Under the pieces are notes generated by a model. It had not been told where the DNA came from, did no database searches, and worked only from the letters and a program-made list of their open reading frames with translations. The position numbers and the translations under genes were made by a program. Positions 1 through 64,000 of a stretch of DNA of 64,000 nucleotides are shown here, in pieces. Positions within the stretch are counted from its first letter, which is position 1. Each line of letters begins with the position of its first letter. The stretch is from Vicinamibacteria bacterium (lineage in GTDB: Bacteria; Acidobacteriota; Vicinamibacteria; Marinacidobacterales; Marinacidobacteraceae): positions 1,824,001 to 1,888,000 of the forward strand of contig OY729431.1 of NCBI GenBank assembly GCA_963422395.1, given 5' to 3'.

Positions 1-192
1 CGGGTGCTGGTTCGCGGGCAGCGGCTCGACGGCGAGTCCTTCGAAGTGCAGGCCAGCGGCCTCTTGGCACGCGCCTTCGCCCACGAAGTGGACCATCTCG
101 ACGGGAAGCTGTTCCTCGACCGGCTGGGCGTCCTGAAACGCGATCTGATCCTCCGAAAACTCGATCGCCGCATCCGCCGCGGTGATTGGTAG
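1..192 (+). CDS. def: Peptide deformylase, 3' part (5' end outside window)
   Basis: HEVDHLDG metal-binding motif; lies directly upstream of fmt. Confidence 0.92.
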   Translation, partial: RVLVRGQRLDGESFEVQASGLLARAFAHEVDHLDGKLFLDRLGVLKRDLILRKLDRRIRRGDW

Positions 193-213
193 GAATCGGA
201 TCCTTTCCCCAGG

Positions 214-1254
214 GTGGACCCAGCGAAAGCCGGCGGCCGGGAAGACCGCCTGCGGGTCGTCTTTCTCGGCACCTCGGGGTTCGCCGAGCCCATCCTCCGC
301 GCTCTCGCCGAGCGCCACCGGGTGCTCCTGGTGGTCTCCCAACCCGCCCGCCCCGCCGGCCGGGGGCGCCGCCTCCGCCCCAGCCGGATCGAGCGCCTCG
401 CCGAAAAGCTGGACCTGCCGCGGTTCGGCCCCGAGCGCATCCGCCGCCCGAGCGCCTGGGAGCGGATCGCGGCGCTGGCGCCGGACGCTCTGGTGGTCGC
501 CGACTACGGCCAGATCCTGCCCGCCAGGCTGCTCGCGGTCCCTCGGCTCGGCAGCGTGAATGTCCACGCTTCGCTGCTGCCCGAACTCCGCGGCGCCGCG
601 CCGGTTCCCTGGGCGGTGGCCCGGAGCTTCCGCCGCACCGGGGTCACCACGATGCTCATGGATGCCGGACTCGACACCGGCCCGATTCTGCTGCAGCGGG
701 GAGTGGAGATACGGGAGGCCGAGACCGGCGGCAGCCTCCTCGCCCGACTCGCCGGAATCGGCGCCGGACTGCTCGTCGAGACCCTCTCCGGGCTGGCCCG
801 GGGAGAGATCGCGCCCCGCCCCCAGGACGATGCGAAGGCCAGTGCGGCTCCGCGCATCGAAAAATCCGATCTGGCGCTCGACTGGACCGAAGGAGCCCGG
901 GTGCTGGCGGCGCGGATCCGGGCATTCTCCCCGGCTCCCGGCGCCTTCACCGCGTTCTTCCCGCGAGGTTCCGGCGAACCGGTGCTGCTCAAGATCCATG
1001 CCGCCGAGGTCGGGACCGAGCCGGCCCCCGCCGACGCCTCCCCGGGCACGATCCGGACCTTCGGGCCTGGCGCGAGTCGGCTGGCCGTGGCCTGCGGAGG
1101 GGGCGCGCCGCTGCTGCCGTTGCGGGTTCAGGCCGCCGGCCGGCGGCCGCTGGAAATCGGGGACTTCCTGCGGGGGCACCCGGTGAGCGTGTTCCTCGAA
1201 GCCGGCGAAGCCCTCCGCGCCGCGGAGCACGAACCCGCCGCCAAAGGCGGCTGA
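214..1254 (+). CDS. fmt: Methionyl-tRNA formyltransferase (start approximate)
   Basis: LRVVFLGT, VVADYGQIL, NVHASLLP..RGAAP and LDTGPI motifs; def-fmt synteny. Confidence 0.95.
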   Translation: MDPAKAGGREDRLRVVFLGTSGFAEPILRALAERHRVLLVVSQPARPAGRGRRLRPSRIERLAEKLDLPRFGPERIRRPSAWERIAALAPDALVVADYGQILPARLLAVPRLGSVNVHASLLPELRGAAPVPWAVARSFRRTGVTTMLMDAGLDTGPILLQRGVEIREAETGGSLLARLAGIGAGLLVETLSGLARGEIAPRPQDDAKASAAPRIEKSDLALDWTEGARVLAARIRAFSPAPGAFTAFFPRGSGEPVLLKIHAAEVGTEPAPADASPGTIRTFGPGASRLAVACGGGAPLLPLRVQAAGRRPLEIGDFLRGHPVSVFLEAGEALRAAEHEPAAKGG

Positions 1255-1275
1255 CCCCAGACCGCGGCATCGAAG

Positions 1276-2169
1276 ATGGGACGCCGGCTGCGACGCTTCG
1301 CCGCGGGACTGGCGGTCCTCGCGGCAATCTCGGCAGTGCTGTACGGAGGCCTCGCGGCCTACGCCGCAACCCGCCCCCCGAAGCCGCGGCACGACTTCTT
1401 CCGCGCGCCGATCCGGAACCTCGCGCACCGCGGCGGCAGGGTCCAGGCACCAGAAGCCACCCTTCCCGCCTTCGCCGCTGCTGCCGCTGCCGGCGCCGAC
1501 GCGCTGGAGATGGATGTGCGGGTGACCGCCGACGGCGCCCTGGTGGTGATCCACGACGAAACCGTGGACCGCACCACCGACGGCCGCGGCCCGGTAGCCG
1601 GCATGACCCTCGAAGCGCTCCGCTCGCTGAACGCCGGGCACCGCTTCCAGGCGCCGGACGGCGGATTCCCCTACCGTGAGACTCCAGTCCGAATCCCGAC
1701 TTTTCGGGAGGTGATCGAGGCGCATCCGGATCTGTCCGTGGTCGTGGAAATGAAGACCGGGACCGCCTCCGAGCCGCTCTGCCGCGCGATTCGAGCCGCC
1801 GATCGCGAATCGGAGATCCTGGTCGCCGCATTCGCCCGGAAAACTCTCGAAGACTTCCGGGAGGCATGCCCCGGAGTCGCCACCGGAGCGGGTTTTCGGG
1901 AGGTCGTCTCGTTCCTCCTGCTGGCCCGCCTCGGGCTCACCGGTCTCTACGATGCTCCCGCGGACGCGCTGCTGGTCAGCGAGAGCAGCGGCCCGATCCG
2001 GGTCGTCACCTCCGGTTTCCTTCGCGCCGCCCGCCGGGTCGGCTTGCCGGTGATCGTCTGGACGGTGAACCGGACGGAAGACATGACCCGGCTCCTGGAT
2101 CTCGGCGTGGATGGCATCCTGACCGACGATCCCGCGGCCCTCCACGATGTCCTCGAAGCCCGCCGCTGA
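1276..2169 (+). CDS. Glycerophosphodiester phosphodiesterase with N-terminal membrane anchor
   Basis: AHRGG, PEATL, ELEMDV-like, IHDETVDRTT, WTVN and GVDGILTD motifs. Confidence 0.9.
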   Translation: MGRRLRRFAAGLAVLAAISAVLYGGLAAYAATRPPKPRHDFFRAPIRNLAHRGGRVQAPEATLPAFAAAAAAGADALEMDVRVTADGALVVIHDETVDRTTDGRGPVAGMTLEALRSLNAGHRFQAPDGGFPYRETPVRIPTFREVIEAHPDLSVVVEMKTGTASEPLCRAIRAADRESEILVAAFARKTLEDFREACPGVATGAGFREVVSFLLLARLGLTGLYDAPADALLVSESSGPIRVVTSGFLRAARRVGLPVIVWTVNRTEDMTRLLDLGVDGILTDDPAALHDVLEARR

Positions 2170-3673
2170 AACGCCGCCGCGCGCGCCCGAGGCGCAGGAG
2201 GCCGCTCTCCCGGCGCAGCCAGGAAAGGCCGGCGCGTCTTCCTCCCGACAGGACCCCTCCCGACAGGACTCCTCTCGACGGGACTCCTCGCCGCAAGGAC
2301 CGGAACCGCCGGCGGCGGCCCCGGCACGGCGGGCGGCGTTCGCGGTGTTGCTGCGGCTCGAAGCGGCTGCCCCGCACGCTCTCCCGCCCCGTCCCGATTC
2401 GCTCATCGCGCGCCTCGAAGACGCCTCCCGTCGGCCGCCGGACGACCGGGACCGGGCGCTCGCGCGCGAACTCATCTTCGGCGTACTGCGCTGGAGGCGG
2501 TCGCTCGACTTCGCCCTCGACACCTATTGTCGGCGGCCCGTGGCCACTCTCGACCCGCCGGTGAGGATCGCCCTCCGCCTCGGTCTCTATCAGCTGCGCT
2601 TTCTCGACCGGGTACCCGCGCGCGCCGCAGTGCACGACTCCGTATCCCTCGCGGCCGCCGGTGCGCGGGCGGGGCACGGCGCCTCCGGACTCGTGAATGC
2701 CGTCCTGCGCTCCTATCTCCGAGCCGACCATCCCTGGCCCCGACCTGGCGGCGATCCGCGGCTCTATCTGCGGGTGGGCCTCTCCCACCCCGACTGGCTG
2801 GTGGACCGCTATCTCGAAATGCTGGGCGAAAAGGGCGCCCGAAGGCGCTTCGAAGCCAACAATCGGACCCCGACGACCTTCTTGCGGGTGGGCCGGCGGC
2901 GCGATGTGGACGAAGTCCGTCGAGCGCTCCAGGAGCAGGGTGTGCAGACGGAACGATTTCCCCTGGCCCCCCGTTGCCTGCGGACGGTTTCCGGAAATCC
3001 GCAGGCGTCCTCGCTCCACGAGGAGGGGGCCTTCCATATCCAGGACGCCGGCTCGCAGCTCGTCGGCTGGCTGTTGCCGCTCGACGGCGCCCGGCGCTGC
3101 CTCGACGCCTGCGCCGCGCCCGGAGGCAAGGCCACTCTCCTCGCCGAACGGCTGGATCCCTGCCGGCTGATCGCCGCCGACCTCCGGCCGCGCCGGGCCG
3201 CTCTGCTCGCCGCAACGGCGCGCACGCTTGCGGCGGCCAACCTCGTTCCACTGTCGGCCGATGCTTCCGCGCCTCCGTTCCGAGCGGAAAGCTTCGATCG
3301 AGTGCTGCTGGACGCACCCTGCAGCGGTCTCGGCACTCTCTCCCGCAATCCGGACATCAAGTGGACCGCGTCTCCCGAGCGGCTGGCCGCGCTCGGTGCT
3401 GCGGCGCTCGGGATCCTTCGCGGCGCGCTTCGGCTCCTCGCTCCCGGCGGGATGCTCCTCTATTCGGCCTGTTCGCTCGAACCGGAAGAGACGAGCGCTC
3501 CCGTCCTGTCGGTGCTCCACGATTTTCCTGGAATCCGCCAGATTTCGCTCACCGACCGGCTCCCCGAACCGCTCTGGGGGCTCGTCGATGAAGATGGAGC
3601 GCTCCGGCTCGCTCCCGAGGACCGCGGCACCGACGGCTACTACGCCGCGCTGCTCGCCCGCGCTTCCACCTGA
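2147..3673 (+). CDS. rsmB: 16S rRNA m5C967 methyltransferase RsmB (NusB-like N-domain plus methyltransferase)
   Basis: IQDAGSQ, LDACAAPGGKA, LLDAPCSG and YSACSL motifs; near fmt. Confidence 0.93.
   Translation: MSSKPAAETPPRAPEAQEAALPAQPGKAGASSSRQDPSRQDSSRRDSSPQGPEPPAAAPARRAAFAVLLRLEAAAPHALPPRPDSLIARLEDASRRPPDDRDRALARELIFGVLRWRRSLDFALDTYCRRPVATLDPPVRIALRLGLYQLRFLDRVPARAAVHDSVSLAAAGARAGHGASGLVNAVLRSYLRADHPWPRPGGDPRLYLRVGLSHPDWLVDRYLEMLGEKGARRRFEANNRTPTTFLRVGRRRDVDEVRRALQEQGVQTERFPLAPRCLRTVSGNPQASSLHEEGAFHIQDAGSQLVGWLLPLDGARRCLDACAAPGGKATLLAERLDPCRLIAADLRPRRAALLAATARTLAAANLVPLSADASAPPFRAESFDRVLLDAPCSGLGTLSRNPDIKWTASPERLAALGAAALGILRGALRLLAPGGMLLYSACSLEPEETSAPVLSVLHDFPGIRQISLTDRLPEPLWGLVDEDGALRLAPEDRGTDGYYAALLARAST
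2241..2300. repeat. 15-bp tandem repeat, 3-4 degenerate copies, in the rsmB N-terminal extension
   Basis: cctcccgacaggacc/cctcccgacaggact/cctctcgacgggact/cctcgccgcaaggac. Confidence 0.8.
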
Positions 3674-3730
3674 GGCGGCGGCCCCTCGCCGGCACCATCG
3701 GCAACTACAATCCGCGCTCGCCGACTTCCC

Positions 3731-4495
3731 GTGAGCGTTGTTCGAATCCGCTGGATCCGGGGCGCCGCCGCGCCCGGTTCGCGCCTCTCCCGCGGACTGT
3801 TCCATCTCCTCACCGGGGTATCGCTGGCCGCGACCTTCGCCTTCGCGGCAACCGCGGCTTTCCTGATCGCCTCGGGGAGTGCCGATCCCTCGGCGCCCGA
3901 TCTGACCGGACTCGATCCCGAGACCGCCGCCCGTCAGCTCGAAGCCGTCGGCCTGCGACTGATCGAAGATCACCCGCGCTTCGACGACCAGGTCCCGGCA
4001 GGGCGGATCGCCTTCCAGGAACCGCCGCCGGGGACTTCCTTCAAGCGCGGCCGGTCGGTTCGAGTCTATCCGAGTCTCGGCCCCACCCGCCGTACCGTCC
4101 CGCGGCTCGAAGGGGGCACCCTGACGGAAGCACGCCGGCAGCTGGAGGCGGCCGAACTCGTGATCGGCCGAGTGGCCGAAGTCGAAAGCGACACCTACCT
4201 CATGGGCCGGGTCATCGCCCAGTCTCCGGCCGCCTACAGCGAAGCCCCTCCCGGCGCCGCGGTTTCGGTCCTGCTCTCCACCGGTTCGGAGCCGGAATCC
4301 TTCGTGATGCCCGACTTCATCGGCCGGCGCTACGGCGAGATCGCCGATGCCCTGAGCCGCGCACCGGTGCGGGTGCGGGATGTGCGCCGGGTCGAATACC
4401 GGGGGGTCCCGCGCGGGATCGTGGTGGATCAGACTCCTGCCGCCGGCTCGAAAGTCACCCGCCGCGACGGCATCGTGCTGACGCTGAGCCGCTGA
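3731..4495 (+). CDS. Membrane-anchored protein with three PASTA domains and no kinase domain
   Basis: TM helix, then three repeats of the type PDLTG...Q.P..G (APDLTG, VPRLEG, MPDFIG). Confidence 0.88.
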   Translation: MSVVRIRWIRGAAAPGSRLSRGLFHLLTGVSLAATFAFAATAAFLIASGSADPSAPDLTGLDPETAARQLEAVGLRLIEDHPRFDDQVPAGRIAFQEPPPGTSFKRGRSVRVYPSLGPTRRTVPRLEGGTLTEARRQLEAAELVIGRVAEVESDTYLMGRVIAQSPAAYSEAPPGAAVSVLLSTGSEPESFVMPDFIGRRYGEIADALSRAPVRVRDVRRVEYRGVPRGIVVDQTPAAGSKVTRRDGIVLTLSR

Positions 4496-4509
4496 CCGCA
4501 GGCCGCCCG

Positions 4510-5154
4510 ATGCGGATCGCTCCTTCCCTGCTCTCCGCCGATTTCACCCGGCTCGCCGAGGAGATCCGAGTCGTTGCGGCCGCCGGCGCGGATCGGCTCC
4601 ATCTGGATGTCATGGACGGCCACTATGTGCCGAATCTGACCTTCGGACCCCTGTTGGTCGCCGCGGTCCGCCGCGCTACCGACTTGCCACTCGACGCCCA
4701 CCTCATGATCAGCAATGCTGCCGAGCGAATCGCCGACTATGCGGAGGCCGGAGCGAATGCCATCGCCGTTCATCCTGAATCGGTTCCGCAGCTGCACCAG
4801 ACGCTGGGCGGCCTGCGCGCGCTCGATGTCCGGCCGGGCATCGCCATCGCCCCGCGGACCCCGCTGGCGGCACTCGAAACGGCGCTCGCCGCTGCCGACC
4901 AGGCGATCGTCATGTCGGTGCAACCCGGCAGGGCGGGACAGCAATTCCTCGAAGGCAGCATGGAACGGGTGCGCCAGGTGCGCCGCATCGCCGAGCGGGT
5001 GAATCCCGGCCTCGAGATCGTGGTGGACGGCGGCATGAACGCAGACCGCATCGCCGCGGCGCGGGAGGCCGGGGCCGATGTGGTGGTGGCGGGTTCGGCG
5101 ATCTTCGCCGCCGCCGACCCCGCAGCGGCAGTTCGCAAGATGCTGGCTGCCTGA
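4510..5154 (+). CDS. rpe: Ribulose-phosphate 3-epimerase
   Basis: IAPSLLSADF, HLDVMDGHYVPNLTFG, DAHLM and VDGG motifs. Confidence 0.96.
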   Translation: MRIAPSLLSADFTRLAEEIRVVAAAGADRLHLDVMDGHYVPNLTFGPLLVAAVRRATDLPLDAHLMISNAAERIADYAEAGANAIAVHPESVPQLHQTLGGLRALDVRPGIAIAPRTPLAALETALAAADQAIVMSVQPGRAGQQFLEGSMERVRQVRRIAERVNPGLEIVVDGGMNADRIAAAREAGADVVVAGSAIFAAADPAAAVRKMLAA

Positions 5155-5210
5155 CCCTGGCGTTCCCGGAAGCGGAAAGAAAGGTCTCCGCACGAGCTCA
5201 CCGAACCACC

Positions 5211-5246
5211 CCCGGGGCTCGCGCCACTTCATCCACAGGCTGCTAG
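5211..5246. mobile_element. Isolated right end of the CTAG-flanked MITE family
   Basis: 36 nt matching 7419-7454 with 3 mismatches (gctcgcgccacttcatccacaggctgctag). Confidence 0.75.
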
Positions 5247-5278
5247 CCTCTCGGGTATCTGGAGTGTTCCGCCCCGTC

Positions 5279-6088
5279 ATGGATTCCGCTTGGTCGCCTT
5301 TCCGCTCGGTGCGGCTCGCAGTTGCGGCCGCGGGAGTGCTCACCGCCCTCTCCTGCGGTTCGCGGTCGTTACCGGATGCGCCCACCGGCGCGCAGGCGGA
5401 CCGGCGCCTGCTGGCTCTCGGCCAGCAGAACCTCGAGGACGGCGATTGGGAGACCGCCCGCACCTGGTTCCGGCAGCTCCTCGACAGCTATCCGCGCAGC
5501 CAATTCGCAGGAGACGCCCGGCTCGGGATCGCCGACACCTACGCCGGCCAGCGCGGCGCGCAGAACGCGCTGCTCGCTGCCAGCGAATACCGCGACTACC
5601 TGACATTCTTCCCGAACCACCCACGGGCTGATTACGCCCAGTTCCAGATCGCCTGGGGGCACTTCCGCAGGCGCCGGAGCGCCGACCGAGACCAGGAAGA
5701 CACCCGGATCGCCGCCGAGGAGTTCCGCAAACTTCTGGACCTCTATCCCAACTCGCGCTACTCGGAGGAGGCTCGGGAGCATCTGGCCGATTGCGAAGAC
5801 GACCTCGCGACCTCCAAGCTGCTCAAAGCGGAGTTCTACCAGGACCACCGCAACTGGTGCCGGGGGGCGATTCCCCGTCTGGAGGAGATCCTCGCCGAGC
5901 ACCCGGACTTCGGGCGGATCGCCGAGGTCCGGGCCCGACTCGGCCGAGCGTTGAGCGATTGCGGCCGGGAAAACGAAGCGCTCGTCCACTACCAGCGGAT
6001 CGTCGAGGAGCATCCGGACAGCGAGTTCGTCGAGCCGGCACGGCAGCGCATCCGCGAAATCCTCGAAAGAACCAGCACCGGAGGGTGA
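5279..6088 (+). CDS. bamD: Outer membrane protein assembly factor BamD
   Basis: Lipobox ALSC, TPR repeats, FPNHPRADYAQFQ and ADRDQ motifs. Confidence 0.88.
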   Translation: MDSAWSPFRSVRLAVAAAGVLTALSCGSRSLPDAPTGAQADRRLLALGQQNLEDGDWETARTWFRQLLDSYPRSQFAGDARLGIADTYAGQRGAQNALLAASEYRDYLTFFPNHPRADYAQFQIAWGHFRRRRSADRDQEDTRIAAEEFRKLLDLYPNSRYSEEAREHLADCEDDLATSKLLKAEFYQDHRNWCRGAIPRLEEILAEHPDFGRIAEVRARLGRALSDCGRENEALVHYQRIVEEHPDSEFVEPARQRIREILERTSTGG

Positions 6089-6126
6089 ACTCCGGCCAGG
6101 ATGTGGAGGCGGCTCCCTCCGGGCCG

Positions 6127-6507
6127 CTACCGGACGGGGAGGCGCGCGGCGTCGAAACGGTCCCCGCAGTGGACCAGCGCGATGATCCGCTCTCCGGCGG
6201 CTGACCCCGCAAGCAGCACATCCCCTGCGACCAGGCCGCCGAGGAGCAGTTCCTCTGCATCGGTGAGGTCTCCGGGCCGGACCGCAAGCCCCACGACGCG
6301 CCAGCCCGCGATCTCCGCCCGCTGGAACCGCTGCTCGACCAACGATGCGAGCGAGGGCTCCTCGTCTCCGGCGGGTTCGAGACCCAGCACATCCACCTGC
6401 TGGTACCGCTTTTCGCCGTAGAGCAAGCCGCGCTGCCCGGAAAGGCCCCCCCGGGCATCCGCGCCGAGGAAGACATCCGGCGGCGTCCGAAGCAGTCGCG
6501 GACGCAC
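6127..6507 (-). CDS. Hypothetical protein, possibly a degenerate MPN/JAB-like fold
   Basis: GTG start after a GGAG-like sequence, just downstream of pgsA; GLLYG...VDV...GWRVVG pattern without HxH. Confidence 0.5.
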   Translation of the reverse strand: MRPRLLRTPPDVFLGADARGGLSGQRGLLYGEKRYQQVDVLGLEPAGDEEPSLASLVEQRFQRAEIAGWRVVGLAVRPGDLTDAEELLLGGLVAGDVLLAGSAAGERIIALVHCGDRFDAARLPVR

Positions 6508-6524
6508 GCTCCGCTCAGTGCGCG

Positions 6525-7058
6525 TCAGAGGGAGACCGCGATCTTCCGGGAACGGGCGAAATAGTCGAACCCGGACCAGAGGGTGATTCCGCCCGCGATC
6601 CAGAGCCCGATCACCCCGAGCGGCGCCGCCGTCGGGAACCAGGCCACCACCACCACCATGAGCGCCGCATACACCTGCGCGTGCATCTTCACCTTGCCGA
6701 GCAGACTCACCGGCACACTCGTCCCCCGTTCGAGCGCCACCATCCGCAGCGCGGTGACCGCGAACTCCCGCCCCACGATGACGATAGCGATCCACGAGGG
6801 GCAGAGCCCCCGGGCGACGAGACAGATGTACACCGTCGAAATCAGGAACTTGTCGGCGATGGGATCGAGCAGGACACCCACCGGAGTGACCTGGTTCCGT
6901 CGGCGGGCGAGATGACCGTCCAACAGATCGGAGAGCCCGGCAAGCCCGACGACCATGAAGCTCACCGGCTGCCAGCCGGGCCACTCGGCGAGGAGCGCCA
7001 CCGCCGCGACCGGGGTCAGCAGGATCCGGAGCAGCGTAAGACGGTTCGCCACACTCAT
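6525..7058 (-). CDS. pgsA: CDP-diacylglycerol--glycerol-3-phosphate 3-phosphatidyltransferase
   Basis: ANRLTLLR and DLLDGHLARR...G..LDPIADK CDP-alcohol phosphotransferase motif. Confidence 0.93.
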   Translation of the reverse strand: MSVANRLTLLRILLTPVAAVALLAEWPGWQPVSFMVVGLAGLSDLLDGHLARRRNQVTPVGVLLDPIADKFLISTVYICLVARGLCPSWIAIVIVGREFAVTALRMVALERGTSVPVSLLGKVKMHAQVYAALMVVVVAWFPTAAPLGVIGLWIAGGITLWSGFDYFARSRKIAVSL

Positions 7059-7258
7059 CCCGTTCACACCCTCGATCGGTTCTCCGCGCCCCGCGCGCAA
7101 CGCACCGATGCTATCAGCCGGAGCCCCCCGACGGCTTCTTTCGCGAGACGCGGCTTGCTTCCGGCAGGTTTGCGCCCGGCTGGCCTGCGCCCAGAGGGAC
7201 GACGGTTCGACCGTGCGGGTATCCTCTCCTCCTCCATCCCATGCGGCTCGGCGAGACC

Positions 7259-7454
7259 CTAGCAGCCCGTGGACAAAGTCACACGGCAGTCGACCGGCGA
7301 TGCCCAGTTCTCCCGGTGGGGGCCCCGGCTGAACCGCTTCGCTCGGCGTTGCGATTCCGTCGGAATACACCCGGTATGCCTCCCGATTCGCGCCTTGTCA
7401 GCCAGGCGCCTCCCCGGTCCCGGTGCTCGCGCCACTTCATCCACGGACTGCTAG
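7259..7454. mobile_element. MITE-like non-autonomous element, 196 bp including flanking CTAG
   Basis: Ends CTAG-CAGCCCGTGGACAAAGT ... ACTTCATCCACGGACTG-CTAG: 17-bp imperfect inverted repeats (3 mismatches); no credible coding content; ends recur elsewhere in the window. Confidence 0.8.
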
Positions 7455-7526
7455 ACGGCGAGCGCCCGTTCTGCTATCCCGCCGGATGAGCGCTCCCGGC
7501 TCCGAGAGCCCGGAGCCCGGCATCGC

Positions 7527-8612
7527 ATGAAGGCCGTCATCCTCATCGGCGGTAAGGCGCTGCGGCTGCGCCCGTTGACTCTCCGCCGACCCAAGGCGAT
7601 CGTGCCGATCCTCTCCCAGCCCTTCCTCTCCACCCAGTTCGCGCTGCTCCGCCGTGCCGGGATCACCGATATCATCCTGTGCCTCGCCTCCCTGCCCCGC
7701 CGGGTCGAGGCGGCCTACGGTGACGGCGCCGCCTTCGGGGTCTCGCTCCGGTACGCCATCGAACCGGAACCACTCGGAACCGCCGGAGCCCTCCGGCGCC
7801 TTCGCGCGATGCTCACCGAACCCTTCGTCTGTCTGAATGGAGATGTGCTCACCGACCTCGATGTCCGAAACCTCGTGGAGACGCACGAGCGGGCCCAAGC
7901 GCTGCTGACCCTCACGGTGGCCCGAGTGGAGGATGCGGCAGGCTATGGCGCGGTGCGCATCGCCGCCGGGGAAGAGGGCGGACCACCGCGAGTGATCGGC
8001 TTCGAGGAGAAGGTCCGCGCCGGAACCCCAGGGAGGATCAGTGTGGGCATCTATGTCATGGCGCCCGATGTCCTCGACCGCATTCCGAAAGGGCGGGCGG
8101 CCTCGCTGGAATACGAGGTCTTTCCGAGCCTCGCGAGCGATGGCACCGGGGAGGAAAGCCGGGTCGCGGCCCACCGGCACCAGGGCTATTTCTCCGACAT
8201 CGGCACGCTTTCGCGCTATCACGCAGCGCACCGGGACGCCCTCGAAGGTGGAATTCGCATTCCCGGGGTGGGGACCCCGAACCCGGGAGGAGTCATCGTG
8301 GACGAAACCGCGTCGATCCACCCCGACGCCCGGCTGACCGGCCCCGCTTTCCTGGGCCCCGGCGCCCAGGTTCTCCCCGGAGCACGGATCGGCCCCTACG
8401 CCGTCCTCGGCCGGCGGGTGCGCATCGAGGCGAACGCTGCCGTCCGGGACTCCATCCTCTGGGCCGACACCAGGATCGGGGAAAGCGCCGAGATCTCCCG
8501 GACCATTTTCGGGGGGAGCAGCTTCGTCGGCCCGGGGGCGCAGGTCCAGGGCGCCGTCTTCGGCGACAAGAGCACCGTGGCCGGGCACAGCGTGATTCCA
8601 TGGCCATGCTGA
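7527..8612 (+). CDS. NDP-sugar pyrophosphorylase (mannose-1-phosphate guanylyltransferase-like) with hexapeptide repeats
   Basis: MKAVILIGGKALRLRPLT..PK, EPLGTAGA, NGDV and FEEK motifs; C-terminal left-handed beta-helix. Confidence 0.88.
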   Translation: MKAVILIGGKALRLRPLTLRRPKAIVPILSQPFLSTQFALLRRAGITDIILCLASLPRRVEAAYGDGAAFGVSLRYAIEPEPLGTAGALRRLRAMLTEPFVCLNGDVLTDLDVRNLVETHERAQALLTLTVARVEDAAGYGAVRIAAGEEGGPPRVIGFEEKVRAGTPGRISVGIYVMAPDVLDRIPKGRAASLEYEVFPSLASDGTGEESRVAAHRHQGYFSDIGTLSRYHAAHRDALEGGIRIPGVGTPNPGGVIVDETASIHPDARLTGPAFLGPGAQVLPGARIGPYAVLGRRVRIEANAAVRDSILWADTRIGESAEISRTIFGGSSFVGPGAQVQGAVFGDKSTVAGHSVIPWPC

Positions 8613-9967
8613 CCGCCGCCGAATCGCAGGTCTTCAAGGCCTACGATGTTCGAGGGGCGGCGCCCGACCCGCTCTCCCCGGCGCTCGCCTGGCGGGTCGG
8701 CCGGGCGTTCGCCGACCAGCTCGGCGGAGGGCGCATCGGCCTCGCCCGGGACATGCGAACCACGAGCCCGGCCCTCGCCGCGGCCTTCGCCGGCGGCCTG
8801 CGGGAAGGAAAAGCGGAGGTGCTCGACTACGGCCTGCTGCCCACCGACGCCATGTGGTTCGCGGTAAGGCGCCACCGCCTCGACGGCGGCGCGGTCGTGA
8901 CCGCCTCCCATAACCCGGCAGGGGACAACGGCATCAAAATGGTCGGGCGCGATGCCGCTCCGGTCTTCGCCGAAACCGGCCTCCCGGATGTCCACCGGCG
9001 CGCCTCCCGGATCGATCCTCCCGCGGAGGGGGCGCTGCCGCGCCGAATCGTCGGGGCGCAACGGGATATCGCCGCCGAGTACCGCGCCTTCTTCGAGAGC
9101 GTCGTGGAGATCCCCAAGCTGCCGGCGCTCACCGTGGTCCTGGACGCCGGAAACGGCATGGGGGGAGTCATGGCGGAACAGGTGTTCGCTTCGGTGCCCG
9201 GCCGGCTGATCCCCATGAACTACGCACCGGACGGCACTTTCCCGAACCGCGGCCCGAACCCCATGGATCCGGCGAACCGGACCGCGCTCATCGCGCGCAT
9301 CCGGAGAGAGCGGGCCGACTTCGGGGTCCTGTGGGACGGCGATGCGGACCGCTGCGCCTTCGTGGACGATCAGGGCGGCTTCCTGCCGGCCGACTTCACC
9401 ACCGCACTGCTGGCGCCGCAGGAGATCGCCCGGGAGCCCGGCGCGAGGATCGTGTTCGATCTCCGCTCTTCGCGGGCGGTCCCCGAAGCGGTCCGGAGCG
9501 CCGGGGGAGTGCCCTGTGCGGAACGGGTCGGCCACGCCTATCTGAAGCGGCGGATGCGGCAGGAGGACGCCCGTTTCGGCGGAGAACTGAGCGGACACTT
9601 CTTCTTTCGAGCCGCCGGCTATGCGGACAACGCTCTGCTCCCGGTTCTCCTCATGATGGAGCGGATCCGCGACTCCGGGCTCGCGCTCGCAGAACTCGCC
9701 GCACCACTCCGCAGCCGCTACTTCACCGTGGACGAGCTGAGCCTTCGCGTCCGTGACTCCGACGGCGCCCTCGAAACCGTCCGGGCCGCGTTCCCCGGAG
9801 GCACTTGCGAATCCGGAGACGGAATCACGGTGGATTTCCCCGACTGGCGATTCACCCTGCGCCCGTCGAACACCGAGCCGGTGCTGCGATTGACGGTGGA
9901 GGCGTTCATTTCCGGGCTGGCCGAGCGGCGGCGCGACGAGATCGCGGCGATCCTGCGGACCGCTTAG
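8600..9967 (+). CDS. Phosphomannomutase/phosphoglucomutase
   Basis: FKAYDVRG, TASHNP, DGDADR, GELSGH and RPSNTEP motifs. Confidence 0.94.
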   Translation: MAMLTAAESQVFKAYDVRGAAPDPLSPALAWRVGRAFADQLGGGRIGLARDMRTTSPALAAAFAGGLREGKAEVLDYGLLPTDAMWFAVRRHRLDGGAVVTASHNPAGDNGIKMVGRDAAPVFAETGLPDVHRRASRIDPPAEGALPRRIVGAQRDIAAEYRAFFESVVEIPKLPALTVVLDAGNGMGGVMAEQVFASVPGRLIPMNYAPDGTFPNRGPNPMDPANRTALIARIRRERADFGVLWDGDADRCAFVDDQGGFLPADFTTALLAPQEIAREPGARIVFDLRSSRAVPEAVRSAGGVPCAERVGHAYLKRRMRQEDARFGGELSGHFFFRAAGYADNALLPVLLMMERIRDSGLALAELAAPLRSRYFTVDELSLRVRDSDGALETVRAAFPGGTCESGDGITVDFPDWRFTLRPSNTEPVLRLTVEAFISGLAERRRDEIAAILRTA

Positions 9968-9984
9968 CAGCCTGTGGACAAAGT
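9964..9984. mobile_element. Left-end remnant of the MITE family overlapping the PMM stop codon
   Basis: ttagcagcctgtggacaaagt versus ctagcagcccgtggacaaagt at 7259. Confidence 0.7.
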
Positions 9985-10014
9985 GCCGCGGCGGCTAGAA
10001 TTCGCCCTCCTAGG

Positions 10015-10087
10015 GCGGGCGTATCTCAGTTGGCAGAGTACGAGCTTCCCAAGCTCGGTGTCGCGGGTTCGACCCCCGTCGCCCGCT
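10015..10087 (+). tRNA. tRNA-Gly (CCC); CCA not encoded
   Basis: Acceptor stem GCGGGCG/CGCCCGC, anticodon arm CGAGC-TTCCCAA-GCTCG, T-loop GGTTCGA. Confidence 0.96.
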
Positions 10088-10097
10088 CCCCATCTCC

Positions 10098-10508
10098 ATG
10101 TCCATCTTCCGGCGCAAGGGCGGCAGCAGCGCGCCCGAAACGCTGCCGGCACCCCAGGACCATGCGCCGGGTGCGGTCTGGATCGGAGCCGGAGCGCGGC
10201 TCGAAGGTGAGATCGTCGTGAGCGACGACATCTGCATCCAGGGGCGTCTGGACGGCAGCGTCGAGAGTTCCTCCAATGTCACGGTTTCCGACAGCGGTGA
10301 GGTCGAGGCACAGATCCGGAGCCGGAATGTGGAGATCCACGGCAAGGTCGTGGGGAACATCGAAGCCACGGGGCTGGCGAAGCTCGGCCCCACCGCCTCG
10401 TTGACCGGCACCATCCACGCTTCCGGAGTGGATGTCCAGCCGGGGGCGGTCTTCGAGGGAACGATCCGGCTCCACGGCCGGCGCAGCGGCGGAAAGGACG
10501 CCGAATGA
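10098..10508 (+). CDS. Bactofilin (polymer-forming cytoskeletal protein)
   Basis: IGAGARLEGEI...I.IQGRLDG...V.GNI...V..GAVFEG beta-helix pattern. Confidence 0.9.
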   Translation: MSIFRRKGGSSAPETLPAPQDHAPGAVWIGAGARLEGEIVVSDDICIQGRLDGSVESSSNVTVSDSGEVEAQIRSRNVEIHGKVVGNIEATGLAKLGPTASLTGTIHASGVDVQPGAVFEGTIRLHGRRSGGKDAE

Positions 10509-10521
10509 GGGTCGAAAGCGA

Positions 10522-11637
10522 ATGAGAGTCGGCACCGTCAGGGAGATCAAGGACAGCGAGAATCGGGTCGGACTCGTCCCCGGCGGAGTGCACGCCCTGG
10601 TCGCGGCGGGGCACGAGGTGCTCGTGGAGTCGGGCGCAGGGCGCGGCAGCCTGATCGCCGACGCGGAATTCGACGATGCCGGCGCGCGCATCGTGAACAC
10701 CGCGGAGGATGTGTTCGGGACCGCCGATCTGATCGTCAAGGTCAAGGAAGTCCAGCCGCCCGAGGTGGAGATGCTCCGGAAAGGGCACATCCTCTACACC
10801 TACCTCCACTTGGCACCGCTCCCGGAGCTGACCGAGGCCCTGCTGGCGCGCGGAGTCACCTCGATCGCTTACGAAACGATCGTCGCACCCGACGGCACGC
10901 TGCCGCTCCTGACCCCGATGAGCGAGGTCGCCGGCCGGATGGCGATCCAGGAAGGCGCTCACCACCTGCATCGCTCCCGGGGCGGTTCGGGCATCCTGCT
11001 GGGCGGAGTCCCCGGCGTTCCCCGGGGGCGGGTAGTCATCGTCGGCGGCGGCGTGGTGGGGCTGAACGCCGCCAAGATGGCGGTGGGCATCGGGGCGGAG
11101 GTCACGATCGTGGAGAAGAGCGCCGCTCGGATGCGCTACCTCGACGATGTGTTCGGCGGCCGGGTCACCACCCTCAAATCGAGCGCAGTGACCCTCGCCG
11201 CGGTGCTTCGGGAAGCGGATCTCGTGGTCGGCGCGGTGCTCGTGCCCGGCGCCTCCGCCCCCCGGATCATCACCCGCTCGATGGTGGAGGTGATGCGGGA
11301 AGGCTCGGTGCTCGTGGATGTCGCGGTGGATCAGGGCGGCTGCGCCGAAACCACCCGTCCCACCACCCACTCGAAGCCCACCTTCATCGAACACGGCGTC
11401 GTGCACTACTGCGTCGCCAACATGCCGGGGGCCATGCCGCGCACCTCCACTTACGCGCTCACCAATGTGACCCTGGAGTACGCCCTCGCGATCGCCGATC
11501 ACGGGATCGAAGAGGCGGTCCGCCGCGACCCCTGCCTCCGCCCGGGCGTGAACACCTACCGAGGCCGCCTCACCTGCCGGCCGGTAGCCGACTCCCAGGG
11601 GCGGGGCTACCAGCAGCTCGAAGAGCTGCTCCACTGA
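10522..11637 (+). CDS. ald: Alanine dehydrogenase
   Basis: [38 protein letters not shown] and HYCVANMPG motifs. Confidence 0.96.
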
Positions 11638-11645
11638 CGGCGAAG

Positions 11646-11665
11646 GGAACCGGCGCTCCGGTTCC
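11646..11665. terminator. Stem-loop downstream of ald (no U-tract)
   Basis: ggaaccgg-cgct-ccggttcc, a perfect 8-bp stem. Confidence 0.45.
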
Positions 11666-11756
11666 GGGAAACATCAGGGCGAAAGTCGTCAGGGCGGAAG
11701 ACATCGGGGCCGGGACGCGGATCCGGGAAGCTGGCGCCGCGCCCGCGAGTCTCCGG

Positions 11757-12506
11757 GTGCTCTTCGAGATCACCGAACCGGCCGCGGGGGCGGAGAACAT
11801 GCGCCGGGACGAGCTGCTGCTCGCCGGCGCGGCGACCGCCCCGCCGACCCTCCGGCTCTACCGCTGGTCCTGCACGACCCTGAGCCTCGGGTACGGGCAG
11901 GCGCTTTCGCAGGCTGCCGATCCCGCGGCGCTCTCCCGTCTCGGGATTCCCTGGGTGCGGCGTCCGACGGGGGGCCGGGCGCTCCTCCACCAGCCGGACG
12001 AACTCACCTACGCGTTCGCCGCCGGGCGGCAGCTCGCGCCCCGGTTACGCACCGCCTATGCCCGGGTGATGCGCGCCATCCGACAGGGCCTCGCCGCCTT
12101 CATCTCGCTCGATCCCCCCCGAGGCGAACCCGCGCCCGCTGGCGGATTCCCCGCCCGTCTCCCCTGCCTCGCCGTGGCCAGCGGGCACGAACTCACCGTG
12201 GACGGACGCAAGCTGGTGGCCGGCGCCCAGCGCTGGCGGCGGACCGCCTTCTTGCAGCACGGCTCGATCCCCTGGACGGTGGACCGGCGGCGGACGAACG
12301 AGGCCGCGGGGCTGCCGCCGGACTCGCAAGTCCACGCGGTCGGGCTGGCCGAACTGGCCTCGGCCGGAGAGGTCGCCGCGCCTCGCGTCGAGACGGTGGC
12401 GCGCGCGCTTTCGACCTCTTTCGCGCAAGAGTTCGGGGAAGGGCGCGTGGTAGTCTGTTCGGCTGCCCTGGATCACGCTCTCGATCCCGCTTCCGTCTCC
12501 CCATGA
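11757..12506 (+). CDS. Lipoate-protein ligase A / LipM-like octanoyltransferase
   Basis: NMRRDE, LRLYRW..TLSLG, RRPTGGRALLH and GRKLVAGAQ..LQHGSI motifs. Confidence 0.85.
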   Translation: MLFEITEPAAGAENMRRDELLLAGAATAPPTLRLYRWSCTTLSLGYGQALSQAADPAALSRLGIPWVRRPTGGRALLHQPDELTYAFAAGRQLAPRLRTAYARVMRAIRQGLAAFISLDPPRGEPAPAGGFPARLPCLAVASGHELTVDGRKLVAGAQRWRRTAFLQHGSIPWTVDRRRTNEAAGLPPDSQVHAVGLAELASAGEVAAPRVETVARALSTSFAQEFGEGRVVVCSAALDHALDPASVSP

Positions 12507-13405
12507 CCGATCCCGCTCCCGCCGAAACCCGCGACCCGACCGACCGAGAGTCTCCTGCCTCGGCCGCCGGAGACGTGGCGCCAGAGGCCGAACCAGCAGG
12601 AACAGAATCGGAAGGGGCGGAACCGGAATCGGAAGAACCAGGATCGAAAGAACCAGGATCGAAAGAATTCGCCGTGCTGCAGGAGCAGATCGAAACCCTG
12701 CACCGGGAGGCCGCCGAGGCCAAGGACCTCGCCCGGCGCGCCCAGGCGGACCTACTGAATGTGCGCCGCCGCGCCGACAGCGAGCGCAACACCTTCCGCT
12801 CCCGTGCGGTCGAAGATGTCTGCCGCAGCTTTCTGCCGGTGCTCGACGATCTCGAGCTCGCGGTCGCCGGGGCGGAGCGGACGACGTCCGGGGCCGGCGG
12901 CGACGGCCCGGCCTCCCCGAACCCACAGCTGGAGGCGCTCCGCGAAGGCGTGCGCCTCGTCCAGCGCCGTTTCACTGACATCCTCGCACGGCAGGGCTTG
13001 GTTGCGATCGAAGCCGAGGGGGCGCCGTTCGATCCGCGCCTCCACGACGCGGTGCACCAGGCGCCCGCTCGGCCAGGGCAGCACGAAGGCGAGATCGTCG
13101 AGGTGTTCCGCCGAGGCTATTCGCTCGACGGACGGGTGATTCGCCCGGCAACCGTGGTGGTCGCCGCACCGCCCGAGGATTCCGCCGCTGCGGAAGCTCG
13201 CTCCGGGGACGATCGAAATTCGGACCGGGCCGGATCGAACGGAGAGGCTGCCGCCGAGGGAATCGCGGACGACAACAACGCGAACGGCGGGGGTGCCGGC
13301 GGCGACTCTGCAGACGGAGATCGGTCACCGGATTCCGCCGCCGCGGGGGCGAACGGGACAGACCGCGGGGGCTCCGGCCCCGCGACCGAGCCCGTCCTCT
13401 CCTGA
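12503..13405 (+). CDS. grpE: Nucleotide exchange factor GrpE with long disordered termini
   Basis: RAQADLLNVRRR, LPVLDDL, FDPRLHDAV and GY.L.GRVIRPA.V motifs. Confidence 0.93.
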   Translation: MTDPAPAETRDPTDRESPASAAGDVAPEAEPAGTESEGAEPESEEPGSKEPGSKEFAVLQEQIETLHREAAEAKDLARRAQADLLNVRRRADSERNTFRSRAVEDVCRSFLPVLDDLELAVAGAERTTSGAGGDGPASPNPQLEALREGVRLVQRRFTDILARQGLVAIEAEGAPFDPRLHDAVHQAPARPGQHEGEIVEVFRRGYSLDGRVIRPATVVVAAPPEDSAAAEARSGDDRNSDRAGSNGEAAAEGIADDNNANGGGAGGDSADGDRSPDSAAAGANGTDRGGSGPATEPVLS

Positions 13406-13441
13406 TCCCGCGCCGGAGACTCCCCGGGGAACCGCATCCCG

Positions 13442-14641
13442 ATGCCAACCGCGACCGGACCCGATCTCTACGCGGTCCTGGGGGTGGACCGAGACGCCTC
13501 CCCCGAGCAGATCAAGCGTGCCTACCGAAAGCTCGCGGTCCGCTTCCATCCCGACCGGAACCCCGGCGACAAGAAAGCCGAGGAATCCTTCAAGCAGGCG
13601 GCGGAGGCGTACAGCGTTCTGGCCGACCCCGAAAAGAGGTCCCGCTACGACCGATTCGGCCGCGCCGGATTGGGGGCGGCGGGAGCACCGGTGAACCGCG
13701 AGATCTTCGCCGACTTCGAGGACCTCCTCCGCGGCGGCGTTTTCGATGTGTTCGGCGAAATGTTCGGAGCCGGGTCCAGAACCGGCGCCGGAAGCAGCCG
13801 GCGCGCCGCCCGCGGACACGACATCCAGTACGAGATGAACATCGGCTTCGCCGAGCCGCGCCAGAACAGCGAAAAACGCGTCCTGGTGTCGCGGTCGGAG
13901 ATCTGCGGCGCCTGCCGCGGGAGCCGCGTGGAGGCGGGAAAGCGCCCGGTCGTCTGCGGGAACTGCAACGGCCGCGGACAGGAGACCTTCTCCCGCGGCT
14001 TCATGATGATGAGCCGAACCTGCACCCGGTGTCGGGGCGCGGGAGAAATCGTCCGCGACCCCTGCCCCGAGTGCAGCGGCCGGGGCCGGACGCCCGCCGA
14101 ACGCGAGATCACCGTCCGGCTGCCTGCTGGCGTGGCCGACGGCAACCAGCTGCGGATCCCCGGTGAAGGCGAGCCCGGAGAAAACGGCGGGCCTCCGGGC
14201 GATCTCTATGTCCGGGTCCATATCCGCACCGCCAGCGGGCTCGAACGCGACGAGAACGATGTGACCAGCCTGGCCGCCATCAGCTTCCCCCAAGCGGCGC
14301 TCGGTGCCGAGATCGAAGTCGACACCATCTGGGGGCAGGAATCGATCCGCATTCCCCCGGGGACCCAATCGGGAACCGAGTTCCGCCTGCCCGGCAAGGG
14401 ATTCCCCGCACTCCGCAGCCGGGCGCGCGGAGACCACCGGGTTCGCATCCAGGTCGAAGTACCGCGAAGACTCAACGGAACAGCCCGCCGGGCGGTGGAG
14501 TCTCTTGCGGCAGCGCTCGCCCCCGGTTCGGAGAGGAAGTCCGGCGCCCAGGAAGAAGAGGACCGGGACGCAGAAGGCGGCGGCAAAGAGAGCGGGGGGG
14601 GCCGTCCCTCGCTCCTCGGCCGCCTGTTCTCGCCGGAATAA
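13442..14641 (+). CDS. dnaJ: Chaperone DnaJ
   Basis: J-domain HPD and four CxxCxGxG-type zinc motifs. Confidence 0.96.
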   Translation: MPTATGPDLYAVLGVDRDASPEQIKRAYRKLAVRFHPDRNPGDKKAEESFKQAAEAYSVLADPEKRSRYDRFGRAGLGAAGAPVNREIFADFEDLLRGGVFDVFGEMFGAGSRTGAGSSRRAARGHDIQYEMNIGFAEPRQNSEKRVLVSRSEICGACRGSRVEAGKRPVVCGNCNGRGQETFSRGFMMMSRTCTRCRGAGEIVRDPCPECSGRGRTPAEREITVRLPAGVADGNQLRIPGEGEPGENGGPPGDLYVRVHIRTASGLERDENDVTSLAAISFPQAALGAEIEVDTIWGQESIRIPPGTQSGTEFRLPGKGFPALRSRARGDHRVRIQVEVPRRLNGTARRAVESLAAALAPGSERKSGAQEEEDRDAEGGGKESGGGRPSLLGRLFSPE

Positions 14642-14663
14642 CGGCTCTCCCGGAGCAGCGGGC

Positions 14664-15449
14664 GTGGCCGCTCCCCGGCGTTTCCTCGCTCCCGACGCCG
14701 CCGTCTCCGCGGAGGTTCGGCTCGACGCCGCCGAATCCCACCGCCTGCTCCGGGTGCTGCGCCTCGGTCCGGGGGCGCGGGTGGAAGTCTTCGACGGCCG
14801 GGGGCGCGCTTTCGCCGCCTGCTTCGCCGGCGCTGACGGCGAGGGGAACTGCCTGCTCGTCCGGGGAGCGGAACTGCCGCCGCGGGAACCGCCGGTCCGG
14901 CTCACCGTGGGACTCGCGATACCCAAGGGGGATGGCCTCACCGCCATCGCCCGCCAGCTCGCCGAGCTGGGCGTCACTGCGCTGATCCCGCTGACCACCG
15001 AGCGCTCCGAAGGCGCGGCGTCTCCCTCCCGCCTGCCCCGCTGGCGGGCCGCAGCGCTCTCCGGGACCCGGCAGTGCGGGCGGGCGCTGGTGCCCGAGAT
15101 ATGCCCGCCCGCCGCCTTCGGACCCTGGATCGGGGGCAGCCTGCCGCCGCAGCGCTGGATCGCCTCGCCGACCCCTCCCGAGGGCTCTCCCCGATCCGTC
15201 CGAGAGAGTCTCTCCCCGGGAGCCGCCGGCGCCGCACCATCTCGGGAAGAACTCGCGGAAGCGGCAGCGAAGTCTGCCGGGACATCCTCCATCGTCGTGC
15301 TCATCGGGCCGGAGGGAGGGTTTTCTCCGGCGGAGTTCGAAGCGGCTGCAGCCCGGAGATTCCGCCGCCTCGATCTCGGCGAACGCATCCTCCGGACCGG
15401 AACCGCCGCGCTGGTGGCCGCCGCGGCCTTCGTGACCCGCCGCCGATAG
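14664..15449 (+). CDS. rsmE: 16S rRNA m3U1498 methyltransferase RsmE
   Basis: HRLLRVLR, ELGV, IGPEGGFS and LGERILRTGTA SPOUT motifs; follows dnaJ. Confidence 0.92.
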   Translation: MAAPRRFLAPDAAVSAEVRLDAAESHRLLRVLRLGPGARVEVFDGRGRAFAACFAGADGEGNCLLVRGAELPPREPPVRLTVGLAIPKGDGLTAIARQLAELGVTALIPLTTERSEGAASPSRLPRWRAAALSGTRQCGRALVPEICPPAAFGPWIGGSLPPQRWIASPTPPEGSPRSVRESLSPGAAGAAPSREELAEAAAKSAGTSSIVVLIGPEGGFSPAEFEAAAARRFRRLDLGERILRTGTAALVAAAAFVTRRR

Positions 15450-15461
15450 CATCCTGCGCCG

Positions 15462-16400
15462 ATGTTCCTTCTCGGACAGCGCCTCGGGAATTACGAGGTC
15501 GAACGAAACCTCGGAAGAGGAACCTTCGGGGCGGTGTACCTGGTTCGGGATGTCTTCCTGCAACAGCGCCGCGCCATCAAGGTCCCGCACGACCAGAGCC
15601 CCGAAGGCCGCGAGGCACTGCTCCGGGAATCGCGGCTGCTCGCCGCTCTGGATCACCCGAACATCGTGCGGCTCATCGCCTGCGACGAACAGCAGGGAGC
15701 TCTCTTCGTGGTCATGGAATGGGTGGACGGCGAGCCGCTCTCCCGCCGCATCGAACACGACGCTCCGCTCGCCGCGGAGGCTGCGCTCCGAATCGCCGTC
15801 GGCGTGCTGTCGGGGCTCGAATACGCCCACCGCCACCGCCGTCTCCTCCACGGCGACCTGAGCGCCGACAACATCCTGCTCTCCTCCGGGGACAGCACCA
15901 AGATCACCGATTTCGGGATCGCCCGCACCGTTCAGGTGGCCGACCACGACGCCCGCTATCTGGGAAACCCGTACTACCTCGCGCCCGAGCAGTTTCGCGG
16001 CGAGGCGGTGTTCGCGTCCGATGTGTACTCGGTGGGGGTGGTGCTCTACCAGATGCTCACCGGAAAGCTCCCCTACTGCGACCCCGATCCAAAACAGCAG
16101 CGCCAGCTCGTCGAGGCCGGGAAAAACCGCCGCCCCCGGAAACGGAACCCCCTGGTTTCGAACGATCTCGATGCCGTGGTGGAGAAGGCGCTCGCACCCG
16201 ATGTCTCCGAGCGCTACGGCTCCGCGGACGGCCTCTTGAGCGACCTCCGGGAGATGGTTTCCTTCGGCCCCAGCCCCGAAGAACTGGCCGCGGTTCGATC
16301 GCGGATCCGCCAGGGGCAGCCCCGAAGACGAAAGGGCTGCTGGCGCTGCGGCCGCCCCCGGCACCCCGACGCCCGGTGCTGCGCCCACTGCGGCGTCTGA
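15462..16400 (+). CDS. Cytoplasmic Hanks-type Ser/Thr protein kinase with C-terminal zinc ribbon
   Basis: LGRGTFGAV, AIK, HGDLSADN, DFG, APE and SDVYS motifs; ends CWRC...CAHC; no TM segment. Confidence 0.9.
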   Translation: MFLLGQRLGNYEVERNLGRGTFGAVYLVRDVFLQQRRAIKVPHDQSPEGREALLRESRLLAALDHPNIVRLIACDEQQGALFVVMEWVDGEPLSRRIEHDAPLAAEAALRIAVGVLSGLEYAHRHRRLLHGDLSADNILLSSGDSTKITDFGIARTVQVADHDARYLGNPYYLAPEQFRGEAVFASDVYSVGVVLYQMLTGKLPYCDPDPKQQRQLVEAGKNRRPRKRNPLVSNDLDAVVEKALAPDVSERYGSADGLLSDLREMVSFGPSPEELAAVRSRIRQGQPRRRKGCWRCGRPRHPDARCCAHCGV

Positions 16401-16451
16401 CGACGGACTCCCGAGCCCCCCGAGGGGATGTCATCGCGGTAGATTCTCCGC

Positions 16452-17096
16452 GTGCCCCCGCCTCCTTCCGCTCCGTCAGATACTCCGTCAGGGAGCCCTA
16501 CCCCCTGGAGTGCCGCCATCGGCATGCTGGCGCGGCGTGACCTCAGCGAGGGCGAGGTGCGCGCCCGGCTGCGCGAACGGAAATACCCCGACCCGGAGAT
16601 CGAAAGCGCCATCGCCCGGCTGCGCGAGCGCCGCTACCTCGACGACCGTTCCCTGGCGCTCGCGGCGGCGCGCCACCGCGCCGAGGGGCGGCTCGAGGGG
16701 CCGATCCGGGTGACGGCGCACCTCCGGCAGCGGCAGCTCCCGGACCTCCTCATCGAGGAAGCGGTGCGCGCCGCGTTCCCCGAGGGTGCCGAAGCCCGCC
16801 GCGCCGCCGCGGCGCTGGAGCGGATCGCCCGGACCACCAGTCGAAGCGCGGGCATCCGAAACGCGGACGCCCGAAGCACGGGGAACGCCTCCCCCGCCAG
16901 AACCCGGGAGCGGGTGCTGCGCCGCCTGCTCGCGCGCGGCTACTCGTGGGAGGCGGCACTCTCCGCTTGGACCGCACGCGAACAGAACCGCGGGGATCGT
17001 GCCGGTTGCGGCGGCGAGAATCCGGAAGCGAGCGGTGTCGGCTCTACCGCGGACTTGCCCGCTCCAGACTTGCCCGCCGCGGATTGGGACGCATGA
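16452..17096 (+). CDS. recX: Regulatory protein RecX
   Basis: LARRDLSEGEVRARL, YLDD, GPIR and RRLLARGY motifs; upstream of alaS. Confidence 0.85.
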   Translation: MPPPPSAPSDTPSGSPTPWSAAIGMLARRDLSEGEVRARLRERKYPDPEIESAIARLRERRYLDDRSLALAAARHRAEGRLEGPIRVTAHLRQRQLPDLLIEEAVRAAFPEGAEARRAAAALERIARTTSRSAGIRNADARSTGNASPARTRERVLRRLLARGYSWEAALSAWTAREQNRGDRAGCGGENPEASGVGSTADLPAPDLPAADWDA

Positions 17097-19774
17097 GCGA
17101 GACGCCGACCCGGGGCGCCGAACTGCGCCGGGCTTTTCTCGATTTCTTCGCGGCGCGGGACCACGCAGTGGTGAAGAGCTCGCCGCTCGTCCCCCGAAAC
17201 GATCCGACCCTGCTCTTTGCGAACGCCGGGATGAACCAGTTCAAGGAGTGTTTCCTCGGGCGCGTGAAGCCCGCGCACCCCCGCGCAGTGAGCGTTCAGA
17301 AGTGTGTCCGCGCCGGCGGCAAGCACAACGATCTGGAGAATGTGGGCTTCACCGCCCGGCATCACACCTTCTTCGAGATGCTCGGCAACTTCTCTTTCGG
17401 CGACTACTTCAAGGAGGAGGCGGTGTCGCTCGCCTGGCAGTTCCTCACCGGCGAACTGGGCATTGCCCCGGAGCGGCTCTCGGTGTCGGTCTTCGCCGGC
17501 GACGAGCGAACCCCCGCCGACGACGAGGCGCGCCAGCTCTGGAAGGCGCATGTCCCGGAGGAGCGGATCGCCGCGCTCCCGGCTTCCGAGAATTTCTGGT
17601 CCATGGGGGAGACCGGTCCCTGCGGCCCCTGTTCCGAGATCCACTACGACCTCGGACCGGACTGCACCGGGGACGAACGCTATCTGGAGATCTGGAACCT
17701 GGTCTTCATGCAGTTCGACCGCGGCGAGACGGGCACGCTCCGCCCCTTGCCTGCTCCCTCGGTGGACACCGGGATGGGCCTCGAGCGTCTCGCCGCGGTG
17801 ATGCAGAGGGCCCCTTCCAACTACGACACCGATCTCTTCGGGCCGCTGCTCCGGGCGGTCCGCGAGCGCGCTGCTTCGGGAGGGCCGGCCACGAAAGACC
17901 GCGAGACGGTGCAGGTGGCCGCCCGGGTGATCGCCGACCATGCCCGCGCCATCGCCTTCCTGGTCGCCGACGGCGTGCTTCCCGCGAACGAGGGCCGCGG
18001 CTATGTCCTGCGCAAGATCCTCCGCCGAGCGTTGCGCTTCGGACGGAAGGCGAGGATTCCGGGGCGGTTCCTCGGCGATCTCACCGGCATCGCCATCTCG
18101 GAGATGGAGGACGCCTGGCCCGAACTGGGCCTCTCGCGCGAGCTGATCCTGCGGGTCGCCGCCTTCGAGGAAGAACGGTTCTCCGGAACGCTCGCCGCCG
18201 CGATGAGCCAGCTCGACCGGGTGCTCGCCGAGGACGCGGTCCGGAAATCGGCCCGGATTCCCGGCGAAGACGCCTTCCGGCTCTACGACACCTTCGGCCT
18301 GCCCCTCGACCTGGTGGAAGAAGTGGCCCGCGAGCACGGGATGGAGGTGGACAGCTCCGGCTTCGAGGCCCGGATGCGCGAGCAGCGGGAGCGCGCCCGG
18401 CGGTCCTGGAAGGGAAAACCCGCCGCCGATTCCGGTGCCTACCGCGAGATCCTGGGGAACGAACCCACCCGTTTCACCGGCTACCAGGACCTCGCGGACC
18501 GCGCCCGAGTGGCCGGTGTCCTCCACCGGAACCAGGACGGCATCCCGTCCCCCGCCCCCGCGCTCCGCGAAGGGGAAGAAGGCGAACTGGTCCTCGACCG
18601 GACGCCCTTCTATCCCGAGGGCGGCGGACAGATCGGCGACCGGGGAATCCTGCGCAGCGGCGGAGGGATCGCCGAGGTGCTCGACACTCGGACCCGCAGC
18701 GGCCTGATCCTCCACTCGGTGCGGGTCCGCGAGGGGGAGATCGGCGTCGGCGAGCCGGTCGAGGCGCTCGTGGACCGCGATCGGCGCTCGGGCGCCGCCC
18801 GGCACCACACGATGACCCACCTGCTCCACGCCGCGCTCCGCGACATCCTCGGGCCGCATGTGAAGCAGGCCGGCTCCCTCGTCGCCCCCGACCGCCTACG
18901 CTTCGACTTCACCCACTTCGCCCCGCTCACCCCCGCGGAGATCGAAACCATCGAGGGCCGGGTGAACGAGCAGATCCGCGCCGACCGCGAGGTGCTGTCC
19001 AGCGTGATGCCGCTCGACGACGCCCTCTCCCGGGGGGCGCTCGCCTTTTTCGGCGACAAGTACGGAACCGAAGTTCGGGTGATCGAAGTGCCGGAGTTCA
19101 GCATCGAGCTCTGCGGCGGGACCCACCTGAGCGCGACCGGGCAAGCGGGCCTCTTCGTCATCGCGGCCGAGGAGTCCGTCGCCGCCGGAGTCCGCCGGAT
19201 CGAGGCGCTCACCGGCCGTCCCGCGCTCGAACAGGTGGTCCGGGGGCGGAGGCTGCTCCATGACATCGGACGCGCCGCGAACAGCCGCCCCGACGAGATC
19301 GCCGCAAAGGTCGAGAAGCTGCGCGCCGACCTCCGCCGCCGGGAACGCGAGGTCGAGCGCCTCCGAGACCGCCTCGCCCTCGAGGCGGGCGCGAACTCCG
19401 GAGGGGCCGCCAGGGCGGCGGACTCCGAGGAAATCGCCGGGATCCGCGTCTTCATGCCGGAACCGCTCGACGGAATCTCGAAGCACGAACACCGCCGGCT
19501 GATGGACGCGCTCCGCGACCGGCAGGACGACCGGCCGTGGGTGGCGGTGTCCGCCGCGGTCCGAGAGGGCCGCGCCACCGTCATCCTGGGCGTCTCGTCG
19601 CAGGTCGCCGAGCGCCTCCCGGCGAATCGGCTCCTCGGCGAGGCGGCGGCCGCCATCGGCGGCCGGGGGGGCGGACGCGCTGACCGCGCCGAAGGCGGCG
19701 GCCCCGATCCCGGCGGGCTCCCCGCGCTCAACGAACACATCCGCGCCGCCATCCGGACCGCCTTCTCAGGGTAG
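17093..19774 (+). CDS. alaS: Alanine--tRNA ligase
   Basis: DPTLLFANAGMNQFK, HHTFFEMLGNFSFGDYFK, HHTMTHLLH and ELCGGTH motifs. Confidence 0.98.
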   Translation: MSETPTRGAELRRAFLDFFAARDHAVVKSSPLVPRNDPTLLFANAGMNQFKECFLGRVKPAHPRAVSVQKCVRAGGKHNDLENVGFTARHHTFFEMLGNFSFGDYFKEEAVSLAWQFLTGELGIAPERLSVSVFAGDERTPADDEARQLWKAHVPEERIAALPASENFWSMGETGPCGPCSEIHYDLGPDCTGDERYLEIWNLVFMQFDRGETGTLRPLPAPSVDTGMGLERLAAVMQRAPSNYDTDLFGPLLRAVRERAASGGPATKDRETVQVAARVIADHARAIAFLVADGVLPANEGRGYVLRKILRRALRFGRKARIPGRFLGDLTGIAISEMEDAWPELGLSRELILRVAAFEEERFSGTLAAAMSQLDRVLAEDAVRKSARIPGEDAFRLYDTFGLPLDLVEEVAREHGMEVDSSGFEARMREQRERARRSWKGKPAADSGAYREILGNEPTRFTGYQDLADRARVAGVLHRNQDGIPSPAPALREGEEGELVLDRTPFYPEGGGQIGDRGILRSGGGIAEVLDTRTRSGLILHSVRVREGEIGVGEPVEALVDRDRRSGAARHHTMTHLLHAALRDILGPHVKQAGSLVAPDRLRFDFTHFAPLTPAEIETIEGRVNEQIRADREVLSSVMPLDDALSRGALAFFGDKYGTEVRVIEVPEFSIELCGGTHLSATGQAGLFVIAAEESVAAGVRRIEALTGRPALEQVVRGRRLLHDIGRAANSRPDEIAAKVEKLRADLRRREREVERLRDRLALEAGANSGGAARAADSEEIAGIRVFMPEPLDGISKHEHRRLMDALRDRQDDRPWVAVSAAVREGRATVILGVSSQVAERLPANRLLGEAAAAIGGRGGGRADRAEGGGPDPGGLPALNEHIRAAIRTAFSG

Positions 19775-19789
19775 CGCCGCGAAACCGCC

Positions 19790-19814
19790 CGGAGCACCCC
19801 GCTTCGGTGTTCCG
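19790..19814. terminator. Stem-loop between convergent alaS and serine hydrolase genes
   Basis: cggagcacc-N7-ggtgttccg. Confidence 0.4.
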
Positions 19815-19888
19815 TGCCGCTCCGCTCCCTTACCGCCGGATCGGCGACCGTTGAGAACGAAGACACCCGCGGGCCGGGCGCTCCTCGT

Positions 19889-21742
19889 CTATTCGCGGAG
19901 GAAGAGGAAGCCGCGGGCGCGGCCGACGGAGAGCTCGAAGGCGCGGGGGCGGCCTCGGTCGGGGTCCGCAAGACCTGGGAGGAACCGGACCGTGCCGCCG
20001 GGGAAGGAGAAGACCGGCGCCGGGATCGAGGCGGTGGCTTCCCCATCGAGGAAGGCCGGTTCGAGGGACCACGCTCCGCCGTCCTGCCGGTGGAGCGTGA
20101 GGCCGGACCCGGCGCTTGAGCGCACTTCCCAGGCGGCGCCGCCGAGTTCGCGGCAGCGGAAGGTCCCGGTCAGCGGCAGCAGCTCGGCAAGCGGAGGGGT
20201 CCAGGGCTCGACGCGGCGGTAGGGGAAATCCCGCTGGCCCGGCTGCCGGAGGAGGAAGCCGCCCGACCCGTCGGGCCCCGCCGTTCCCGCCGGTTGCGGC
20301 ACGAGGCGCATCTGCCGGCCACCGGCGGAGGCGGTCAGCCACCCGTTCTCCGCCCGCTGGAGCGCGGCCGCGAAACCGTCGCGCACGAGCACCAGCCCCC
20401 TTCCTTCGGAGACTCCGGAACCGTCGCCCGCCGAGGCGGGCTCGATGACGGCGAGCGAGGCGGAAGCGGCCTCCCAGAACCGCCCCGGCGCGATCGGCGG
20501 GTCCGCTGTCGGAACGGCGGGGAGCGAGGGCGCTTCCCGGGGATCGAGCGCCGCTTCGAGGAAGAGATCGGCCACCCGGCGGGCCAGCGCTCCGGCGTCG
20601 GCGTTCGCGGCGTTGCAGAGGACGAAGACGGCGAACTCCTGCTCGGGGAAGCGGAGCGAATGGGTGCGGAAACCCACGAAGCCGCCGCCGTGGGAGACCG
20701 TCGGCAGGCCCCGATACTCGCCGAGCGCGAGGCCGGCGGCGTAGTCCTGAGGCGAACCGTCGGAAAACCGCCCCGGCTCGACGAGCCGCTCGGCGAACCG
20801 TGGGCCGAGCGCCGCCGGATCGAGGAACATCCGTTCCCAGCGCCGCAGATCCTGAATCGTGGTGTAGAGCCCGCCGTCCCCGATCATTTCCAGGGTGGTC
20901 TGGTCGAGCTCGAAACCGCCGTCCGCCTCTTCTTCCGCCCTGCCGTCCCGCGCCTCCCGCTTCGGACGCGGCCGGTAGCCGGCAGCCCGACCGGGGACGA
21001 TCTCCCGGTAGCGGTCGTGGAAGTGGGTCGCCTGCATCCCGAGCGGCTCGAAGAGATGCTCCCCGGCGAACTCCCGCAGCGTCTTTCCCGAGACCCGAGA
21101 GATCAGTCGGCCGAGCAGCCAGTACCCCGAGTTGGAGTAGAGATATTCGGTGCCCGGCTCGAAATTCAGTCGATCGAGCCGGCGGAGCGCTGCCAGCACC
21201 TCGGCGTCGGTGTAGTGCGCGTCGTCGCCGTGGCCGGAGAGGGTCATGACCGCGAGGTAGTCGCGGATGCCGCTCGTGTGGTGGATCAGGTGCCGGACCC
21301 GCACCGGCTCCGCCCAGGCGGGCAGGTCGGGGAAGTGTTTCCGCAGCGGCTCTTCGAGCGAGAGCAGCCCCCGATCTTCCGCCGCCAGCACCGCCGCCGC
21401 GGTGAATTGCTTGGAGACCGAAGCCATGCGGAAGACCGAATCCGGGGTCAGGGGAACCCCGTGGTCGAGGTTCGCCATTCCGTAAGCGTCCCGGAAGACG
21501 AACTCCCCCCGCCGGAGGGCGCCCGCGGCGCAGCCGGGCGAATCCTCGCGGTCCCAGGCGCGGAACACCGCATCGAGATCGGCATCGAGAGTACCCGGAG
21601 TCGGTTGCGGCAGCGGCAGCAGCGAAGCGGGAAGTCCCGGCGGGGGGTGGTGGGCGGAGTTGGAGTTCCAGGCAGCGGACGCCCAGGGCAGCAGGCCGAC
21701 GGCGAACGCGGCGGCGCCGGCGGCCCGGCGGGAACCCGTCAT
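19889..21742 (-). CDS. Secreted serine hydrolase (beta-lactamase/AmpC-like family)
   Basis: Signal peptide; SVSK (SxxK), YSN and HGG motifs. Confidence 0.88.
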   Translation of the reverse strand: MTGSRRAAGAAAFAVGLLPWASAAWNSNSAHHPPPGLPASLLPLPQPTPGTLDADLDAVFRAWDREDSPGCAAGALRRGEFVFRDAYGMANLDHGVPLTPDSVFRMASVSKQFTAAAVLAAEDRGLLSLEEPLRKHFPDLPAWAEPVRVRHLIHHTSGIRDYLAVMTLSGHGDDAHYTDAEVLAALRRLDRLNFEPGTEYLYSNSGYWLLGRLISRVSGKTLREFAGEHLFEPLGMQATHFHDRYREIVPGRAAGYRPRPKREARDGRAEEEADGGFELDQTTLEMIGDGGLYTTIQDLRRWERMFLDPAALGPRFAERLVEPGRFSDGSPQDYAAGLALGEYRGLPTVSHGGGFVGFRTHSLRFPEQEFAVFVLCNAANADAGALARRVADLFLEAALDPREAPSLPAVPTADPPIAPGRFWEAASASLAVIEPASAGDGSGVSEGRGLVLVRDGFAAALQRAENGWLTASAGGRQMRLVPQPAGTAGPDGSGGFLLRQPGQRDFPYRRVEPWTPPLAELLPLTGTFRCRELGGAAWEVRSSAGSGLTLHRQDGGAWSLEPAFLDGEATASIPAPVFSFPGGTVRFLPGLADPDRGRPRAFELSVGRARGFLFLRE

Positions 21743-21753
21743 CTCCAGAGGGC

Positions 21754-22101
21754 TCAGGGGTCCTTCGCCGGGGCCGGAAGCGGGGTCGGGAAGAGGCGCA
21801 CCTCACCGCGCTCTTCCGCTTCGCCGCCCGGAGAGATTCGCGCTTCCCCCTCGCGCTCCACCTGGTCTATCCGGAGCACCGCGTGCATCGGCACGAAAGT
21901 GCGCGGCACTCCCTGGAACTCCCTGGCGATGCGCTCGCTGCCAGGATCGATCACCCGTTTCGTCTCGTCCCGGAAGATCAGGCCCGCGATCTCCACGAAG
22001 CCGAAGAGGCCGCCCTGGCTCACCGAACGGGCGTAGAGCTCGTACACCTCTCCCCGGCTCAGGAAGGTCACCCGGTACACCGTCTTCTCGCTCACACCCA
22101 T
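21754..22101 (-). CDS. DUF1820 family protein
   Basis: YRVTF..GEVYELYA..V...LFGFVEI...DPGSE..EF..V.R..PMH..RID.V pattern. Confidence 0.8.
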   Translation of the reverse strand: MGVSEKTVYRVTFLSRGEVYELYARSVSQGGLFGFVEIAGLIFRDETKRVIDPGSERIAREFQGVPRTFVPMHAVLRIDQVEREGEARISPGGEAEERGEVRLFPTPLPAPAKDP

Positions 22102-22149
22102 GGCGGCGACGGATTATCCCACCGGGTCCGCCGATAGAATCCGCTCTTC

Positions 22150-23328
22150 TTGCCGCTGCCGAAACCCGCCGCCGACTCTGCTTCGCACGGCTTCGCCACC
22201 CGCGCCATCCACGCCGGGCAGTCCCCCGACCCGGGCAGCGGCGCGGTGGTCGTTCCGCTGGTGACCGCATCCACCTTCGTCCAGGAGTCCCCCGGCCGGC
22301 CCGGCGCCTACGAGTACTCGCGCACCGGTAACCCCACCCGCAACGCGCTCGAGGCGAACCTGGCCGCCCTCGAAGGCGGCGCCGGCGCGGCCGCCTGCGC
22401 CTCGGGGATGGCTGCGATCGTGATGGCGCTGGAGCTGGTTGCGAGCGGCGAGCGGGTGGTCGCCACCCGGGACCTCTACGGCGGCACCTACCGGGTGTTC
22501 GAACAGGTGTTGCGCCGGCGGGGGCTCGACTTCGCCTGGGTGGACACCAGCGACACCGAAGCGGCGCTCGCCGAGATCGCCGCCGGGGCCGCCATGGTCT
22601 TCCTGGAGACGCCGACGAACCCCATGCTGCGGATCGCCGATCTCCGAATGCTCGCCGACGCCGGCCGCGCGGCGGGGGCGGTGGTGGTGGTGGACAACAC
22701 CTTCATGTCCCCCTTCTTCCAGCGCCCCCTCGAACTCGGCGCCGACATCGTGGTCCACTCGTCCACGAAGTACCTGAACGGCCACAGCGACGGGGTGGGC
22801 GGCCTGCTGGTGGCCAAGGACCCCGAACATGCGGCCCGTTTCCACTATCTCCAAAACGCCGCGGGCGCCATCCTCTCTCCCTTCGACTGCTGGCTGCTGC
22901 TCCGCAGTTCGAAGACTCTGGCGCTGCGCATGGAGCGGCACGACCGGAACGCGGGCGAACTGGCGCGGATGCTCGACGCGCATCCCGCGGTGGCGCGCGT
23001 CCACTACCCGGGCCTCGCCGCCCATCCCGGACACGAGTTGGCCTGCCGCCAGATGAGCGGCTTCGGGGGGATGCTGTCCTTCGAGGTGGAGACCGGGGAA
23101 CGCGCCCGCCGGGTGATGGAAGCGCTGCGGATCTTCTACATCGCCGAGAGTCTGGGAGGGGTCGAGAGCCTCGCCAACCACCCCGCCACCATGACCCACG
23201 CCTCGATCCCGGAGGCGATCCGCCGCCAGCTCGGCATCGGCGACGGACTGGTGCGGCTCTCGGTCGGAGTCGAGGATTCCGGAGACCTGCTCGCCGACCT
23301 CGAAGCCGCCCTCGCGGTCCTCGGCTAG
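22150..23328 (+). CDS. Cystathionine gamma-lyase/gamma-synthase (PLP)
   Basis: YSRTGNPTR, SGMAAI, ETPTNP, DNTF, HSSTKY and ESLGGVESL motifs. Confidence 0.93.
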   Translation: MPLPKPAADSASHGFATRAIHAGQSPDPGSGAVVVPLVTASTFVQESPGRPGAYEYSRTGNPTRNALEANLAALEGGAGAAACASGMAAIVMALELVASGERVVATRDLYGGTYRVFEQVLRRRGLDFAWVDTSDTEAALAEIAAGAAMVFLETPTNPMLRIADLRMLADAGRAAGAVVVVDNTFMSPFFQRPLELGADIVVHSSTKYLNGHSDGVGGLLVAKDPEHAARFHYLQNAAGAILSPFDCWLLLRSSKTLALRMERHDRNAGELARMLDAHPAVARVHYPGLAAHPGHELACRQMSGFGGMLSFEVETGERARRVMEALRIFYIAESLGGVESLANHPATMTHASIPEAIRRQLGIGDGLVRLSVGVEDSGDLLADLEAALAVLG

Positions 23329-23373
23329 CAGTCTGTGGATTCGCCGCTGGAAGCGGCGGCACCGGGGTTGCCC

Positions 23374-23961
23374 ATGGATTCCGTGCTCCCCCCCGGAACC
23401 GGGCCGCAGCTCGGGCCGGACGCCGCACTCGCCACCCGTCTCCGTTCCCGGATCCGCACCGTCCCCGACCATCCGAAGCCGGGGATTCTCTTCCGGGACA
23501 TCACTCCGCTGCTGGAGGATCCCGGAGCTCTCGGAGAAGCGGTGGAAGCGATGGCCGGCCCCTTCCTCTCCGGGGCGACGGCCGCAGAGGCAGTTGCCGG
23601 GATCGAAAGCCGGGGCTTCCTCTTCGGCACCCCGGTCGCACTGCGGCTGGGAGCGGCCTTCCTGCCGCTGCGGAAAGCGGGGAAGTTGCCGAAGCCGGTA
23701 GCTGCCGAGCCCTATTCGCTGGAATACGGAAAGGCTTCGCTCGAAATCCGGACCGCATCGCTCGTGCCCGGGCAGCGGGTGCTGATCATCGACGATGTGC
23801 TGGCCACCGGCGGCACCGCCGCCGCTGCCTTTCGCCTGCTCCGGCGGCGCGGCGGCGCAGTCGTCGGCTTTTCCTTCTTGTTGTCGCTTCCCGATCTCGG
23901 CGGGGAGGATCGTCTCGCCGCCCTCGGAGTCCCGGTCCACTCCCTGCTCCGGTTTCCCTGA
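23374..23961 (+). CDS. apt: Adenine phosphoribosyltransferase
   Basis: PDHPKPGILFRDITPL, IESRGF, YSLEYG and IDDVLATGGT motifs. Confidence 0.95.
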   Translation: MDSVLPPGTGPQLGPDAALATRLRSRIRTVPDHPKPGILFRDITPLLEDPGALGEAVEAMAGPFLSGATAAEAVAGIESRGFLFGTPVALRLGAAFLPLRKAGKLPKPVAAEPYSLEYGKASLEIRTASLVPGQRVLIIDDVLATGGTAAAAFRLLRRRGGAVVGFSFLLSLPDLGGEDRLAALGVPVHSLLRFP

Positions 23962-24026
23962 TCGGCTTTCCCGATCGGTAGGCCGACGGTACGATTCCCG
24001 CTCGGGCGCCGTCCCGGCCGTTTCAT

Positions 24027-24100
24027 GCGCCTGTAGCTCAGGCGGACAGAGCGACGGATTCCTAATCCGTAGGTCGCAGGTTCGAGTCCTGCCAGGCGTA
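24027..24100 (+). tRNA. tRNA-Arg (CCT); CCA not encoded
   Basis: Acceptor stem GCGCCTG/CAGGCGT, anticodon arm ACGGA-TTCCTAA-TCCGT, T-loop GGTTCGAGTCC. Confidence 0.96.
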
Positions 24101-24128
24101 CGCCGCGCGGCGCCGATCCTTTCCAGCC

Positions 24129-25745
24129 ATGCGCCCGAAAATCTCTTCCATCTTCCTTCGGGCGGCAGCTTGCCTCGCTCTCCTGCCGGCGGCAGCCGCC
24201 GGCCAGGAGGTGCGCTCGGAAGAGATCCCGCCACCGGCCGAGCTGCGGAACCCGCGATCCACCCTCGACACCTTCCTCGGCGGGCAGCTCCAGGAGGAGA
24301 TCCCCTGGGAGACGGTCACCAGCGCCCTCGCCTTCGAGGCCGGCACCCCCCCGGAGGCGCAACAGCTCACCGCGGCGCAGCTCAAATCGGTGCTCGACGG
24401 ACGCGGGCTGTTCGTGCGTCTCCTGGCCGTTCCCGCAGACCCGGACTACACCGACCCCGAGAGCCAGCAGGCCGAGTTCCGCCCCTTCCCCCTCCGGCTG
24501 CCCGATTTTCGGGTGGACCGCGGCGACGACCTGGCCTGGCGCATCTCGGCGAGAACGGTGCGCGCCGCCCCCGTTCTCTACGAAGAGACCTTCTCGTGGT
24601 ACGCGAGGCGTCTGCTCGAGCTGCTGCCGCCCATCGTCGAGCGCCCTTTCTGGGGATTCACCCTGTGGCAGGTCCTGGGCCTGCTCCTCCTCGCGGCGCT
24701 CGCCTGGACCGCGCAGCAGCTGTTGCGGCTCCTGTTCCGCTTCTCCCTCACCCGGTTCGCCAACCGCCGCGCCGGCTGGGAGGCCGAGACGGCGAGCGCC
24801 GCCGCGCTGCCCGCCTCCTGGCTCGCCGTGGTGTGGATCTTTCAGCGCTTCCTCGCCGACTTGCACTTCCCGGTACTGGTCAACCAGGCATCCAACCTGC
24901 TCCTCGACCTCGCCTTCGCCGCCATCGGCGTCTGGCTCTCCTACCGGGCGATCGACGCCCTCTGCGTTCGACTCGAAGACATCACCGCACGGACTGAAAC
25001 CCGCGTGGACGACCATCTGGTGCCGCTCGCCCGCACGGTGCTCCGGGTGGGCGTCTTGATCGCGGCGGTGGTGCTGATCGCCCACAGCCACGGCTACTCG
25101 GTCACCACCCTGGTCGCCGGGCTCGGCCTCGGCGGCCTCGCGATCGCCCTCGCCGCCCAGGACACCCTCGCGAATGTGCTGGGGTCGCTGGCGATCGTCG
25201 GCGACCGCCCGTTCCAGGTGGGGGACTGGGTGCTGGTGGGCGGCCACGAGGGGACCGTCGAGCGGGTGGGGCTCCGCTCCACCCGGGTGCGGACCTTCTA
25301 CGACTCGGTGGTGAGCGTCCCGAACAGCAAGGTCGTCAACTCCATCGTGGACAACATGGGGCGCCGCACCTACCGGCGGATGAAGCACCTGCTGGGGCTG
25401 CGCTACGACACCGACCCCGACCGCATCCATGCCTTCGTGGAGGGGATCCGCGACCTCATCCGCAGCCGACCGGCGATGCGGCACGACTACTTCGAGGTTC
25501 ACCTGAACCGGTTCTCCGAGTCCTCGGTGGAGGTCCTGGTGTACTGCTTCTTCCGGGTTCCCGACTGGCACGCCGAGCTGACCGAGCGTCACGAATTCCT
25601 CCTCGGCATCCTCCGGCTGGCGAAGCAGCTCGGCGTGGAGTTCGCCTTCCCCACCCGGACCGTCGCGCTGGAACCGGGCGCTCTTCCGGAGGGAGTCCCG
25701 GGCGGCGAAAACGGCCCGCCGGCGGCGTCCCCTCCTTCCGGCTGA
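24129..25745 (+). CDS. MscS-family mechanosensitive channel with N-terminal periplasmic domain
   Basis: GLGLGGLAIALAAQDTLAN, DRPFQVGDW, GLRSTR and EFAFPT motifs. Confidence 0.92.
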   Translation: MRPKISSIFLRAAACLALLPAAAAGQEVRSEEIPPPAELRNPRSTLDTFLGGQLQEEIPWETVTSALAFEAGTPPEAQQLTAAQLKSVLDGRGLFVRLLAVPADPDYTDPESQQAEFRPFPLRLPDFRVDRGDDLAWRISARTVRAAPVLYEETFSWYARRLLELLPPIVERPFWGFTLWQVLGLLLLAALAWTAQQLLRLLFRFSLTRFANRRAGWEAETASAAALPASWLAVVWIFQRFLADLHFPVLVNQASNLLLDLAFAAIGVWLSYRAIDALCVRLEDITARTETRVDDHLVPLARTVLRVGVLIAAVVLIAHSHGYSVTTLVAGLGLGGLAIALAAQDTLANVLGSLAIVGDRPFQVGDWVLVGGHEGTVERVGLRSTRVRTFYDSVVSVPNSKVVNSIVDNMGRRTYRRMKHLLGLRYDTDPDRIHAFVEGIRDLIRSRPAMRHDYFEVHLNRFSESSVEVLVYCFFRVPDWHAELTERHEFLLGILRLAKQLGVEFAFPTRTVALEPGALPEGVPGGENGPPAASPPSG

Positions 25746-25828
25746 CGGACCGGACCCGCGGCCTTGCGCATCGGGCGAACCAGCCCGGGAACCGACCCGA
25801 GCGACCAGCCCGAAACCAGCGGAACCGG

Positions 25829-27640
25829 TCAGCGAATTTCGGGGAGGAACGGAAGGAGCGCCAGCCGGCCCCCCCGGAGCACCTCGACGAGCAGGGGCAG
25901 CCGCCCCCGCACTCCGCCGGCAGCGAGCCGCGCCTCGATCGCCTCCGCGAGGGTCGGCGGCTCCGGCAGGACGATCGTCTCGATGGGCGCTCCCTCGGGA
26001 AACCCCGCCTCGACCGCGGCCAGCCGGACCGCATCCGCGAGCCCGCCGAGTTCGTCCACCAGCCCTGCTTCGAGCGCCTGCCGCCCGCTGAAGACCCGGC
26101 CCTGCCCCCGGGCATCCACCTCCGCCGCCGTCATCGCGCGCGCCTCGGCCACCCGTTCGACGAAGACTCCATAGGCCTCGGCCGCGCCCTCGCGCAGCCG
26201 TTCCCGTTCTTCCGGGTCCAGCGGACGGGCGGGGCTGAGCCAGTTCGGACGGCCGCCGAGCGAAACGATTTCGGAAGCCACCCCGACCTTCTCGAGTAGC
26301 TCGCCGATGCTGAACTTGCCGACCCAGACCCCGATGGAGCCGGTCACGCTGAGCGGCGCCGCCACCACCCGCCGCGCCGCAGTGGAGACCCAGTAGCCGC
26401 CCGAAGCGGCGGTATCGCCGAAGGAGGCGACGACCGGCTTCGCCGCGCGCACCCGTTCCGCAGCCCGCCAGATACTGTCGGAGGCGGAATCCGCGCCGCC
26501 GGGACTGGAAACGCGGAGCACCACTGCATCCACCGACGGCTCCTCGCGGGCCCAGTCGAGCGCCGCGGCCACCGTCTCCGCCCCGGCGACTTTCCCGAAC
26601 ATCACTTCGTCGCGGCTCGCTCCGGACAGGATCGCCCCATCCACATGGACGACGGCTACCCGCGCACCGCCGGCCCCCTCCGCCCCGGATCCCGAAATAC
26701 CGAAGCCGGACGAGGCGAGATAGTCGCCGAGCGGAAGCAGCGCCCCTTCCCCGAGATCATCCCGAATCTCGTCCTGGTAGCTGAGGGCGTCCACCAGGCC
26801 CCGGTCGAGCGCCTGGCGCGCGGTGTGGGGTCCGTCGGTGAGCAGCCGGTCGGCCTCCGCCAGCGCCATCCCCCTGCCCTCGGCCACCGCGGCGGCGAGT
26901 TCGGCTCGGTAGTCCTCGCCGAGTGAGGTGAGCTGAGCCCGGTGTTCGGGGGTCATCCGCGACCTGGTGAACACCTCGGGCGCGGTCTTGTAGGCGCCGA
27001 TGGCTTCGAACTGCGCCTCGACCCCCAGCTTCTCGAGGAGATCTCCGTAGAACAGCACCTCCAGGGAGATCCCGTAGAGCCCCAATTGGCCGCGTGGGTG
27101 GAGATGGACGCGCTCGGCGGCGCTCGCGAGGTAGTAGTCCATCAGGCCCGCGTACTCCAGGGAAGCGGTCACCCGCTTGCCGACCTCGCGGAAACGGAGC
27201 GCTGCGTCCCGGAGTTCCTGTGCGCGCGCCCAGCCGATCTGCGTCTCCCGGACCCGGAGGTGCAGCCCGACGATTCTGGGGTCTGCCGCGGCGGCGGAGA
27301 CCGCGGCGATCAGCTCGCCGAAACTCGGGCCCGCATCCAGGAAGAGGAACGGGGCGTGCGGCAGGGTCTCCGGGTAGTCGGCGCCGGTGCCGACCAGCAG
27401 GATGCTTCCCTCCGGCACCGGCGGCCCTCCGCCGAAAACGAAAGCGGCCAGCATTCCGAAGAGCAGGACGCCGATGCCGAGGGCGAGAACGAGCATGGCC
27501 GCGAGCAGACAGCCGGTTCGGGACCGGCGTCTGCCGGCACCGGGAGGAGCAGCCGACGGAGGAGGCAGCGGTCCAGCGCCGCCGCGGCCGACTCCCGGAG
27601 GCTGTCCGGAGAACCCCGGCGGGGCGGAGAGCTCGCTCAC
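25829..27640 (-). CDS. sppA: Signal peptide peptidase SppA, 67K type (start uncertain)
   Basis: YKTAPE, RVSSPGG, AASGGYW, TGSIGV and GRVFSG..GLVD motifs. Confidence 0.92.
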   Translation of the reverse strand: MSELSAPPGFSGQPPGVGRGGAGPLPPPSAAPPGAGRRRSRTGCLLAAMLVLALGIGVLLFGMLAAFVFGGGPPVPEGSILLVGTGADYPETLPHAPFLFLDAGPSFGELIAAVSAAAADPRIVGLHLRVRETQIGWARAQELRDAALRFREVGKRVTASLEYAGLMDYYLASAAERVHLHPRGQLGLYGISLEVLFYGDLLEKLGVEAQFEAIGAYKTAPEVFTRSRMTPEHRAQLTSLGEDYRAELAAAVAEGRGMALAEADRLLTDGPHTARQALDRGLVDALSYQDEIRDDLGEGALLPLGDYLASSGFGISGSGAEGAGGARVAVVHVDGAILSGASRDEVMFGKVAGAETVAAALDWAREEPSVDAVVLRVSSPGGADSASDSIWRAAERVRAAKPVVASFGDTAASGGYWVSTAARRVVAAPLSVTGSIGVWVGKFSIGELLEKVGVASEIVSLGGRPNWLSPARPLDPEERERLREGAAEAYGVFVERVAEARAMTAAEVDARGQGRVFSGRQALEAGLVDELGGLADAVRLAAVEAGFPEGAPIETIVLPEPPTLAEAIEARLAAGGVRGRLPLLVEVLRGGRLALLPFLPEIR

Positions 27641-27788
27641 CCGGCGGAAAACCCCGGAAACGGGACCGGGCACTGCGCCGGAATCACGCAGCGTCCCGCG
27701 GGGAACGCCGCACTCCGCGGGAAGGATTCATCGCTGCCTGCACCACCATCTGTCGAGGGGTCGGAGAGAGGATCGGGGGGAGAGGCGA

Positions 27789-28475
27789 TCAGGAAGAGAT
27801 GTCGGGAAGCCGATCGCGCCGCGCCTCCGCGAGGTCCCGAAACGCCGACGCGGGGTACTCCTCGACGAGCCGCTCGTAGAGCGCGAGCGCCGCTTCCGGA
27901 CGGCCCTGCGCCTCTTCCAGAACTCCGAGTTCGTAGAGCACCGGGTCGAGCGGCAGCTCCCCGCCGCGGTCGAGCAGGCTCCGGTAGTTGACCGCCGCCT
28001 CCTCGGCCATCCCCGACCGCCACTGGACGCCGGCGAGGCTCAGGACGGCGAGCTCGCCGAGCAGGTCGTTACGACTGGAGGCCGCAGTGAAACCCGCTGC
28101 CGCCGCCTCGTAATCACCGAGTGCCCGATGGCAGACCCCGAGGTAGTACTGCGCGGTGCGGCCTTCGAGGGAACTCCCCTGGCTCTCGGCGAGCCCTTCG
28201 AGTTCGGGGAGCGACACCTCGCAGACCCCGGACTGGGCCGGCTCGCCGCCGCTCTGTCGCTGGATCTCGCCGGTGAGGGCGCCGAGACGAGTCTGGGCGG
28301 CCTCCTTCCGGTTCCCCCGGTTCACCAGCAGCCCGCCGATCAGGAGCGCGGCGCCGATTACGCCCGCCGTCGCGGTGACCAGCAGGCGGCGGTTCCCGAG
28401 GGCCCAGTCGTACGCCTGTTCGACGCGATAGAGCAGCGCGTTGCTCTCGAGTCGGTGCCGTTCGTCGCCACGCAT
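27789..28475 (-). CDS. Membrane-anchored TPR protein (YfgM-like)
   Basis: ERHRLESN N-terminus, one TM helix, TPR helices ending EEYPAS. Confidence 0.75.
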   Translation of the reverse strand: MRGDERHRLESNALLYRVEQAYDWALGNRRLLVTATAGVIGAALLIGGLLVNRGNRKEAAQTRLGALTGEIQRQSGGEPAQSGVCEVSLPELEGLAESQGSSLEGRTAQYYLGVCHRALGDYEAAAAGFTAASSRNDLLGELAVLSLAGVQWRSGMAEEAAVNYRSLLDRGGELPLDPVLYELGVLEEAQGRPEAALALYERLVEEYPASAFRDLAEARRDRLPDISS

Positions 28476-28641
28476 CGCGGGTCCGGGAAAAGATTAGCAG
28501 CCGTCGTGGACGGAGTCACCGCGGCAGTGTCGAGTAGCTGGGGGTCCCGGTCGGGAAGACCCGACCGGGGACCCTCGCTCTCCGGCGTGTTCGCGGGGCC
28601 ATGTTGGCCCGCATGGAGCGACCAAACGATGCCCCTTGCAT

Positions 28642-30000
28642 TCAGACCCGGACCACCCCGGTCAACCGGGCGCGGTCCGGGATCCGGCTCGGTCGGCCGG
28701 GGCGGCCCAGGATCGTGACCTCTCCCTCGCAGGCGACTTCCCGGCCGAAGCGGACATCTCCGCTGATCCGCAGCCGATCGCAGGCGATGAGCGAGGGAGG
28801 ACCGTGGGGAAAGCGGGATTCGAGGTCGCTGATGAAGCCGTAGCGCTCGCGGTCGAGCTCTACCGGGGGCGGCTCGCGCACCGGCTCGACGAGCCCGTTC
28901 TCGTCGATGGCGTAGATGTCCGAGCGCAGCACCAAAAGGTTCCCGGTGGTCTTGACCGGCGCGAAGCGGCGCCGCGAGACCTCGACCGCCTGCGCCCCTT
29001 CGAGGGCTTCGATGGCGCTCCCCGCCGCCAGCTCCAAATGGAACACCGGGGTCGAGTCCGGTTTCCGGGGGTCGGCGGTCTTCGGATTCACGATGGTGGG
29101 CAGCGGCAGGAAGCCCTGGTTCCGTTCGAGCGCCCTCGCCAGCGCGTCGAGGCGCAGCCAGAGATTGTTCGCGTTGAAGTAGCGGTACCGCTCGGGATCG
29201 GCGAAGGGGGCGCGGTCTTCCGGCGCGCACTGGGCGGTCTCCCGCAGGACCAGCCGGCCGTCCGCCTTGCGGCGGGCCAGATGGCCGCCCTTCCAGTCCT
29301 GCTCGGTCCGACGGACCGCCTCCATGAGGAAGGGCGCCCCACAACGGATGAAGTATCCGAGCAGCGCCGGATCGGGCGAGCCGCCCGCATTGTCCACATT
29401 GGAAAGGAAGCCGTAGCGGAACCCCTCGTCGAGCAGCCGCGCGAGCAGACCGCCCGCACCGAGCGCGGTGTAGAGGTCGCCGTGTCCCGGAGGACACCAC
29501 TCCAGCTCCGGCCTCCCCGGGACCCGCACCGGAAGGAGGTCTTCCCGGCGCAGCTTCGGGGCTTCGTGCTGCAGGAAACAGTCGATCTTCCGCCCGCCCA
29601 GCGCGCTGCGGATCGCGGCGTCGGTGGCGAAGCTGTTCATGAGCAGCGGTCGGAATCCGGCGAAAGCCGCCTGCTGGAGCGCGATGTCGAGAAAGGTCCG
29701 GTCCTTCGTCGCGCGGAGAAGCGCCTTCGGAGCCCGCATTCCCATCGTGGTGCCGAGCCCCCCGTTCAGGGTGATCGCCACGGTGCGCGCCCGCTCGGCC
29801 GGCGAAGCGGGGGGAGCCTCGGCGGAAAACCGAGGGAGCGCACCGATCGGCTCGATGGCGTCTTCGGCGAGATACCCCGGCCCCCGGCGGGCTTCCGCAA
29901 CCGAACGAAGGAAACTCCGGACGAAGGCGGGCGGCATCCCGCGGCCGCGAAGCGCAGCTTCGATGGGGCCGGCAGCGGAGTTCGACACGGACTCGTTCAC
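28642..30000 (-). CDS. UTP--glucose-1-phosphate uridylyltransferase, eukaryote/actinobacterial UDPGP type
   Basis: LNGGLGTTMG, WCPPGHGD, SNVDN, KGGHL, LRETAQ, FNANNLW and RFAPVKTT motifs; only the 3' part of the 1440-aa ORF. Confidence 0.88.
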   Translation of the reverse strand: MNESVSNSAAGPIEAALRGRGMPPAFVRSFLRSVAEARRGPGYLAEDAIEPIGALPRFSAEAPPASPAERARTVAITLNGGLGTTMGMRAPKALLRATKDRTFLDIALQQAAFAGFRPLLMNSFATDAAIRSALGGRKIDCFLQHEAPKLRREDLLPVRVPGRPELEWCPPGHGDLYTALGAGGLLARLLDEGFRYGFLSNVDNAGGSPDPALLGYFIRCGAPFLMEAVRRTEQDWKGGHLARRKADGRLVLRETAQCAPEDRAPFADPERYRYFNANNLWLRLDALARALERNQGFLPLPTIVNPKTADPRKPDSTPVFHLELAAGSAIEALEGAQAVEVSRRRFAPVKTTGNLLVLRSDIYAIDENGLVEPVREPPPVELDRERYGFISDLESRFPHGPPSLIACDRLRISGDVRFGREVACEGEVTILGRPGRPSRIPDRARLTGVVRV

Positions 30001-31202
30001 GCCGAAGCGATCGCCTTCCGCCCGCGGCGGCGAAAGGCGATCGCCCCCACCGGAAGGAGGGCCGCCAGTACCGTCCAGCCGAGCGGCTGGCGGATCACGC
30101 CCGCGAGCAGAAGCACTAGGAAGAGCACACCTCCCGCAAGGCGCAGCGGCCCGTACCAGCGGCGGTGTCGGGTGGCCAGCAGGAAATCGGTAGGCGGCAC
30201 ACCGAAGGCGAGCAGACTGGTCCGGAATTCGGGAAGAGGGGTCAGCGCGAGAACCCCGCAGGCCGCGGCGCCGACCAGAGTGAGGAGCGCGACCGTGGTT
30301 CCCGCCGCCGCCCGGGGAATCACGCCGGGGCCCGGAATCAGGATCAGGAGCGCGAGCCCGAAGGCAACCGCGAAGAGCCAGGGGAGATAGGGCCCGCTTC
30401 CCGGATCGGCCGGCAGGAGATCGCCGTCCCGCCCCCGATGGAGCTGTCGGGGCGGGGCGCCGTACACAGCCTCGACCCCGTGGCGCAGCGCCCCCGGCAG
30501 GAACATGGCCTCGAAGGAGCTGATCGGGCGGTCCACGGCCTGCCCGACCCCGATGTCCGAAAGCCAGAGCAGGAGCGGACGGTCCCCGAGACCCCGGCGG
30601 ATGTGGGTGCGGAAGGTGGCCTCCCGATCTCGACCGAAGCTGCCGCGTCCGGAGAACCTCGGCGGCAACGGCAGCGGCTCGCCGAGCGCCCCGGCCGCCG
30701 CCTCGTCGAGATAGTCCCGGATCCGGGTGGTGCAGTTGTCGCGGAAATGATCGTAGATGTACCCGCCGGCGCCCGGAACCAGGTCCGCAGTGATCCGGCC
30801 GAGCAGGAGGTCGCGTCCTTCGGGGGAGAGTTCGAGATCCTGGCGAAACACGCTCCGGTCGTCCCGGAAGTAGGTGTCCAGCACCGCATCGTACGGCGAA
30901 ACGGAGACCCAGAAGAGCGCGCGGCCCCGCAGCACTTCCCAGACGAGGCCGAGCGGGCGGGAGAAATCGGTCGTGCCGTAGTTGAGGCAACGGTCTCCGA
31001 CGCAGAGCGCGGCGTGCCCCCACTCTCGAAACAACACGCTGTGGTCCGGACCCATCGTCAACAGCACCACCGGGAGCGGTGCCCTCGACCCCGACGGTTC
31101 GGAGGATCGGCCGGAAGGCTGGCCGGCGGCAGCCGCTGCCGGCGAGGCGACGAGCAGCGCGGTGAACATCACTGCGGGCAGTGCCCCGGGGAGTCGGTCC
31201 AA
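29997..31202 (-). CDS. DUF4105/Lnb-like membrane protein (start uncertain, 31169-31202)
   Basis: LLTMGP, WGHAAL, NYG, YIYDHFRDNCTT and MFLP motifs, then four TM helices. Confidence 0.8.
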   Translation of the reverse strand: MDRLPGALPAVMFTALLVASPAAAAAGQPSGRSSEPSGSRAPLPVVLLTMGPDHSVLFREWGHAALCVGDRCLNYGTTDFSRPLGLVWEVLRGRALFWVSVSPYDAVLDTYFRDDRSVFRQDLELSPEGRDLLLGRITADLVPGAGGYIYDHFRDNCTTRIRDYLDEAAAGALGEPLPLPPRFSGRGSFGRDREATFRTHIRRGLGDRPLLLWLSDIGVGQAVDRPISSFEAMFLPGALRHGVEAVYGAPPRQLHRGRDGDLLPADPGSGPYLPWLFAVAFGLALLILIPGPGVIPRAAAGTTVALLTLVGAAACGVLALTPLPEFRTSLLAFGVPPTDFLLATRHRRWYGPLRLAGGVLFLVLLLAGVIRQPLGWTVLAALLPVGAIAFRRRGRKAIASA

Positions 31203-31275
31203 GACGGACGGGAATTGTAGTGAGCCGCCGACGCGCCGAGGCATGAATCGGAGATGGGCTCCTATACTGGAAACC

Positions 31276-33318
31276 ATGCGGATCCAGCCCGCGCGGCGGA
31301 AACCGGGCGTGCCCTTGCCCGCACCCCGGTCCCTGCCCTCGACCCAGCCGGGAGCGGAGTCCGGCGGCGAAGGTCTCGGGACGGCGCCGGTGGCCGGGGA
31401 GGCGCTGATCTTGTGGGACCGGCAGAGACCGGGCCGGAAGCGGGATGCCGTGGATACCGACCAGATCACCCCCTCCGCCTTCTGCGTCTCGGAGAGCCTC
31501 GACACCCTCGACCAGCGATGGAAGGACGGTGCCTTCCGCTACCTGATGCCCGACTTCGCCCAGCGGGTGCGCGCCGGGCAGAACTTTCTCGTCGCCGGGG
31601 AGCGGTTCGGTATCGGTTCCTCGAGAGAGATGAGCCCCGCCGGCCTGCTGGGAGTGGCGCGCGATGCCGGGAGGACGCTGGTGCTGGTGCTCGGGAGCGG
31701 GGTCGGGGAGATCTTCCGCAAGAACGCCCTGCACCTGGGCCTCGAAGTGCTGGAATGCCCCGAAGCGGCGGCCGAGGCCGCAGACGGCCACCGCTTCCGG
31801 TTCGACCCGGACTCCCGCGAACTGGTGAACGAGACTCTCGGCCGAGGCTACCAGCCGAAGCCGCTCGACGAGCGCGAAGAGGCGCTGCGGCGCGCGGGGG
31901 GCCTCTTCCCGATCGGACGGCGGGAATTCCTGACATCGCTCGAGGAGGAACCCCAAATCACCTGGCCCGACGCCCGACAGGCGCGCCGCCTCACCGCCGC
32001 CGAGCAGATCCTGTGGGCGCACCGGGCCGACCTGAAGGCGCCGGTGACCCCCGGCGCAGCGCTCCTCGTCGCTGCCGACCTGCTCCCCGCCTCCGACGGC
32101 ACCGCTCCCTTCGCCATCCACGCGTTTCGGGAGATCAGCGGCGGTGCGATCCACCCCCGCCAGGCGGCGATCGCGAACGACCACTTCGTCTTCACCGGAC
32201 GGGAAGCCGACGACCGGCAGACCGCCATCAGCGCCGCCTTCGCCCAGGAGGAGGGCATCGAGTCGCCGTGGTTCGCCACTCCCGGCGACGGCATCTTCCA
32301 CTTCTACTTTCCCGAGCAGGGCCTGGTGGTTCCCGGCGCGGTCATCGCGGGAGCCGACAGCCACAGCCGCGCCTACGGGGCCTACGGGGCGCTCGGAGTC
32401 GGGGTGGGTTCGACCGCGCTCGGATTCGGATGGGCCACCGGTCGGATCTGGCTCACCCCGCCGCCTGCCCGGCGGGTGGTCTTCACCGGCTCGCTGCCGG
32501 CGTGGTCCTCGGGGAAGGATGCGGTGCTGCGCCTCCTCTCGCGCTGGGCGGGTGCCGCAGCTGGAATGTCCGTCGAGTTCGCAGATCCCGGGGGAGTACT
32601 GCCCATCGCCTGGCGCAACACGATCTGCAACATGATGGCCGAGGCCGAAGCCTGGAACGGCCTTTTCCCCTTCGATGAGATCACCAGGCGGTGGTTCGGA
32701 GATCGGAGGATGGACGAGCTTCCCTACCCGGCGGCAGTTTCGGGGCCGAGCTCCCGATTCGAAACCGAGGAGGTCGTGGATCTTTCGGAGATCGTGCCCC
32801 TGGTGGCGAAGCCCCCCGCTCCCGGCAACGCCTGGCCCGCCGACGAAGTGGCGAGAGAGCGGATCGGCTTCGACCGCGCCTACATCGGCTCTTGCACGAA
32901 CGGCAGCTACCAGGATCTGCTCTCGGCGGCGCTGGTGATCCGGGCGGCGCGCGAGCGAGGGCACGAGCGGGCCCTGGAGAAGTTCGTGATCTTCCCCGGC
33001 TCGGGCGGGGTGCGGCGGCGCATCGAGCGCGCCGAGCCGCGACTCGGGGGCGAGCCGATCGCCTCGGTGCTGCGGTCCGTGGGGGGCGTGATCCGCAAGT
33101 CCTGGTGCGGCCCCTGTTTCGGGCAGGGCGAAGACGCCCTCACCCCGGGAATGCGGGCGATCACCTCCTTCAACCGCAACTGGGAGAACCGGATGGGCCG
33201 GGGCGGCGAGGGATACCTGGCGAGTCCGGCGGTAGTGGCTTCGTCGGCGCTGCTCGGCTACATCGCTCCCCCTTCGGAACTCGGACTCCGTTGGGACCCG
33301 GAACGATTCGGCGCGTGA
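31276..33318 (+). CDS. Aconitase-family dehydratase; fused LeuD-like swivel domain (N) plus LeuC-like core (C)
   Basis: VDTDQITP and FGIGSSRE (small subunit); GADSH, GSCTNG, CGPCFG, NRN and YLASP (large subunit). Confidence 0.9.
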   Translation: MRIQPARRKPGVPLPAPRSLPSTQPGAESGGEGLGTAPVAGEALILWDRQRPGRKRDAVDTDQITPSAFCVSESLDTLDQRWKDGAFRYLMPDFAQRVRAGQNFLVAGERFGIGSSREMSPAGLLGVARDAGRTLVLVLGSGVGEIFRKNALHLGLEVLECPEAAAEAADGHRFRFDPDSRELVNETLGRGYQPKPLDEREEALRRAGGLFPIGRREFLTSLEEEPQITWPDARQARRLTAAEQILWAHRADLKAPVTPGAALLVAADLLPASDGTAPFAIHAFREISGGAIHPRQAAIANDHFVFTGREADDRQTAISAAFAQEEGIESPWFATPGDGIFHFYFPEQGLVVPGAVIAGADSHSRAYGAYGALGVGVGSTALGFGWATGRIWLTPPPARRVVFTGSLPAWSSGKDAVLRLLSRWAGAAAGMSVEFADPGGVLPIAWRNTICNMMAEAEAWNGLFPFDEITRRWFGDRRMDELPYPAAVSGPSSRFETEEVVDLSEIVPLVAKPPAPGNAWPADEVARERIGFDRAYIGSCTNGSYQDLLSAALVIRAARERGHERALEKFVIFPGSGGVRRRIERAEPRLGGEPIASVLRSVGGVIRKSWCGPCFGQGEDALTPGMRAITSFNRNWENRMGRGGEGYLASPAVVASSALLGYIAPPSELGLRWDPERFGA

Positions 33319-34979
33319 GCATTCGCCTGCGGGACAGCCAGCCGCCGCTGCCGGTGGACCGGCTGCTCATCGAGACCCCGCCCGGGCCGGACGCGGTTCC
33401 GCTCGATGTGGCCATCGTCGGCGGCGGGCCGGCGGGCCTGGCGGCAGCCATCCGGCTCGCCCGAACGGACGAGGCGAGGGGGAAGGCCGGAGGGGGTGGT
33501 CTGGCCATCGGCGTCTTCGAGAAAGCCGCCGAGCCGGGAGGCCATTGTCTTTCCGGCGCGGTGGTGAATCCGGTGGGCTTCCGGACGCTGTTTCCCGAAC
33601 TCCGGGACCGCGAGTTCCCCCTCCGCAAGCCGGTCACCGCCGAGAGCGTCCACTTCCTGACCGGACGCCGGAGTTTCCGGATCCCGACGCCGCCGACGAT
33701 GCGGAACCGAGGCTGCTACACCGCCTCGATCTCGGAAATGGCACGCTGGCTCGCCGGGCAGGCCGAAGCGCTCGGGGTCGAGATCTTTCCCGGCTTCCCC
33801 GCGGGGTCGCTGCTGGTTTCGGCGGAAAAGCGCGTGCTGGGGCTTCGGACCGTGCCCGCGGGGCTGCGGCAGGACGGAACCCGGAGGCCGGACTTCGAGC
33901 CGGCCGCCGAGGTCTCCGCCCGGATCGTCATCCTCGCCGAGGGCGCGCGGGGGCCCCTGGGACAGGCCTGGCGGAAGCGCCTTTCGATCGCCTCGCCGAA
34001 CCCCCCGATCTTCGCGCTCGGGGTCAAGGAACTGTGGAAGTCGGAGAACCCGCCGCCCGGGATCGTCCACACCGTCGGCTATCCCCTGCCCCGGAGCGCT
34101 TTCGGCGGAGGCTTCCTCTATCCGATGGGCGAGGGGCTCTCGGCGCTGGGGATGGTGGTCGGGCTCGACGCCCCCGCCGAAGCGCTCGATGTGCACGCGA
34201 TGCTGCAGCGGTTGAAAGCCCACCCCCGGATCCGCCCGCACCTCGACGGCGGCGAATGCCTCGAATGGGGAGCACGGCTGATCCCCGAAGGAGGAGCGGG
34301 CTCGCTCCCCGAACGGCTCTCGGGCGAAGGACTGCTCCTCGTCGGGGACGCCGCCGGATTCGTGGATGTACCTTCGCTGAAGGGAATCCACTACGCGATG
34401 CTCTCCGGCATCCTCGCCGCCGACGCCGCCGAGGCGCATCTGCGCGCCGGAGCACCGCTCTCCCGGTACGACGCCGCGATCGCGGACAGCCCGATCCTCG
34501 TGGATCTGAGGCGCACCCGGAACATGCGGCCGGCGTTCCAGCGCGGGTTCTGGACCGGCGCTGCGGTCTCGGCACTCGCGACGATCACCGGGGGCGCCCT
34601 GCCCCGGGGAACGCTTTCGGTCACCGCGGATGCGGCGGTCCCCCGCGAGGTTCTCGCACCCGGAACCAGCGGCGGACCGAAGCGCGGGACGGGCCGAGAG
34701 CAGGATTCCCAACTGCCGGGTCTCGGGAAGCTCGACGGGGTCTTCCTCTCGGGAAACAACACCCGAGACGACCTGCCGAACCACTTGGTGGTTCCCGAGG
34801 CCCCGCCGCCCGGAGCCGCCGCCCTCTGGGAGCGGATGTGTCCGGCCGGGGTGTACGAAACGCGCAGCGGGCTGACCGTGCATCCGGCGAACTGCGTGGA
34901 CTGCCGCGCCGCCGATGTCCTCGGACCGCGCTGGACCCCCCGTGAGGGAGGCACCGGGCCCCGCTGGCGCCGGATGTAA
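33315..34979 (+). CDS. Electron transfer flavoprotein-quinone oxidoreductase (FixCX-like fusion)
   Basis: DVAIVGGGPAG, SGAV, LGVKELW, GDAAGF..KGIH and CPAGVYE..NCVDC motifs; GTGA overlap with the upstream gene. Confidence 0.9.
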   Translation: MSIRLRDSQPPLPVDRLLIETPPGPDAVPLDVAIVGGGPAGLAAAIRLARTDEARGKAGGGGLAIGVFEKAAEPGGHCLSGAVVNPVGFRTLFPELRDREFPLRKPVTAESVHFLTGRRSFRIPTPPTMRNRGCYTASISEMARWLAGQAEALGVEIFPGFPAGSLLVSAEKRVLGLRTVPAGLRQDGTRRPDFEPAAEVSARIVILAEGARGPLGQAWRKRLSIASPNPPIFALGVKELWKSENPPPGIVHTVGYPLPRSAFGGGFLYPMGEGLSALGMVVGLDAPAEALDVHAMLQRLKAHPRIRPHLDGGECLEWGARLIPEGGAGSLPERLSGEGLLLVGDAAGFVDVPSLKGIHYAMLSGILAADAAEAHLRAGAPLSRYDAAIADSPILVDLRRTRNMRPAFQRGFWTGAAVSALATITGGALPRGTLSVTADAAVPREVLAPGTSGGPKRGTGREQDSQLPGLGKLDGVFLSGNNTRDDLPNHLVVPEAPPPGAAALWERMCPAGVYETRSGLTVHPANCVDCRAADVLGPRWTPREGGTGPRWRRM

Positions 34980-35001
34980 CCGCGGCCCCGGGGGTATCTC
35001 G

Positions 35002-36408
35002 CTAAGCCCGCGTCGCCCCCTGCGACAGGTAGTCGAGCAGATCGATGGGAGTGAGGATCCCCGCGGTGCGCCCGCCCTCGCGGACCACGCTGATCCGGCC
35101 GCCGGCGAAGATCTGCGCGAGCGCGTCGAGCGGACTCTCGGCGTCGAGCGACTCGACGGCACCCCTCCGCACGAAGGCGCGGATGCTGTCTTCTCCCCGG
35201 CCCGGGCCGCCGGCGAGGAGCCCCTCGAGCAGGGTCGCCTCCGAAACGACCCCGACGAATTCTTCGCCGTCACCGACCGGCAGCTGGGAGACATCGTGCT
35301 CCCGCATCAGCGCCACCACCTCGCGCACGCCGGCTGTCTCGGAAACGCTCAGGATCTCGCCGGCGCCCTTGGCGGCGAGCACATCGCCCACTCGTCCGGC
35401 ATCGAAACCGGAATCGAGAAATCCGTTCTGGCGCATCCAGTCATCGCTGAAGATCTTGGACAGATAGCGGCCGCCCGCATCGGGTGCGATCACCACCACC
35501 AGAGCGCCCTCCGGCAGCGCCGCCGCCACTCGCAGCGCCGCCGCCACTGCGGTTCCGGCGGAGCCGCCCACGAAGAGGCCCTCCTCGCGCGCGAGCCTCC
35601 GGGTGATGAGGAAGGAATCCCGGTCGGTGATCCGGAGCACTTCGTCCACCACTGCGAAATCCATCGTGGTGGGGATGAAGTCCTCGCCGATCCCCTCGAC
35701 CTTGTAGCTGCAGGCCTGTCCCAATTTCCCGGTGCGGAAGTACTCGTCGTAGAGCGACCCCACCGGATCGGCCCCGACCACCCGGATGTCCGGGTTCTGC
35801 TCTTTCAGGTAGCGCCCGGTCCCGGAGATCGTGCCTCCGGTGCCGAGACCGCAGACCAGGGTGTGGAGTTCGGGCCCCACCTGCCCCCAGAGTTCCGGCC
35901 CGGTGGTGCGGTAGTGGGTCTCCGGATTCACCGGGTTGTGGTACTGGTTCGCGTAGAGCGAGTCTTCGGTCTCTTCTGCAAGCCGCCGGGCCACGCTGTA
36001 GTAGCTGCGCGGGTCTTCGGGTTCCACCGCGGTCGGAGTGACGACCACTTCGGCGCCCAGCGCCCGCAGCGCCCGGATCTTCTCGTCGCTCATCTTGTCG
36101 GGCATGACGAAGATCGAGCGGTAGCCCTTGACCGCCGCCACCAGCGCCAGCCCCATCCCGGTGTTCCCCGAAGTGGCCTCGATGATCGTGCCGCCGGGCC
36201 GCAGCTCCCCGCGCCGCTCGGCATCCTCGATGATCGAGATCGCGATCCGGTCCTTGACCGAACCGCCCGGATTGAACGATTCCATCTTGACTGCGATCCG
36301 GCCGGGCAAACCCTGTCCGAGGCGGCGCAACCCGACGAGAGGAGTGTCCCCGACGGTATCGAGAATGGTGCCTCGGATGATGGCAGCCGCTCCAGCTCCT
36401 GCCGCCAT
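35002..36408 (-). CDS. Cystathionine beta-synthase with C-terminal CBS domains
   Basis: NPGGSVKDR, EATSGNTG, PDKMSDEK, GTGGT and YLSK motifs; CBS pair (VSQLPV). Confidence 0.9.
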   Translation of the reverse strand: MAAGAGAAAIIRGTILDTVGDTPLVGLRRLGQGLPGRIAVKMESFNPGGSVKDRIAISIIEDAERRGELRPGGTIIEATSGNTGMGLALVAAVKGYRSIFVMPDKMSDEKIRALRALGAEVVVTPTAVEPEDPRSYYSVARRLAEETEDSLYANQYHNPVNPETHYRTTGPELWGQVGPELHTLVCGLGTGGTISGTGRYLKEQNPDIRVVGADPVGSLYDEYFRTGKLGQACSYKVEGIGEDFIPTTMDFAVVDEVLRITDRDSFLITRRLAREEGLFVGGSAGTAVAAALRVAAALPEGALVVVIAPDAGGRYLSKIFSDDWMRQNGFLDSGFDAGRVGDVLAAKGAGEILSVSETAGVREVVALMREHDVSQLPVGDGEEFVGVVSEATLLEGLLAGGPGRGEDSIRAFVRRGAVESLDAESPLDALAQIFAGGRISVVREGGRTAGILTPIDLLDYLSQGATRA

Positions 36409-36425
36409 CCCGCCGTCAGCTCCCG

Positions 36426-38075
36426 TCATCGTCCGGAGGACCCCGCTTCGGGCCGCCAGTGCGGCCACAGCACCTTTCCGGGCCGGGCGCCGGTGTGCTC
36501 ACCGTCTTCCAGCACGAAGACGCCGCCGACCAGCGCGTGGACGATTCCTTCGGCCAGCGCGTGCGGATCCTCGTAGGTCGCGGTATCGGTGAAGTTCGGG
36601 AGGTCCACCACCAGCAGGTCGGCCACCTTTCCCGGCGCGATCTGCCCCCGGTCGCGCATCCGAAAGACGCTCGCGGGCAGGCTGGTCATCCCGCGCACCG
36701 CTTCGGCCGCGGTCAGGACTCCGCGCTCCCGGACATAACGGGCGAGGCGCCGGGGAAAAGCGCCGTAGAAGCGGGGATGCGGCCGGCCTTCGCTCGCCGG
36801 CACCAAGCCGCCGTCGGAAGAGCCCATCGTCCATTCGCGGGTCATGATGTGGACGATGTCGCCCTCCGACATGTTGAAGGACACCAGCCCAGCTCCCCCG
36901 GAGTCGAGCAGCCGGAGCGCGGCGTCCACCGGCTCGATCCCCCATTCCGCCGCCAGTTCGGAAAGTCGAAGCCCTTCGAGCGAAGGGTCAGCGCGGTGGC
37001 GGGAGAGGAGCAGCGTCGGCGCGCCGCCGCGGCGTTCGAGCGCCTCCAGCATGTCGGCACGGAGGCGAGTCCGCTCCGCCGGATTCGCGAGCCGCCCCTC
37101 GAGCGGCGACGGCATCCCCGGCATCGTCTCCCCAGCGAGCGCCCAGCGGGGTACCAGGGCGCCGACGATGCTCGTGCCGGAGGCCTCGTACGGGTACTGG
37201 TCGGCGAACACCTCGATCCCCCGGGCGCGGGCCTCGCGGATGGCCTCGGCCGCTTCGCGGGAAAGCCCCCAGACTGGCGGCCCGAGGGCCTTGAAATGGG
37301 TCACCACCCCCCGAATCCCATGGGTCTCGGCAACCTCGACGACTTCCCCGACCGCCGCCACCAGGCCGATGCCGTAGTCGCTCTCGTCGCGGATGTGGCT
37401 CACGAAGGCGCCATGAGGGGTGATCTCGCCGGCGAGCTGCACCACTTCGTCGTTCGCGGCGTAGCTGCCGGGGGCGTAGTAGAGCCCCCCGGTCATGCCG
37501 AACGCGCCCGCCTCCATCCCGGCACGCACCAGAGCGGCCATCCGTCCGAGTTCCTCTTCGGTCGGCGGCCGGTCCTCCATGCCGAGCACTTCGCGGCGCA
37601 CCGCGCCGTGGCCGATCATCAGGGCCACATGGATGCCGATCCCGCCGTCTTCGAGCGCGCGGCGCTGTCCTTCGAGATCCACCGGACCGCCCCCGTCGGG
37701 ATTCACCATCGCGGTGGTGATCCCCTGCCGGATCAGCGGCAGACCGGCGTTCAATTCCGGATCGAGGAGGCCGGACGCCGCGTGGGAATGGGGATCGATG
37801 AAACCCGGCATCACCGTGAGCCCCCGGATGTCGAGCTCGCGGGTGCCGGCTGGAAGATCCGCTGCCGCGAGGATTCCGACCTGCCGGATGCGGCCTTCGG
37901 CGACGAGGACATCACCCCGATACCAGGGATTTCCGGTGCCGTCCAGGATCTGCCCGCCCCGAAGCACGATCCCCGGTGCCTCGGCGATCTCGGGCGCGGG
38001 GGCGTCCGGGCAGGCGGTTGCGAACGCCGCCCCGATCGCCGCCGCCGCCAGTATCCGTGTCCGCCCCGCGCTCAC
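36426..38075 (-). CDS. N-acyl-D-amino-acid deacylase (amidohydrolase), probable lipoprotein
   Basis: PGFIDPHSH, SHIRDE, HFK, DQYPY, SSDG and HPRFYG motifs; N-terminal FATAC. Confidence 0.9.
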   Translation of the reverse strand: MSAGRTRILAAAAIGAAFATACPDAPAPEIAEAPGIVLRGGQILDGTGNPWYRGDVLVAEGRIRQVGILAAADLPAGTRELDIRGLTVMPGFIDPHSHAASGLLDPELNAGLPLIRQGITTAMVNPDGGGPVDLEGQRRALEDGGIGIHVALMIGHGAVRREVLGMEDRPPTEEELGRMAALVRAGMEAGAFGMTGGLYYAPGSYAANDEVVQLAGEITPHGAFVSHIRDESDYGIGLVAAVGEVVEVAETHGIRGVVTHFKALGPPVWGLSREAAEAIREARARGIEVFADQYPYEASGTSIVGALVPRWALAGETMPGMPSPLEGRLANPAERTRLRADMLEALERRGGAPTLLLSRHRADPSLEGLRLSELAAEWGIEPVDAALRLLDSGGAGLVSFNMSEGDIVHIMTREWTMGSSDGGLVPASEGRPHPRFYGAFPRRLARYVRERGVLTAAEAVRGMTSLPASVFRMRDRGQIAPGKVADLLVVDLPNFTDTATYEDPHALAEGIVHALVGGVFVLEDGEHTGARPGKVLWPHWRPEAGSSGR

Positions 38076-38243
38076 CGCTCCATCGTAAGGGAAAACAGGC
38101 CGGGGCGCGCCGGGTCCCCGCCGCCGAACCGCCCCTTCCCCGGGCACCCGGCGTCCGCGATCGGCCGGGCGCAGCGCCGGGGATCGGTTTCGACTCCCGG
38201 GCGGCTCATATACTGATCCGCGAGACGGTAGAAGGAAGGGCGA

Positions 38244-38987
38244 TTGCGCACAGCGGCCATCATTCCGACCCGGAAGGGGGCGGCGGAAATCGAGAGGCTC
38301 CTGTCGGCGATTCCGGCGGGGCTGCTGAGCGAGGTGATCGTGGTGGCACGATCCGCCGCTGACGAGATTTCGGCAGTCGCCGGGAAGCAAGGCAGCGCCG
38401 TGGTGCTTCCGGAGCCCGGTGCGGGCTTCGGACGGGCCTGTCTCGCGGGGATCGCCCACCTCGCCGGGTCCCCGCCCGATGCGGTGGTGTTCTTCGGCGG
38501 CGAGAGCGTCTCGAATCCGGCGGAGCTCCCGGCGCTCTTCGCTCCGTTCGGCGCGCCGGGGGTGGATCTGGTGGTGGGATCGCGAGTGCGCGGGAGCGCC
38601 CGGCGGCGGAGCGCGGGTGTCGTGAACCGATTGGCCGCCGGCGTCATCCGACTCCGCACCGGCTACCGCTTCACCGACCTTTCCCCGATCTGCGCCATTC
38701 GCTGGGAGGCGCTGGCCCGCCTCGGGATGCGGGATCCCGACTACGGCTTTTCTGCCGAGCTGCTCTCGAAGGCCGCCCGCGCCCGCATTCCCGCAGCCGA
38801 GGTCCCGGTTTCCTCCCGCCGACCGGATCCGCCGCGAGAATCCGCCCCTTCGGCTCCGGCAGGTTCCTCGTTCGTCCGGGGGCTCAAGATCCTCCTCACC
38901 GTCCTGGCGCCGCCTCCCGGAATCCGGAGTGACGACAAGGAAGCAGGGGCCCCGGCCGCCGAGAACGGGGCTGCTATGGCCGTATGA
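38244..38987 (+). CDS. Glycosyltransferase family 2 homolog lacking catalytic acidic motifs
   Basis: IIP, EVIVV, G.GRACL.G, DLVVGSR, TDLSP and EVPV framework; DxD replaced by GGE. Confidence 0.75.
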   Translation: MRTAAIIPTRKGAAEIERLLSAIPAGLLSEVIVVARSAADEISAVAGKQGSAVVLPEPGAGFGRACLAGIAHLAGSPPDAVVFFGGESVSNPAELPALFAPFGAPGVDLVVGSRVRGSARRRSAGVVNRLAAGVIRLRTGYRFTDLSPICAIRWEALARLGMRDPDYGFSAELLSKAARARIPAAEVPVSSRRPDPPRESAPSAPAGSSFVRGLKILLTVLAPPPGIRSDDKEAGAPAAENGAAMAV

Positions 38988-39012
38988 CTTCGGAAACAGG
39001 CTGCTGACGGCC

Positions 39013-40428
39013 ATGCTGCGGCGCACCAAGATCATCGCCACCCTGGGTCCGGCAACGGCTTCGGCGCCCGCCGTCGAGGCGCTCGTGGAGGCCGGCATGG
39101 ATGTCGCGCGGTTCAACTGCGCCCATGAGACCGCATCGAGCCTCCAAAAGCGCATCCGCGTCATCCGCCGGGCTTCGAAGAAGTACGGGCGGGCGATCGC
39201 GACCATGGCCGATCTCGCCGGGCCCAAGATGCGCACCGGGGAAGTTCCCGAAGAAGGCGTCGAACTCACCGCGGGAGCGCGCTTCATCCTCACCACCCGG
39301 AAAGTCCCGGGCAGCGCCGAAGCGGTCTCGACCACCTACGCCCAGTTGCCCCGCGATGTCCGCCCCGGCGACTCGATCCTGCTCGACGACGGGCTGCTCC
39401 AGCTGCGAGTGGTCGAGGCGCGGAACCAGGATGTCGATACCGAGGTGGTGGTGGGCGGCCTGCTCCTCTCCCGGAAGGGACTCAACCTGCCGGGGGTGCC
39501 GCTCTCGGGCCCTTCGTTGACCGTCAAGGACCGCTCCGACCTGAAAGCCGCAGTCGCTGCGGGCGTGGATTACCTCGCAGTGTCCTTCGTGCAGCGCCCC
39601 CGCGACATCGAAACGGTGCGGGGCTTGCTGGCGAACCTCGACCGGGAAGATCTGCCGATCGTCGCCAAGATCGAACGGCCCGAGGCGCTCGAGAACCTCG
39701 AGCGGATCCTCGCGGTTTCGGACGGCGTGATGGTCGCCCGCGGCGACCTCGGCGTCGAAACTTCCTCGGAGCGGGTGCCGGTGATCCAGAAACGGGTGAT
39801 CCGGGAAGCGAACTCGCGGGGCAGGATCGCCATCACCGCGACTCAGATGCTGGATTCGATGATCTCCCACCCCTTCCCCACCCGGGCCGAGGCCTCCGAT
39901 GTGGCGAACGCCATCCTCGACGGCAGCGACGCGGTCATGCTCTCGGGAGAAACCTCGGTGGGGAAGTACGCGGCGGAGGCGGTCCGCACCCTCGACCGCC
40001 TCGCCGCCTACACCGAACAACACGCCGACTTCGGCGAACAGCCGCACTATCAGGCCCTGATCGACCGAAGCCGGGTGGAACACGCGGTAGCGGCGGCCGC
40101 TCGGGAAGCGGCGGCCACCGTGGAGGCCGTCTGCATCATCGCGTTCACCGACTCGGGGGCTACCGTCCGGCAAGTGAGCCGGTTGCGGCCGCCCTGCGGG
40201 ATCTTCGGCTTCACGACTTCCGAACGCGTCTATCGGCGGCTCGCCCTCCGCTGGGGCGTCCGGCCGATGCGGAACCGCCGGTTTCGCACCACCGACGCGA
40301 TGCTGAGGAGCGCCCTCGACGGGCTCCGCTCCGAGCGGTTCGTCGCCGCCGGTGACCGGGTGGTCCTCGTGTGCGGCACCACCCAGCTGAGCGGCGCCAC
40401 GAACATGATGAAGGTGGAGATCCTCTGA
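39013..40428 (+). CDS. pyk: Pyruvate kinase
   Basis: RRTKIIATLGP, KIE, MVARGDLGVE, ATQMLDSM, PTRAE and MLSGET motifs. Confidence 0.97.
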   Translation: MLRRTKIIATLGPATASAPAVEALVEAGMDVARFNCAHETASSLQKRIRVIRRASKKYGRAIATMADLAGPKMRTGEVPEEGVELTAGARFILTTRKVPGSAEAVSTTYAQLPRDVRPGDSILLDDGLLQLRVVEARNQDVDTEVVVGGLLLSRKGLNLPGVPLSGPSLTVKDRSDLKAAVAAGVDYLAVSFVQRPRDIETVRGLLANLDREDLPIVAKIERPEALENLERILAVSDGVMVARGDLGVETSSERVPVIQKRVIREANSRGRIAITATQMLDSMISHPFPTRAEASDVANAILDGSDAVMLSGETSVGKYAAEAVRTLDRLAAYTEQHADFGEQPHYQALIDRSRVEHAVAAAAREAAATVEAVCIIAFTDSGATVRQVSRLRPPCGIFGFTTSERVYRRLALRWGVRPMRNRRFRTTDAMLRSALDGLRSERFVAAGDRVVLVCGTTQLSGATNMMKVEIL

Positions 40429-40463
40429 GGGTGTCCCTCGGGACAGCCGGCGGTCTTTTTTCG

Positions 40464-42014
40464 TCAGGCGGGCACGAAGATGCCGTGGAAACCCAGCGGC
40501 AGGGGGTAGCGCAGCCGGCCCACCGCGAGCGGGCCCTCGCCGATGCGCTCGGCGTCGAAAACCGCGATCTGGGTGATCTCCCGGTCGAGGTCCAGCGCGG
40601 TGCCGAGAACCCAGCCGGCCTCCTGCGTCTCTCCTCCGGGGCGGGGCACGAAGATGTGCTCCTCGGGCAGGAAGCGGTCTCCGTAGAAGTGGGTTTCCGC
40701 TTCGCCGGTCGAAAGATCCCAGCGCGCCACCCGATCCAGCCGGCGAGGCAGAGTCCCGGAACGACGGGCCGGGGCGCTCGCCAGGCTATAGACATGGCGG
40801 TGCCGTTTGCCCACCGCGCCGGGATGCACTCGGGGAAACTCCGCCGCCCGCTCGAACAGCTGCTGCTCGACGAGGTCCCCCTCGCCGAGCGCGACCTGGG
40901 CGAGGCGGGTGGGTCCGGTCGGAGCCCGCAAGACGCCGCGCATGACCTCGCGGAAGGTCTCGGTCAGTTCGGTCGCGTCCGGTGCCACACAGTAGTCGAA
41001 CCGGATGGCATCTCCGTCTTCCCAGGCGTTGCCGAAATGGAAGGTGAAGCCCGCCGGCAACTGCCACCACCGCCGGTTCGCGAAGTCGTCCTTGCGCACC
41101 GCGAGTACGCGAGTGCCGAGCTCCGGCCGCCAGACCTGGGCGTCGAGCAAGCTGGCCTCGGGGGACAGCCTCTCGGGGTCGAATACCAGCGGCGGCAGGA
41201 CGAAGACCAGATGGTGGGCGGTAACGGCGAAGTCGTGGACCATGCCGAGCGGAGCGGCGGCGACCTTTCCAACCGCGGCCACCGCGCCCGCCGCATCGAT
41301 TCGGTAGAGCACCAGCAGGCCCCGGAGGAAGTCGTAGCCGAACGCCCAGAGCGTGCCGTCGGGCTCGACCTTCGGATGCGCGGTGAAGGGCGCGCCGATC
41401 AGGTCGTTCCGCCAAACCTTCGGACCCAGGGTTTCCAGGGACTCGGGATCGAGGCGATACGGTGAGCCGGCCTCCCACAGCGCCAGCAGTTCACCCGCAT
41501 GGTGCAGGAGGCTGATGTTCGCGGGGTTCATCGCATCCGGGCCGGTCAGCGGCCGGCCGTCGGCCAGGGGAGTACCGAATCCCGGCCACAGCATTCGTCC
41601 GGCGTCCTGTTCCGCCTGCCGCTTGGCGGTGGCGACGAACCGGCCCCGATGGCGAATCCGGCCGCCGCCCATGGTGAATGCCTGGACCATGCCGTCGCCG
41701 TCGAACCAGTGGTGGTACCGCCGGCCGCCGACCTCATGACCCGCCGGGCCGTTCCGGTAGAAGACGCCGGCGAGTTCTTCCGGCCAACGCCCTTCTACGG
41801 CCAGGTCCTCGTCCCCGAGACTCTCGGCCGCGATCCCCTGCCAGCCGAGCAGGGCGGGATTCGCGGCCCGGGCGGCGTCGAAGTCCTGTTTCCAGCGATC
41901 TCCTCGGGAGAGGCGCCGGGCTCCGGCAGGAAGCGCCCAAAGGGCGCCCGGCAATCCCATCGCACCGATCGCGGCAGCCGCGAGGAACTCTCTCCTCTGC
42001 TTCGGTGCGCTCAT
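40464..42014 (-). CDS. Carotenoid/stilbene cleavage oxygenase (RPE65 family) with twin-arginine signal
   Basis: QRREFL signal; RNGP and HWFDGDG; four His ligands in AHPK, VHDF, FHFGNA and GFHG. Confidence 0.9.
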   Translation of the reverse strand: MSAPKQRREFLAAAAIGAMGLPGALWALPAGARRLSRGDRWKQDFDAARAANPALLGWQGIAAESLGDEDLAVEGRWPEELAGVFYRNGPAGHEVGGRRYHHWFDGDGMVQAFTMGGGRIRHRGRFVATAKRQAEQDAGRMLWPGFGTPLADGRPLTGPDAMNPANISLLHHAGELLALWEAGSPYRLDPESLETLGPKVWRNDLIGAPFTAHPKVEPDGTLWAFGYDFLRGLLVLYRIDAAGAVAAVGKVAAAPLGMVHDFAVTAHHLVFVLPPLVFDPERLSPEASLLDAQVWRPELGTRVLAVRKDDFANRRWWQLPAGFTFHFGNAWEDGDAIRFDYCVAPDATELTETFREVMRGVLRAPTGPTRLAQVALGEGDLVEQQLFERAAEFPRVHPGAVGKRHRHVYSLASAPARRSGTLPRRLDRVARWDLSTGEAETHFYGDRFLPEEHIFVPRPGGETQEAGWVLGTALDLDREITQIAVFDAERIGEGPLAVGRLRYPLPLGFHGIFVPA

Positions 42015-42478
42015 CGTACCGATCCTCCCGAGCGATAGATCAGTTCGGCGTCGGTCGAGACCGTCTCGCCGGCGGCGGACACCTCGACCGCCGCCTGCTC
42101 GAAATCCGGCGGCCCGAACCGCCCATCGGCACTGCGGCTGAAGCCGAAGCCCTCGGTGGGGAAGTCGTGGAAGTCGGTGTCCAGCTCATCGTTGCCGTTC
42201 TCGTCGTGGAAGACCGCGACCGCGTAGCGGCCCGCCGGCAGGTCGGTGAAGACGAACCGGAGCACCCCGGGGGCGGCCCTCCTCCAATGCGCGGCCACCG
42301 CAGCCTCGGCATCGGGGAAGTCGTCCGCGCCGGCCTGGTGGTGGAGAGCCGCCATCACTCTCCCGGAATCGTGCGCGACCGAACGCACGGTGACCTCCAG
42401 GTCATCGCCGAATCCGGGCGGCGCTGCCGCCAAGATCGCCAGGGCGGCGGAAAAGAACGATGTCGTGATCTTTGGCAT
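42011..42478 (-). CDS. DUF2141 family secreted protein
   Basis: Signal peptide; GRYAVAVFHDENGN.LD...P.EG.GFS...FGPP.F motif. Confidence 0.88.
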   Translation of the reverse strand: MPKITTSFFSAALAILAAAPPGFGDDLEVTVRSVAHDSGRVMAALHHQAGADDFPDAEAAVAAHWRRAAPGVLRFVFTDLPAGRYAVAVFHDENGNDELDTDFHDFPTEGFGFSRSADGRFGPPDFEQAAVEVSAAGETVSTDAELIYRSGGSVR

Positions 42479-42530
42479 CAGGGATCTCCTTCGGAGGTTT
42501 GCGAAGAGATTGGAGAGAGGATCGCGGCGG

Positions 42531-43733
42531 TCAGCGCGGAAAAGAGAAGCCGATATCCACCGAGAACAGCACGAGCGTCGGATCTATCGTCGAACTCCAG
42601 GTGGTTTCCACGAGGGTCTTCGGATCCGAAACGAGGGTGCCCAAGTCGAAAAGGATCGTCATGTCCGTGGTGAGGGGCGGGCCCCAGACGACATCCACCC
42701 GGGGGCGAATCAGGAACCGGCCCCTGCGGAACCCGAGACTCAGGGAGCCGGTATGCACGAGATGGCTCCGATCGGCTTCGAACACGAACTCCGCCACCGT
42801 GATCGGGGCCCCCTGGGCCGCCAGCTCCGCCTCCAGGTCGGAGATCAGGGCGCCCGACTGCAGATCGTCGGTCAGGTCGTCGGTGGCCCGAATCCATCCC
42901 GTGCCGAAGCCGATTGCGAGCTCGACGGCCCCGTCCCGGAAGCGAAAGGTGCGCAGCGCCGAGGCCAGCACGAGGTCGGCGCGGGAAGAAACCGAGCTCT
43001 GAACCGCCCCCATCGATACCCCGAGAGAGGCGGTTTCCGGGGAATCCTGGAGGAGCTCCGACGGGGTGAGATCGGGACTTCGGAGCACGAAGTAGCTGCC
43101 CTCGAAGCCCCAATTCCCATAGAGCAGCCGTGTCCCCGCGCCCCCGCCGAACTCCCGGCTCCAGCGGGAATCCGAGACGGAATCCGTGTCCAGCTCGGAA
43201 CCGGCTCGCGCGCTGATGGAGTCGGTGGCGGACACCTGGAGCAGGGACAGTCCGCCGCGCCCGAAGACTTCAGCGCGGAAGCGGGGCGGCGGGATCATCT
43301 TGGCAGCGGTCGAGATCGTCTCGCCGCCGGTCGGTATCTCGACGGCCGCCTGCTCGAAATCCGGGGGGCCGAACAGGCCCTTCGCGCTGCGGCTGAAACC
43401 GTAGCCCTCGATCGGAACACCGAAAAAGTTGGTGTCCAGCACCCCGTTGCCGTTCTCGTCGTGGAAGACCGCGACCGCGTAGCGGCCCGCCGGCAGGTCG
43501 GGAAAGAGGAAGCGGAGCACTCCGGGAGCGGCCTTCATCCACTGCGCGGCCACCGCACCCTCGGCATCGGGGAATTGCTCCGCACCGGCCTCGCGATGGA
43601 GGGCCGCCATGACCCTTCCGGAATCGTGCGCGGCCAAACGCACGGTGACCTCCAGGTCATCGCCGAATCCGGGATGCGCTGCCGCCAAGACCGCCAGGGC
43701 GGCGGAAAAGAACGATGTCGTGATCTTTGGCAT
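42531..43733 (-). CDS. DUF2141 domain fused to a predicted outer-membrane beta-barrel
   Basis: N-terminal ~142 aa paralogous to 42011-42478; C-terminal ~255 aa with amphipathic strands ending VLFSVDIGFSF-PR. Confidence 0.75.
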   Translation of the reverse strand: MPKITTSFFSAALAVLAAAHPGFGDDLEVTVRLAAHDSGRVMAALHREAGAEQFPDAEGAVAAQWMKAAPGVLRFLFPDLPAGRYAVAVFHDENGNGVLDTNFFGVPIEGYGFSRSAKGLFGPPDFEQAAVEIPTGGETISTAAKMIPPPRFRAEVFGRGGLSLLQVSATDSISARAGSELDTDSVSDSRWSREFGGGAGTRLLYGNWGFEGSYFVLRSPDLTPSELLQDSPETASLGVSMGAVQSSVSSRADLVLASALRTFRFRDGAVELAIGFGTGWIRATDDLTDDLQSGALISDLEAELAAQGAPITVAEFVFEADRSHLVHTGSLSLGFRRGRFLIRPRVDVVWGPPLTTDMTILFDLGTLVSDPKTLVETTWSSTIDPTLVLFSVDIGFSFPR

Positions 43734-43745
43734 CAGGCCATCTCC

Positions 43746-44408
43746 TCATTCGAGGGTTCGCGCAAGAGTTCGCGCAAGAAATCGAGAAGGTCGGGTGGTT
43801 TGCGAAGCGGCCGGAGGGAGACCCGCTGCCCCACAAGCCCGGCCCGGCCGATCGGCATCCTTCGCGGCGAGAGCGCGCAGCTCCTCGAGCGCGCGGTCGC
43901 ACCAGCCGAGCTGCGCCTCGGCCTGATCGAGCCCGTAAAGCAGCGTCATCCGCCAGAAGGGCATTCGTGGATCGGGGCCCGGCCGCCGCGCGAGATCGGC
44001 GGCGATCTCCCGGTAGCGAGCGAGTGCGGCGGCGGCGCGGGCCCGCGCCGACTCGACATGGGCCAAACAGACCGGCAGCGGAACTTCATCCCCGAAGAAC
44101 AGCTTGAGCAGGAGCTCGTTCCGGGGCGGCCGGTCGGCCACCGGCGCCGAAAGCCAGGCGCGCAGCGCCGCACGGCCCCGAGCCGTGATTCCATAGACAT
44201 GGCGAATCCGCCGCCCGGTGCGGTCGTCCTCCTGCCTGGTGACCCAGCCTTCCTCGGCGAGCGCCTTCAGCATCGGATAGATCTGGCTGTACCCCTCCGA
44301 CCAGAAGTTCCCGACACTCCGGGCGACCACCTGTTTGAGGTCGTAGCCGGACATCGGGCGCCAGGTCAGAAACCCCAGCAGGGCGAAGGCGGTTCGGTTT
44401 TCAATCAT
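43746..44408 (-). CDS. PadR-family transcriptional regulator with C-terminal extension
   Basis: LLGFL..PMSGYDL, FWSE..SQIYP.L, YGIT..GR..L..WL and ELLLKLFF motifs. Confidence 0.92.
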   Translation of the reverse strand: MIENRTAFALLGFLTWRPMSGYDLKQVVARSVGNFWSEGYSQIYPMLKALAEEGWVTRQEDDRTGRRIRHVYGITARGRAALRAWLSAPVADRPPRNELLLKLFFGDEVPLPVCLAHVESARARAAAALARYREIAADLARRPGPDPRMPFWRMTLLYGLDQAEAQLGWCDRALEELRALAAKDADRPGRACGAAGLPPAASQTTRPSRFLARTLARTLE

Positions 44409-44431
44409 GAGTATCTCTTCGATAGGTAGGG

Positions 44432-44460
44432 ATTATATATCTTTTCAATATATATGTCAA
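44432..44460 (-). promoter_or_regulatory. Consensus sigma70 promoter of padR, overlapped by a putative operator
   Basis: Minus strand TTGACA (44460-44455), 17 nt, TATAAT (44437-44432); related boxes TATC-N5-RATA at 44412-44424 and 44438-44450. Confidence 0.8.
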
Positions 44461-44491
44461 CTACATTGAGAGGGCTCTAGACTCCGCGCCG

Positions 44492-46420
44492 ATGATCGCC
44501 GTCCTGGAGGACGCCGTGCGGAAGGCCGCCGCCGCCCTCGGGGCGCCGGACTTCCCGGTGGCCTCGGAGGTTCCCCCCTCGCCGGAACAGGGAGATGTGG
44601 CGTTCCCGGCGGCTTTCGGGCTGGCGAGAACCCTCCGCCGCCCGCCCCGGGCCATCGCGGAAGGGCTGGCCGAGTCGCTTCGGGAGCGCCCCGAAGTCCA
44701 GCGGATCGTCCAGCGGGTGGAAGTGGCGGGGCCCGGGTATGTCAACCTGTTCCTGCGGCGGGCGCAGTGGCTCGCCCAGCCGGACCCCGGGGTGGATCCG
44801 GAAGCGCCGGAAGGGGTCCACATCGTCGAGCACACCTGCATCAACCCGAACAAGGCCGCGCACCTCGGCCACTTGCGGAACGCAGCACTCGGGGACTCCT
44901 TCGCCCGCATCCTCCGGTTCCTCGGGCGGCGGGTCGAAGTGCAGAACTACATCGACGACACCGGCGTACAGGTCGCGGATGTCGCCCTCGGCTTCTATCG
45001 CCTCCGGGGAGAAGACGCCGATGCAGTGCGCCGCCTCGCGCGCCGCCCGCGCTTCGACTTCCTCTGCTGGGACCTCTACCGCGAGGTGTCGCGCCGCATC
45101 GATGCCGATCCCGCCTTCGCCGCCGCCCGCCGGGAGGCCCTCCACGGGCTGGAACACGGCGAGGCTCCCTGGTCGGAGATCGGGGCGGTCGTCGCCGAAG
45201 CCATCGCCCGCCGCCACCTCGAAACGATGGAACGGATCGGCGTCCGCTACGACTTGCTGCCCTGCGAGAAGACGATCCTGCGCCTCCACTTCTGGGATCG
45301 CGCTTTCGAACTGCTGCGGGCGAAGGGAGCCATCCGCCGGAGCCGCTCCGGCAAGAACCGGGACTGCTGGGTGATGGACACCGATCTCGCCCAGGACGGG
45401 GAGAAGGTCATCGTCCGCTCGAACGGGACTGTGACCTATGTGGGGAAGGACATCGCCTACCAGATGTGGCAGCTCGGCCTGCTGGACCGGGAATTCCGCT
45501 ACCGGCGCTTTCACGACTACGCCGACGGTTCGGCGGCCTGGATCACCACCGACGGCCGCGGCGATCCCGCCGCCCCGCGCTTCGGCGCCGGCGCGCTGGT
45601 CCACCATGTGATCGACGCCCGGCAGTCCTATCCGCAGCAGGTGGTCCAGGAGGCGGTCGCGCGGCTGAGCTCGGAGTCGGAACGCTCCCGGACCCGGCAC
45701 TTCGCCTACGAGATGGTCGCTCTCACTCCGGCGACATTCGCGGCGATGGGGTCGCCCGGGAGCGGGGGCGGGAGCGGGGGCGCAGTGGAGATGTCCGGCC
45801 GGAAGGGAGTGGGGATCAAGGCCGACGACCTCCTCGACACACTCGTAGCCCGAGCGCAGGCCGAAGTCTCGTCGCGGAACCCCGATCTCGGAGCCGCAGT
45901 GCCGGAGGCGCTCGCCCGCGACATCGCGGTGGGCGCCCTTCGCTACTTGATGGTGCAGGTGACGAAGAACCAGCGGATCGTCTTCGATATCGAGGAAGCG
46001 CTGAGCTTCGACGGCGCCACCGGCCCCTATCTCCAATACGCAGCGGTGCGCGCCCGGAACATCCTGACCCGGCTCGACCTCCCGGCGTCGAAGCACCGCA
46101 GAGGTCCGCCCGAAGAGTTCGACGAACGGCTGGCCCGGCTCGATCCGACGGAGGCCCGAGATCTCTGGATCCTGGTCCGGGAGGCTTCTGGACTCCACGC
46201 CGCCGCCGCCCGCGCCCGGGACGAAGAGGACCCACAAGTGCTGGCGCGCTGGGCCTATGAGGGAGCACAACGCTTCCACGGCTTCTACCACCGCTACCGG
46301 GTAGCGGGAGAAACCGACGAGAACGCCCGAAGCCTGCGCGCCTACGCCATCGAAGTCTTTTTCACCCAGCACGCCAAGGGGCTGGAGCTTCTGGGGATTC
46401 CGATTCCGGAGCGGATGTGA
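44492..46420 (+). CDS. argS: Arginine--tRNA ligase
   Basis: EHTCINPNKAAHLGH (HIGH), MSGR and GPYLQYA motifs. Confidence 0.95.
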   Translation: MIAVLEDAVRKAAAALGAPDFPVASEVPPSPEQGDVAFPAAFGLARTLRRPPRAIAEGLAESLRERPEVQRIVQRVEVAGPGYVNLFLRRAQWLAQPDPGVDPEAPEGVHIVEHTCINPNKAAHLGHLRNAALGDSFARILRFLGRRVEVQNYIDDTGVQVADVALGFYRLRGEDADAVRRLARRPRFDFLCWDLYREVSRRIDADPAFAAARREALHGLEHGEAPWSEIGAVVAEAIARRHLETMERIGVRYDLLPCEKTILRLHFWDRAFELLRAKGAIRRSRSGKNRDCWVMDTDLAQDGEKVIVRSNGTVTYVGKDIAYQMWQLGLLDREFRYRRFHDYADGSAAWITTDGRGDPAAPRFGAGALVHHVIDARQSYPQQVVQEAVARLSSESERSRTRHFAYEMVALTPATFAAMGSPGSGGGSGGAVEMSGRKGVGIKADDLLDTLVARAQAEVSSRNPDLGAAVPEALARDIAVGALRYLMVQVTKNQRIVFDIEEALSFDGATGPYLQYAAVRARNILTRLDLPASKHRRGPPEEFDERLARLDPTEARDLWILVREASGLHAAAARARDEEDPQVLARWAYEGAQRFHGFYHRYRVAGETDENARSLRAYAIEVFFTQHAKGLELLGIPIPERM

Positions 46421-47076
46421 ATCCGCCCGCCAACGCCGTGCGGCATCTCGAGCGACGGGGGCGCGGGGTGGCCTGGCGGCTCGTGAGGACGGCGGCCATC
46501 TCGCTCGCCGCCGGCTGGTTGCTGCTTTCCTACGGCGCCCAGATCTTCCGGATCGAAGGCGCGAGCATGGCCCCCGCGCTTCGTTCCGGAGAACGAGTCC
46601 TGGTGGACAAGGTCGGCGTCCGGCTCGGCGGAGTCCGGCGGGGAGATGTGGTCGTCTTCCGCTCTCCGGCGGATTCCGGAACGGTCCTGGTGAAACGGAT
46701 CGCCGCGCTGCCGGGAGACACCGTGCACTTCCTCGACGACGAGGTGTCGGTGACCCCGAACTCCGCCCCCGCACCCGACGCCCGGAACGAGCAGGAGGCG
46801 ACTTTCCTGCGGGCGCTTTCACCGCTGGTGAAGGCCGCCGCCGACGAGCCGCCTGCCGGCTCTCGGCCGCCACCCGACGCAATCCACCACCGGCAGCCTC
46901 CCGCTCCGGGCGCAGTGGGGATGCGGGTGAGCCCCGGGCGCCTCTTCGTCCTCGGGGACAACCGCAGCCAGAGCAGCGACAGCCGTCACTGGGGGCTGCT
47001 ACCCGAGGACGCGGTCCTCGGCAGAGCCATCCTGCGCGTCTTTCCGCTGCAGCGGATGGGACGGGTTCCCCGGTGA
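46417..47076 (+). CDS. lepB: Signal peptidase I
   Basis: GASMAP (Ser), RGDVVVF, VKR (Lys) and GDNR..S.DSR motifs. Confidence 0.92.
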   Translation: MNPPANAVRHLERRGRGVAWRLVRTAAISLAAGWLLLSYGAQIFRIEGASMAPALRSGERVLVDKVGVRLGGVRRGDVVVFRSPADSGTVLVKRIAALPGDTVHFLDDEVSVTPNSAPAPDARNEQEATFLRALSPLVKAAADEPPAGSRPPPDAIHHRQPPAPGAVGMRVSPGRLFVLGDNRSQSSDSRHWGLLPEDAVLGRAILRVFPLQRMGRVPR

Positions 47077-48704
47077 GCGCCGCTCCCGCTCCTCCGGCCT
47101 CCCGGCCCACATCGCCCGGGGCCGAAGCGGCCGGCGCCGAAGACCGCGGTTTCCTACGGACCCTGCCGATCTCCCCGGGATCGTTCTTCGCCGGCTGGGC
47201 GCGAGAGCCCGGCCGTTTCTCCGACCTCCTCCCCAACCCCTTCGCCGCCGGGGCGCTCGGCGCCGCCGCGGATCGCCCGCCGCACCCGGAAGGCCGGCGC
47301 CGCGCTGCCGCCGCCGCACTCACCGCGACGAACCGGGCCTGGGGCGCCTGCCCGCGCGCACTCGGCGCCGCCGCGAGCCTGGCCGATTCCGCCACGCTCG
47401 CGGTGGTCACCGGACAACAGCCCGGACTCTTCGGAGGCCCCCTCTATTCGCTGGTCAAGGCCCTGTCCACAGTCGCCGCCGCCCGCCGCCTCGAGGCGGT
47501 TTCCGGCCGCCCCGCGGCGGCGGTGTTCTGGATCGAAGGCGACGACCACGATTTCGAGGAGATCCGGAACGCCTGGCTGCTCGACCGCGCCGGCACCCCC
47601 CGCTGCCTGCGCTACCGGCCGGGGGAGGAAAGCCCTGGACTGCCGGCGTTCCGCCGGATCCTCGACGGGTCCGTGGGGGAGCTCCTGGCGGAGCTGAAAG
47701 CGCTCCTGCCAGCGACGGAGTTTCGCAGCGAGGCGCTTCTCGCACTCTCGGACGCCTACGCCCCCGGACGGCCGCTGAGCGAGGCCTTCGGGCGGCTGAT
47801 GCTGCAGCTGACCCGCGGCACCGGGTTGATCGTCATGGATCCCACCGTGCCCGAGCTGAAGCGCCTGGCATCTCCGGTGTACGAGACTGCGATGCTGCGA
47901 GAAACCGAAGGCCGCCGCCGGATCGGGGAAACGACGCGCCGGATCGAGGCCGCCGGGTACCGGGGGCAGGCTGCCGCCGAGGGGTACGGCGTCTTTCGGA
48001 CCGGGGCGAACGGGGTGCGCCTGCGGCTCGCCGCCGGGGAGACGCTGCCCCCCGAAGCCGAGTCGTGGAGCGCGGCGGTCCTCCTCCGGCCGCTGGTGCA
48101 GGATTTTCTGCTGCCGACCGCCGCCTATGTGGGCGGTCCCTCCGAAATCGCCTACCACGCCCAGCTCGGGGGCCTCTACGAACTCCACGGGATCCCCCGG
48201 CCGTTCGTGATCCCGCGGCATCAGATCTCGGTGCTGAGTGCATCCCAGCTACGGGTGCTCGACGAGGACGGCATCGGGTTCGACGAACTCTCGGCCGGGG
48301 ACGAGGCGGCGCTGAACCGCAAGGCGGCCGATCCAGCGGCGCGGCAGGCGATTTCCGGCGCACAGGAGGCGGTGACGACCCATCTCCGGGAAGTGGAAGG
48401 GGCCGTCGGCGCACTCGACGGCAGCCTGACCGCCGCCTCTCGCCGCGCCCTCGGGAAGATGCTTCAGATCCTGGGAGATCTGGACGCCAAGGCCGTCCGC
48501 GCTGCCAAACGGCGCGACGAAGAACGGCGCCAGCGATTCCTGCGCGCCCGGAATGCGCTCTTCCCCGCCGGGACCCCGCAGGAGCGCCGGCTCGGCCCCA
48601 TCGTCTTCTGGAACCGTTATGGACCCGGCTTCGCCGGTTGGCTGCTCGACGCCCTCGAACACCCGGACTCCGACCGCCGAGCCCGGAATCTGCTGCTGCG
48701 CTGA
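47073..48704 (+). CDS. bshC: Bacillithiol biosynthesis cysteine-adding enzyme BshC
   Basis: VVTGQQPGLFGGPLY..K, FW...DHDFEEI, LRPLVQD.LLP, GGPSEIAY.AQ and QER motifs. Confidence 0.92.
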   Translation: MSAAPAPPASRPTSPGAEAAGAEDRGFLRTLPISPGSFFAGWAREPGRFSDLLPNPFAAGALGAAADRPPHPEGRRRAAAAALTATNRAWGACPRALGAAASLADSATLAVVTGQQPGLFGGPLYSLVKALSTVAAARRLEAVSGRPAAAVFWIEGDDHDFEEIRNAWLLDRAGTPRCLRYRPGEESPGLPAFRRILDGSVGELLAELKALLPATEFRSEALLALSDAYAPGRPLSEAFGRLMLQLTRGTGLIVMDPTVPELKRLASPVYETAMLRETEGRRRIGETTRRIEAAGYRGQAAAEGYGVFRTGANGVRLRLAAGETLPPEAESWSAAVLLRPLVQDFLLPTAAYVGGPSEIAYHAQLGGLYELHGIPRPFVIPRHQISVLSASQLRVLDEDGIGFDELSAGDEAALNRKAADPAARQAISGAQEAVTTHLREVEGAVGALDGSLTAASRRALGKMLQILGDLDAKAVRAAKRRDEERRQRFLRARNALFPAGTPQERRLGPIVFWNRYGPGFAGWLLDALEHPDSDRRARNLLLR

Positions 48705-48740
48705 ACCGTCCAGAGCGCCGCGTCAGGGCCCCGCCGAGTC

Positions 48741-49796
48741 TCAGGGCCGCGCCGGATTCGCATCGGGGAAGGAACACACCACCGGCCGGAACGCCGGCTG
48801 GCTCGCCGCCGCGAGGCGGGCTCCCGAAGCGGACACGGAACCGGCGATGGAACCGGGAACGAAACCGGTTGGGTCCACATCCACATCGGTGTTCCCTGCG
48901 GGCCTCGCATAGAGCACCCGGGCGTGGAAGATGTCCCACTCGGTGAAGTGCGGAGGCTCGAGCTCCCCCGAGTACCACATGTGCGAAGGGCGGTGGCCCC
49001 CCACCGGATGGAAGAGGCCCATCACATGACCGATCTCGTGGTGCACCGCCCAGGTCTCGGAAAGGTGGCGGAACACCACCACATTCGCAGGGCCGCCCAC
49101 CCGGAAAGCGAAAGCGTCTGCGGTATCCGCGAACTCGGAGACTTCGGCGGCGTTCCAGCGCAGGATCACCGTCCCCGGGGTCATGTCCGCAGGCGGTTCC
49201 GGAGTGGCCTCGATGTGTTCTCCGGTAAGCCGCCCGCCGCTCAGCAGCGGCAGGGTGACCCGGATGGCCTCCCGCACGAACGCGACCGTCTCCTCGGGAA
49301 TCTCCGCACCGGTGGTCGGCTCCGGGCGGGTGTCGATGAAGAAGCGGGGCTCGGAATCCCACCGCGTGAGCGGCAGCAGATCGTCTGTACCGTTTCGTGC
49401 GATCTCACGATAGAACGCGAGCGTCCAGGGCCCGCTTTCGGGGATGGCGTCCAGCCGGACTCCCTCGGCCGGAGCGCGGATGGTGGTGGTGCGCTCTACG
49501 ATGCCAGGCCCCGAGATGGTGAGGCGATGGAGGCCCGGAGGCAGACGCATCGCGAAGGAGCCGTCGCCCGCCGACCGCGTGGAGACCCCGGCGGCGCTCA
49601 GGGCCGCCCCGGACACCGGGCGCCCGTCCACGGTGGTGGTGAGCGAGCCGAAGACATTTCCCGCACCCAGCGCCGCGGAATCGCCCAGACCGGTGTGCAG
49701 CCTCGGGGAAGGAGTCGTCGCCGGGGACGAGGAGCCGCAGCCAGCGAAGAGAGCAGCTGGAAGCAACAGGGAAAGCAGCGGGGGGGCGCGTCTCAC
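48741..49796 (-). CDS. Lipoprotein with carboxypeptidase-regulatory-like domain and metzincin peptidase domain
   Basis: Lipobox FAGC; HEIGHVMGLFH zinc motif and SHM Met-turn. Confidence 0.8.
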   Translation of the reverse strand: MRRAPPLLSLLLPAALFAGCGSSSPATTPSPRLHTGLGDSAALGAGNVFGSLTTTVDGRPVSGAALSAAGVSTRSAGDGSFAMRLPPGLHRLTISGPGIVERTTTIRAPAEGVRLDAIPESGPWTLAFYREIARNGTDDLLPLTRWDSEPRFFIDTRPEPTTGAEIPEETVAFVREAIRVTLPLLSGGRLTGEHIEATPEPPADMTPGTVILRWNAAEVSEFADTADAFAFRVGGPANVVVFRHLSETWAVHHEIGHVMGLFHPVGGHRPSHMWYSGELEPPHFTEWDIFHARVLYARPAGNTDVDVDPTGFVPGSIAGSVSASGARLAAASQPAFRPVVCSFPDANPARP

Positions 49797-51034
49797 GATC
49801 CTGCCGCCCTTCTCGGACGCTTTTCTTCCGGACCCCGGATCTCTCCCGCGGCCGCTCCGGTGAAGATCGCGTTCGAGATCTGCCCGACGAGATTTCCGCT
49901 CGTCCGCAGATGGTCGAGCGGCCGCTCCACCGCAAACACCAGCGCCGAGAGCGACACCGGCAGGCCGGCGGCGCCGAGCAGGATGGTGAGGTTCACGAAG
50001 CTCGCGCCCGGCACTCCCGATACCGCCAGCGAGGAAAGCACCGCGGTCAGCCAGAGGACTCCGAGATCTCCGGCAGCGAGCGGCTGGCCGACGAGCTGCG
50101 CGATCGCCACCACCGAGATCACCTGGTAGATGCCGCTCGAATCTCGACCCACCGCTGCGCCGAGCGGCAGCACGAATCCCGCCACCCGCCCCGAGATCCC
50201 GGATTCGCGCGGGACCGCCGCCATCGAGATCGGCAGCGCGGCGGCGGTCGAGACCGAGGCGAAGGCGACCGGCAGCGGCTCGCGGAGCGCGCGGAAGAGG
50301 TTGCCGAGCGGCTGGCGGGCGAGGAACCGGACCGCCCCGCCGTGTATCCCGAAGACATGGACCAGAGTGGCGATCAGCACCACGACCATGTACCAGGCGA
50401 GCGTCCCCAGGATTCCGAGCCCGGACTGGCCCACCACCGCGGCGAGGATCGCAAACACCCCTACCGGGGCCAGCCGAACGACCCAGTGGACGATGCGGTA
50501 GAGAACATCGTTCACGGCTTCGAGCACCGCGAGGAGCGGCCTCGTCCGCTCCCGGCCGAGGGCGTTCAGGGCGAATCCGCACAGGATCGCCAGGAAGAGG
50601 ACCTGCAAGACATCCCCCTCGGCGAAAGCGCGCACCACATTGGAGGGCACGATGCCGACCAGGATGTCGAACGCCGAACGCGCCTCGCCCGCTGCTCCGG
50701 GGCGGACCTCCCGCTCCGCTCCGCCGAGTGCGGAGATATCCACCCCCTGCCCCGGCCCGAGCCATACCGCGAAGCCGATCCCGATAGCGAGAGCGATGCC
50801 CAGGGTGATCAGGTTGTAGGCGACCGCCCGAACTCCGATGCTCCCGGCCGCACGGCCGCCGGTCCGGGTCAGCGCGAGCGTCAGGGTGACGAAGACCAGG
50901 GGCGCGACGATCATCCGCAGCAGCTGGACGAACAGGTCCGCCACCGGCGAAAGCAGCGCGGCGTGCTCTCCGAGCAGGATCCCCGCGAGCACTCCGCCCA
51001 CTGCTCCGAGGCCGACGAGCAGGTGGAGGGGCAA
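49793..51034 (-). CDS. Dicarboxylate/amino acid:cation symporter (DAACS)
   Basis: LLRMIVAPLVF, VPSN, AFASVSTAAALP, FVLPLG and D..RT..N motifs. Confidence 0.9.
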   Translation of the reverse strand: MPLHLLVGLGAVGGVLAGILLGEHAALLSPVADLFVQLLRMIVAPLVFVTLTLALTRTGGRAAGSIGVRAVAYNLITLGIALAIGIGFAVWLGPGQGVDISALGGAEREVRPGAAGEARSAFDILVGIVPSNVVRAFAEGDVLQVLFLAILCGFALNALGRERTRPLLAVLEAVNDVLYRIVHWVVRLAPVGVFAILAAVVGQSGLGILGTLAWYMVVVLIATLVHVFGIHGGAVRFLARQPLGNLFRALREPLPVAFASVSTAAALPISMAAVPRESGISGRVAGFVLPLGAAVGRDSSGIYQVISVVAIAQLVGQPLAAGDLGVLWLTAVLSSLAVSGVPGASFVNLTILLGAAGLPVSLSALVFAVERPLDHLRTSGNLVGQISNAIFTGAAAGEIRGPEEKRPRRAAGS

Positions 51035-51186
51035 ACGAAGGTGCAGGCGAAGAAGCCGGGGAAGCGGAAACTCCGAAGTCTCCCGGCAGAGTCCCCGGCG
51101 GGGACCCTACGAAGACTCCGAGCCTCTCGAGATGGTACCCGGGGCCGATTCCCTCCGGGGCAGACTCCTAGACTTCCGCCGCTCGC

Positions 51187-54100
51187 ATGACGAATCCGGG
51201 TCCGGGGCGCACCGCCTTCCTTGAAGCCCTGGAGCAGCGGATCGTGGTTTTCGACGGGGCGATGGGGACCCTGCTGCAGCAGGAGCGGCTCGACGAGGCG
51301 GGTTTCCGCGGCGCCCTGCTGCGCGATCACCCGAAGCCGCTCGCCGGCCTCCACGATGTGCTCTCGATCACCCGTCCCGAGCTCGTCGAGGGGGTCCACC
51401 ACCGCTACCTCGCGGCGGGGGCCGAAGCGCTGACCACGAACACCTTCAACGGCTCGGCCATCTCGCTCGCCGACTACGGGCTCGAAGACCGAGCCTTCGA
51501 GATCAACCGGAAGGGGGCGGAGACGGCCCGCCGCGCCGCGGACACGGTCCGCCGACGCGGACGGCAGTGCTTCGTCCTGGGGTCCATGGGACCCACGAAC
51601 CGAACCCTCAGCATCTCGCCCGATGTCTCCGATCCCGGGTTTCGGGCGGTGTCCTGGGAGGAGATGCACGCGGCCTACCGCGAGCAGGCCGCGGGGCTCC
51701 TCGCCGGAGGCGCGGACCTGCTCCTCGTCGAGACCTGCTTCGACACCCTGAACGCCAAGGCAGCGCTCGACGCCGCTCGGGAAGCCCTGGACGAAGCGGA
51801 CGGAGACCCGGGACTCCTGGTGTCCTTCACCGCGGTGGACATCGGGGGCCGGAACCTGACCGGCCAGGATGTCGAAGCCTTTTGGATTTCGGTGTCCCAC
51901 GCCGGAGCCGCTGCCGCCGGAATCAACTGCTCACTCGGCGCCGAAGCGATGCGGCCCTTCGTCGCAACGCTGGCGCGGGAGGCGCCGGTCCCGGTGGGGG
52001 CGGTTCCGAACGCCGGGCTTCCGAACGATCTGGGCGGCTACGACGAGACGCCGGAAGCCACCGCCGGGGCTCTCGGGACCCTCGCCCGCGGGGGCCTGGT
52101 GAACTTCGTCGGAGGCTGCTGCGGGACCACCCCCGAGCACATCGAGACCCTCGCCGCAGCGGTCGCGGGGGTCCCTCCCCGGCGGGCGCCTCGACGCCGG
52201 AAGCAGCTTCGGCTCGCCGGAACCGAGCCCCTGGTGCGTCCGGAGTCCGCCTTCCTGGTAGTGGGCGAACGCACGAATGTCACCGGCTCGCGGCGCTTCG
52301 CCCGGCACATCCGGGACGGCAGCTACGAAGCGGCGGTCGCAGTAGCCCTGGACCAGGTTCGGGGAGGCGCGAACCTCCTCGATGTGAACCTGGACGAGGG
52401 GCTCCTCGATTCCGCCGCCGCCATGAGCCGTTTCCTGCAGCTGCTCGCCATGGAGCCGGAAGCGTCGCGGCTCCCGGTGATGGTGGACAGCTCGCAGTTC
52501 GAGGTGATCGAAGCGGGGCTCCGCTGCCTGCCCGGAAAGGGGGTGGTGAACTCCTTGTCGCTCAAGGACGGGGAAGAATCGTTCCTCGCCGCCGCCCGGC
52601 GGATCCGGAGGTTCGGCGCCGCGGTGGTGGTCATGGCCTTCGACGAGGAGGGCCAAGCGGTTTCCGCCGACCGCAAGACGACGATCTGCGCCCGCGCCTA
52701 CCGCCTGCTGACCCGTCGCGCCGGATTCGCGCCCGAGGACCTCGTCTTCGACCCGAATGTGCTGGCGGTCGCCACCGGCATCGCCGAGCACGACCGCTAC
52801 GCCCGCGAGTTCCTCGACGCGATTCCCCGGATTCGAGAGGCGTGTCCGGGATCCCTGGTCTCGGGGGGAATCTCGAACCTCTCCTTCGCCTTCCGCGGCC
52901 ACGAACGGGTGCGGCAGGCGATGAACGCGGTGTTCTTGCACCACGCGATCGCGGCCGGCCTCGACCTGGGGATCGTGAACGCGGGCCGCCTTCCCGCCCT
53001 GGACTCGATCGGGGAACCGCTTCGCGAGCGGGTCGAGGATGTGGTCCTCGCGCGCCGACCGGACGCCGCGGAACGGCTCCTCGCCGTTGCCGGGGAGGCC
53101 CGCACTGCCGGGCGGGATCTGCCCGCGGACGCCGCCTGGCGGCGCGAGCCCGTTGCGAAACGGCTGGCCCACGCGGTCGTCCACGGCATTCTCGACCACA
53201 TCGAAGCCGACGCGGACGAGGCGAGACGGGAGCTGCCCTCGGCGCTCGCGGTCATCGAAGGACCGCTCATGGACGGGATGCGTGTCGTGGGCGACCGGTT
53301 CGGAGCCGGAAGGATGTTCCTGCCGCAGGTGGTCAAGAGCGCCCGGGTGATGAAGCGCGCGGTGACTCGCTTGGAGCCGCACCTGGAGGCAGCCGGCGAA
53401 ACCCGGGGACCCCGGCCCACCATCGTGCTCGCCACCGTCAAGGGAGATGTCCACGACATCGGCAAGAACATCGTGGGCATCGTGCTCGCATGTAACGGCT
53501 ATGAAGTGCAGGACCTCGGGGTCATGGTTCCCGCGGACCGGATCCTCGCCGCCGCCCGCACCGCGGAGGCCGCGCTGATCGGGCTCTCCGGCCTCATCAC
53601 CCCCTCCCTCGCCGAGATGGAACGCTTCGCTGCCGAAATGGAACGAGAGGGAGTGTCCCTGCCGCTGTTGATCGGAGGCGCCACCACCTCCCCCCGCCAT
53701 ACGGCGCTCCGCATCGCACCAGCGTGCTCCGGGCCGGTGGTCCAGGTCGCGGACGCTTCCCGCGCCTCGGGAGTGGCGCGCGCCCTCCTCGGCGAAGACC
53801 GCACCGCCTTCGTCGCCGAGAACCGCCGCGCCCAGGCCGTAGAGCGGAGCGGGGAACGGCGCCGGAGGCCCGCCCTCCTCGGCCTCGAGGCCGCGCGCCG
53901 GCGAGCGCCGGCCTTTTCCCGCGCGACCGACCTCGATCCGGCGTTCCTCGGACGCCGGGTGCTCTCCGAAACACCGCTTTCGGAGTTGATCCCGTATGTG
54001 GACTGGACCCCGTTCTTCCATGCCTGGCAGCTGCGAGGAACCTTTCCGGCGCTCCTCGACCATCCGGAATCGGGCGCCGAGGCGCGGGAGCTCCACGAAA

Positions 54101-54867
54101 ACGCAGTGCGGCGGCTCGGGGAACTCGCAGAGCACGCACACCTTCGGGCGGCCGCGGCGTACGGGTTCTTCCCTGCAGCGCGCGAAGGGGACGACATCCT
54201 CGTCTGGGATCCGGAATCCCGGAAGTCTCCAAAACCCCTGGACGGGCCGCCCCGGCTGCGGATTCCGACCCTGCGACAGCAGGAGGACCGACCGGGCCCG
54301 CGCCTCGCGGCTGCGGATTTCCTCGCCGCCGCCGAAGGCGGCCGGCCGCCGGCCGCCGGGCCGGATGTCCTGGGAATGTTCTGTGTCACTGCGGGGCGCG
54401 GCATCGAAGAGCTGGCGGCCGCCGCCGGGCGGGCCGGCGACGACTACGAGGGGCTGCTCTTGCGCTCCCTCGCCGACCGCCTCGCCGAGGCGGCCGCGGA
54501 GTGGCTCCACGCGAAAGCCCGGCACGACCTCGGCTACGGCAGGACCGAGACCCTCACTCCGGAGGCGATGGCCCGCGGGCGCTACCGCGGCATCCGGCCG
54601 GCGCCGGGGTACCCCGCCACCCCCGACCTCAGCCTCCTGCGGGAGATCTTCTCCCTGCTCGAAGCCGAGCCGGCCCTCGGGGTAGAGCTCACCGAGAGCT
54701 TCGCGATCCGCCCCGCCGCCTCGGTCGCCGGGCTCTATTTCGGCAGCCCCGACGCCTGTTACTTCACCATCGGCACCATCGGCCGCGACCAGCTCCGGGA
54801 CTACGCCGCCCGCCGCGGCATCCCTCCGGCAGAAGCCGAACGCCTCCTCCGCCGGCATCTCGCCTGA
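51187..54867 (+). CDS. metH: Cobalamin-dependent methionine synthase
   Basis: [27 protein letters not shown] and RPAPGYP motifs. Confidence 0.97.
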
Positions 54868-54912
54868 ACTTCGACCGAACCTCACCCGCCCAAGACCGGA
54901 GAGCGGGCAGGG

Positions 54913-55320
54913 TTACGCGGGCTCGGTCGGAATTTCCCGGGCGGTGCCGGGGATGCGGCGCTCTTCGACGGGAACCCCTCCGATCAGGTGGCGCTCGATG
55001 ACTTCTTCGAGCCCCTCGGGATCCATCCGGGAATACCAGACCCCGTCGGGCCAGACGACGGCCACCGGGCCGTCGGCGCAGATGCGCAAGCAGCCCGCTT
55101 TGGTGCGGGCGACCCGGCCTCCGGCGGGGCCGTTCGCGAGCCTGAGCTCCTCGAGGCGGCGTTTGAGATAGAGCCACGAGGCAGAACTGGCCGACGGGGC
55201 ACAGCACCGGGGCGTGGCCGCGTCGGCACAGAGGAAGATGTGCCGCTCGAGGCGGCGGATTCCGAGAGCCTCCGCCTTTTCCGCGGCTCCCGCGGCGGCG
55301 GGGGGGCCGTTCGGGGCCAA
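54913..55320 (-). CDS. Thioredoxin-like [2Fe-2S] ferredoxin (start uncertain)
   Basis: HIFLC...CC...CLRIC.DGP.AVVWPDGVWY and HL.GG.PV motifs. Confidence 0.85.
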   Translation of the reverse strand: MAPNGPPAAAGAAEKAEALGIRRLERHIFLCADAATPRCCAPSASSASWLYLKRRLEELRLANGPAGGRVARTKAGCLRICADGPVAVVWPDGVWYSRMDPEGLEEVIERHLIGGVPVEERRIPGTAREIPTEPA

Positions 55321-55327
55321 ATCTCTT

Positions 55328-55981
<654 letters not shown>

Positions 55982-56074
55982 GGAACCGGAGGAAGCGATG
56001 GCGGGGCAGTGTAGTCCGCAAGGGCCCGCACGCGGAAGTCCCCACCGCCGGTTTCCGCAGTTTCCTGGCCGGTT

Positions 56075-57151
56075 TCATTCCTCGGAAAGGAGCCGCAGCC
56101 CGGCGCGGCTGATTCCGGCGCCGCTGATCACCAGCCCGACGGACCGGAGGCCGGGCGCGAGGCGGGGAACCGCAGCCACCGGGAGCGCCGCCGAGCCTTC
56201 GATCAGCGCGAACCGCTCGCGGAGCACGAGCCGCATTCCGGCGGCGATCTCCGCTTCTTCGAGGAGCACCCAATCGTCCACCAGGAGGGAACAGAGCCCG
56301 AGGGTGATCGCCTGCTCTTCCACCCCGCCCGCCACCCCGTCGGCCAGCGTCGGTTCGAAGGGGGTCTCCCTCCCGGATTCCAGGATCCGGCCGGCGGCGA
56401 CCGAGGCGGCCATCACCGCCGAGGCCCGGGGCTGGCAACCCACCACTCGCAGCCCGGGCCGGGCGTGCCGCAGCCAGCCCGCCACCCCGGCGACGAGCCC
56501 GCCGCCGCCTACGGGCACGAGCACCGCGTCGAGCGGCTCGGCGCCGAGAGCCCGGTCCATCTCGAGGCCGACCGTTCCCTGCCCGGCGATGACTTCCAGG
56601 TCGTTGTAGGGAGAGAGGAACGGGCACCCGCGGGTCTCCGCTTCGGCCCGCGCCGCGCGCTCCGATTCGATGGCGTCCTCACCGACGAGACGGAGCTCGA
56701 CCACCGTGCCGTAGCGCTCTTCGAGCGCCCGACGCTTCGAGTCCGCGACCGTGCGCGGCAAGTACACCATCCCGCGGCCCCCGAGGAGCGAGAGCGCGTG
56801 CGCCGTCGCCCTCCCGTGGTTTCCCGAGGAAGCAGTGATCACGCCGCCTTCGAGGACCGACCGGCCCTCGGCTTCCGAGAGCGCGAGCAGCGCGTTCAGG
56901 GCTCCGCGCGCCTTGAAGGAGCCGGTGGTCTGGAAGCACTCCAGCTTCCAACGGACGACGCGCCCGGAAAACCCGCCGGCGAGCTCGAAGGGGGTCGAAG
57001 GAAGCCAGGGCCGCAGCCGCTCGGCGGCGGTGCGGATGCGGTCCGGCAGCTCACACAGGAGCTCCCGCAGAGGAGCGTTCTCGGGGGCTGCCGCTCGGGT
57101 AGCATTCCCGGTTTCCCCGATCCCGGATTCGCGAGAAGACACGGAAGACAC
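56075..57151 (-). CDS. Threonine/serine dehydratase family PLP enzyme
   Basis: KLECFQ.TGSFKARG, SSGNHG, GQGT and VGGGGL motifs. Confidence 0.88.
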   Translation of the reverse strand: MSSVSSRESGIGETGNATRAAAPENAPLRELLCELPDRIRTAAERLRPWLPSTPFELAGGFSGRVVRWKLECFQTTGSFKARGALNALLALSEAEGRSVLEGGVITASSGNHGRATAHALSLLGGRGMVYLPRTVADSKRRALEERYGTVVELRLVGEDAIESERAARAEAETRGCPFLSPYNDLEVIAGQGTVGLEMDRALGAEPLDAVLVPVGGGGLVAGVAGWLRHARPGLRVVGCQPRASAVMAASVAAGRILESGRETPFEPTLADGVAGGVEEQAITLGLCSLLVDDWVLLEEAEIAAGMRLVLRERFALIEGSAALPVAAVPRLAPGLRSVGLVISGAGISRAGLRLLSEE

Positions 57152-57168
57152 GAAGGAGCAAAAGTCTA

Positions 57169-58803
57169 ATGAGCCAGGGAATCCAGGCCGTTCCCCGCCC
57201 CGCCAACGAGCCGGTGCTCGAGTACCTGCCGAAGAGTCCGGAACGCGCCGCGCTCCAGGCGGAATTGGAACGGCAGTCCGCGGAAGTCGTCGATATCCCG
57301 ATCATCGTCGGCGGCCGGGAGATCCGTACCGGAAAGATCGCCGAGGTCCGCTGCCCGCACGACCACGGCAAGGTGCTCGCTCGCTACCACGAGGCGGGCC
57401 CCGAGATCGTGGAACAGGCGGTCTCCGCCGCTGCCGCCGCGTGGCACAGCTGGTCGGAGCTCGACACCCGAGCGCGCGCGAGCCTCTATCTGCGGATCGC
57501 CGATCTGCTCGTCGGCCCGCATCGGGCGCGGTTGAACGCGGCCACCATGCTCGGCCAGTCGAAGACCTGCCACCAGGCCGAGATCGATGCGGCGTGCGAG
57601 TTCGCGGACATGCTCCGCTTCAACGCCTATTTCCTCGACCAGCTCGTGCGGCAGCAGCCTGCCGGCGATGCGGACCCCGGCATCTGGAACTACTTCGAGT
57701 ACCGGGCGCTCGAAGGCTTCATCTTCGCGGTGAGCCCGTTCAACTTCACTGCTATCGGAGGCAACCTGCCGACCGCCCCCGCGATCATGGGGAACACCGT
57801 CGTCTGGAAACCCGCCGAAACGCAGATGCTCTCGGCGTACTACCTGATGCAGCTCTACCGTGAGGCCGGGCTTCCCGACGGCATCGTGAACATGGTCCCC
57901 GGGCACGGGCCGACCATCGGAGCGCCGGCGCTCGCCCAGGAGACGCTCGCCGGCGTCCACTTCACCGGGTCCACCGCGACCTTCCAGCACCTCTGGAAGA
58001 CGGTGGGCGAGAACATCGCGAACTACAGCTCCTATCCCCGGATCGTGGGCGAGACCGGCGGCAAGAACTTCGTGGTGGCGCACGAAAGCGCCGATCTCGA
58101 GGCGCTGGTGGCCGGGCTGATCCGCGGCGCCTACGAGTACCAGGGGCAGAAGTGCTCTGCGGCCTCCCGTGCCTATCTGCCGGAGAGTCTGAAAGACGAG
58201 TTCCTCGAACGGTTCCGCGCCGAGGCGGAGACGGTGACGGTGGGAGACCCCGCGGACTTCTCCAACTTCATGGGAGCGGTCATCGACGAACGCGCCTTCG
58301 AGAAGGTGTCGGGCTACCTCGACCTGGCGCGGACCGACTCCGCTTGCGAAGTCGTCTCCGGCGGAATCGCCGACCGGACGCGCGGCTGGTTCGTCGAGCC
58401 CACCCTGGTGGTGAGCGGCGACCCGCAGCACCGGCTGATGACCGAGGAGATCTTCGGGCCGGTACTCACCGTCTTCTTCTACCCCGACGGCCAGTACGCC
58501 GAGACTCTCGACCTCTGCCGGAACACTTCGCCCTACGGCCTCACCGGCGCCATCTTCGCGAACGACCGGCTCGCGGCCGAGCAGGCGTACCGCGCGCTCC
58601 GCCACGCCGCCGGCAACTTCTACATCAACGACAAGCCCACCGGCGCGGTGATCGGACAGCAGCCCTTCGGCGGCGGCCGCGCTTCCGGCACGAACGACAA
58701 GACCGGCGCCGGCTCACACCTCCTGCGCTGGACCAGCATCCGCACCGTGAAGGAGAACTTCGCGCCGGCGAAGGACTACCGCTACCCGTTCCTCTCCGCC
58801 TAG
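57169..58803 (+). CDS. pruA: L-glutamate gamma-semialdehyde (P5C) dehydrogenase
   Basis: SPFNFT, FTGS, ETGGKN, YQGQKCSA, EEIFGP and QQPFGG motifs. Confidence 0.95.
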   Translation: MSQGIQAVPRPANEPVLEYLPKSPERAALQAELERQSAEVVDIPIIVGGREIRTGKIAEVRCPHDHGKVLARYHEAGPEIVEQAVSAAAAAWHSWSELDTRARASLYLRIADLLVGPHRARLNAATMLGQSKTCHQAEIDAACEFADMLRFNAYFLDQLVRQQPAGDADPGIWNYFEYRALEGFIFAVSPFNFTAIGGNLPTAPAIMGNTVVWKPAETQMLSAYYLMQLYREAGLPDGIVNMVPGHGPTIGAPALAQETLAGVHFTGSTATFQHLWKTVGENIANYSSYPRIVGETGGKNFVVAHESADLEALVAGLIRGAYEYQGQKCSAASRAYLPESLKDEFLERFRAEAETVTVGDPADFSNFMGAVIDERAFEKVSGYLDLARTDSACEVVSGGIADRTRGWFVEPTLVVSGDPQHRLMTEEIFGPVLTVFFYPDGQYAETLDLCRNTSPYGLTGAIFANDRLAAEQAYRALRHAAGNFYINDKPTGAVIGQQPFGGGRASGTNDKTGAGSHLLRWTSIRTVKENFAPAKDYRYPFLSA

Positions 58804-58809
58804 CAGCCT

Positions 58810-59020
58810 GTGTGGCGCGGTGTCCGGGCCGCCGGAAGCGCCCGAGTTTCTCGATGTCGAGGTGGAGGAGGCCTCCGGAATCTGGATAGACATAGCGGTT
58901 GGGGGGCGGGGGCGGTTCGAGCTGGGAGAGGCGGTGGACCCCGGCGCGCTGGGCGATGCGCCCCACGGTACTGGGGGAGATGCCGAGCTGCTGGCTGATG
59001 TCGTGGTAGGTGCGGTCACA
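58810..59020 (-). pseudogene. IS481-family transposase internal fragment
   Basis: Frame reads ISQQLGISPSTVGRIAQRAGVHRLSQLEPPPPPNRY....GGLLHLDIEKLGRFRRPGHR, matching the IS481 HTH to first catalytic Asp region; truncated on both sides. Confidence 0.8.
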
Positions 59021-59207
59021 TACCCCCTTTCACGAATTGGTGACTCAGAAACCGAACTGCTGCCGGGGCAGCGAGTTCGGATTCCCGGCGCGCAGCGCCG
59101 GGCGCTTCGGGAGCGGGGCGTCCTCCCTCCTCCCCCGAGAACGCCCGACGCCATCCTGACGCCCCGCTCCCCGGAGCGCTCGGTCGATGGGCCTATCATC
59201 GACCCCC

Positions 59208-60686
59208 ATGTCCGAGACCGACTACCGGGTCCCGCCGCTATCGCTTCTCCTTCTACTGCTGCTCCTTTCTCTCGGACCTGCACCTCGGCATGCACTCGGG
59301 CTTGCCCCCCAGTCTGGAATTCAACTTGCCGCCGGCGGCACCGCAATCCTCTCGGAGCAATCCGCTGCCCCCCCTTCCGAGGCGCTCGCTCACGAGATCA
59401 CTGCGCTCGCCGAAGCGGCGCTCGAGAACCACCCCGCGCCGGGCCTGTCGATCGCCGTTGCGCAGGGCGGCGAGATCCGCTTCGCTGGCGGCTTCGGCTA
59501 CGCCGACCTCGAACACTCGGTTCCGGCGGCCGAAAACACGGTGTACCGGATCGGCTCGGTGACGAAGCAGTTCACTGCCGCCGCCGCGATGCTGCTCGTC
59601 GAGGAGGGAAGGCTGGACCTCGCCGCCGACCTGCGCGAGTACCTGCCGGAATACGACACCGGAGAGTTCGCGGTCTCGGTGGAACGGCTGCTGAACCACA
59701 CTTCGGGGATCAAGGGCTACACCGAAATCGAGGAGTTCTGGGAAACCTCCCGGCTCGACCTCGGACATGAGGCGATGATGGAGATGTTCGGCGCCGCGCC
59801 GTTCGAGTTCGAACCGGGAGACCGCTACCAATACAACAACTCTGGGTACTACCTCCTCGGAGTCATCGTCGAACGTCTCTCGGGCCACAGCTACGCGGAG
59901 TTCCTCGAAGAGCGGTTCTTCTCTCCGCTAGGCATCGAACGCACCCGCTATCTCGAAAACGACCCTATCGTTCCCGGGCGCGCCGCGGGATACGAGCTCC
60001 GGGAGGGGGGCGGGTTCGAGAACGACGCCCCGCTGAGCATGCGCGGGCCGTACGCCGCCGGCGCGCTCGGCGCGAGCGTCCTGGACCTGCTCGCCTGGCA
60101 GCAGGCGCTCGTCGGCGGCGAGGTGGTGAGCCCCGCCGGCTACCGGCGGATGAGCGCGCCGGGAACACTCGCGAACGGCGATCCGGTCCCCTACGGGTAC
60201 GGACTTTCGCTGGGCGAGGAGCACGGGCTCGCCAAGGTCTCCCACGGCGGCGGGATCAACGGGTTCCGCGCCCGGCTCTCCTGGTATCCGGAGGTCCGCC
60301 TCGGCATCGCGGTGCTCATGAACGCCGGCTCGGGGCGGCCAGGGCTGCTCGAGAACCGGATCGCACGCGCCACTCTCGGCATGGAACAGCCACAGGTGGT
60401 GGAGACCCCGGTTCCAGCAGAGGAACTCGAACGCTGCGCCGGAATCTTCGATCCGGGCCGTGCCCCGGTGACCGTCCGCTTCGAGAACGGAGCGCTCTTC
60501 GGCTTCGGCCAGCGGCTCGTCCCGGTGGGCGGCGGCCTCTTCCATCCCGAGGGGGATCCGTTCACCGCCATCCACTGCGAACCGGCGCCCGCAGGGACAC
60601 TGTCACCGTCCCTCGCGGTGACCACCGCCGGAGTCTCCGTGCGATACCCCCGGTCTCGGTCCGAGCGCTCCGGAAACGGGGCGTGA
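59208..60686 (+). CDS. Secreted serine hydrolase (beta-lactamase family)
   Basis: Signal peptide; SVTK, YNN and HGG motifs. Confidence 0.88.
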   Translation: MSETDYRVPPLSLLLLLLLLSLGPAPRHALGLAPQSGIQLAAGGTAILSEQSAAPPSEALAHEITALAEAALENHPAPGLSIAVAQGGEIRFAGGFGYADLEHSVPAAENTVYRIGSVTKQFTAAAAMLLVEEGRLDLAADLREYLPEYDTGEFAVSVERLLNHTSGIKGYTEIEEFWETSRLDLGHEAMMEMFGAAPFEFEPGDRYQYNNSGYYLLGVIVERLSGHSYAEFLEERFFSPLGIERTRYLENDPIVPGRAAGYELREGGGFENDAPLSMRGPYAAGALGASVLDLLAWQQALVGGEVVSPAGYRRMSAPGTLANGDPVPYGYGLSLGEEHGLAKVSHGGGINGFRARLSWYPEVRLGIAVLMNAGSGRPGLLENRIARATLGMEQPQVVETPVPAEELERCAGIFDPGRAPVTVRFENGALFGFGQRLVPVGGGLFHPEGDPFTAIHCEPAPAGTLSPSLAVTTAGVSVRYPRSRSERSGNGA

Positions 60687-60770
60687 TGTGATGCCGCGTC
60701 TCGCGCCTCGTGGGAAGAGCGGGGGCGCCCCGTTCCCGGCCCGCCGCCCAAAAGTATGCAGAGCCTGCCG

Positions 60771-61217
60771 ATGGCCGCGGTAACCATCGAAAAACGGATC
60801 GAGGCAGCCCCCGAGCGGGTGTTCGCCGTCGCCACCGACCTGGACGACCTGACGGAGACGATCTCCGGCATCGTTTCTGTCGAGGTGTTGACCGAGGGGC
60901 CGGTCGGTCATGGAACACGCTGGCGTGAGACCCGCGTTCTCCATGGACGGCGGGCGACAGAGGAGATGGGAATCACCGGTTTCGACCCGCCGCGTTCATT
61001 CGTCGTCGAGGCGGCTTCGCACGGCGCTGAATACCGAACGGAGTTCCGCTTCGAACCGGAGGGGGCGGGAACCCGCGTCACTCTCGTCTTCTCGGCCCGC
61101 CCGGTGCGTCTCCTCGCCCGGGTCCTCTCGGTTCTCAGCGCCGCCATGATGGGCAGCGTGCGGAAGGCCATCGAGCAGGACCTGGAAGATGTGAAACGCG
61201 CTGCGGAGGCCGTTTGA
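60771..61217 (+). CDS. SRPBCC/polyketide cyclase family protein
   Basis: IEAAPERVF..TD, G.GTRWRETR, FDPP and GTRVT motifs; C-terminal helix DL..K..AE. Confidence 0.85.
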   Translation: MAAVTIEKRIEAAPERVFAVATDLDDLTETISGIVSVEVLTEGPVGHGTRWRETRVLHGRRATEEMGITGFDPPRSFVVEAASHGAEYRTEFRFEPEGAGTRVTLVFSARPVRLLARVLSVLSAAMMGSVRKAIEQDLEDVKRAAEAV

Positions 61218-61353
61218 CCCCGTGCGATCCGGGTGCGGGGGAGGTCGTGTTCCGTCACGCGCCCTCGTGGGGCGAGCGGGACGCCCTGCGCTCGAACCGT
61301 CCGGCGCGCCGCGCCGCAGGAGCGGCAGCAATGGCGATTCGAGGGCGCTGATC

Positions 61354-61926
61354 GTGAACGGAGGCTCGGCGGTAGCAGGCTTACCGGGTAACGCCTCCTC
61401 GGGCCTGCCGCTCTGCACCGAGCGGCTCGTCCTGCGCCCGTTCCGGGAGTCGGATTGGCCGGAGGTCCAGGAGTACGCGGGAGATCCCCAGGTCACCCGA
61501 TACCTGCGCTGGGGGCCGAACGACGTCCGGAGGACCCGACAATTCCTGCGCCAAGCCATCGACGAGGCCCGCGCAGCGGAGATCTCTCGGCTCCAGCTCG
61601 CGGTCGTCGAGCAGAAGAGCGTCCGCGTGCGCGGAGGACTGAGCCTGGAACGACGCGCTCCCGGAGTCTTCGAGATCGGCTATTGCTTCGCGCGAGCGGT
61701 CTGGGGCCTCGGATACGCGACCGAGGCGGTGCCGGCCGCCCTCGATTTCGCCGCCGGAAGGCTGGCCGCCGCCGAGGTCTTCGGCCTCGTAGCCCCCGGC
61801 AACGAGGCTTCCGAGCGGGTCCTGCTCCGCTGCGGCTTCCGGCGCGTGCCCGACCCGGCGCCGTATGCTGCATGGAGGGACGGGCTCTGCGCCGCCGCGA
61901 GCGTCTATCGCCGGCAGCTCTCCTGA
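61354..61926 (+). CDS. GNAT/RimJ-family N-acetyltransferase (start uncertain)
   Basis: TERLVLRPF, EIGY, WGLGYATEA and N.AS.RVL..GF motifs. Confidence 0.85.
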   Translation: MNGGSAVAGLPGNASSGLPLCTERLVLRPFRESDWPEVQEYAGDPQVTRYLRWGPNDVRRTRQFLRQAIDEARAAEISRLQLAVVEQKSVRVRGGLSLERRAPGVFEIGYCFARAVWGLGYATEAVPAALDFAAGRLAAAEVFGLVAPGNEASERVLLRCGFRRVPDPAPYAAWRDGLCAAASVYRRQLS

Positions 61927-62068
61927 CCGAAGACCCCCGCGCTACGATTTCCTCCGCTGCGGCTCGTCGCGCCGGCGGCCTTGCGCATGGCCGCCGTTCC
62001 GGGTTTTCCGACCCGGACGGCGCGGCCCGATGCGGTGCCTTCGGGAGTGCTGGCGCCGCTCGCTTCCG

Positions 62069-62842
62069 ATGCGGAAGCCGACTCGCCGCCATTCCCGCGC
62101 TTCCACCCCGCTTTCCCCTCGCGACCGCGTGCCCCGGCCCCAGGCGCTGCCCCTCCGGACGCCGGGCTATCCTCGCCGCGCCCCGAAGCGGCGCCGCCTG
62201 CTTCCCGGGGATACTCCCGCTGAACGCCTCTTCGAGAACGGCGCCCGCTCACTCACCAACGCCGAACTGCTCGCGCTCGTGCTCGGCTCGGGCACCGACG
62301 AAGTCGCCCGCCGGGTCCTCCGGGAAACCGGCAGCCTGGCGAGGCTCGCCCGGACGCCGCTCGGCCAGATCGCGCGGTTTCCGGGCTTGTCCCCAGTCCG
62401 AATGGGGCGGCTGGCCGCCGCGCTGGAGCTCGGCCGGCGCGGGGTCTTCCCCTCGGACGGCCGCGTCCCCTGTTTCCAGAATCCGGCAGAAGTCGCGCGC
62501 TATCTCCTCTCCCGGTACGGAAACCAGGAAGTCGAAGAATTCGGAGTGCTGCTGCTCGACGCGCGGGGATGCCTGCTGCGGGCCGAAATCATCTCCCGGG
62601 GTTCCCTCACCGGAGCTCCGGTCCATCCCCGCGATCTCTACCGGGTCGCAGTCACCCACCAGGCGGCCTCGGTGGTGCTGTTCCACAACCACCCTTCCGG
62701 AGACCCGAGGCCGTCGAAGGCCGACCAACACCTCACCCGGAGGCTCGTGGAAGCGGGAGAAGTGATGGGCATCCCGGTGCTCGACCATCTGGTGATCGGC
62801 GCGGGCCGATGGCACAGCTTCGGCGAAAACGGACAGCTCTGA
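62069..62842 (+). CDS. radC: RadC/JAB domain protein (start uncertain)
   Basis: P.ERL..GA..L..AELLA, AALELGRR, HNHPSGDP.PS..D and LDHLVI motifs. Confidence 0.92.
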   Translation: MRKPTRRHSRASTPLSPRDRVPRPQALPLRTPGYPRRAPKRRRLLPGDTPAERLFENGARSLTNAELLALVLGSGTDEVARRVLRETGSLARLARTPLGQIARFPGLSPVRMGRLAAALELGRRGVFPSDGRVPCFQNPAEVARYLLSRYGNQEVEEFGVLLLDARGCLLRAEIISRGSLTGAPVHPRDLYRVAVTHQAASVVLFHNHPSGDPRPSKADQHLTRRLVEAGEVMGIPVLDHLVIGAGRWHSFGENGQL

Positions 62843-62845
62843 AGC

Positions 62846-63322
62846 TCAGTCGTCCCGGCAACAGCTCCGACAGACGCCGTAGAGCTGGTGTCGATGCCAG
62901 ACCAACTGGTAGCCGTAGGCAGCAGCGATCTCCTCCTGACGCTCCTCGACCTCGGGCGAGAGGAACTCGTCGATCCGCCCGCAACGGACGCAGATCAGGT
63001 GATCGTGGTGGGCGCGGGAAAGCGCCGGCTCGAAACGGGTGAGCCCGTCCTTCAGAAAGATCGAGGAGGCGATCCGGGCCTCGCAGAAGAGCCGCAGTGC
63101 GCGGTACACCGTGGTGCGGCCGATCGCGGGGTCCGCTCCCCGCACTTCGGCGTGCACATCGTCGGCGGAGACATGCCCCCCCATCCCGAGGAACCGCTCG
63201 AGGATCAGGTCCCGCTGGCGAGACTTCTTGAGGCCCCGCTCATGCGCGAACTCCCGCAGCCGGTGGAAAGCCTCTTCGCGCATCGAGTCCGCGCTGGGCA
63301 GCGCGGGAACGGAAGTGCTCAT
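62846..63322 (-). CDS. Fur-family transcriptional regulator
   Basis: QR..IL, TVYR.L, HHDHLICVRC and LYGVCRSC motifs. Confidence 0.92.
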   Translation of the reverse strand: MSTSVPALPSADSMREEAFHRLREFAHERGLKKSRQRDLILERFLGMGGHVSADDVHAEVRGADPAIGRTTVYRALRLFCEARIASSIFLKDGLTRFEPALSRAHHDHLICVRCGRIDEFLSPEVEERQEEIAAAYGYQLVWHRHQLYGVCRSCCRDD

Positions 63323-63504
63323 GACGGAACAAAGTCCCGCACCCTGATTCGGTCCGCGCGCGGGGAAACGGCGCGGCCGAGGATATCCCTTCTCGGTTTG
63401 GACATGTTGGCCGCGCCTCTTCTGCCCCGCCGGGGTCGGGGGCGCCTACCGACGGCTCGGTGTTCTTCGCCGCTGCGGGGAGCGCTCCCTTAACATGCTT
63501 TTCT

Positions 63505-63678
63505 TCAGCGTTCTTCGAAATTCCGCTTCGCTCCCAACGCGAGCAGAATGTCTGCAGTGGAGCCCCATGCCAAGTCGAGAGGAGTCGCCCCCTCGGGGGC
63601 TGCGTTGAAGCGTGGATTCCCCTTGTACTCGACCGGGACCTCGACCGGGGCGTTCAAATCCGCGCCCGCTTCCACCAT
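63505..63678 (-). CDS. 57-aa ORF: variant copy of the ankyrin protein C-terminus
   Basis: MVEAGADLNAPVEVPVEYKGNPRFNAAPEGATPLDLAWGSTADILLALGAKRNFEER; its ATG overlaps the upstream TAA (TAATG). Confidence 0.6.
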   Translation of the reverse strand: MVEAGADLNAPVEVPVEYKGNPRFNAAPEGATPLDLAWGSTADILLALGAKRNFEER

Positions 63679-63862
63679 TACCTCCAGGATTTTTCGAAAT
63701 TCCGCTTCGCTCCCAACGCGAGCAGAATGTCTTCTTCGTAGAACCCTGCCAAGTCGAGAGGAGTCGCCCCCTCGGGTATACGGTTGCGAAGGTCCCCCCC
63801 CTTGTACTCGACCGGGTACTCGACCGGGGCGTTCAAATCCGCGCCCAGTTCCACCATTACCT
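63514..63862. repeat. Tandem direct repeat, 2 x 170 bp (63514-63683 and 63693-63862), period 179 bp
   Basis: Manual gap-free alignment; 28 mismatches clustered in 13 codons. Confidence 0.92.
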
Positions 63863-64000
63863 TGAACATAGACGCTAACGACTCCTGCGAGCAGGGTGTC
63901 GAGAGAGCCGAGTTCGTGTCTCTAATCTGAAATCTCTCAGCGGGTGGTGTGACAACAGCTACCGCTGCGGCATGAAGCGGCGTCATGCCTAAGTTATTCC
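63678..64000 (-). CDS. Ankyrin-repeat protein, 3' part (5' end outside window)
   Basis: NNLGMTPLHAAA, ELGADLNA and GATPLDLA...ILLALGAK ankyrin motifs; frame open to the window edge; lower GC than neighbours. Confidence 0.85.
   Translation of the reverse strand, partial: NNLGMTPLHAAAVAVVTPPAERFQIRDTNSALSTPCSQESLASMFKVMVELGADLNAPVEYPVEYKGGDLRNRIPEGATPLDLAGFYEEDILLALGAKRNFEKSWR

Follow-up and report, generated by a model that had tools for sequence, protein, structure and literature searches.

Among solved structures, the closest to the oxygenase reported here is the apocarotenoid-15,15'-oxygenase (ACO) of Synechocystis, which belongs to the same Pfam family. We know of no ACO with a DUF2141 partner. 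The lignostilbene-alpha,beta-dioxygenases (LSDs) LsdA, LSD4 and NOV1 share the fold family, and in PMC8191317 Tyr-101 and Lys-134 are described as key LSD catalytic residues that form hydrogen bonds with the 4-hydroxyl on their substrate. Proteins with a DUF2141 domain are found in two further settings that bear on the present locus. In Sphingomonadales, a DUF2141 gene adjoins the carotenoid hydroxylase gene crtG, as far as can be taken from the published descriptions in PMC5989583 and PMC9241875. In Lentisphaerae, Kiritimatiellia and Verrucomicrobiota, a signal peptide, DUF2141 and an outer-membrane barrel of the MipA/OmpV family (PF06629) follow one another in a single protein; we found no paper on these fusions, which are known from database entries. 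Finally, the N-domain of OmpA, NspA, OmpW and OprG are well-known 8-stranded barrels. Here we describe a locus from a Vicinamibacteria bacterium, located in the 64,000-nucleotide stretch of DNA that was analysed (hereafter the window), in which related components are encoded side by side.

Results and Discussion

Organization of the locus

Four genes are arranged head to tail on the minus strand in the order padR, DUF2141-barrel fusion, DUF2141 and oxygenase. The first two junctions are gaps of 12 nt and 52 nt, and at the third the DUF2141 stop and the oxygenase start overlap by 4 nt. The first-pass annotation had described a closely packed, co-oriented set between pyk and argS headed by a perfect sigma-70 promoter, and this description was fully borne out. 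The promoter is the sole such site within positions 40200-44700 (4.5 kb), as compared to a mean of 0.2 in shuffled sequences. The relevant features are:

38929-40428, plus strand: pyk, flanking gene (pyruvate kinase domain, Pfam)
40464..42014, minus strand: RPE65/carotenoid-cleavage-family non-haem iron oxygenase, 516 aa (PF03055, 5.1e-109)
41919-42014, minus strand: twin-arginine signal of the oxygenase (residues 1-32)
42011..42478, minus strand: separate DUF2141 gene for a protein of 155 aa with a Sec-type signal peptide (Pfam 8.4e-30)
42531..43733, minus strand: fusion gene, 400 aa, with signal peptide, DUF2141 (residues 29-137, Pfam 1.7e-29), short Pro-rich linker and 8-stranded barrel
42534..43283, minus strand: barrel-coding part of the fusion (residues ~151-400)
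43293..43733, minus strand: upstream DUF2141 copy of a tandem duplication (N-terminal part of the fusion)
43746..44408, minus strand: padR, 220 aa, regulator of the PadR family that ends in a Vir_act_alpha_C domain (PF03551, 3e-15; PF10400, 5.4e-20)
44432..44460, minus strand: sigma-70-type promoter, TTGACA-17-TATAAT (12/12 match)
44437..44451, minus strand: putative PadR operator, palindrome ATATY-N5-GATAT, between -35 and -10 and overlapping -10
44492-46420, plus strand: argS, flanking gene (ArgRS domain, Pfam)

A probably exported oxygenase and its conserved partner

ACO (PDB 2BIW) was the best solved match of the oxygenase (9e-54, residues 73-513), albeit at low identity. The presence of all four iron-binding histidines, as read from the sequence beforehand, was confirmed by this alignment: H213, H260, H326 and H510 coincide with the ACO histidines, and among 75 clade members each is either invariant or conserved to at least 90%. 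Three second-shell Glu positions are conserved as well, both in the ACO alignment and among the clade members. A separate check confirmed these His and Glu residues as family-defining.

The N-terminus of the oxygenase consists of QRREFL, a hydrophobic stretch and AGA. The alignment with ACO begins at ACO residue 38 and includes no counterpart of this leader. A pattern search retrieved the twin-arginine signal in 75 of 80 relatives, 3 more have RR after a non-Met start, and the genome encodes TatC. The proposed Tat signal was thus upheld, and these features suggest that the oxygenase is exported to the periplasm via the Tat pathway.

A co-oriented DUF2141 ORF is located directly 5' of the oxygenase gene in 78 of the 80 related loci, and the two exceptions (L011 and L065) start at a contig end. 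The median spacing between the DUF2141 stop and the start of the oxygenase is 11 nt; it does not exceed 20 nt in 64 of 74 loci, with overlaps in 8, and the two genes are probably translationally coupled. Independently, 30 RPE65 loci were examined in a set of 121 alphaproteobacterial genomes. DUF2141 was found upstream in all 9 clade members, whereas the remaining 21 RPE65 genes all lack a co-oriented DUF2141 there. The latter include two with a Tat signal (L137 and L153), and the LSD-like proteins of the sample have neither a signal nor a DUF2141 neighbour. PadR homologues head only 6 of the 80 loci and the barrel fusion is found in none of the 80. The conserved core is therefore the DUF2141-oxygenase pair only: the survey supported the linkage of these two genes that had been anticipated, but it did not extend to PadR, and the view of the four genes as a conserved module had to be abandoned.

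The DUF2141 partners in these loci carry Sec-type AxA signals, and a lipobox pattern matched in only 2 of 80. In the window, both DUF2141 proteins have a short polar start followed by a hydrophobic stretch, so that inspection by eye agreed with the signal peptides assigned earlier. The predicted DUF2141 fold is a generic beta-sandwich (best Z 8.0, which is the noise level of the tool). The family has invariant Asp, Glu and Pro residues and a conserved acidic loop rich in Asp, Asn and Gly, which could bind metal. Elsewhere, DUF2141 genes have heterogeneous neighbours, and no RPE65 gene was found near them in 32 metagenome loci, including 4 MipA fusions. DUF2141 in general is therefore not a dedicated oxygenase partner.

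The DUF2141-barrel fusion

No Pfam family matched the C-terminal ~250 residues of the fusion, even at an E-value of 10, and none was above cut-off for the barrel family as a whole, which sets this barrel apart from the OmpA, NspA, OmpW and OprG barrels, as does the DUF2141 domain at its N-terminus. Only 36 relatives were found among 1.84 billion representatives. Homologues occur in 21 of 24 genomes of the same bacterial family. None of them is joined to DUF2141: each is a separate gene that has a start of its own, and tandem arrays are frequent. The barrel thus represents a small, unannotated and lineage-specific outer-membrane protein family that is native to this bacterial family.

The C-terminal domain was modelled as an 8-stranded outer-membrane beta-barrel (pLDDT 92.9), which is in agreement with the barrel fold suggested from the sequence. 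The fold search returned an OmpA model (Z 19.0), NspA (18.7), OmpW (18.5) and OprG (16.4), while the number of aligned residues was highest for OprG (182), followed by OmpW (172-173). With the Z-scores tied, the predicted fold gives an OmpW/OprG-type channel no preference over an OmpA/NspA-type anchor. It does not single out the OmpW/AlkL-type channels named in the first-pass annotation, and import through the barrel is at most a possibility. The extra ~250 residues do end in the strand that had been likened to a beta-signal (VLFSVDIGFSF), but the C-terminus itself is Pro-Arg rather than the aromatic residue usual for such signals.

The N-terminal part of the fusion arose by tandem duplication. 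A 300-nt direct repeat, 83% identical, recurs at a distance of 1255 nt, and the alignment of the two DUF2141 copies (86% mean column identity) takes in the ribosome-binding region and stops at the domain end. The copies are sisters in the tree (100/96), with a dS of 0.28 and a dN/dS of 0.43. The fusion, a tandem DUF2141 duplicate joined to a lineage-specific outer-membrane barrel, is absent from the 80 related loci and from 40 relatives of the organism and was seen only in this genome. The MipA/OmpV fusions provide a precedent of independent origin, both Pfam domains being present in 113 of 114 relatives of P0003, but unlike in the window no oxygenase is found nearby in the four fused loci seen.

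Foreign origin and regulation

RPE65 was found in only 1 of 41 genomes, namely the window's own, and in none of its 40 relatives. The oxygenase is 71-73% identical to that of an alphaproteobacterial locus, whereas the ArgS of that locus is only 32% identical over half the length. In the trees of the oxygenase (100/100) and DUF2141 (98/94), the window falls within the same PadR-linked clade and the module is nested among alphaproteobacterial rows. Upstream of argS, synteny is broken with respect to 15 genomes of the same family. These observations indicate that the gene set was horizontally acquired. The loci closest to that of the window contain padR, DUF2141 and the oxygenase only.

Of the 6 other loci headed by PadR, 5 have the palindrome that overlaps the promoter 5' of padR as well, and in the remaining one (L071) a variant with different spacing is present. 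It has one match in the window and none in 100 shuffles, and this match is the single one in the whole 2.9-Mb genome. We therefore regard it as a putative PadR operator. In other loci, genes for a LytS-type kinase (44/80) and a LytTR regulator (43/80) are located on the same strand 3' of the oxygenase gene. The regulators that accompany the DUF2141-oxygenase pair thus differ between loci.

Substrate and alternative explanations

The LSD residue Phe-59 is retained in the window oxygenase (F104). There is no Tyr in the segment of Tyr-101, and the position of Lys-134 is taken by Trp180, which 29 of the 30 clade rows share. ACO and the window oxygenase alike have Phe and Trp at these two positions. 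Stilbene substrates appear unlikely because both hydroxyl-binding residues are missing. PadR regulators in other systems respond to phenolic acids, which might fit a periplasmic lignostilbene/isoeugenol-type dioxygenase for lignin-derived phenolics with PadR as the phenolic sensor, and the top NCBIfam match of the oxygenase is indeed lignostilbene dioxygenase. However, with 203 bits this match falls far short of the cut-off of 800, the oxygenase is nowhere near the cut-offs of either the apocarotenoid or the stilbene equivalog models, and ACO outscores LsdA (186 versus 154 bits). Together with the absence of the two hydroxyl-binding LSD residues, this makes such an enzyme highly improbable. 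An exogenous polyene is the most likely substrate, given the distribution of CrtI: none scored above cut-off in the window's genome, and the 11 CrtI holders of the 121 alphaproteobacterial genomes do not include any of the 9 that have the module, with 11 candidates scored per genome and genomes that may be incomplete. The same distribution argues against the view, which we consider unlikely, that the module remodels or senses an envelope polyene of the cell itself, such as a carotenoid or an aryl-polyene-like pigment, with the aldehyde product as a signal. The relatives manage without the module, which is therefore outside the core envelope biology of the lineage. On the other hand, the LytS and LytTR genes that follow the oxygenase would suit signalling, and in pigmented Sphingomonadales the published descriptions place DUF2141 beside a gene for a carotenoid-modifying enzyme, although that partner, a membrane hydroxylase, acts in carotenoid biosynthesis and is not an exported cleavage enzyme. 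Moreover, the window's genome encodes one ambiguous HpnD/CrtB-like (SQS/PSY-family) synthase and two weak CrtO-like proteins, and an endogenous polyene is therefore still conceivable.

As regards DUF2141, a carrier or adaptor role has to be weighed against that of a maturation or stability factor, which would protect or reload the ferrous centre of the exported oxygenase under the oxidising conditions of the periplasm or serve as its structural subunit. The strict pairing with short or overlapping gaps would fit a stoichiometric partner, the invariant residues and the acidic loop a potential metal binder, and the DUF2141 model revealed neither a hydrophobic cavity nor a lipid-binding fold. However, two independent fusions to barrels suggest that DUF2141 acts at the outer membrane and not on a soluble enzyme, other DUF2141 genes exist without any oxygenase, and the Tat-signal RPE65 genes L137 and L153 do without DUF2141, so that we regard a maturation factor as a rather unlikely candidate. 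The fusion itself might be a functionless, neutral by-product of duplication or rearrangement, with padR, DUF2141 and the oxygenase as the working unit. Its restriction to one genome, its absence from the nearest loci and the position of the island at a synteny break are compatible with this idea, but the 400-codon frame is intact, the family-conserved residues of both DUF2141 and barrel are all kept, and the dN/dS is 0.43 at the observed dS. In addition, the fusion has retained its own ribosome-binding region, short-read contigs from two runs of one study span its junction and show no differences there, and the same domain order arose independently with MipA barrels. A neutral by-product is thus quite improbable.

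We favour the view, with a probability of roughly one half, that the locus is an acquired envelope operon, the core of which, a Tat-exported ACO-like oxygenase and a Sec-exported DUF2141 protein, is widespread in Proteobacteria, with cultured holders such as Massilia or Undibacterium. PadR would bind the palindrome inside the strong promoter and repress the operon, and its release would require a hydrophobic ligand. The oxygenase would fold and take up iron in the cytoplasm before export via Tat, and would then cleave a C=C bond of a non-phenolic polyene in the periplasm, for example a carotenoid, an apocarotenoid or a similar lipid, most likely from an extracellular source. DUF2141 may work with the enzyme on the inner side of the outer membrane, by presenting the substrate or by docking the enzyme. 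After acquisition, DUF2141 would have been duplicated, one copy replacing the signal peptide and linker of an 8-stranded outer-membrane protein of the organism itself, and the resulting fusion would tether a DUF2141 domain beneath the outer membrane.

Organization of the island between pyk and argS

The interval between pyk and argS contains four minus-strand genes in head-to-tail order. The first two intergenic gaps measure 12 nt and 52 nt, and the last two genes overlap by 4 nt. Such a co-oriented, tightly spaced group had been described in the first-pass annotation, and both the coordinates and the Pfam assignments agree with that description.

Features of the island and its flanks (window positions)
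38929-40428, plus strand: pyk, flanking gene
40464-42014, minus strand: oxygenase, 516 aa (Pfam RPE65, 5.1e-109)
42011-42478, minus strand: stand-alone DUF2141 protein, 155 aa (Pfam DUF2141, 8.4e-30)
42531-43733, minus strand: DUF2141 fusion, 400 aa (Pfam DUF2141, 1.7e-29)
43746-44408, minus strand: padR (Pfam PadR and Vir_act_alpha_C)
44437-44451, minus strand: putative PadR operator palindrome, between the -35 and -10 hexamers and overlapping the promoter
44492-46420, plus strand: argS, flanking gene

The perfect sigma-70 promoter that had been claimed is indeed present at 44460-44432 as a TTGACA-17-TATAAT sequence with a 12/12 match, and it is the single such site in 4.5 kb (mean of 0.2 in shuffled sequences). 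No further DUF2141 or RPE65 gene was found in the host genome (2.9 Mb, one contig, 93.8% complete) beyond the island. Searches for tRNA genes between 30000 and 55000, and for Rfam families at gathering thresholds between 38000 and 47000, gave no match. The only intrinsic terminator-like site was discounted, because it lies inside the DUF2141 coding sequence and shuffled sequences yielded more such sites (mean of 2.5).

Several other observations concern the surroundings of the island. A 969-aa open reading frame at 36426-39335 is a read-through artefact of the high G+C content: its family match is confined to the C-terminal part, an amidohydrolase within 36426-38090, and its upstream part is overlapped by a glycosyltransferase gene on the opposite strand (38244-38987). 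A BshC-like gene (bacillithiol synthesis) is located at 47073-48704, downstream of argS and signal peptidase I. At 43764, within the last padR codons, one base is absent from one contig of sequencing run X5 (depth of about 7), which may represent a strain variant or an assembly error.

The oxygenase and its predicted export

The oxygenase aligns with PF03055 over profile positions 13-469 of 469, that is, over the whole propeller (E 5.1e-109; 365.9 bits, cut-off 27). Its residues H213, H260, H326 and H510 align with the iron-ligand histidines of the Synechocystis apocarotenoid-15,15'-oxygenase (ACO). Across 75 sequences from the enzyme's clade of close relatives, conservation of these four histidines and of E181, E392 and E451/452 is complete or reaches at least 90%, in keeping with the earlier assignment of four iron-binding histidines. 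According to PMC5133782, four such histidines and three second-shell glutamates are the hallmark of the RPE65 family.

The leader of the oxygenase carries a twin-arginine motif followed by a hydrophobic region and an AxA-type site. A regular expression detected an RR leader in 75 of the 80 best loci, out of 530 with relatives of the oxygenase that were found in a scan of one genome per species. Of the remaining five, three (L020, L061 and L063) have a non-Met start upstream of the RR, one (L065) is truncated and one (L073) is ambiguous. TatC is encoded in the host genome (231.8 bits). The twin-arginine signal noticed in the first-pass annotation thus has the sequence properties of a Tat substrate, the export itself being predicted. 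Two alphaproteobacterial RPE65 genes outside the clade (L137, L153) also encode Tat-like leaders and have no DUF2141 neighbour; as judged from these leaders, export may have arisen more than once within the RPE65 enzyme family.

Oxygenases of the carotenoid-cleavage family are regarded as cytoplasmic or plastid enzymes. A microbial review (PMC5133782) contains no whole-word mention of periplasm, signal peptide, secreted or Tat, and the parts of PMC6700365 that were available do not mention a signal peptide for the characterised bacterial enzymes CsO2, HsCCO and RbCCO. Literature searches, with most subscription journals outside their coverage, returned nothing relevant on carotenoid-cleavage-family enzymes together with twin-arginine or Tat, and no description of exported members of this enzyme family or of their pairing with DUF2141. 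The present analysis defines a large uncharacterised clade of family members predicted to be exported across Alpha-, Beta- and Gammaproteobacteria, and its holders include cultured bacteria, for example Massilia, Undibacterium and Duganella.

Conserved pairing of DUF2141 and the oxygenase

Among the best 80 of the 530 loci, 78 have a DUF2141 reading frame immediately upstream of the oxygenase on the same strand, and the other two (L011 and L065) start at a contig end. The median gap between the DUF2141 stop and the oxygenase start is 11 nt, and 64 of the 74 measurable loci have a gap of at most 20 nt; in 8 loci the two genes overlap. The partner proteins are short, contain DUF2141 as their sole domain and begin with a Sec-type signal with an AxA site; they are not lipoproteins, since a lipobox regular expression matched only 2 of 80.

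The pairing was also seen in an independent control sample of 121 alphaproteobacterial genomes, 24 of which have RPE65 genes (46 matches; 30 loci examined). In nine of these 30 loci the match to the clade profile begins at or near the start of the profile (position 1 in eight, position 9 in L142), and all nine have the upstream DUF2141 gene. None of the 21 other control RPE65 genes has a co-oriented upstream DUF2141 gene, L134 having a divergent one. The conserved unit is therefore solidly established as DUF2141 plus oxygenase. In two Massilia loci, a second, unfused DUF2141 reading frame lies 0.9-1.4 kb upstream of the usual one (L048:5483-5893 and L050:4936-5364); the window is therefore not the only place where DUF2141 is duplicated next to the oxygenase.

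A DUF2141-barrel fusion

In the gene for the 400-aa fusion, codons 1-147 are a tandemly duplicated copy of the stand-alone DUF2141 gene. The duplicate is detectable as a 300-nt repeat, 83% identical and 1255 nt apart, whose alignment takes in the ribosome-binding region and ends exactly at the end of the DUF2141 domain. The two copies share 78% protein identity (dS 0.28, dN/dS 0.43), and they match PF09912 with 102.4 and 103.4 bits (cut-off 24.4).

The C-terminal 250 residues of the fusion have no Pfam match at E 10, and hence none to OmpW or OMP_b-brl. An exhaustive search of 1.84 billion representatives yielded only 36 relatives of this domain, nearly all of them 250-394-aa proteins with the domain at the C-terminal end; none of the 29 relatives scanned with Pfam had a match over cut-off, and 3 had sub-threshold OMP_b-brl matches. 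The barrel part and the stand-alone DUF2141 protein were modelled separately. For the barrel part, AlphaFold2 with 35 sequences gave a pLDDT of 92.9 and a pTM of 0.85. Foldseek placed OmpW (1.6e-7) and OprG (2.6e-7) on top, and VIA gave Z-scores of 19.0 for an OmpA model (158 residues aligned), 18.7 for NspA, 18.5 for OmpW (172), 16.6 for OprF-N and 16.4 for OprG (182), with rmsd values of 2.5-3.8 over 130-182 residues. The Z-scores are tied between OmpW and non-channel barrels, where OmpW/AlkL-type channels are distinguished by a lateral opening and a hydrophobic lumen through which apolar molecules pass. In the ESM Atlas, the matching clusters were all unnamed or generic beta-barrels. In view of the model confidence and these matches, the domain is modelled as an 8-stranded outer-membrane barrel. 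The barrel suspected in the first-pass annotation is thus recovered in the predicted structure, which is closed, antiparallel and 8-stranded (Z 16-19). The C-terminus of the fusion ends in Pro-Arg.

In 8-stranded outer-membrane barrels both termini are periplasmic, as is established for OmpA, OmpX and OmpW. A seven-residue, Pro-rich linker should therefore suspend the DUF2141 domain on the periplasmic side of the outer membrane.

The possibility that the fusion is an assembly artefact was ruled out, since 1022-nt short-read contigs from two runs of one study bridge the junction (42453-43474) with zero differences, although these best-matching runs may stem from the source sample of the genome itself. 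Contigs from two other studies reach 43312-43315. A fused DUF2141 was found in none of the 80 other oxygenase-linked loci (best 80 of 530), and the window's fusion was the only longer relative of the 155-aa DUF2141 protein among the matches listed, which is a weak indication. Homologues of the barrel occur in 21 of 24 genomes of the same family. Each of them is a stand-alone gene that has a start of its own, none is fused to DUF2141, and tandem arrays are frequent. The host's own barrel paralogue is only 31% identical. The duplication and barrel fusion are, on this solid basis, specific to the lineage.

Candidate substrates

The first-pass annotation proposed a hydrophobic conjugated compound as the substrate and pointed to carotenoids and stilbenes as substrates of RPE65-family enzymes. 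The enzyme reaches neither the lignostilbene dioxygenase (LSD) equivalog NF053778 (203.3 bits, cut-off 800) nor NF052295 for 8'-apo-carotenoid 13,14-cleaving dioxygenases (174.9 bits, cut-off 675), and its best match among solved structures is ACO (186 bits; 154 for LsdA). In PMC8191317, Tyr-101 and Lys-134 of LSDs are described as hydrogen-bonding the 4-hydroxyl of the substrate. When these residues were mapped by aligning L128, an LSD-like protein, to 6OJW and then by a MAFFT alignment, Phe-59 of LSDs proved to be retained in the window enzyme (F104), the Tyr-101 column corresponds to G145, which adjoins F146 in a segment without Tyr, and Lys-134 is replaced by Trp180, a column with W in 29 of 30 clade sequences. 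ACO has the same Phe and Trp at these positions. With the LSD Tyr and Lys absent and the Phe and Trp being ACO-like, the residue comparison makes a phenolic stilbene unlikely and a polyene resembling a carotenoid or apocarotenoid the more likely substrate.

No CrtI over cut-off was found in the host genome, its single SQS/PSY-family gene is ambiguous (HpnD 262 bits versus CrtB 217 bits), and its two CrtO-like genes are far below their cut-off. CrtI was present in 11 of the 121 alphaproteobacterial genomes, with 11 candidates scored per genome, and in none of the 9 among them that hold the DUF2141-oxygenase pair. On these observations, the substrate is probably not a home-made C40 carotenoid. 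A search for rhodopsin as a possible link to retinal gave no match and is uninformative, the control genomes being equally silent. A separate locus of the host genome (G000:C1:259533-262701, L123) comprises two adjacent CrtO-like/phytoene-desaturase-family genes far below the equivalog cut-offs and a third matching stretch with an in-frame TAG, alongside Nramp transporter and beta-propeller genes.

Regulators of the pair and a putative operator

Whereas the linkage between DUF2141 and the Tat-leader oxygenase proved general (78/80), PadR did not hold up as a constant member of the module. PadR heads 6 of the 80 loci (L004, L005, L007, L009, L060 and L071). The oxygenase is followed on the same strand by a LytS-type histidine kinase in 44 of 80 loci and by a LytTR response regulator in 43 of 80, as counted by clustering with a Pfam scan of two representatives each. 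The regulators of the core pair are thus interchangeable.

The window PadR protein carries a winged-helix PadR domain (Pfam) and Vir_act_alpha_C. Upstream of padR, the window and 5 of these 6 loci share a palindrome, ATATY-N5-GATAT, next to a TTGAC-like hexamer; the sixth locus (L071) has a variant form whose spacing differs. The window contains a single copy of the palindrome (0 in 100 shuffles), as does the host genome as a whole. Because the palindrome is shared by the PadR loci, lies in the promoter and is single in the genome, we infer that PadR may autoregulate and repress this operon alone.

Foreign origin of the module

No RPE65 gene was found in 40 relatives of the host (24 from its family, 16 from its order); the counts of RPE65 genes and barrel homologues include one unpublished genome (G033), and the claims are independent of it. 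The window oxygenase is 71-73% identical to that of the alphaproteobacterial locus L005, the ArgS of which genome is only 32% identical to the window ArgS, and over half its length. Two genomes labelled as Acidobacteriota have oxygenases of 65-68% identity and ArgS proteins of 45-51%. In a tree of 75 of the 81 oxygenases, from which sequences without a long DUF2141 match were omitted, the window sequence forms a PadR-linked group with L005, L004 and L007 (100/100), and this group of four is nested among sequences from Alphaproteobacteria. The DUF2141 tree contains the same clade with five entries (98/94), the two window copies being sisters (100/96). These sequence comparisons argue solidly that the module is foreign to the host lineage and crossed phyla.

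In none of 15 same-family genomes does pyk lie within 1.5 kb upstream of argS, and in 11 of the 15 the counterpart of the sequence upstream of argS is a set of genes that the host genome carries about 320 kb from argS. The island therefore lies at a synteny break. The pattern, which involves window 44409-44491 and about 1.543-1.546 Mb of the host genome, suggests a rearrangement with its breakpoint at the island.

One contig labelled as a Klebsiella pneumoniae MAG carries a DUF2141-oxygenase-kinase module (L016, whole locus, 3663 nt). In the oxygenase tree it is placed next to a Pseudomonadales MAG (L010), with branches of 0.07-0.08, and it is probably a mis-binned contig.

DUF2141 in other contexts and a possible role

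The model of the stand-alone DUF2141 protein (pLDDT 93.1, 76 sequences) is a plain beta-sandwich. Foldseek found no match in the PDB at E 0.001 or better, and the best VIA scores in a wide search, Z 8.0 for a secretin pilotin and then Z 6-7 for FN3, CnaB and transthyretin-like folds, are at noise level. In 76 aligned partners an Asp, a Pro and a Glu are invariant, within an acidic Asp/Asn/Gly-rich loop, and both window copies retain them.

DUF2141 reportedly appears in one ecogenomic survey. Another kind of fusion is frequent: of 114 relatives of P0003, a protein matched in the search with the fusion protein, 113 join DUF2141 to a MipA/OmpV barrel in the same domain order as in the window; the named sources are Lentisphaerae, Kiritimatiellia or Verrucomicrobiota. 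Counting the window fusion, DUF2141 has thus become linked to an outer-membrane barrel in no fewer than two independent events. The second match of that search, P0002 (257 aa), consists of two tandem DUF2141 domains. In 32 metagenome loci, made up of MipA fusions and 28 further DUF2141 genes, no RPE65 neighbour was found and the contexts were heterogeneous. DUF2141 would therefore be a general periplasmic domain, one subfamily of which appears committed to the exported oxygenase. A DUF2141 gene lies beside crtG in Sphingomonadales (PMC5989583, PMC9241875), and DUF2141 is the last domain of Bacteroides LptZ (bioRxiv 10.64898/2026.10.02.756314). No literature on DUF2141 was found beyond the crtG neighbour, the LptZ domain and the survey listing.

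The ACO-like oxygenase with its predicted export, its obligate DUF2141 neighbour and its varying regulators are solid structural and evolutionary findings. The mechanism that they best support is one in which DUF2141 would work with the oxygenase at the periplasmic face of the outer membrane, the oxygenase would act on an incoming non-phenolic polyene, and the operon would be under PadR control. The broader view that DUF2141 is a periplasmic handler of polyenes (carotenoids) at the inner face of the outer membrane, serving either the oxygenase or the CrtG pathway, is more tentative, and we give it a probability of roughly one in four. If it is true, the DUF2141 of Proteobacteria would deliver polyenes, whether carried by the outer membrane or arriving from outside, to a dedicated oxygenase that is exported by Tat and cleaves them, and a relative in Sphingomonadales would act for the CrtG pathway. 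In that case, the barrel fusions that arose independently in the host and, with MipA, in PVC bacteria would count as Rosetta-stone evidence that Gram-negative bacteria have a trans-envelope route for the uptake of hydrophobic polyenes and their extracytoplasmic cleavage.

For the host, the window illustrates the fitting of a foreign envelope module to its new cell, with a duplicated partner domain fused onto a host-specific outer-membrane protein. For the family, DUF2141, a widespread domain of unknown function, is now tightly paired with an enzyme of known chemistry, which makes its function directly testable.

Follow-up and report, generated by a model that had tools for sequence, protein, structure and literature searches.

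A tandem repeat with identical framework codons and replaced codon blocks at the end of a probable ankyrin-type gene in a Vicinamibacteria bacterium

The last 500 bases of the 64,000-nucleotide stretch of Vicinamibacteria DNA analysed here (the window) hold two tandem copies of the 3' end of a probable ankyrin-type gene. Most codons of the two copies are identical to the nucleotide, while a small set of codons encodes different residues throughout. This arrangement most likely reflects repeat evolution like that of high-internal-conservation (HIC) repeats, together with a frameshift that splits the gene in its annotation. Stated in full, the reading that we tentatively favour, at somewhat less than an even chance, is that the copies are two consecutive ankyrin-type units of about 60 residues each, that they belong to one horizontally acquired protein with HIC-like evolution and that they are now offset from one another by one base.

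The tandem is a direct repeat on the minus (coding) strand with a period of 179 nt. A repeat search resolved it into two families, both with a start-to-start distance of 179, the first pairing 63503-63597 with 63682-63776 (95 nt, 87%) and the second pairing 63619-63683 with 63798-63862 (65 nt, 94%). When the copies are compared codon by codon along the minus strand, they form a gapless core of 170 nt (63693-63862 in copy A and 63514-63683 in copy B) that contains 28 mismatches, with an identity of 83.5% over the 170 nt (blastn) and 75% at the amino-acid level. The initial annotation had described this gapless core as carrying 28 mismatches in 13 residue-changing codons next to some 43 identical ones, and the codon table agrees with it exactly: all 28 mismatches are confined to 13 of the 56 codons, the residue is altered in each of the 13, and the remaining 43 full codons are base-identical, so that silent differences number zero. 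The residue exchanges (copy A given first) are L/A, Y/V, GDLR-N-RI versus NPRF-N-AA and GFYEE versus WGSTA, and they are placed as follows.

63684..63862, minus strand: repeat copy A, a 179-nt unit consisting of the core 63693-63862 and a diverged tail, 63684-63692
63505..63683, minus strand: repeat copy B, consisting of the core 63514-63683 and a tail, 63505-63513, with a TGA stop
63846..63848 in copy A (Leu, CTG) and 63667-63669 in copy B (Ala, GCG), minus strand: variable codon 1, directly before G-A-D-L-N
63816..63818 in copy A (Tyr, TAC) and 63637-63639 in copy B (Val, GTC), minus strand: variable codon 2, within a 12-nt mini-repeat coding PVEY-PVEY
63777..63797 in copy A (GDLR-N-RI) and 63598-63618 in copy B (NPRF-N-AA), minus strand: variable block 3, in which only the central Asn codon AAC is retained
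63732..63746 in copy A (GFYEE) and 63553-63567 in copy B (WGSTA), minus strand: variable block 4, immediately after the TPLDLA helix

A fifth diverged block is formed by the 9 nt past the core (63684-63692 versus 63505-63513), where 5 of 9 bases are common to both copies. In the two large blocks only 5 of 21 and 7 of 15 bases are in common, and five codons of the pair differ at all three bases; the large-block sequences are essentially unrelated between the copies, rather than diverged. The identical runs between the copies measure 14-40 nt and the replaced blocks 2-21 nt. Clustering this tight does not arise by chance: when 28 mismatches were scattered at random over 168 nt, not one of 200,000 trials confined them to 13 codons or fewer (the minimum was 16), and just 0.53% of 20,000 simulations with 28 random substitutions gave no purely synonymous codon change. 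The random placements thus uphold the earlier proposal that neutral decay after duplication does not account for the pattern. The initial annotation also excluded a DGR relationship in which one copy is the adenine-specific template of the other, and the mismatch bases agree, with no adenine bias (A8 T8 G8 C4 in copy A, C10 G7 T6 A5 in copy B). No third copy was present in the visible sequence upstream of copy A. Since 179 is not divisible by 3, copy B lies in the -1 frame relative to copy A, and the reading frames at the junction between the copies, listed below, are central to any interpretation of the locus.

63678..64000, minus strand: ORF A, the probable ankyrin-type gene, with 106 aa visible in the frame of 63998; it exits the window
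63678..63505, minus strand: ORF B, 57 aa, public record P0002, with its TGA stop in the tail of copy B
63682..63693, minus strand: junction of copies A and B, which reads K-S-W-R-stop in frame A and K-I-L-E followed by V-M-V-E-A-G-A-D-L-N in frame B
63690..63694, minus strand: A5 run (T5 on the plus strand), the only possible passage from frame A (..N-F-E-K) to frame B (I-L-E-V-M-V-E..)
63676..63680, minus strand: TAATG overlap of the ORF A stop (TAA, 63680-63678) and the ORF B start (ATG, 63678-63676), read from the sequence

ORF A ends in ...LALGAKRNFEKSWR and the stop TAA at 63680-63678. In the public annotation it appears only as a protein of 63 aa (P0012) with its start at ATG 63869, and P0012 and P0002 both lie on one contig of 2,908,270 bp. 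The TAATG overlap, pointed out from the beginning, is indeed present, and GGAGG stands just 2 nt upstream of the ORF B ATG. Frame B is free of stops throughout copy A and lacks any ATG, GTG or TTG upstream of 63678. In frame B the ankyrin sense extends upstream past the ORF B ATG, where KILEVMVEAGADLN fits the ankyrin helix-2 consensus, and the translation across the junction, E-F-R-K-I-L-E-V-M-V-E-A-G-A-D-L-N-A-P, contains a consensus-like ankyrin second helix. A 65-aa frame-B translation (63702..63508) matched 156 distinct PDB sequences at E<=10 in a phmmer search (best E 1.5e-4), nearly all of them designed ankyrins aligned at residues 4-19, while the 57-aa ORF B alone gave 4 PDB matches in the same kind of search (best E 0.16). 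The 8 residues upstream of the ATG raise the number of PDB matches from 4 to 156, and they therefore appear to complete an ankyrin helix. The counterpart segment of copy A, taken with its own upstream residues (67 aa), gave 26 PDB matches, centred elsewhere.

The sense of frame A (..A-K-R-N-F-E, base-identical in both copies) stops at 63693, which is also where the sense of frame B begins, and this coincidence pins the shift to the A5 run. The run at 63690-63694 is one of only 10 A/T runs of at least 5 in the 64 kb. Addition of one A, or a -1 slip, within it fuses both ORFs into the reading ...L-A-L-G-A-K-R-N-F-E-K-I-L-E-V-M-V-E-A-G-A-D-L-N..., that is, into two consecutive 60-residue units. 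The TAATG is no more than GTA ATG, the Val-Met pair of the unit, in a frame shifted by one base. Of 20 other homopolymer runs in the window, most are situated in ORFs that read through them, several being flanked on both sides by Pfam matches, which makes a sequencing error at the A5 run not especially likely, though this is a mild argument.

The assignment of ORF A to the ankyrin-type proteins is supported indirectly, by sequence comparisons of several kinds. Its match to the Pfam Ank profile scores 17.4 bits, below the 21.1 cut-off, and involves residues 4-12 only (G-M-T-P-L-H-A-A-A); ORF B and the 63-aa and 67-aa versions had no Pfam Ank match at E<=10, and the frame-B 65-aa translation gave E 0.13 against the same profile. 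In phmmer searches of the PDB, the 106-aa ORF A found ankyrin and designed-ankyrin chains with a best E of 2.6e-5, and the 67-aa unit reached 1e-6. The segment Y-K-G-G-D-L-R-N-R-I-P-E-G-A-T-P-L-D-L-A-G-F aligns with the inter-repeat loop and first helix of these chains, and the similarity to known ankyrin proteins takes in the G-x-TPL and G-A-D-x-N motifs. The nearest ESM-Atlas clusters are ankyrin families, and the ten best family-bearing matches all belong to the ankyrin family or clan, with scores of 0.95-0.97. A search of representative proteins returned 11 matches, consisting of 9 large multi-repeat ankyrin proteins, ORF B itself and 1 false positive. The false positive is P0001, the top match of that search, which has fibronectin-like repeats and was rejected.

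The best relative, P0010, is a protein of 594 aa with ankyrin and TPR repeats (Pfam Ank, 9.8e-19). It aligns with residues 4-98 of ORF A at 34% identity over 99 aa (E 4e-10), and because the homology reaches over these residues, the coding sense of ORF A extends upstream of the annotated 63-aa start. P0010 contains the long-loop unit twice in frame, at 144-187 and 407-461. Its second unit and copy A have R-IPEGAT-LD-AGF in common, and its first unit and copy B have E-A-G-A-D and G-x-P in common; both resemblances are weak, and the scores of the pairings between these units and the two copies do not discriminate. Another homologue, P0003, is an ankyrin array of 14 units that are nearly identical (at the protein level only) and vary mostly at two places, directly ahead of T-P-L-L and 7-9 residues past it. 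Structure prediction was of poor confidence, too low to locate the variable residues: AlphaFold2 gave a mean pLDDT of 46.2 from the single sequence and 56.6 from an 11-row alignment (with helices at 38-50, 80-84 and 88-94), and a Foldseek comparison of the model with the PDB returned no match at E<=0.001, its top-ranked entries being ankyrin proteins at E>3.

The initial annotation had also equated the variable codons with the target-binding face of ankyrin repeats, where DARPin libraries are randomised, and this holds for some positions and fails for others. In a designed-ankyrin alignment with DARPin numbering, the varying positions include what we take to be the equivalents of DARPin positions 26, 33, 13 and 14. 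The presumed equivalents of positions 2, 3 and 5, before and within G-x-TPL, are P, E and A here and are identical in both copies. Of the 7 residues of the largest block, 4 lie in a G-x-D-x-x-N-like stretch of the long loop insertion. It is plausible from the alignment, with partial support, that the variable residues lie on the predicted binding face.

The surroundings of the repeat are those of a high-GC chromosome. The window has a GC content of about 0.70, and its genes include fmt, rsmB, rpe, grpE, dnaJ, alaS, argS, metH, bshC and the gene for pyruvate kinase. From 63500 to the end of the window GC is 0.54-0.61, and GC3 is 0.66 in the ankyrin ORF, compared with more than 0.8 in its neighbours, so that the ankyrin gene looks acquired, or compositionally foreign. 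The gene for a Fur-family regulator (62846-63322, same strand) lies 182 nt downstream of copy B, and a RadC-like gene is convergent with it. A scan of 62700-64000 predicted 0 promoters and 0 terminators, and the non-coding RNAs of the window were two tRNAs only (Rfam, ARAGORN).

Further cassettes, a reverse transcriptase or a recombinase did not appear in the window. A Pfam scan of 61 window ORFs found no reverse transcriptase, integrase or recombinase, searches with blastn-short and tblastn found no third repeat copy in the 64 kb, and the variable blocks had no template in the window, where they gave only chance matches of 10-12 nt. In a collection of 5.8 billion sequences, no other protein with the framework of copies A and B was found at 31-100, 58-186 or 187-2000 aa. 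The same collection held no longer ORF A protein at 187-2000 aa and only the annotated 63-aa piece at 58-186 aa, and the exact 106-aa and 102-aa forms of ORF A were absent from it. A scan of a contig collection returned one distant ankyrin locus (L001, 26% identity), which encodes an ordinary ankyrin protein of 229 aa, and a plasmid collection gave no match.

If the locus is a product of HIC-type repeat evolution, copies A and B would be consecutive units at the C-terminal end of a single repeat protein, each composed of a second-helix/G-A-D-L-N segment, a long loop, the G-A-T-P-L-D-L-A stretch and a short helix pair. Exchange between the copies, by recombination or gene conversion, would keep the framework identical, silent sites included, and a few surface positions would be held different by selection, or be swapped in from other alleles. 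The period of 179 rather than 180 nt would then come from one base missing in the A-run at the unit junction, by way of a real deletion or an assembly error. As a consequence, the protein would stop at K-S-W-R, leaving the second unit as a 57-codon ORF that is at most re-initiated at the TAATG; if the frameshift is real, copy B would be a dead remnant. We infer an in-frame state for the true or ancestral unit, an origin of the pattern in homogenisation combined with selection, and contact of the variable residues with a ligand. Such a process could explain both the silent-site identity of the framework and the saturated differences at selected codons.

We count P0010 and P0003 in favour of HIC-type evolution, as the former has the long-loop unit in an in-frame protein and the latter has near-identical units. 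HIC units are characterised by a similarity coefficient of at least 0.7 (PMC13449251). The identity of the present units is high (83.5% nt, 75% aa) and variation is found at few replacement positions; the units do not share a single reading frame, the period being 179 nt and copy B lying in the -1 frame. Several observations speak against the HIC-type reading. The units are not in one frame as assembled, the in-frame state being a reconstruction, and a duplication junction inside the A-run would make 179 nt possibly the original period. Compared with the M-F-K that stands upstream of copy A, the frame-B changes M/I, F/L and K/E are conservative, and if 179 nt were original they would be due to chance, for which our rough estimate is 1-2%. 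Only two units are visible, the identical runs of 14-40 nt are short for RecA-type conversion, and the public record has no long protein here, so that the gene may be broken farther upstream too.

A number of other explanations can be weighed against this one. The silent donor cassette that the initial annotation proposed, in which an unexpressed or weakly coupled copy B would pass its variable blocks to the expressed gene in the manner of pilE/pilS or vlsE, through gene conversion of segments or deletion across the direct repeats, we regard as unlikely. The locus does have an expressed gene directly followed by a partial copy, and conserved segments of 14-40 nt alternate with replaced blocks of 2-21 nt in a layout that, to our reading, resembles a minicassette organisation; copy B is also out of frame and hence outside the main product. 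However, there is one cassette only, with no other copy in the 64-kb window, no recombinase in the window and no annotated protein with the framework in any of the three size ranges searched, and recombination of direct repeats would mainly lead to deletion, which is irreversible. Both the silent and the translationally coupled versions of the proposal are further weakened by the ankyrin sense that continues upstream of the ATG in frame B, where that frame has no start codon, as a silent donor has no need of it. The same continuity bears on the idea of two small ankyrin-like proteins, one of at least 63 aa and the other of 57 aa, which would be TAATG-coupled paralogues subject to gene conversion and different at ligand-contacting residues. 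This is improbable as well, in that ORF B would start halfway along a helix, the first half of which is coded upstream in the same frame, and the homology of ORF A to P0010 passes upstream of the 63-aa start. Both proteins are predicted in the public record (P0012, P0002), AGGAG stands 12 nt upstream of ATG 63869 and the stop/start overlap permits re-initiation, yet the spacing of GGAGG to the ORF B ATG is only 2 nt and the structure models are poor (pLDDT 46.2 and 56.6). A lone ankyrin unit of 1.5 repeats is unlikely to fold by itself.

A more speculative proposal, and a distinctly unlikely one, is that a free-living high-GC bacterium uses recombination at this locus to switch the specificity of an ankyrin-type binder with minimal means, namely the C-terminal unit that is expressed and a single alternative unit next to it. 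The identical framework segments of 14-40 nt would allow block exchange, unit fusion or deletion and so provide a natural DARPin-like library of two or a few states, possibly gated by the A-run or a G8 run (63794-63801), and the route of diversification would be neither a DGR nor a known cassette system. It is very unlikely that a new targeted diversifier without adenine specificity rewrote the codon blocks, or that both copies are variable repeats of a distant template. Such a mechanism would account for the absence of silent mismatches next to 28 in replacement codons and for the five codons with no base in common, a state hard to reach by point mutation and selection. The mismatch bases have no base specificity, though, and a DGR template common to both copies would have to contain runs of about 12 adenines; the Pfam scan of 61 window ORFs yielded neither a reverse transcriptase nor another diversifier, the window has no templating sequence for any block beyond 10-12-nt chance matches, and a mutational spectrum is unreadable from two copies. 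An assembly artefact, with strain variants or paralogues of one unit laid in tandem, is highly improbable. The locus is hypervariable and repeat-bearing, and HIC-type repeats are described as hard to assemble (PMC13449251), but the tandem has a junction sequence of its own, which strain bubbles do not make, its identical runs of at most 40 nt are spanned by ordinary k-mers and reads, and the contig is 2.9 Mb long with intact genes around the repeat. Finally, a programmed -1 ribosomal frameshift at G-AAA-AAT, yielding a short product (A only) and a long one (A plus B), is scarcely credible. A slip of exactly -1 would suffice, and it would occur at an A-run that could let a Lys tRNA re-pair; nevertheless, the site, C-GAA-AAA-T, is not a canonical X-XXY-YYZ heptamer, its GAA codon cannot re-pair, and no stable structure is predicted in the 111 nt downstream, which fold at -34.2 kcal/mol (z = +1.08), with equal or better folding in 170 of 200 shuffles.

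If HIC-type evolution is the correct explanation, the locus would be a compact bacterial instance of a process familiar mainly from fungal immune receptors, in which the framework is fixed down to the nucleotide and the binding residues can vary, here in an ankyrin-type protein with no visible NLR context. Such a two-unit case would also be a simple one for studying the coexistence of homogenisation and diversification, and ligand recognition. For annotation, it serves as a warning that the 63-aa and 57-aa public ORFs probably both belong to a larger repeat gene that a frameshift has split. Were the cassette or the switch to prove true, the locus would be programmed to vary a binding protein in a new way.

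The closest known parallel is found in the HIC ankyrin, WD40 and TPR domains of fungal NLRs (PMC4986451), in which near-identical repeats form a concave face where some positions are hypervariable and under positive selection; at the ankyrin locus described there, five selected positions lie on the inner helices and the hairpin/loop. PMC13449251 extends HIC repeats to other taxa including bacteria (they are also reported in Actinobacteria and Cyanobacteria), and both sources ascribe the pattern to unequal crossing-over or gene conversion, diversifying selection and the exchange or shuffling of repeats (PMC4986451, PMC13449251). In comparison with the HIC NLR repeats of Podospora and other fungi, there are only two units here; each has about 60 residues rather than the canonical 33 of an ankyrin repeat, and the two are one base out of frame as assembled. 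No NACHT or NB-ARC domain is visible in the part of the gene within the window, and whole blocks of up to 7 residues vary here, whereas single positions vary in the fungal repeats.

A likeness to DGRs is that the 3' end of the gene is repeated just downstream and that the differences are limited to particular codons. Unlike in DGRs, the changes are not at template adenines, the window is without a reverse transcriptase and the target has neither a C-type-lectin nor an Ig fold; a DGR template/variable pair was rejected on the base spectrum and on the absence of a reverse transcriptase from the window. A 2020 eLife paper on conflict systems (PMC7159879) deals with DGR-linked and module-acquiring effectors, and not with nucleotide-identical repeats. 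The locus resembles a DARPin library in its identical framework and variable surface positions, and its junction helix and G-A-T-P-L-D-L-A stretch align with DARPin chains; it differs in being a natural sequence whose variable set overlaps the randomised positions only partly (by the DARPin numbering used). With Neisseria pilE/pilS, Borrelia vlsE/vls and Treponema tprK it presumably has in common that a partial copy stands behind the expressed gene and keeps its framework while variable segments are replaced. Those systems have many donors and serve surface antigens of host-associated pathogens, in contrast to the one copy, the ankyrin-type protein, the high-GC housekeeping context and the coding sense over the junction seen here. 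TAL-effector repeats stay in frame, fold differently and form arrays of many units, each with two variable residues, and what we take to be their likeness to the present locus is that of a bacterial tandem repeat that is nucleotide-identical save for its specificity codons.

Within the ankyrin-type locus on the minus strand, the base composition departs from that of its surroundings: GC content is 0.54-0.61 at 63500-64000 compared with about 0.70 for the window, and the fall starts exactly at the end of copy B (63505-63683), the second of two 179-nt tandem repeat units, the other being copy A (63684-63862). This fall suggests that 63500-64000 is part of an acquired segment, the far boundary of which lies outside the window. 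The source contig (2,908,270 bp) is publicly annotated with two small proteins at 63505-63869, one of 63 aa that starts M-F-K-V and one of 57 aa. The N-N-L-G-M-T-P-L-H part upstream carries no annotated protein, yet it aligns to an ankyrin homologue.

The features discussed below, within the repeat units and next to them, are as follows.

63804-63827, minus strand: 12-nt mini tandem repeat in copy A, CCGGTCGAGTAC twice, encoding PVEY-PVEY
63625-63648, minus strand: counterpart of this mini tandem repeat in copy B
62846-63504, minus strand: region with a Fur-family regulator gene, separated from the upstream copy B by 182 nt

Where the mini repeat of copy A has its first TAC, copy B has GTC, which is identical to the adjoining Val codon triplet, so this two-base difference could reflect a local templated change. 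A plus-strand C8 run at 63794-63801, read on the coding strand as G8 (AAG GGG GGG GAC), also lies in copy A, at the start of its largest variable block; the counterpart in copy B is AAG GGG AAT CCA. An 8-base G run of this kind is prone to slippage and likewise to sequencing error, and a +1 change within it would shift the remainder of copy A into the reading frame of copy B, which is offset by one base.

Scoring gave neither a promoter-like nor a terminator-like site between the ankyrin open reading frames and fur, so these genes could be co-transcribed. Elsewhere in the window, at 40464-43733, two adjoining DUF2141 paralogues of 155 and 400 aa come after a gene for an RPE65-family carotenoid oxygenase and share its strand. 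A PASTA-only protein (254 aa, three PASTA domains, no kinase domain), located after rsmB in the same frame and past a stop, and a Ser/Thr kinase domain protein lacking PASTA domains lie 11 kb apart (3731-4495 and 15462-16400). Two serine beta-lactamase-family (PF00144) proteins are encoded at 19889-21742 (617 aa) and 59187-60686 (499 aa), the latter with a signal-like leucine run at its N-terminus.

The best-ranked match of the representative protein search with the ankyrin-type query, P0001 (4736 aa, 102 bits, 0 stretches), was rejected as a false positive: it is composed of fibronectin-type-III-like repeats and matches solely through a low-complexity V-E-Y-P-V-E-Y-K-G stretch. Another protein returned by that search, P0003, is a 1511-aa ankyrin protein with 14 almost identical units of 67 residues, which vary just before T-P-L-L, 7-9 residues past it and at the equivalent sites in the second half-unit. 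At the protein level, P0003 is a textbook-like array of high internal conservation (HIC) repeats, in which a near-identical framework carries a few hypervariable positions.
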